Positions 1 through 17,345 of a stretch of 17,345 nucleotides of DNA are shown here, in pieces (positions within the stretch are counted from its first letter, which is position 1; each line of letters begins with the position of its first letter). A program made the position numbers and the translations under genes. The notes beneath the pieces are model-generated. The model saw nothing but the letters and a program-made list of their open reading frames with translations, was not told the DNA's origin and made no database searches. The DNA is from a virus (Duplodnaviria; Heunggongvirae; Uroviricota; Caudoviricetes), in the IMG/VR virus record IMGVR_UViG_2690316028_000014, positions 1 to 17,345 of that record, one strand, 5' to 3'.

Positions 1-168
1 GACTCCGTTACGCTTGTTGATTAATCTGTGCGCCCACGCCACAGGCTCCGCTTCGAGAGATGCCAGCGCGATACGCGCCAGCGCCGAAGCCTCACCACAT
101 TGAACGTGGTCAGTTTCGATAATTTGCTGTAACTGCTCTTTGGTGAATTCTCTGGTAATAGTGCTCAT
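1..168 (-). CDS. Hypothetical protein, N-terminal fragment (gene continues past the left window edge)
   Basis: ATG at 166-168 (minus) preceded by GGGAGG at about 8 nt; 56 sense codons with no stop to the window edge (MSTITREFTKEQLQQIIETDHVQ...); follows the stop of the upstream gene by 3 nt. Not in the ORF track because it is truncated. Confidence 0.4.
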   Translation of the reverse strand, partial: MSTITREFTKEQLQQIIETDHVQCGEASALARIALASLEAEPVAWAHRLINKRNGV

Positions 169-171
169 AGG

Positions 172-390
172 TTAGTCCTCCCTGTACGGATTTAATTTGT
201 TGTGCAGTTTGTTAAACGGCCCCCATACGATGGAGCTATACCACTCAGCTATTTTTTCTGCCTGTTCTCCTGCTAACCAGATGAGGACTATCGGTGATAT
301 TGGAGCCATTAAAATAAGAAAGAGAAGGAAAAATAGAGCCTCTTTAACCCGACTTTGACGTGGATAATTCTTCCGGAATATTTTTGTCAC
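172..390 (-). CDS. Small membrane protein, hypothetical (72 aa)
   Basis: ORF-track ORF; start overlaps the upstream HNH stop (ATGA-type coupling); one strongly hydrophobic segment (ALFFLLFLILMAPISPIVLIWLA). Confidence 0.5.
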   Translation of the reverse strand: MTKIFRKNYPRQSRVKEALFFLLFLILMAPISPIVLIWLAGEQAEKIAEWYSSIVWGPFNKLHNKLNPYRED

Positions 391-764
391 AAGTTATCCC
401 CCTCTTGATACCGCTCGAACCGGAACACAACTGGTGCGTTAGTCTGTTTAACCAGGCCAAATGATTCCGCTGTGCGGTAACTTCTTGACGCACGGCGAGT
501 TACATCAACCTGAGTGGCTATGCGGCTGCGAAAGTCTTCTACTGTGCTGCACATTTTGAACAAGTTGCATGGAATGCATGCTGGAACCATGTTGCTGACC
601 GTGTCATTTTCTGGCCTGTCCATTGCGTAGCCGTTGCTGATATTTCTTCGTACCGCTTCTACATGGTCTGCATGCCACTTATCGCCAAGTTCACAGCCGC
701 AATAAGCACAGCGACCGCCAAACTTCATGCGCAGTTCTGCACGCTGTTTTTTCGTCAGTGCCAT
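387..764 (-). CDS. HNH endonuclease
   Basis: 125 aa with paired CxxC zinc ligands and His-rich core (GGRCAYCGCEL...WHADHVEAV...ACIPCN) typical of the HNH nuclease fold; part of the tightly packed minus-strand operon. Confidence 0.75.
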   Translation of the reverse strand: MALTKKQRAELRMKFGGRCAYCGCELGDKWHADHVEAVRRNISNGYAMDRPENDTVSNMVPACIPCNLFKMCSTVEDFRSRIATQVDVTRRASRSYRTAESFGLVKQTNAPVVFRFERYQEGDNL

Positions 765-765
765 C

Positions 766-1056
766 TCATTCCCCCTTCACGCCAATGCCAGCGGCGCGGA
801 GTGCTTCTATGAAAACATCAAGCCCCTGATTAAATCCGATAGCCTCATAAAACTGTTTTGTGTGCATGTCCGGTGAATTGCGATATTCGGGCAGCTTCAC
901 CGTCCGCGCCTCCAGTTCTGCTATGCGCTTCTCTGCGGCTTCCAGCTCATCCAGCAGCGCCAGTAAATCGCGAGTTGGTACCATGAAGTTCGGCATGAAG
1001 TTATCTTTTGCCTTTTCTGCTGTTAGGCGCAGCGCCTGTTTGTCGATGTTGCTCAT
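766..1056 (-). CDS. Hypothetical phage protein (96 aa, predicted coiled-coil segment)
   Basis: ORF-track ORF; ATGA start/stop overlap with the upstream gene; LLALLDELEAAEKRIAELEAR heptad-like stretch. Confidence 0.55.
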   Translation of the reverse strand: MSNIDKQALRLTAEKAKDNFMPNFMVPTRDLLALLDELEAAEKRIAELEARTVKLPEYRNSPDMHTKQFYEAIGFNQGLDVFIEALRAAGIGVKGE

Positions 1057-1559
1057 TGCGCGTCCCCCTTGCGAATCTGGGCGGCGATGTCTTCGAGTAC
1101 ACCATCAGCGAACGAGCGATCGAAATCGCCTTCCGGCGCATCATCCATAAACTCTGTGGAGGTCAGTATCATTCGTGCGATGTCCGCAGCGTTCTTCGCT
1201 GTGTCTTCGATAAACCCAGCCTCCCATGCAGCCAGCATTCGGTTGGCAACAAAGTGAGCGCCTTCCTTGTGGGCTTGCGCCCGCACTTCAGCCAGGAAAG
1301 CCTGGTACGCAGGAATCTGCAGCACAGCCAGAGCTCCGATAATCTTCTGTACTTCTGGATGGCATTGATCGTAATGAGCATCGGTGATGAACACCGCGTC
1401 ATTGTGAATTGCTTCAATTGCACTCAACTCCGCAGCCAGCGCCGCGCACTTGGCTTCAACCACGTTAAGGAGAGTCGTAACTTCTGCCGGTGACATATGC
1501 TCACCACAATCGGCATTCATCCTGGCGCTTTTAATCAGATCTTCGTATTTATTGCTCAT
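1053..1559 (-). CDS. Hypothetical phage protein (168 aa)
   Basis: Track ORF 1053..1616 trimmed to the internal ATG at 1557-1559, which overlaps the upstream stop (ATGA) and is preceded by GGGGGAGGG; no family recognised. Confidence 0.55.
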   Translation of the reverse strand: MSNKYEDLIKSARMNADCGEHMSPAEVTTLLNVVEAKCAALAAELSAIEAIHNDAVFITDAHYDQCHPEVQKIIGALAVLQIPAYQAFLAEVRAQAHKEGAHFVANRMLAAWEAGFIEDTAKNAADIARMILTSTEFMDDAPEGDFDRSFADGVLEDIAAQIRKGDAQ

Positions 1560-1900
1560 ACCCCTGCCCTCCCCCAAACCATCAATACTCGCTTCATCGC
1601 CGCGCTGTTGCGGCACTCCTGGCAGATCACGTTTGCCTCTGTACGCTGCACCAGCTTCGAATTTCCCTTCGGCATAGCCGGGATTGTTTCTGGTGCGTAT
1701 TTCATGCCGTAATCGGTCAGCCGATAAAGCCGCTGTCCGTGCTTGCCTTCGAACTCGATCAGGCCGTCTGCCAGCAGCGTGCTTAACGGGCCGGAAATCT
1801 TTTTGGTGGTCATGCCGATCATCCTGGCAATGAAAGCACTATTCAGGCCCGGGTTATTACGCAGGGCTGCAAGAATCTGCCCACGAATTGTTATGGTCAT
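1556..1900 (-). CDS. Putative winged-helix DNA-binding protein (114 aa)
   Basis: Track ORF 1556..1948 trimmed to the ATG at 1898-1900, which overlaps the DnaC-like stop (ATGA) and is preceded by AAGGGGG; N-terminal LNSAFIARMIGMTTKKISGPLSTLLADGLIE resembles wHTH regulators; C-terminal CQEC. Confidence 0.5.
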   Translation of the reverse strand: MTITIRGQILAALRNNPGLNSAFIARMIGMTTKKISGPLSTLLADGLIEFEGKHGQRLYRLTDYGMKYAPETIPAMPKGNSKLVQRTEANVICQECRNSAAMKRVLMVWGRAGV

Positions 1901-2769
1901 GCTGCCCCCTTGGAACGGTAAGAATCCCAGGTGAATGACAGCGTGCACCCGCCGCCGTCGCTCATGCGGTCAATAACACGCTCACTCACGAACGCTGCCA
2001 GTTCTTCTTTGGTCTGGTTGCTGATCAGGATGGTCGGCTTCATACGCTCATAACGGGTGTTGATGATTTCGAACATGATCAGCTTCTCGGCCTCGCTGCC
2101 GAACTGGACGCCAACTTCGTCGATGATCAAAAGGTCCGGAGTGGTGAAGTGCGCAATCACGTCGTTCTCGCAGCGCGTCGCTGTTTTCGACCACGTTGAT
2201 TTGAATTCGCGGGCAATCTTCAGCGCGGTGGTGAAAATTACCGGGCTCTGGTGGTTCTCGATGACATAACGGGCGATCGCCAGGGCGAGGTGGTTTTTAC
2301 CGGTTCCCGGCTTGCCGCACATCACCAGGCCACCACCCTGCTTCAGGCGCTCTGGCCACTTCGCGGCATACGCCTGGCAAACCCGCAGCGCGCGCTCTGA
2401 CTCCTTCCCCACCGGCTGATAGCTTTCCAGCGTGCACGTTACAAAGCGCTCAGGGATTTCGAGCTGGCGCAGCAGGCGATCGATGTTCTGCTGGCGCGTG
2501 CGGTCTTCCCACCGCTTTTTCTCGTCATACAGGAAGGTCAGCTCATCGCGAAGGCAGCCCGGACAACGAGTCGGCGGTGACGGCAGCTTGATCAGGCTGC
2601 TGGTAAGCACGCGTTTACGCTGTTCGTACTCGCCATGTTTCTCGCAAAGCACTGTTTCGAAGACGGTCTCGCAGTTAGGGAGCTGCTCTGGAGGTCTACC
2701 AAGGACTTCCAGCATTTTTTCGATAGCGTCGATTTTTTCGAGCAGTTCCATACTCAGTCCCTCGCCCAA
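1897..2769 (-). CDS. DnaC/IstB-like AAA+ helicase loader (replication protein, lambda P position)
   Basis: Walker A GKPGTGKNHLA and Walker B LLIIDEVG; N-terminal Cys pairs; lies immediately downstream of and overlapping the O-like initiator. Confidence 0.85.
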   Translation of the reverse strand: MGEGLSMELLEKIDAIEKMLEVLGRPPEQLPNCETVFETVLCEKHGEYEQRKRVLTSSLIKLPSPPTRCPGCLRDELTFLYDEKKRWEDRTRQQNIDRLLRQLEIPERFVTCTLESYQPVGKESERALRVCQAYAAKWPERLKQGGGLVMCGKPGTGKNHLALAIARYVIENHQSPVIFTTALKIAREFKSTWSKTATRCENDVIAHFTTPDLLIIDEVGVQFGSEAEKLIMFEIINTRYERMKPTILISNQTKEELAAFVSERVIDRMSDGGGCTLSFTWDSYRSKGAA

Positions 2770-3608
2770 GATGGAATTTCAGTCTGGCCATAGTCCTTGC
2801 CAGCGAAGTTCTCAGATACGCGAGACTGATTGCGGGCTGGCTGCTTGATGCCTTTCGGCTCAAACAATCCCTGCCAGCCGTTCGCAATGCTCTGGTTGAT
2901 GATTTCTTCAGGCTGATATCCGCTGCACTTGCAACGCTCGAGCAGGTTGATGGCCTGGGTAACCGTCTGCTGAGACTTGATCGGTTTCTTCAGGTCGCGA
3001 CGATAATCGACCCATGACTTCCAGACTGAAACTGACAGCCATTCAGGAAGCTCAACACCGGCCGGATCGAACGAAGCCGGTTTGGGGGATTTAGGGGGTT
3101 TATTAATATTGTCTTTATTGTCTTTTGTATGTTTGTCTTTTGTGTTTACCTGATTTGGGTAAGTGTCGTTACCTGATTCGGGTAAACATTTCTTACCTGA
3201 TACGGGTAAATTTACCTCTTTCAGGTAAACTTTGTTTTCGTTACCTGATTTGGGTAATTTCACCCATTCGCTGACCGATTTGTTAATGCCCACAGTTCGC
3301 CCGATTTGGGTAAACACCCCGCGCCTGACTAACGCACTTTTAGCCGCAGAGCATTTGTGTGGGAGGATTCCGGTCAGGGCAGATAACTGATCATTGCTTA
3401 CCCAGTCCGCCTTTTTGTTGAAACCGTATGTTTTGCGCATTACTGCCATGAAGACCAGCAGCTGATGCTGAGACAATCCAGCCAGCATGACAGCCTCCAG
3501 AAGTTCATTGGCGATGCGCGTATAGCCATCATCAAGATCTGCCACGCGCGGCTCCTTAGGTGCCACGTCAGGCACAGGGAAATTGATTACTTCGGCAGTG
3601 TTTGCCAT
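2754..3608 (-). CDS. O: Replication initiator, lambda O-like
   Basis: N-terminal region (ANELLEAV...LSQHQLLVFMAVMRKTYGFNKKADWVSNDQLSALTGI...KCSAAKSALVRRGV) matches the lambda O N-terminal domain family; iteron array and AT-rich tract lie inside the gene as in lambda; RBS GGAG before the ATG at 3606-3608. Confidence 0.85.
   Translation of the reverse strand: MANTAEVINFPVPDVAPKEPRVADLDDGYTRIANELLEAVMLAGLSQHQLLVFMAVMRKTYGFNKKADWVSNDQLSALTGILPHKCSAAKSALVRRGVFTQIGRTVGINKSVSEWVKLPKSGNENKVYLKEVNLPVSGKKCLPESGNDTYPNQVNTKDKHTKDNKDNINKPPKSPKPASFDPAGVELPEWLSVSVWKSWVDYRRDLKKPIKSQQTVTQAINLLERCKCSGYQPEEIINQSIANGWQGLFEPKGIKQPARNQSRVSENFAGKDYGQTEIPSWARD
3146..3313. repeat. Replication origin iterons (ori-lambda-like) inside the O-like gene, with adjacent AT-rich tract at about 3100-3145
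   Basis: Five to six copies of an internally palindromic 17-mer TTACCTGATNNGGGTAA at 3146-3162, 3169-3185, 3193-3209, 3212-3228 (degenerate), 3241-3257 and a partial copy at about 3299-3313; flanked by ttattaatattgtctttattgtcttttgtatgtttgtctttt. Confidence 0.7.
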
Positions 3609-3611
3609 AAT
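3583..3611 (+). promoter_or_regulatory. Candidate sigma70 promoter antisense to the O start (possible OOP-like antisense RNA promoter)
   Basis: TTGATT (3583-3588), 17-bp spacer, CATAAT (3606-3611) on the plus strand, reading into the cII-O intergenic hairpin at 3645-3677. Confidence 0.3.
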
Positions 3612-3690
3612 TGCTCCTGTGAATTGATCCAGTTAATTCCATCTGAAAGCCGTTGGTGTTACAGCACCGCGGCTTTCGCCCATTCTGCGT

Positions 3691-3912
3691 TCATGCTTCA
3701 AAATCTCCCTTCGCTCCATCCCGGTTAGAAATCAGGATGGCCAGCAGCAGCGACATGTTCGGTACCAGGCTCTCCTGCCAGCGGCTTACGGTTGATTTAT
3801 TTCTGCCAGCAACTTCAGCTATACGTGATATCCCCAGATCAGATATCTGGCTGCGTAACCAACTCTCTATCCTCCTAGCCTCCAATTTGTTGCGTGCGGT
3901 TGATGTCTCCAT
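3691..3912 (-). CDS. cII: CII-like transcriptional activator
   Basis: 73 aa; RIESWLRSQISDLGISRIAEVAGRNKSTVSRWQESLVPNMSLLLAIL parallels the lambda CII HTH core as recalled; RBS AGAGGAAG; located downstream of cro. Confidence 0.75.
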   Translation of the reverse strand: METSTARNKLEARRIESWLRSQISDLGISRIAEVAGRNKSTVSRWQESLVPNMSLLLAILISNRDGAKGDFEA

Positions 3913-3950
3913 TTGCGATACTTCCTCTGATTTAATTGGTTATGCCGCCA

Positions 3951-4184
3951 TTAGGCGGCGTTGTTGTCGATCGGTGATGGGAACAGCGTCGGTAAGTCAG
4001 GGCGAATCTGGTAGGCCTGAATTTCACCACCAGTTGCTTTCACGATGCTGTTCACATGCTCCGGAGAAACCTTTGCTTTGTTGTGTAGCCACTTGTAAAC
4101 CGCCTGCTGCGATACTGCGCATGCTTCACCAAGGGCTTTTTGAGACCCGACGATGGTAATGGCGGTTTTAATGGTTGGATTCAT
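3951..4184 (-). CDS. cro: Cro-like HTH repressor
   Basis: 77 aa HTH protein (QKALGEACAVSQQAVYKWL) transcribed divergently from cI across an operator-rich intergenic region; RBS GGAGG. Confidence 0.7.
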   Translation of the reverse strand: MNPTIKTAITIVGSQKALGEACAVSQQAVYKWLHNKAKVSPEHVNSIVKATGGEIQAYQIRPDLPTLFPSPIDNNAA

Positions 4185-4288
4185 AACAACCTCCGTAGTG
4201 AATATAAATGAAGAATAAAACTATGGTTGTATTTAGTCAACAACCATTTTCGTTTGATGAAATAAAACCACGGTTGTAGATTGCGTAT
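4185..4288. promoter_or_regulatory. Immunity switch (OR-like): back-to-back pR-like and pRM-like promoters with ACAACC/GGTTGT operator repeats
   Basis: 25-bp palindrome ATGGTTGT-N9-ACAACCAT at 4223-4247; further ACAACC/GGTTGT copies at 4187-4192 and 4273-4278; minus-strand promoter TTGACT (complement of 4235-4240), 17 bp, TATTCT (complement of 4212-4217); plus-strand TTGATG (4254-4259), 17 bp, TAGATT (4277-4282) ending 6 nt before the cI ATG with no SD. Confidence 0.6.
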
Positions 4289-5014
4289 ATGAAAACGACA
4301 CTCGCTGAAAGACTGAAGGAAGCCAGGACATTACGAGGCCTTACACAAAAGGCTCTCGGGGATCTGGTTGGGGTAAGCCAAGCTGCTATCCAGAAGATAG
4401 AAACGGGAAAAGCTAACCAGACAACAAAGTTGGTAGAGCTGGCAAATGCTTTGATGGTTAAACCTGAATGGCTAAGTTCAGGTGTTGGCCCCATGCGATC
4501 AGACGCTAAAGAATCAAATATTGGTCCTGAATCAGAGTGGGGAACTGTCGACGCATGGGACAAAAACACCCCGCTTCCTGCTGACGAGGTTGAAGTGCCT
4601 TTTCTTAAGGATATTGAATTTGCTTGTGGCGATGGACGCGTTCAATGCGAGGATCACAATGGCTTTAAGCTCAGGTTCTCAAAGGCAACCCTCCGACGCG
4701 TTGGAGCTAATACAGATGGGTCTGGCATCCTGTGCTTCCCTGCTACTGGCGACAGTATGGAACCCGTAATACCGGATGGTACGACTGTAGCCGTCGATAC
4801 GAACAACAAACGCATAGTTGATGGGAAACTGTATGCCATTGGTCAGACAGATGGCGGGAATGGTCAACTCAAGCGCATTAAACAGCTGTATCGTAAGCCA
4901 GGCGGAAAGCTAATTATCCGCAGCTACAACAATGAGGCCTACCCTGATGAAGAAGCTGACATTGATGATGTTGAGATAATCGGCCGCCTCTTCTGGTACT
5001 CGGTATTGCTGTAG
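4289..5014 (+). CDS. cI: CI-type prophage repressor (HTH_XRE N-domain plus S24 LexA-like peptidase C-domain)
   Basis: N-terminal HTH (LTQKALGDLVGVSQAAIQKIETGK); C-terminal GDSMEP with Ser156 and Lys195/198 at lambda-CI-like spacing; candidate Cys113-Gly114 autocleavage site. Confidence 0.9.
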   Translation: MKTTLAERLKEARTLRGLTQKALGDLVGVSQAAIQKIETGKANQTTKLVELANALMVKPEWLSSGVGPMRSDAKESNIGPESEWGTVDAWDKNTPLPADEVEVPFLKDIEFACGDGRVQCEDHNGFKLRFSKATLRRVGANTDGSGILCFPATGDSMEPVIPDGTTVAVDTNNKRIVDGKLYAIGQTDGGNGQLKRIKQLYRKPGGKLIIRSYNNEAYPDEEADIDDVEIIGRLFWYSVLL

Positions 5015-5118
5015 CGGTGGCCTGAAGAGACGTTTGGTTAAGGCCAGCAACGGATCACAACAAACACATGGGGCGGCGGATTAAGGGTGATGGAGAATCG
5101 AAATAAGTTGAGGTCAAC

Positions 5119-5274
5119 ATGAACACGTTCAGCATAATCGCGATACCTTTTTTTGCCCTTTCAGTGGTTCTGTTGACTCTTGGCGCTACCAGGAAGAACC
5201 AAGCCAGCTTCATCGTTGGCGGCGTGTTTATGGCGTCATGCGTGGTTAATGCCATTATCGGCATGTCTCTTTGA
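5119..5274 (+). CDS. Small hydrophobic membrane peptide (51 aa, two predicted TM segments)
   Basis: ATG at 5119 with GAGG 5 nt upstream; MNTFSIIAIPFFALSVVLLTLGATRKNQASFIVGGVFMASCVVNAIIGMSL; below the ORF-track size cut-off; about 100 bp downstream of cI. Confidence 0.4.
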   Translation: MNTFSIIAIPFFALSVVLLTLGATRKNQASFIVGGVFMASCVVNAIIGMSL

Positions 5275-5466
5275 GCGCTATGAGATCAGGCATCCTCGTT
5301 ACTTTGTCATGTGTGACAGCCTGGTATGCACTCTGCGAGCTTTGATGTGGTTTACCACTTTAATAGTCACCGTATCACTAAACTGATTAGCTTTACTCAT
5401 ACTCTTGTGGATTCGCTATTTCTGATGTCAATGCAAAAAAATACTAAGGAAACAAAAAGGATACTT

Positions 5467-5733
5467 ATGTCAGATAACACTATTAAAATCATACCTCAGC
5501 ACATGACCGCCACATCAGTTCTTATTACGCCTGATCGTGCTGAAACAATCATTACTTTTTACCGCCATGAATTTGAGCATCACATGCAGTCTGATGAGCA
5601 AGGAAAGAATAGCTTCCAAGTAAAAGTTGAGTTGACCCCTAACATGTCAGTCTCAATGAGCCCGGATCAAGCTGTTGCATTAGTAAAATCATTACAGGTA
5701 GCTCTCAGGGATAATGGGCTATGGAAAGACTGA
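5467..5733 (+). CDS. Hypothetical protein (88 aa) in the AT-rich cI-adjacent island
   Basis: Track ORF 5326..5733 trimmed to the ATG at 5467 preceded by AAAAAGGA; visibly AT-rich coding sequence; no recognised family. Confidence 0.5.
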   Translation: MSDNTIKIIPQHMTATSVLITPDRAETIITFYRHEFEHHMQSDEQGKNSFQVKVELTPNMSVSMSPDQAVALVKSLQVALRDNGLWKD

Positions 5734-6371
5734 AGCCAGTTTCTTCAGTTCAACCTACCTCAGGAACAACATCATCAGTTCTTCCAAGTATTATAGTTAG
5801 TGCAACCCTAGCAGCGACAACCGTTTCTCCTTATGGGGATCCATCTCAGTACCAAAGTATTGGTATTGATGCTAAGGTATCAAATAGAGTTTCATACGCC
5901 ATGGACGAAACGGGTTTGCGCCCAAGTAAGGAAGATGTAGCGATGAAGAGTGATACCCTGGAGGTAAGCGTGAGCGGAATGTCCAGAGAAGAACTTGACG
6001 CAAAGCTTTCACAAAACAAATCAGAGGTAGAGTCTATTGCTGCGGAAATGCGTCGCGAATCAGCTGACTTTAAAACCTATTATACTCAGCAATTTTCTTC
6101 TATTGAGAGAGGTATTGCTGAAATTAAAGGTGAAATCGGCGGTTTGAAAACGGGACTTACAACGACTCAGTGGGCGATGGCCGTTGGCTTGACTTTAGTT
6201 ACTGTGATTCTGTCTGGCGTGATGTTAGCCTCAAGTTGGATTATCTCCGGCAATGACAAGTCACCATCAGTAACCAGCCCGGCTCCAATTATAATACAGG
6301 TACCGACACAGCAACCATTAACGAGCGCTCCAACTAACCAATCGTCATCACAACAAGCTCCTAAGCAATAA
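5721..6371 (+). CDS. Membrane-anchored protein (216 aa): S/T-rich N-region, coiled-coil, C-terminal TM helix, S/T/Q/P-rich tail
   Basis: Long open frame in AT-rich DNA; start overlaps the upstream stop by 13 nt; alternative internal start at about 5944 with strong RBS TAAGGAAG; TM segment WAMAVGLTLVTVILSGVMLASSWII; followed directly by a terminator. Confidence 0.6.
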   Translation: MERLKPVSSVQPTSGTTSSVLPSIIVSATLAATTVSPYGDPSQYQSIGIDAKVSNRVSYAMDETGLRPSKEDVAMKSDTLEVSVSGMSREELDAKLSQNKSEVESIAAEMRRESADFKTYYTQQFSSIERGIAEIKGEIGGLKTGLTTTQWAMAVGLTLVTVILSGVMLASSWIISGNDKSPSVTSPAPIIIQVPTQQPLTSAPTNQSSSQQAPKQ

Positions 6372-6376
6372 ATAAA

Positions 6377-6403
6377 CCCGGCCACCGCGCCGGGTTTTTA
6401 TTT
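6377..6403. terminator. Bidirectional Rho-independent terminator
   Basis: CCCGGC-cacc gc-GCCGGG hairpin (6377-6394) followed by TTTTTATTT on the plus strand and preceded by AAATAAATAAA (U-tract for the minus strand); ends both the plus-strand island and the minus-strand 68-aa ORF. Confidence 0.75.
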
Positions 6404-6604
6404 GCCCTTCCGTACCATCTCAGCCGCATCCCGTAGCACCCCCTTGTGGATCACGTTCCCGACGGCTTTACGCTTCCCTTCCAGAAATCCCACAATGTTG
6501 TCTTTGTTGATCTCAATCCCGTTGTAAATCAGTTCGAACACCACACACCCAACCTCTCCAGCCATGAAGGCCATCCGGTCATCTGCAAGTTCATCACGTT
6601 CCAT
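6398..6604 (-). CDS. Hypothetical protein (68 aa), convergent with the cI island
   Basis: Track ORF 6398..6958 trimmed to the ATG at 6602-6604 with GGGGGTGG upstream; E. coli-like codon choice; the longer N-terminal extension runs through AT-rich promoter DNA and is rejected. Confidence 0.5.
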   Translation of the reverse strand: MERDELADDRMAFMAGEVGCVVFELIYNGIEINKDNIVGFLEGKRKAVGNVIHKGVLRDAAEMVRKGK

Positions 6605-6688
6605 AGCCACCCCCTGATGTTTTTTGCAGCATAGCACCAATCTTTTATAAAAATAAATTCCTTTTAAATACAACCAAATAAAACCAAA

Positions 6689-6742
6689 ACAACTATAAAT
6701 ACAACTATTGTTGTTGACGATAAAACAACTATGGTTTTTAAT
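6689..6742 (+). promoter_or_regulatory. OL/pL-like operator-promoter cluster driving the early-left (recombination-int) operon
   Basis: Three direct ACAACTAT copies at 6689, 6701 and 6725 (12- and 24-bp phasing) plus an inverted GTTGTTG; promoter TTGACG (6714-6719), 17 bp, TTTAAT (6737-6742); shares CTATGGTT with the OR region. Confidence 0.5.
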
Positions 6743-7287
6743 AAGTCCATCGAAACGAAACATCGACAGCTGAGCGAAGTTAGCCAGCGGCGGACAGCAA
6801 GTCGCCTGCTTCTTTAACAAATCAGACTGAGTGACAGGCAAGCCGTAGCTCTCCTGGCAAAAAGAAATGGCACCCGATGGGATCGAGGTAAGCACTGAGT
6901 CCGTATGCGTACGGTAGGTGTAGAGGACCACGCTGCGATGAGCTGATAAGTCACTCAATTTGAAGCGCTCCGATGATGGGGCGCTGATTCAACTTAGAGG
7001 AGTGATTCCAATGAAGAACTAAAGCGGACAGACCGCAGCCTAAAGGCAATGCAGCAGTAATGATGCCGCCCTGAGTCGCCGAATGGCGAGCCTGTGTAGT
7101 GATGGGTCAAGGTTCTTATATCAAAACAAGCTCCGGTAAAGCAGCGCGAACGCCAGACGCGCACCGGTTATGAGCGGCGATGAGCGACAAGGTCTCAAGG
7201 GCATGTGCGCGGCCACTGCGAGAGTGTGGCGAAGTTTACCAGCAGCTCTTTGCGAGGGGCTGACGGTAAACAAAAAGAGGAGTGTGT

Positions 7288-7629
7288 ATGGCAGATAAAA
7301 AAACGGCGCCACTACTGCTTAACGTAGACGCCAGCGAGGTACTTACTCAGACCGGGGAGCTTTTAAAGTTACTTGAACTTCCAGCCAGTTCCTTTCAGGG
7401 AATTCCTGAGCATGTCGTCGATCTGTTTTTTGACCGTGTCCGTGGCCTGATTGACAACATCGTCCTTAGTGATTTCTCGACCACAGTCAGCACAACTGAC
7501 GCCGGTGAAATTTGTCTCAAAGTCAAAATCATCGGGCTGGTTGAACATCTCACTTCCGCAGTCAGGGCACACGGTCCGCATGGTTTGCATGAATATATCC
7601 TTTCTACTGTTGGGGAGATTAAAGAGTAA
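7288..7629 (+). CDS. Hypothetical protein (113 aa), first ORF of the early-left operon; mutually exclusive with the antisense zinc-ribbon ORF
   Basis: Strong RBS GAGGAG 5 nt before the ATG at 7288; on the strand transcribed from the pL-like promoter; Leu codons mostly CTT/TTA, so it could be a shadow of the minus-strand ORF. Confidence 0.35.
   Translation: MADKKTAPLLLNVDASEVLTQTGELLKLLELPASSFQGIPEHVVDLFFDRVRGLIDNIVLSDFSTTVSTTDAGEICLKVKIIGLVEHLTSAVRAHGPHGLHEYILSTVGEIKE
7369..7590 (-). CDS. Candidate zinc-ribbon protein (73 aa), antisense to the 7288-7629 ORF
   Basis: CPDCG-(19 aa)-CADCG four-Cys motif; RBS AAAGGA 7 nt before the ATG at 7588-7590; host-preferred codons; the Arg-rich N-terminal extension in the track (to 7821) is rejected. 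Confidence 0.35.
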   Translation of the reverse strand: MQTMRTVCPDCGSEMFNQPDDFDFETNFTGVSCADCGREITKDDVVNQATDTVKKQIDDMLRNSLKGTGWKFK

Positions 7630-7848
7630 GCGATTTCTTGCTGTTGGGGAATAGCGGGAAAGCGCGCGCCGGGCGCGGATAAATACCCCGGCACTAACTG
7701 GAATGTTTTGGGCTGGCAGACGGTTATCAGCTAGTTGGTGAGGTAATGGCTCACCAAGGCGACGACGGCCTTCCCTGCTGCTTGAAAGCGGGGAGCCAGC
7801 ACCAAAACATTTCTCCCGCATCAGCGGGTAACGACAGAGGGTAAGGGT

Positions 7849-8094
7849 ATGTCAGATAAGCAGGTTCAACTGTCTGGTAAATGCGTCTTGAAGATAGACA
7901 CCATCAAAGGCAGCAGCACTATCGAAATACCAAAAGTGAATCTCAGCGGCAAAAACAATGCAGACGCTTTGCTTAATGAAGTGTTCCATTTTGGAGTAAT
8001 GCGTCACGGGAAAAACAAGCTTCGCGAAATGCTTGAAGAGAAGCTTGATGGCTACGGGGAAGAGTACGAAAACCATGGCCTCACTTACGACTGA
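7849..8094 (+). CDS. Hypothetical early protein (81 aa, acidic C-terminus)
   Basis: RBS AGAGGGTAAGGG before the ATG; immediately followed by an intrinsic terminator. Confidence 0.6.
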   Translation: MSDKQVQLSGKCVLKIDTIKGSSTIEIPKVNLSGKNNADALLNEVFHFGVMRHGKNKLREMLEEKLDGYGEEYENHGLTYD

Positions 8095-8115
8095 CCCGCT
8101 CCGGCGGGTTTTTTA
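8095..8115 (+). terminator. Rho-independent terminator (tL1-like)
   Basis: CCCGC-tccg-GCGGG hairpin followed by TTTTTT; a second hairpin GGCAGA-N8-TCTGCC follows at 8129-8148. Confidence 0.7.
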
Positions 8116-8255
8116 TCGGCCATACATAGGCAGATTTTCGAGTCTGCCCATTTATGACAACCGGCGGCCATCCACCGCCCATTGAAACACTGAATAAATG
8201 CGTTGAAGTCTTGTATTAACCGTTCCGTTCGCCGCGATAAGGCCAAGAGGAAATC

Positions 8256-8384
8256 ATGGTAAACCAGCAGCAGATCAGAGAGGCCCAACGGCTCGCGTCG
8301 TTCGCGGTGCTCCATCGCAATGCTCCGGCGTGGGAAGAAGCAATACGCCTTTACGCCGTCGCCATCGGGAGGACTCTTCACTGA
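8256..8384 (+). CDS. Small ORF (42 aa), translationally coupled to the downstream gene
   Basis: ATG at 8256 with GAGGAA just upstream; stop TGA overlaps the next ATG (TGATG at 8382-8386); MVNQQQIREAQRLASFAVLHRNAPAWEEAIRLYAVAIGRTLH. Confidence 0.3.
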   Translation: MVNQQQIREAQRLASFAVLHRNAPAWEEAIRLYAVAIGRTLH

Positions 8385-8581
8385 TGGAAACTTTATTCGC
8401 ACTCGTCCTGACCGTGGCAATGACCAACGGTGATTATCAGGATGTCATTCTCGGCGTTTACGACAGCCAGCAGGAATGCAGCCTGGCAGCTACAGAGCAG
8501 AAAGTGTCAGCTGAGTGCTGGCCGGTAGAAAGCATCATCCGCAACGGCGAGTTCCCGGCGAAATCCATCGCGCAGCAGTAA
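8384..8581 (+). CDS. Hypothetical small protein (65 aa; hydrophobic N-terminus, acidic)
   Basis: Track ORF 8330..8581 trimmed to the ATG at 8384; METLFALVLTVAMTNGDYQ...; occupies the position lambda uses for kil/cIII-type genes. Confidence 0.5.
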   Translation: METLFALVLTVAMTNGDYQDVILGVYDSQQECSLAATEQKVSAECWPVESIIRNGEFPAKSIAQQ

Positions 8582-8651
8582 CCACCCTATTCAACCGATC
8601 GGCCTGGCTCAATGCGGGCGGGATCTGCACATCCAAATTTCAGGAGAAACC

Positions 8652-9620
8652 ATGAGCGAAGTAACGGATTTAGTCGTCATTGAGAAACAGAACGCAATGG
8701 CGGTGTTTACCAGTAAGGAACAGCTCGATCCGATTATCGAGGCCATCGAGAAAGAAGCTCGTACCCTGGTACCCGATCTGACTACGAAGAAAGGTCGCGA
8801 CGCGATCGCATCCATGGCGCATAAGGTTGCCCGCTCCAAAACCTATATCGACAACGCCGGCAAGGATCTGGTTGCCGAGCTTAAAGCCCTGCCGAAGCAG
8901 ATCGACGAAAGCCGCCGCATTGTGCGTGAGCGGCTGGACGCGCTGAAGGATGAAGTACGGCGCCCGCTCACAGAATGGGAAGCCGAGCAGGAACGCATTA
9001 AGGCTGAAGAAGCCATGAACGCGATGCACGCCGAAGCGCTGGAGATGAACATCAGGTTCGATCAGGAGCTGGCTGCCAAGTTCGAAGCGGACCACGAAAT
9101 GGCCCTGCTGATGAACAAGGATTTCGACCGTGACCGCGAAGAGCAGCGCCGCCTGGCGGAACAGGCTCAACGCGAGCACGAAGAGCGCATTAAGCAGGAA
9201 GCAGCTGACAAAGCCAAGCGCGAAGCCGAAGAGAGGCATAAAGCGGAATTGGATGCTGCAGCACGTCGCGAAGCTGATGAGAAAGCTCGCGCTGATGCCG
9301 CCGAGCGTAAGCGCAAAGAAGATGCTGACCGTGCAGAACGTGAGAAGCAGGACGCAATCGCAGAAGAAAAACGCAAAGCGCAGGAAGAAGCAGATCGCAT
9401 CAAGCGCGAAGCTGAAGCTAAAGAGAAAGCCCGTCTGGCCGAAGAGCAGCGCAAAGTTGAAGAAGAAGCGCGCCGCGCCGCAGACAAAGAGCACCGCCGC
9501 ACCGTCAACCGTCGCGTCATCGCCGACCTTATAGCTCAGGGCATCCCCGAAGAATTCGCGCAGAAAGCACTGCTGGCGATCGCTGGCGGCAAAGTGCAGG
9601 ACGCGCACATCAAATATTGA
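8652..9620 (+). CDS. Phage protein with conserved-looking N-domain and a long ER/K-rich charged helix (322 aa)
   Basis: RBS AGGAG; about 170 aa of E/R/K/A-rich sequence (KAEEAMNAMHAEALE...EEKRKAQEEADRIKREAEAKEKARLAEEQRKVEEEARR); the antisense track ORF 8670..9644 is a shadow. Confidence 0.8.
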   Translation: MSEVTDLVVIEKQNAMAVFTSKEQLDPIIEAIEKEARTLVPDLTTKKGRDAIASMAHKVARSKTYIDNAGKDLVAELKALPKQIDESRRIVRERLDALKDEVRRPLTEWEAEQERIKAEEAMNAMHAEALEMNIRFDQELAAKFEADHEMALLMNKDFDRDREEQRRLAEQAQREHEERIKQEAADKAKREAEERHKAELDAAARREADEKARADAAERKRKEDADRAEREKQDAIAEEKRKAQEEADRIKREAEAKEKARLAEEQRKVEEEARRAADKEHRRTVNRRVIADLIAQGIPEEFAQKALLAIAGGKVQDAHIKY

Positions 9621-9627
9621 GGCAACC

Positions 9628-9912
9628 ATGAACGCATACCTCACTTATGACCGCATCGAAGATCGGCGCTGGGCTGAACAGCAGCTCACCGACGAGAAAG
9701 AGAAGTGGATCGACGACCGGGCGCAACAAATCATCGACATGATGCCAAAAGAGCCGTCCGGCCTCTTCCACTTCTCCGTACCGATTGACGCCAGTCCATA
9801 CGAAGGACTTCGCAGCGATAAAGCTGGCGAGGCCTACAACGATTTCATTTCGGCAGTTGCTTACGCCCAGGCGGAATACGACTGGGAACACCGTACCGGC
9901 TGCCCATTTTAA
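9628..9912 (+). CDS. gam: Gam-like RecBCD inhibitor
   Basis: 94 aa; MNAYLTYDRIEDRRWAEQQLTDEKEK...LFHFSVPID parallels the lambda GamS N-terminus as recalled ([30 protein letters not shown]...LFESLCID); sits immediately upstream of bet. Confidence 0.8.
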   Translation: MNAYLTYDRIEDRRWAEQQLTDEKEKWIDDRAQQIIDMMPKEPSGLFHFSVPIDASPYEGLRSDKAGEAYNDFISAVAYAQAEYDWEHRTGCPF

Positions 9913-9930
9913 TTTTTGAGGGGATTAACG

Positions 9931-10776
9931 ATGGCAAACGAATTAACAATCACAGCGACGTCGCTTCAGGAGATAGGCGTCGACGTCTCCACCTGGAGCG
10001 CGCTGAAGAACAGCATCTATCCTGGCGCCAAAGACGAATCGGTAATGATGGCGCTTGACTACTGCCGCGCCCGCCATCTGGATCCGTTGCTCAAACCTGT
10101 CCACCTCGTTCCGATGTACGTCAAAGACTCGAAAACAGGTAAAGGCGAATGGCGCGACGTCGTCATGCCGGGCATCGGACTTTACCGCATTCAGGCAGAC
10201 CGCTCCGGCGATTATGCCGGGGCTCGCGAGCCCGAGTTCGGGCCCGACGTAACTCAGACGCTTACTGGTGTCGAGGTGACCTTCCCTCAGTGGTGCAAAT
10301 ACACCGTTTTCAAGCGCATGCCCAGCGGCGAGATCGTCGAGTTCAGCGCTAAAGAATACTGGATTGAAAACTACGCCACCGGCGGACGTGACACCACGGC
10401 GCCGAACGCGATGTGGAAAAAACGCCCGTATGGACAGCTGGCGAAATGCGCAGAAGCCCAGGCGTTGCGCAAGGCATGGCCTGAGATTGGACAGCAGCCT
10501 ACTGCAGAAGAAATGGAAGGCAAATCGCTGGACGTTGATATTCGTGACGTCACCCCGCGCAGCACCACAGAAGCGCTTCCACCAGCAGCAAGCGAAGAAA
10601 CACTTCAGGCGATCACCGATCTCTTAACATCGCTGAATAAAGACTGGGAGCAAGACTTCCTCCCAGTGTGCAGCGACATCTTCAAACGGCCAATTCTTGA
10701 GGCGTCAGACCTCACTGAAGAAGAGGCACAGAAAGGGTTCAACTTCCTTCAGAAAAAAGCTAAGGCGGCAGCATGA
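9931..10776 (+). CDS. bet: Bet/RecT-family single-strand annealing protein
   Basis: C-terminus [40 protein letters not shown] parallels the lambda Beta C-terminus as recalled; start set at the ATG at 9931 (RBS GAGGGGA) rather than the track TTG at 9916; followed by exo with ATGA overlap. Confidence 0.85.
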
Positions 10777-11453
10777 CACCCGAAATTATCCTGGCCAGGA
10801 CCGGCATTGATGTGTCCACCGTAGAGCAAGGTGATGAAGCATGGGCCAAATTAAGGCTCGGAGTTATCACCGCCTCTGAAGTGCACAACGTAATATCCAA
10901 GCCGCGCTCCGGCACCAAATGGACGGGCATGAAGATGTCCTACTTCCACACCCTACTCGCCGAGGTATGCACCGGCGTCGCGCCAGAGGTTAACGCCAAG
11001 GCTCTGGCCTGGGGAAAGCAGTACGAGGAAGACGCCCGCACCCTCTTCGAGTTCACCACCGACGTGAAAGTCACGGAGTCTCCGATCCTGTTCCGTGACG
11101 AGAGCATGCGCACCGCGTGCTCCCCTGACGGCCTTTGCAGTAACAATTTCGGCCTCGAATTGAAATGTCCGTTCACCTCCCGCGACTTCATGAAATTCCG
11201 CCTCGGCGGTTTCGAAGCCATTAAGTCAGAGTACATGGCCCAGGTGCAGTACAGCATGTGGGTGACCGGGAAAGAAGCCTGGTTCTTTGCCAACTACGAC
11301 CCGCGCATGAAACGCGAAGGTATTCACCACGTCGTCGTTGAGCGGGATCCGCAGTACATGACCGATTTCAACGAAATGGTGCCGGAGTTCATTGAGAAGA
11401 TGGACGAGGCGCTGGCGGAAATCGGCTTCACGTTCGGGGAGCAGTGGAAATGA
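10773..11453 (+). CDS. exo: YqaJ/lambda-Exo-like recombination exonuclease
   Basis: 226 aa, called by its position as the partner immediately downstream of bet, with ATGA translational coupling at both ends; family assigned from this context and general sequence character, not from verified motifs. Confidence 0.8.
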
Positions 11454-11878
11454 AACGCGCACCCTTTTACCGCAGGCCAGGGCGAACCTGGCAATTCTCT
11501 GGCCTCCGTGAGCGCGTTATCTGGATGATTCAGACGCGAGGCCGCCCGGTAACCGGTAGCGAAATCGCTGAGAAGTTTGGCGTAACCCTGATCGAGTTTA
11601 ACCGGGTCGCCAACGGCATCACCCGCGGCTCCGGACAGATAGCTCAGATCGTTGAGTCGGAAAAATGGCTCAACGAGGACGGCATCTGCGACCGGACATT
11701 TGACCTGGTAACGAAGCCAAAGGTCATTACACCGCAGGGAAAATCACGGCTATTCACCCGGCGCGCCATTGAGCAGTCGCAGGAAGGCAGACGGCAGGAA
11801 TGCATTGAACGTGCAGCACGCCGTCGCCGCCTGATTGCTCAGGGCCTCTACATCGACGAAATGGAGTCCATCCTATGA
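11450..11878 (+). CDS. Hypothetical protein (142 aa)
   Basis: ATG at 11450 overlaps the exo stop; in-frame GTG at 11444 is the track start; possible HTH-like segment ([22 protein letters not shown]). Confidence 0.6.
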
Positions 11879-12027
11879 CTCACGCTCACGACGACATCAG
11901 GGTAGGCACATTGTGCCTTCCCTTCATTGGTCACGGCTGGCTAATGCCATGGGGTGAAGTGGTCAGCAATCCATTAAAGGCGCAGCGGCTCGCTGAGGAA
12001 TATCGGGAAAGGCAGGAGGCGGCATGA
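11875..12027 (+). CDS. Small ORF (50 aa) coupled at both ends (ATGA/ATGA)
   Basis: ATG at 11875 overlaps the upstream stop and its own stop overlaps the methyltransferase ATG at 12024; GGAG 8 nt upstream; [50 protein letters not shown]. Confidence 0.35.
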   Translation: MTHAHDDIRVGTLCLPFIGHGWLMPWGEVVSNPLKAQRLAEEYRERQEAA

Positions 12028-14216
12028 AATACGGAAGCGTGTGCAGCGGCATAGAAGCTGCCAGTAAAGCGTGGGAACCTCTCGGCTGGAAACCTGCCTG
12101 GTTCTCTGAAATCGAACCATTCCCCTCAGCCGTCCTCGCCCATCACTGGCCGGAAGTAACCAACCTCGGCGACATGACCAAAATCGCCGATGCGGTCCGC
12201 GCTGGTGATGTCGAAGCGCCTGATGTTCTGGTCGGTGGTACGCCCTGCCAGGCATTCAGCATCGCCGGCTTACGCGAAGGCCTGTCTGACGACCGCGGGC
12301 AATTAACTCTTTCTTACGTGGAATTAGCCAATGCAATCGACACAAAGCGCCGCGAACTCGGTGAACCAGAATCAATCATCGTCTGGGAAAACGTCCCCGG
12401 CGTGCTCAGCAGCAAAGACAATGCCTTCGGGTGCTTTCTGGCAGGGCTTGCCGGAGAAAGCAGTGAGTTGCAGCCAGCAGGGGGAAAATGGACGCACGCA
12501 GGTTGTGTGTCTGGACCAGAAAGGGTTATCGCCTGGCGCGTCCTTGATGCTCAATTTTTCGGAGTGGCCCAACGACGCCGACGTGTGTTCGTTGTCGCAA
12601 GTGCTCGAAAAGGATTCGATCCCGCAGCGGTACTTTTTGAGTTCGACAGCGTGCGCCGGGATTCTGCGCCGCGCCGAGAAACGCAAAAGGCTGTTGCCGC
12701 CCTTACTGCACGAGGCGTTGGAACGTGTGGCGCAGACGACAACCAGGCACAAGCTGGACATCTGATTGCTTTTGGCGGTGGCAATACTACCGGCCATATT
12801 GATGTGGCGACCGCCTGCACCGCGCATGGGATCAGATTGGATTTTGATACTGAGACTTTCGCAGTGCACGGCACGCAGGATCCAGATACCAATTGCGAAC
12901 TGGCGCATACACTTGGGCGAAACAACGGACAAGAAAACGCCTGCATCGCATTTAGCTACAAAGATAATGGCGCTGATGCGACGTCGGATTTATCGCCAAC
13001 GATTCGCGCAGGAAACCACGATAAAAGCCATGCCAATAGCGGCCAGCCGCCAGCTATAGCGTATGCATTCAAGGCCGGACAGGGTGCTAAAGCGGGTGGC
13101 ATTGGTTACGCGGAAGAGCAATCACCGACATTAACCAGCGCCAGCAGCGGAACCAATCTTGCACCAGCGGTAATGCATGGCGTGGCAGTTCGACGACTTA
13201 CGCCAATTGAGTGCGAGCGGCTTCAGGGCTTTCCTGATAGTCACACTCTGATCGGCTGGCGCGGGAAGGACGCTGATGAATGCCCGGACGGGCCACGTTA
13301 TAAAGCTATCGGCAATAGCATGGCAGTACCGGTTATGCGTTGGATTGGTGAGCGCATCGCCGCTGCGCTTCCAGTCGAAGAGCCTGCACCGCGCAACTGG
13401 CAGCGCCCGTTCCTTAAATGGGCTGGCGGCAAATATTCGCTGCTGCCGGAACTGGATCGCCTGATCCCCGCAGGGAAACGCCTTATTGAGCCTTTTGTGG
13501 GTGGCGGCTCGGTGTTCCTTAACTCAGACAAGCACGAACGCTTTCTTCTGGCTGACGTCAACGCTGACCTGATTAACCTGTATCAGATGCTGGCGGTGGT
13601 CCCAGACTCGGTGATCTATGAAGCAATGAAGGCGTTCAGGCATCTGAATGATGCCGAAAACTACACGGAAATTCGTGAAGCATTCAACGCGCAGCGGCTG
13701 GATGCGGTTGAGCGCGCAGCAGCATTCCTTTACCTCAACCGGCACTGCTTCAACGGCCTGATCCGTTACAACCTGGACGGTTTTTTTAACGTCGGCTTTG
13801 GGAAATATAAAGCGCCATATTTCCCGGAAGAAGAGATCAGGGCATTTAAGCGGAAGGCTCACTCATGCGTATTCATGAATGCAGGCTTCAGGCGCACGCT
13901 CGCACTGGCTGGTGATGGTGACGTCATTTACTGCGATCCGCCCTATGAACCGCTTCCCGGCACCGCTGGTTTCACTAACTACGCGGCTGGTGGGTTCTCA
14001 TGGGATAGCCAGGTAGAGCTTGCGGAAAGCTGTGTGGCAGCCCACCAGCGGGGGGCAAAAGTGGTAATCAGCAATTCTACCGCACCGCGCGTAATTGAAC
14101 TTTACAAACAGCACGGCTTCACTCTGCACCGCGTAAGTGCTCGCCGCGCTATATCCAGCAAAGGCAGCACCCGCGAAACAGCGAGTGATGTCGTAGCCAC
14201 TTTGGGAGTGCAGTGA
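12024..14216 (+). CDS. Fused DNA methyltransferase: N-terminal C5-cytosine MTase (Dcm-type) plus C-terminal Dam-like N6-adenine MTase
   Basis: C5-MTase motifs SGIEAAS (I), GGTPCQAFS (IV), VWENVPG (VI), QRRRVFVVA (VIII), RRLTPIECERLQGFPD (IX), GNSMAVPV (X) within about aa 1-450; then KWAGGKYSLLP, EPFVGGGSVF and DPPY in about aa 455-730; single uninterrupted 730-codon frame with RBS AGGAGG. Confidence 0.85.
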   Translation: MKYGSVCSGIEAASKAWEPLGWKPAWFSEIEPFPSAVLAHHWPEVTNLGDMTKIADAVRAGDVEAPDVLVGGTPCQAFSIAGLREGLSDDRGQLTLSYVELANAIDTKRRELGEPESIIVWENVPGVLSSKDNAFGCFLAGLAGESSELQPAGGKWTHAGCVSGPERVIAWRVLDAQFFGVAQRRRRVFVVASARKGFDPAAVLFEFDSVRRDSAPRRETQKAVAALTARGVGTCGADDNQAQAGHLIAFGGGNTTGHIDVATACTAHGIRLDFDTETFAVHGTQDPDTNCELAHTLGRNNGQENACIAFSYKDNGADATSDLSPTIRAGNHDKSHANSGQPPAIAYAFKAGQGAKAGGIGYAEEQSPTLTSASSGTNLAPAVMHGVAVRRLTPIECERLQGFPDSHTLIGWRGKDADECPDGPRYKAIGNSMAVPVMRWIGERIAAALPVEEPAPRNWQRPFLKWAGGKYSLLPELDRLIPAGKRLIEPFVGGGSVFLNSDKHERFLLADVNADLINLYQMLAVVPDSVIYEAMKAFRHLNDAENYTEIREAFNAQRLDAVERAAAFLYLNRHCFNGLIRYNLDGFFNVGFGKYKAPYFPEEEIRAFKRKAHSCVFMNAGFRRTLALAGDGDVIYCDPPYEPLPGTAGFTNYAAGGFSWDSQVELAESCVAAHQRGAKVVISNSTAPRVIELYKQHGFTLHRVSARRAISSKGSTRETASDVVATLGVQ

Positions 14217-14458
14217 TGATGAAGCTGATTAATCGCAGTAAGCAATCACCTATTGGTCGCCGCGCTTGCGATGTTGCGCTGGCGGCGCACCACGCAAAAT
14301 ATGGCGATTACGGCAGGCAGAAGCACCAGACAAATTACACCGTTGAGGTGGATGGCATGAAGGTCACCGTCGAAGTCGTCAACCGGGCCACCAGCTATGT
14401 CGCCACAGCAATGATCGGCGTTCGTAAACTTCGAAACCTGCCAGCACAGGCACACTGA
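14216..14458 (+). CDS. Hypothetical protein (80 aa)
   Basis: ATG at 14216 overlaps the methyltransferase stop (TGATG); GGGAG 8 nt upstream; track start at 14213 is an in-frame GTG. Confidence 0.55.
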   Translation: MMKLINRSKQSPIGRRACDVALAAHHAKYGDYGRQKHQTNYTVEVDGMKVTVEVVNRATSYVATAMIGVRKLRNLPAQAH

Positions 14459-14499
14459 ATAACAATGACGGCCCCGACTGGGGCCACTGGAGAACATCG

Positions 14500-14847
14500 A
14501 TGGACGAAGAAGTATTTACCAGAGATGAGGCCGCCGCCTTCCTTAAAGTGGATAAAGGCACGATTGCCCAGTGGATAAAGTCCGGTCGCCTGGCTGCTAC
14601 CCGAAAAAATCCACATAAGAAAAAAAGCCCATACCTGATCTGCAAAACAGACTGTATTGCGGCAGTGAAGAACCCGATCCACAATCAACCTGTGAATGCG
14701 GTTGATGTGCAGGAGGATAAAGCATGTCAATCAAACAACGTGCCGGTACGTGGCACTGCGACTTCGTTACGCCTGGTGGAAGTCGAATTAGACGGTCTCT
14801 TGGGACAACGGACAAAAGGCAAGCGCAGGAGCTCTATGATCAGCTGA
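14500..14847 (+). CDS. xis: Excisionase (Xis/AlpA-type HTH)
   Basis: N-terminal [26 protein letters not shown] matches the excisionase-family HTH; directly upstream of int, overlapping its start by 124 nt in another frame. Confidence 0.6.
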
Positions 14848-15887
14848 AAGCTGAAGCATGGCGAGTTGATAAGATGGGGGAGTTTAAGCCGCGAACGTTC
14901 GATGAAGCGTGCGTTCGCTGGCTTAACGAAAAGCAGCACAAGAAAAGCCTGGACGATGACAAAAGCCGGATCGGATTCTGGAGGATGCACTTCAAAGGAA
15001 TGGACCTGTCAGCAATCACGGAAGACAGGATCTTGTCGGCGGTGAGTTCGATGGTTAATCGCAAACATCGAATGAACTGGGAGGCTAAACGGGACAGCCT
15101 GCTGCGAAGAGGTAAGCCGGTTCCTGAATTTAAGGATAAACCAGCGTCGCTGGCGACGAAGGCGACGCACCTTGCTTTCATCCGGGCGCTGTTACGATGC
15201 GCGGCCAACGAATGGCGATGGATAGCCAAAGCGCCGAACATCAAATGCCCGGTGCCGAAAAATAAGCGTATTCGCTGGCTAACCAAAGAGGAAGCGGCGA
15301 ACCTGATCCGGGAGCTTCCCGAGCATATGAAGCCAGTTGTTATTTTTGCACTGGCGACAGGGCTGCGCAGATCGAACATCACCGATCTGGAGTGGTCACA
15401 AATTGATATGCAGAGGAAGGTCGCGTGGATTCACCCCGAGGACGCGAAAGCAGGAAGGGCGATTGGGGTCGCCCTGAACGAATCGTCCTGTAAGGTGCTG
15501 CGGGAGCAACTGGGGAAACATAACCGTTGGGTCTTTGTTCACACTGAATCATCCGTTCGCCCGGATGGAACGAGAACAAAGGCAGTGCGCAAAATGCGGT
15601 CTGATGCTAACACGGCATGGCGCGCGGCGTTAAGGCGGGCGGGAATAGAAAATTTCCGCTTCCATGACCTGCGGCACACCTGGGCAAGCTGGCTTGTACA
15701 GTCCGGCGTGCCACTCAGTGCGCTACAGGAAATGGGCGGGTGGGAAAGTATCGAGATGGTGCAGCGTTATGCGCATCTGGCACCGAATCACCTGACGCAG
15801 CATGCCATGCAAATCGACTCATTCCTGGCGGGGAATGGCACAAATATGGCACAAGGCGCTTTTGCTGAACTGGTGAATATCGCGTGA
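14724..15887 (+). CDS. int: Tyrosine integrase (P22-like)
   Basis: 387 aa; RBS AGGAGG; catalytic signature [15 protein letters not shown] ... VQRYAHL (R-H-R-Y family); ends 15 bp from the tRNA-Thr 3' end. Confidence 0.9.
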
Positions 15888-15901
15888 ACCCGCGTGGTTA
15901 G

Positions 15902-15977
15902 TGGTGCCGATAAGAGGAGTCGAACCTCCGACCTTCGCATTACGAATGCGCTGCTCTACCAACTGAGCTATATCGGC
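15902..15977 (-). tRNA. thrW: tRNA-Thr (anticodon CGU)
   Basis: Reverse complement reads GCCGATATAGCTCAGTTGGTAGAGCAGCGCATTCGTAATGCGAAGGTCGGAGGTTCGACTCCTCTTATCGGCACCA: 7-bp acceptor stem, D-loop AGCTCAGTTGGTAGAGC, anticodon loop TTCGTAA, T-arm GGTTCGA, encoded CCA. Confidence 0.9.
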
Positions 15978-16091
15978 CCTGAAAGGACATGTTCACGAAC
16001 GTGAATCACGGTGGACAAGGTTAAAACTAACCGGGCGATGCGTCAATGGCCTTGTGAATCAAATGGCTACTTTTGCATCACCCGGTTTTAT

Positions 16092-17345
16092 TTACGCACG
16101 AATGGTGTAATCACCAATGCCGATCCACTTGTAAGTGGTCAGTGCTTCCAGCCCCATTGGGCCACGCGCGTGGAGTTTTTGTGTGCTTACCGCCACTTCC
16201 GCACCCAGACCAAACTGGCCGCCGTCGGTAAAACGCGTAGAGGCGTTAACGTAAACAGCGGACGAATCCACTTCGTTAACAAAACGCTGGGCGTTGCGCA
16301 TATCGCGGGTCAGGATCGCATCGGAGTGTTGTGTGCCGTGTTCACGAATATGGGCGATGGCATCGTCAAGATCGCTGACGATTTTGACGTTCAAATCTAA
16401 TGACAGAAACTCATCGTCATACTCTTCGGCTTTAACAGCAACCACCTTCGCAGGGCCTGCCTGCAACTGCGCCAGTGCAGCTGCATCTGCGTGTAATGTC
16501 ACGCCGCTTTCCGCCATTTGTTTGCTTAATGCGGGCAGGAAGCTATCGGCGATGTTTTTATTCACCAGCAACGTTTCAACCGTATTACATGTGCTCGGTC
16601 GCTGAGTTTTCGCGTTGACGATCACTTTTAATGCTTCAGCGATCTCTACACTTTCATCAACGTAAATATGGCATACGCCTATACCACCTGTGATCACCGG
16701 GATTGTCGACTGTTCACGGCACAGTTTATGCAAACCAGCGCCACCACGCGGGATCAGCATGTCGATGTATTTATCCATACGCAGCATTTCACTGACCAGC
16801 GCACGGTCAGGATTATCAATCGCCTGCACGGCACCCGCCGGTAAGCCGCAGGATTTCAGGGCGTCCTGAATCACCGCCACCGTTGCAGCGTTAGTGCGAC
16901 ACGTTTCTTTGCCACCGCGCAGGATCACCGCATTACCGGTTTTCAGGCACAGCGAAGCGACATCAACCGTCACGTTCGGGCGCGCTTCATAAATCACGCC
17001 AATAACCCCCAGCGGTACGCGACGACGCTCAAGACGCAGGCCGCTGTCCAGTACGCCGCCATCGATTACCTGCCCCACCGGATCGGCGAGGTTGCACACC
17101 TGACGTACATCGTCGGCAATGCCTTTCAGCCGTGCGGGCGTCAGTGCCAGACGGTCAAGCATCGCTTCGCTAAGGCCATTGGCTCGCGCGTCAGCAACAT
17201 CCTGGGCGTTAGCGTTGAGGATGATTTCGCTTTGTGCTTCCAGTTCATCGGCGATTTTTTCCAGCACGCGATTTTTTTCGCGGCTGGAGAGTTGCGCTAA
17301 TTTATACGAGGCTTGCTTCGCAGCAATGCCCATTTGTTCCAGCAT
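16092..17345 (-). CDS. proA: Gamma-glutamyl phosphate reductase
   Basis: Complete 417-aa ORF ([30 protein letters not shown]...) recognised as enterobacterial ProA; start codon is the last three bases of the window; host gene flanking the prophage. Confidence 0.95.

Follow-up and report, generated by a model that had tools for sequence, protein, structure and literature searches.

The gene at 12024..14216 (+ strand) of the 17,345-nucleotide viral DNA analysed here (hereafter the window) is probably a P1 Dmt-type bifunctional orphan DNA methyltransferase (MTase) gene in a phi80-like lambdoid prophage at tRNA-Thr(CGT), for which we infer expression at the time of induction, an anti-restriction role and multi-cassette cytosine targeting. 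The open reading frame starts with ATG and encodes 730 aa plus stop. A C5-cytosine MTase module (aa 1-445) is followed by a short linker and a Dam-family N6-adenine MTase module (aa 461-730). The gene was assigned from Pfam, NCBIfam and PHROG matches and from its colinearity with P1 Dmt. The original prediction of a C5 plus Dam-family fusion in one polypeptide proved genuine: both motif sets are present in the 730-aa ORF and the Pfam and NCBIfam cut-offs are passed.

A known fusion in a lambdoid gene order

The fusion is not new, contrary to what the original prediction had implied. It is the architecture of P1 Dmt and of PHROG 116 and is common in enterobacterial prophages. P1 Dmt aligns as one colinear tblastn piece over aa 3-727 (47.7% identity, 99% coverage), and phrog_116 covers aa 1-728 of the MTase. 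A C5-MTase followed by a D12-class Dam was found by tblastn and Pfam in P1 Dmt as well as in P7 Dam and in the dmt genes of SJ46 and RCS47, and P1 and P7 have the same Pfam pair as the window protein. P1 Dmt is also a phage-borne orphan with a bifunctional annotation. Its record reads 'bifunctional ... N6 adenine in GATC ... perhaps C5 cytosine', an annotation that dates from the 2004 genome record. The two systems differ in context, since P1 is a plasmid prophage in which dmt and hrdC belong to one C1-repressed operon, whereas the window gene lies in a lambdoid early-left operon. P1 Dmt furthermore has additional residues inserted between motifs VI and VIII. The C5 + Dam fusion occurs in at least 8 distinct clusters at 50% identity. 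NCBI holds hundreds of copies that are named only 'Dam family', and the cytosine half is thereby hidden. The fusion itself adds no novelty; the cytosine half is the part that could matter.

That assembly or sequencing errors artificially joined two separate genes is vanishingly improbable. A separate arrangement does exist in E. coli GN05064, where a C5 pseudogene precedes a separate adenine MTase gene. The same continuous frame is, however, found in more than 100 independent related clusters (729-815 aa) from Enterobacter, Citrobacter, Salmonella and E. coli, it is common to the fusions of P1, P7, SJ46, RCS47 and Omnitron, and the linker between the modules is conserved and kept even in deletion relics. 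Frame continuity in related prophages was a check that the original prediction had asked for; together with the colinearity of P1 Dmt it refutes the artefact.

The MTase gene is flanked by two small ORFs. Upstream lies a DUF1317 ORF of 50 aa (11875..12027, + strand; PF07026, 1.7e-15; phrog_1998), whose stop overlaps the MTase start as ATGA at 12024-12027, with AGGAGG upstream. Downstream, the MTase stop overlaps the ATG of a DUF4060 ORF (14216..14458, + strand; PF13269, 3e-42) as TGATG at 14214-14218. Both overlaps, which had already been described in the original prediction, can be read directly in the sequence. According to Pfam and PHROG the flanking ORFs are DUF1317, DUF4060, a phi80-type hypothetical protein, a lambda-type Exo, an Xis-like protein and Int. 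The gene order is lambdoid from a cI-like repressor through to int, and the postulated position in an int-proximal accessory slot is borne out.

The MTase is an orphan (solitary) enzyme, and its top PADLOC match is the 'orphan methyltransferase' model (9.4e-94). Pfam, PHROG and PADLOC found no restriction nuclease among the neighbours, in agreement with the original statement that a restriction partner is missing. The nine neighbouring ORFs matched no restriction or other defence model of PADLOC, save for a weak 'mad1' match (9.1e-05) on the Xis-like HTH protein. In the 17-kb window as a whole, most ORFs of 70 aa or more were checked and none encodes a cognate restriction endonuclease; the only nuclease-like domains among them belong to the lambda-type Exo and to a marginal HNH ORF, which lies on the opposite strand at a distance of about 11 kb.

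Two catalytic modules and the joint between them

The N-terminal part of the C5-MTase catalytic domain (aa 1-222; 12024..12689, + strand) contains motifs I, IV, VI and VIII (QRRRR) and a conserved LFEFDSVRRDSAPRRE segment, and was delimited with the help of AF2 and Foldseek. Motifs IX (RRLTPIECERLQGFPD) and X (GNSMAVPV) follow at aa 389-445 (13188..13358, + strand), as indicated by the motif positions and a pLDDT of 88-96. The motifs CSGIE (aa 7-11), PCQ (74-76), ENV (122-124), QRRR (183-186), RRLTP (390-394) and GNS (430-432) appear in the canonical order I, IV, VI, VIII, IX, X, and all six are intact, including the catalytic Cys of PCQ and the glutamate of ENV. Motif I is the unusual CSGIE variant (YGSVCSGIEAAS) that P1 Dmt shares. 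PF00145 scores 131.7 bits (cut-off 22) and TIGR00675 scores 130.8 (cut-off 100.65), the latter spanning aa 5-445. In an AF2 model of the C5 module built from a diverse alignment the pLDDT exceeds 90 at most positions of aa 1-215 and drops in the loop at aa 77-87, and the best Foldseek matches of the core are HhaI, HaeIII and DNMT3 (E down to 6e-11). As judged from its motifs, the N-terminal half is a C5-cytosine MTase that appears to be catalytically intact.

The Dam-family (D12 class) N6-adenine MTase module comprises aa 461-730 (13404..14213, + strand). It is recognised by PADLOC, by PF02086 (198.9 bits, cut-off 22; 1.6e-58) and by TIGR00571 (266.9, cut-off 114.85; 2.2e-79), and over aa 460-725 it matches E. 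coli Dam proteins of known structure (about 9e-70). With KWAGGK at aa 465-470, FVGGG at 491-495 and DPPY at 638-641, the C-terminal half is a Dam-family N6-adenine MTase, and it too looks catalytically intact. It is identical to E. coli Dam at the equivalents of K9, N120, L122, R124, Y138 and DPPY, and carries two substitutions, Y119 to F and P134 to G, both of which are also present in P1 Dmt. K9, N120, L122, R124, Y119, P134 and Y138 are residues that we take, from Dam-DNA structures, to contact DNA or GATC. Since these contact residues are shared with E. coli Dam and the two substitutions with the GATC-annotated P1 Dmt, we infer that the Dam half methylates GATC.

Neither half corresponds to its chromosomal counterpart in E. 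coli. The C5 half scores 23.4 bits with the Dcm model NF007772 (cut-off 710), so that a designation as 'Dcm-like' is not supported, and the Dam half reaches 274.1 bits with the equivalog model NF008152 (cut-off 441) and is not the chromosomal Dam orthologue.

The inter-domain linker AAALPVEEPAPRNWQ (aa 446-460; 13359..13403, + strand) is conserved in sequence and constitutes a recombination joint at which homology breakpoints accumulate: homology to Enterobacter phage CobraSix stops at 13374, homology to phi80 resumes at 13359 and matches to phi80 remnants in E. coli begin at 13377. CobraSix gp41 occupies the same locus with the same flanking genes and has a C5 module that is 89% identical (aa 1-453), but its C-terminal partner is a PF05869 'phage N-6-adenine-methyltransferase' instead of the PF02086 Dam. 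The C5 and adenine modules are also discordant in dS (0.50 vs 0.09; 1.83 vs 0.12).

Phage phi80 damL and a Dam-only gene of the Salmonella phage SEN34 are located in the same slot between exo/DUF1317 and DUF4060, and their Dam modules are 96% and 85% identical, respectively, to that of the window at the protein level. They differ from the window gene, and from each other, in what precedes the linker. In damL, which is also frameshifted, the first nine C5 codons (MRYGSVCSG) are joined to it, whereas in SEN34 it is the first four DUF1317 codons (MTHA). Both genes are independent deletion relics of the C5 + Dam fusion. With the C5 half deleted at least twice in relatives, it is dispensable in some hosts. 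Sensitivity to McrBC could account for its repeated loss.

These losses bear on a possibility that we consider improbable: the C5 half could survive as an inactive relic, or serve in a structural or DNA-tethering capacity, with DNA methylated by the Dam half only. In favour of it, phi80 and SEN34 independently lost the C5 module and kept Dam, the C5 gene is a pseudogene in E. coli GN05064, and for P1 Dmt the annotation qualifies cytosine methylation with 'perhaps'. Against it stand the six intact catalytic motifs, among them PCQ with its cysteine and ENV with its glutamate, the confidently predicted catalytic fold and the conservation of the module across thousands of homologues, which number roughly 8,000 in all. 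In comparison with MB06022, the C5 core has a dN/dS of 0.10, the Dam module one of 0.13 and the cassettes between motifs VIII and IX one of 0.04. The cassettes are thus under strong purifying selection, and from these values both halves read as functional.

The variable region between motifs VIII and IX

The distance between motifs VIII and IX is 202 aa, below the protein-family median of 266 aa (range 90-423). The original prediction had described an unusually long variable region of 150 residues and had taken it as a sign of one uncommon cytosine specificity. The length is, however, typical of the family, and the region is better understood as a series of separable cassettes for target recognition than as one uncommon specificity.

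Indel boundaries divide the region into five cassettes, all on the + strand. U1 (aa 223-250; 12690..12773; core ALTARG) resembles a target-recognizing domain (TRD) but is degenerate; the sole cassette of the fusion in phage Omnitron is of this type. Recombination breakpoints lie around it, at about 12686 relative to GN05064 and about 12768-12770 relative to MB06022. U2 (aa 251-281; 12774..12866) is likewise degenerate, with the core ACTAHG, which is CLTAKG in relatives. U3 (aa 282-310; 12867..12953; core AHTLGRN) has a borderline TRD-type core and occurs in 47 of 154 relatives. Canonical TRD-type cores are found in U4 (aa 311-349; 12954..13070; SPTIRAG ... PPAIAYAF), which is present in 63 of the 154 relatives and is the sole window-type cassette in 29 of those, and in U5 (aa 350-388; 13071..13187; SPTLTSA), directly 5' of motif IX. 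When the variable region was searched with phmmer in the PDB, the only matches were to metalloelastases (E 0.03-0.1). These were dismissed as compositional noise, which leaves no solved structure as a guide to the cytosine target.

In relatives the units behave as separable modules that assort independently. Among 154 diverse relatives, U1-U5 turn up alone or in many different combinations, and their order is permuted. Lengths of relatives differ by whole-block indels that are confined to the variable region, where exactly one unit is lost or gained while the frame and the other units are kept. CobraSix gp41 carries another cassette in place of U5, MB06022 has one cassette more than the window protein but otherwise the same set, P1 has other cassette types than the window protein, and P7 Dam and Omnitron (with its U1-type unit) have a single cassette and are otherwise intact. 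Significant internal repeats, i.e. duplicated cassettes, are present in 23 of 127 relatives. Family-wide, TRD-type cores occur at 1.43 per 100 aa inside the variable region vs 0.05 elsewhere, and their number rises with the length of the variable region (rho 0.55, p 2e-11).

A scoring matrix built from Bacillus TRD cores only, applied to the whole window protein, ranked aa 369 (U5) first, aa 326 (U4) second and aa 296 (U3) third, the first two being clear cores (p about 0.03 each) and the third borderline (p about 0.06). The cassettes resemble the tandem TRDs of multispecific Bacillus phage MTases. M.SPRI, M.rho11sI and M.H2I of the SPbeta group are phage-encoded orphan C5-MTases as well, with a variable region of 215-279 aa composed of tandem 35-45-aa units, each with a (S)PT(L/I)T-type core, and their relatives differ by whole-TRD indels. 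A review (PMC12707154) describes their role as one in which a single enzyme protects against many restriction systems. In contrast to the window protein, the Bacillus enzymes have no fused adenine MTase. The catalytic cores are only 31-40% identical, the variable regions and the SPR TRDs do not align, and the comparison with M.SPRI does not place the window protein in the SPbeta-group subfamily by sequence. Experimental proof of multispecificity exists for the Bacillus enzymes only. In the accessible papers, tandem TRDs are credited to Bacillus SPbeta-group phages only, and no characterisation of cytosine activity was found there for any Dmt-type protein.

Alternatively, the variable region could be one large TRD with a single specificity, in which the cassettes are cooperating structural repeats, and the enzyme would recognise one cytosine motif plus GATC. 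This has a considerable chance of being right, though one well short of even. It would agree with the detection of just two or three canonical TL-type cores by the independent matrix and with the degenerate cores of U1 and U2. Self-comparison of the window's own variable region by BLASTP and Smith-Waterman, moreover, gave no off-diagonal match (z = 0.69), so that a repeat is not demonstrable from the window sequence alone. Separate domains are not resolved by AF2 either. The pLDDT is only 30-58 for aa 221-385 with the diverse alignment, which makes the prediction uninformative on the cassette arrangement, and the mean pLDDT is 40 for the full-length protein with an alignment of 120 close relatives. 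A single TRD is, however, difficult to reconcile with relatives that carry the cassettes singly and in permuted order, with the sufficiency of one cassette in the intact P7 Dam and Omnitron proteins, and with block indels of exactly one unit that conserve frame and remaining units. Furthermore, SPR, rho11s and H2, whose multispecificity is established by experiment, are organised in the same way. Taking the region as a cassette array, multispecificity of the C5 half is plausible from its sequence, and U1 and U2, given their degenerate cores, could be inactive pseudo-domains.

Proposed role in restriction evasion

No sigma-70-like site was found in 9500-16100, vs 3.6 expected. The MTase gene would have no promoter of its own and would be transcribed as part of the leftward early operon, in which it follows gam, recT and exo. 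Consequently, judging from the gene order, the lysogen would not express it and the enzyme would appear once the prophage is induced. After induction the MTase would methylate replicating phage DNA, and the progeny would thereby be protected in advance against restriction enzymes that are blocked by methylated GATC or methylated cytosine sites. The cytosine targets would be set by the approximately five short TRD-like cassettes between motifs VIII and IX. With such an array the enzyme probably recognises more than one cytosine-containing site. Gain, loss and exchange of cassettes could re-programme the protection spectrum, as could a swap of the entire adenine module at the linker.

Of the two roles named in the original prediction, anti-restriction is the best-supported reading. 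The epigenetic one ranks lower. A mainly regulatory function, in which GATC methylation sets, for example, when packaging, replication or gene expression takes place, as at the P1 pac site, seems rather unlikely to us. It gains support from P1, where pac processing needs Dam methylation and dmt is required in Dam-negative hosts (PMC12707154). Enterobacterial hosts, moreover, already methylate GATC, and a phage Dam would therefore add little protection there. Yet a fixed regulatory site hardly explains an added cytosine MTase with a variable cassette array or an adenine module that is interchangeable between two different families. The rapid turnover of the cassette repertoire is what an arms race would lead one to expect, and P1 dmt is non-essential in a standard host (PMC10695390).

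Extending the anti-restriction reading to the family, we propose that the cytosine halves of Dmt-type proteins from enterobacterial and other proteobacterial phages are multispecific MTases with shufflable TRD cassettes, about five here and from one to approximately ten in relatives. One polypeptide would then combine GATC adenine methylation with several cytosine specificities, and cassette indels and partner swaps would re-programme restriction evasion. This proposal has a little under an even chance of being right.

The analysis also accounts for the phi80 damL pseudogene of common laboratory strains (DH5alpha, DH10B), as what remains of a Dmt-type fusion. If each cassette is a TRD, each of these very common prophage genes would encode an anti-restriction device that covers several targets with a single protein. 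This would have a bearing on phage host range, on the design of phage therapy and on the reading of 5mC signals in enterobacterial methylomes.

The fusion gene and its surroundings

The window encodes an intact orphan C5 + Dam-family methyltransferase fusion of the P1 Dmt type, under selection and located in a phi80-like early-left operon region. Its ORF (12024..14216, + strand) starts with ATG and runs for 730 aa in a single frame. The N-terminal part carries the C5 motifs in canonical order (CSGIE 7-11, PCQ 74-76, ENV 122-124, QRRR 183-186, RRLTP 390-394 and GNS 430-432), the C-terminal part those of the Dam type (KWAGGK 465-470, FVGGG 491-495 and DPPY 638-641). PF00145 in the C5 half and PF02086 in the Dam half exceed their curated cut-offs, as do TIGR00675 over aa 5-445 and TIGR00571 over aa 461-725. 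Thus, the single fused polypeptide of the original prediction is borne out. The overlaps described there with the small flanking ORFs are likewise present: the stop of a DUF1317 ORF overlaps the methyltransferase start (ATGA, with AGGAGG upstream), and a DUF4060 ORF begins with an ATG that overlaps the methyltransferase stop (TGATG).

The window spans the immunity and early-left region of a lambdoid prophage resembling phi80. It contains a cI-like repressor (HTH + S24 peptidase, 4289-5014) and, on the minus strand, cro-like, O replication and DnaC-like genes. The plus strand carries, in this order, ORFs at the phi80 Agt and GamL positions, RecT, lambda-type Exo, a phi80-type hypothetical protein, DUF1317, the methyltransferase, DUF4060, an Xis-like HTH_17 ORF (14500-14847) and a tyrosine integrase (14724-15887 as annotated). 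Since the last two ORFs overlap by 124 nt, the int start may really be located further downstream. Homology to phi80 stops at ~14419, hence the int/att module is not that of phi80. The prophage borders on a tRNA-Thr(CGT) (15902-15977, minus) and, beyond it, a 417-aa host ORF of the aldehyde-dehydrogenase family (16092-17345, minus), probably proA-thrW. Between 9500 and 16100 no sigma-70-like promoter was found on either strand (3.6 +/- 1.9 expected from shuffles), and terminator-like matches occurred at chance level only. Co-transcription of the methyltransferase from an upstream early-left promoter, in one long read-through operon, would fit.

None of the neighbouring ORFs scanned matched a restriction enzyme or other defence component, and the best PADLOC match of the Dam half is the 'orphan methyltransferase' model, so that the predicted lack of an adjacent restriction partner holds. 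A 125-aa ORF of the rightward operon (387-764, minus) matched an HNH endonuclease model marginally (E 2.7e-4, 21.5 bits vs a cut-off of 21.4). It lies ~11 kb from the methyltransferase on the opposite strand and is unlikely to be a restriction partner.

A known architecture and its adenine target

A check of frame continuity in relatives, as advised in the original prediction, found both Pfam domains in one unbroken frame in well over 100 clusters of 729-815 aa in a large protein database. These clusters stem from Enterobacter, Citrobacter, Salmonella and E. coli, and most are named 'Dam family site-specific DNA-(adenine-N6)-methyltransferase' by NCBI. A sequencing artefact as the origin of the fusion is excluded by their number. 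The architecture is already known: a single PHROG family, phrog_116, spans aa 1-728, P1 Dmt and its relatives form one colinear alignment with aa 3-727 (47.7% identity), and P1 and P7 have the same Pfam domain pair in the same order. In its GenBank record, P1 Dmt carries the description 'bifunctional DNA methyltransferase; methylates DNA at N6 adenine in GATC sequences and perhaps at C5 cytosine', and a similar bifunctional annotation is attached to P7 Dam. P1 dmt is reported to be non-essential and to methylate GATC (PMC10695390; PMC12707154). In the accessible literature, we found no paper characterising the cytosine activity of any Dmt-type protein.

The Dam module matches solved structures of E. 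coli Dam at ~9e-70 and DpnM at ~8e-49. In the alignment it is identical to E. coli Dam at the equivalents of K9, N120, L122, R124, Y138 and DPPY, whereas Y119 and P134 are replaced by F and G; apart from DPPY, these are GATC-contact residues of E. coli Dam. Since P1 Dmt shares this F and G and is annotated as methylating GATC, the sequence points to GATC as the likely target. Neither module is a duplicate of the corresponding host enzyme, since the Dam part scores below the cut-off of the E. coli Dam equivalog model and the C5 part below that of the Dcm model.

Rearrangements at the same slot

Relatives at the same slot display three kinds of rearrangement, namely partner swap, C5 loss and discordant module histories. 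In gp41 of Enterobacter phage CobraSix (3125-5038 of its locus), the same C5 module (89% identical at the protein level over aa 1-453) is joined to a PF05869 adenine methyltransferase, where the window has PF02086 Dam. In E. coli GN05064 (locus positions 2501-4666) a C5 pseudogene is followed by the PF05869 partner as a gene of its own. Adenine partners can be exchanged at the linker.

The phi80 gene damL (locus positions 3125-4010; JX871397 26494-27379) is annotated as a frameshifted Dam pseudogene. It starts with MRYGSVCSG, the first nine C5 residues, and continues straight into the inter-domain linker and Dam, corresponding to 12024-12049 and 13359 onward in the window. It is what a deletion left of a Dmt-type fusion, and the same relic explains the Dam-only matches in DH5alpha, DH10B, NEB and other laboratory strains ('DNA adenine methylase' of the phi80 remnant). 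The Dam-only gene of Salmonella phage SEN34 (locus positions 1983-2852) starts with MTHA, the first four DUF1317 codons, followed by the linker LPVEK..PRTWRRPFLKWAGGK; here another deletion, independent of the first, took out DUF1317 together with the C5 module.

The C5 and Dam modules have discordant histories, as seen from dS values of 0.50 (C5 core) vs 0.09 (Dam) against MB06022 and 1.83 vs 0.12 against Omnitron. Breakpoints of nucleotide homology cluster at 13359-13377, which is the linker.

The cassette array of the variable region

The region between C5 motifs VIII and IX had been described as 150 residues and unusually long. Its length is in fact 202 aa, which is not unusual for the family (90-423 aa, median 266, 128 representatives). 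Length differences among close relatives (729-815 aa) are all block indels of ~30-40 aa within this region, and their boundaries delimit five cassettes: U1 (aa 223-250, core ALTARG), U2 (aa 251-281, core ACTAHG), U3 (aa 282-310), U4 (aa 311-349) and U5 (aa 350-388). When 154 diverse members of the family were searched for the five units, 29 proteins had U4 as their sole window-type unit, 15 had U3 and 8 had U5. The units occur independently and in many combinations, sometimes permuted (U4-U3, U5-U3, U2-U3-U5-U4). The number of units ranges from one in P7 Dam through several in P1 Dmt to many more in some relatives; in the 610-aa Omnitron fusion one short U1-type cassette makes up the entire region. 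Cassettes shared with MB06022 have a dN/dS of 0.04, below the catalytic core, and are therefore functional sequence. Since 23 of 127 relatives contain significant internal repeats (z >= 3, up to 19), cassettes do arise by duplication.

Two further arrangements were observed. The relative P0128 has an extra TRD-like cassette (VCHTLTAEAGETGTGDSAPCVAY) at aa ~700-745, after motif X in the linker ahead of the Dam module; judging by its title, the M.phiBssHII paper (cited in PMC8936443) concerns TRDs at separated locations. The fusions P0131 (1013 aa) and P0132 (1148 aa) carry a ~340-aa insertion exactly within catalytic motif IV (GGTPC / FTAGH ... VVHN / CQAFS), which resembles an intein that includes a homing-endonuclease-like region. 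Outside this insertion, P0131 is P7-Dam-like.

The proven multispecific Bacillus phage enzymes M.SPRI, M.rho11sI and M.H2I have variable regions of 215-279 aa made of tandem 35-45-aa units, each with an (S)PT(L/I)T-type core, and SPR and rho11s differ by whole-unit indels. With a position matrix made from five Bacillus TRD cores only, aa 369 (U5), 326 (U4) and 296 (U3) scored highest of all positions in the 730-aa protein, at modest tail probabilities of ~0.03, ~0.03 and ~0.06; U1 and U2 were not detected by this matrix. Among the 128 representatives, the variable region has 1.43 TRD-type cores per 100 aa and the rest of the protein 0.05, a 29-fold difference in density, and longer variable regions have more cores (Spearman 0.55, p = 2e-11). 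Speaking against the parallel, the window's own variable region has no significant self-similarity, AF2 pLDDT is 30-58 over aa 221-385, identity to SPR in the catalytic core reaches only 31-40%, and no alignment is obtained between the variable regions. The likeness is therefore one of organisation, not of subfamily membership. The cassette array of the C5 half is probably multispecific.

One aspect may be new, the recognition region of the Dmt family with its multiple cassettes. According to reviews (PMC12707154; PMC8936443), tandem TRDs enable Bacillus phages to escape a large number of restriction systems by means of one enzyme. We propose that the window methyltransferase would be expressed on induction and that phage DNA would then receive adenine methylation at GATC and cytosine methylation at the target(s) set by the cassette array, which may protect the progeny against methylation-sensitive restriction. 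In hosts that restrict 5mC DNA, e.g. by McrBC in E. coli K-12, the C5 module would be expected to be lost repeatedly.
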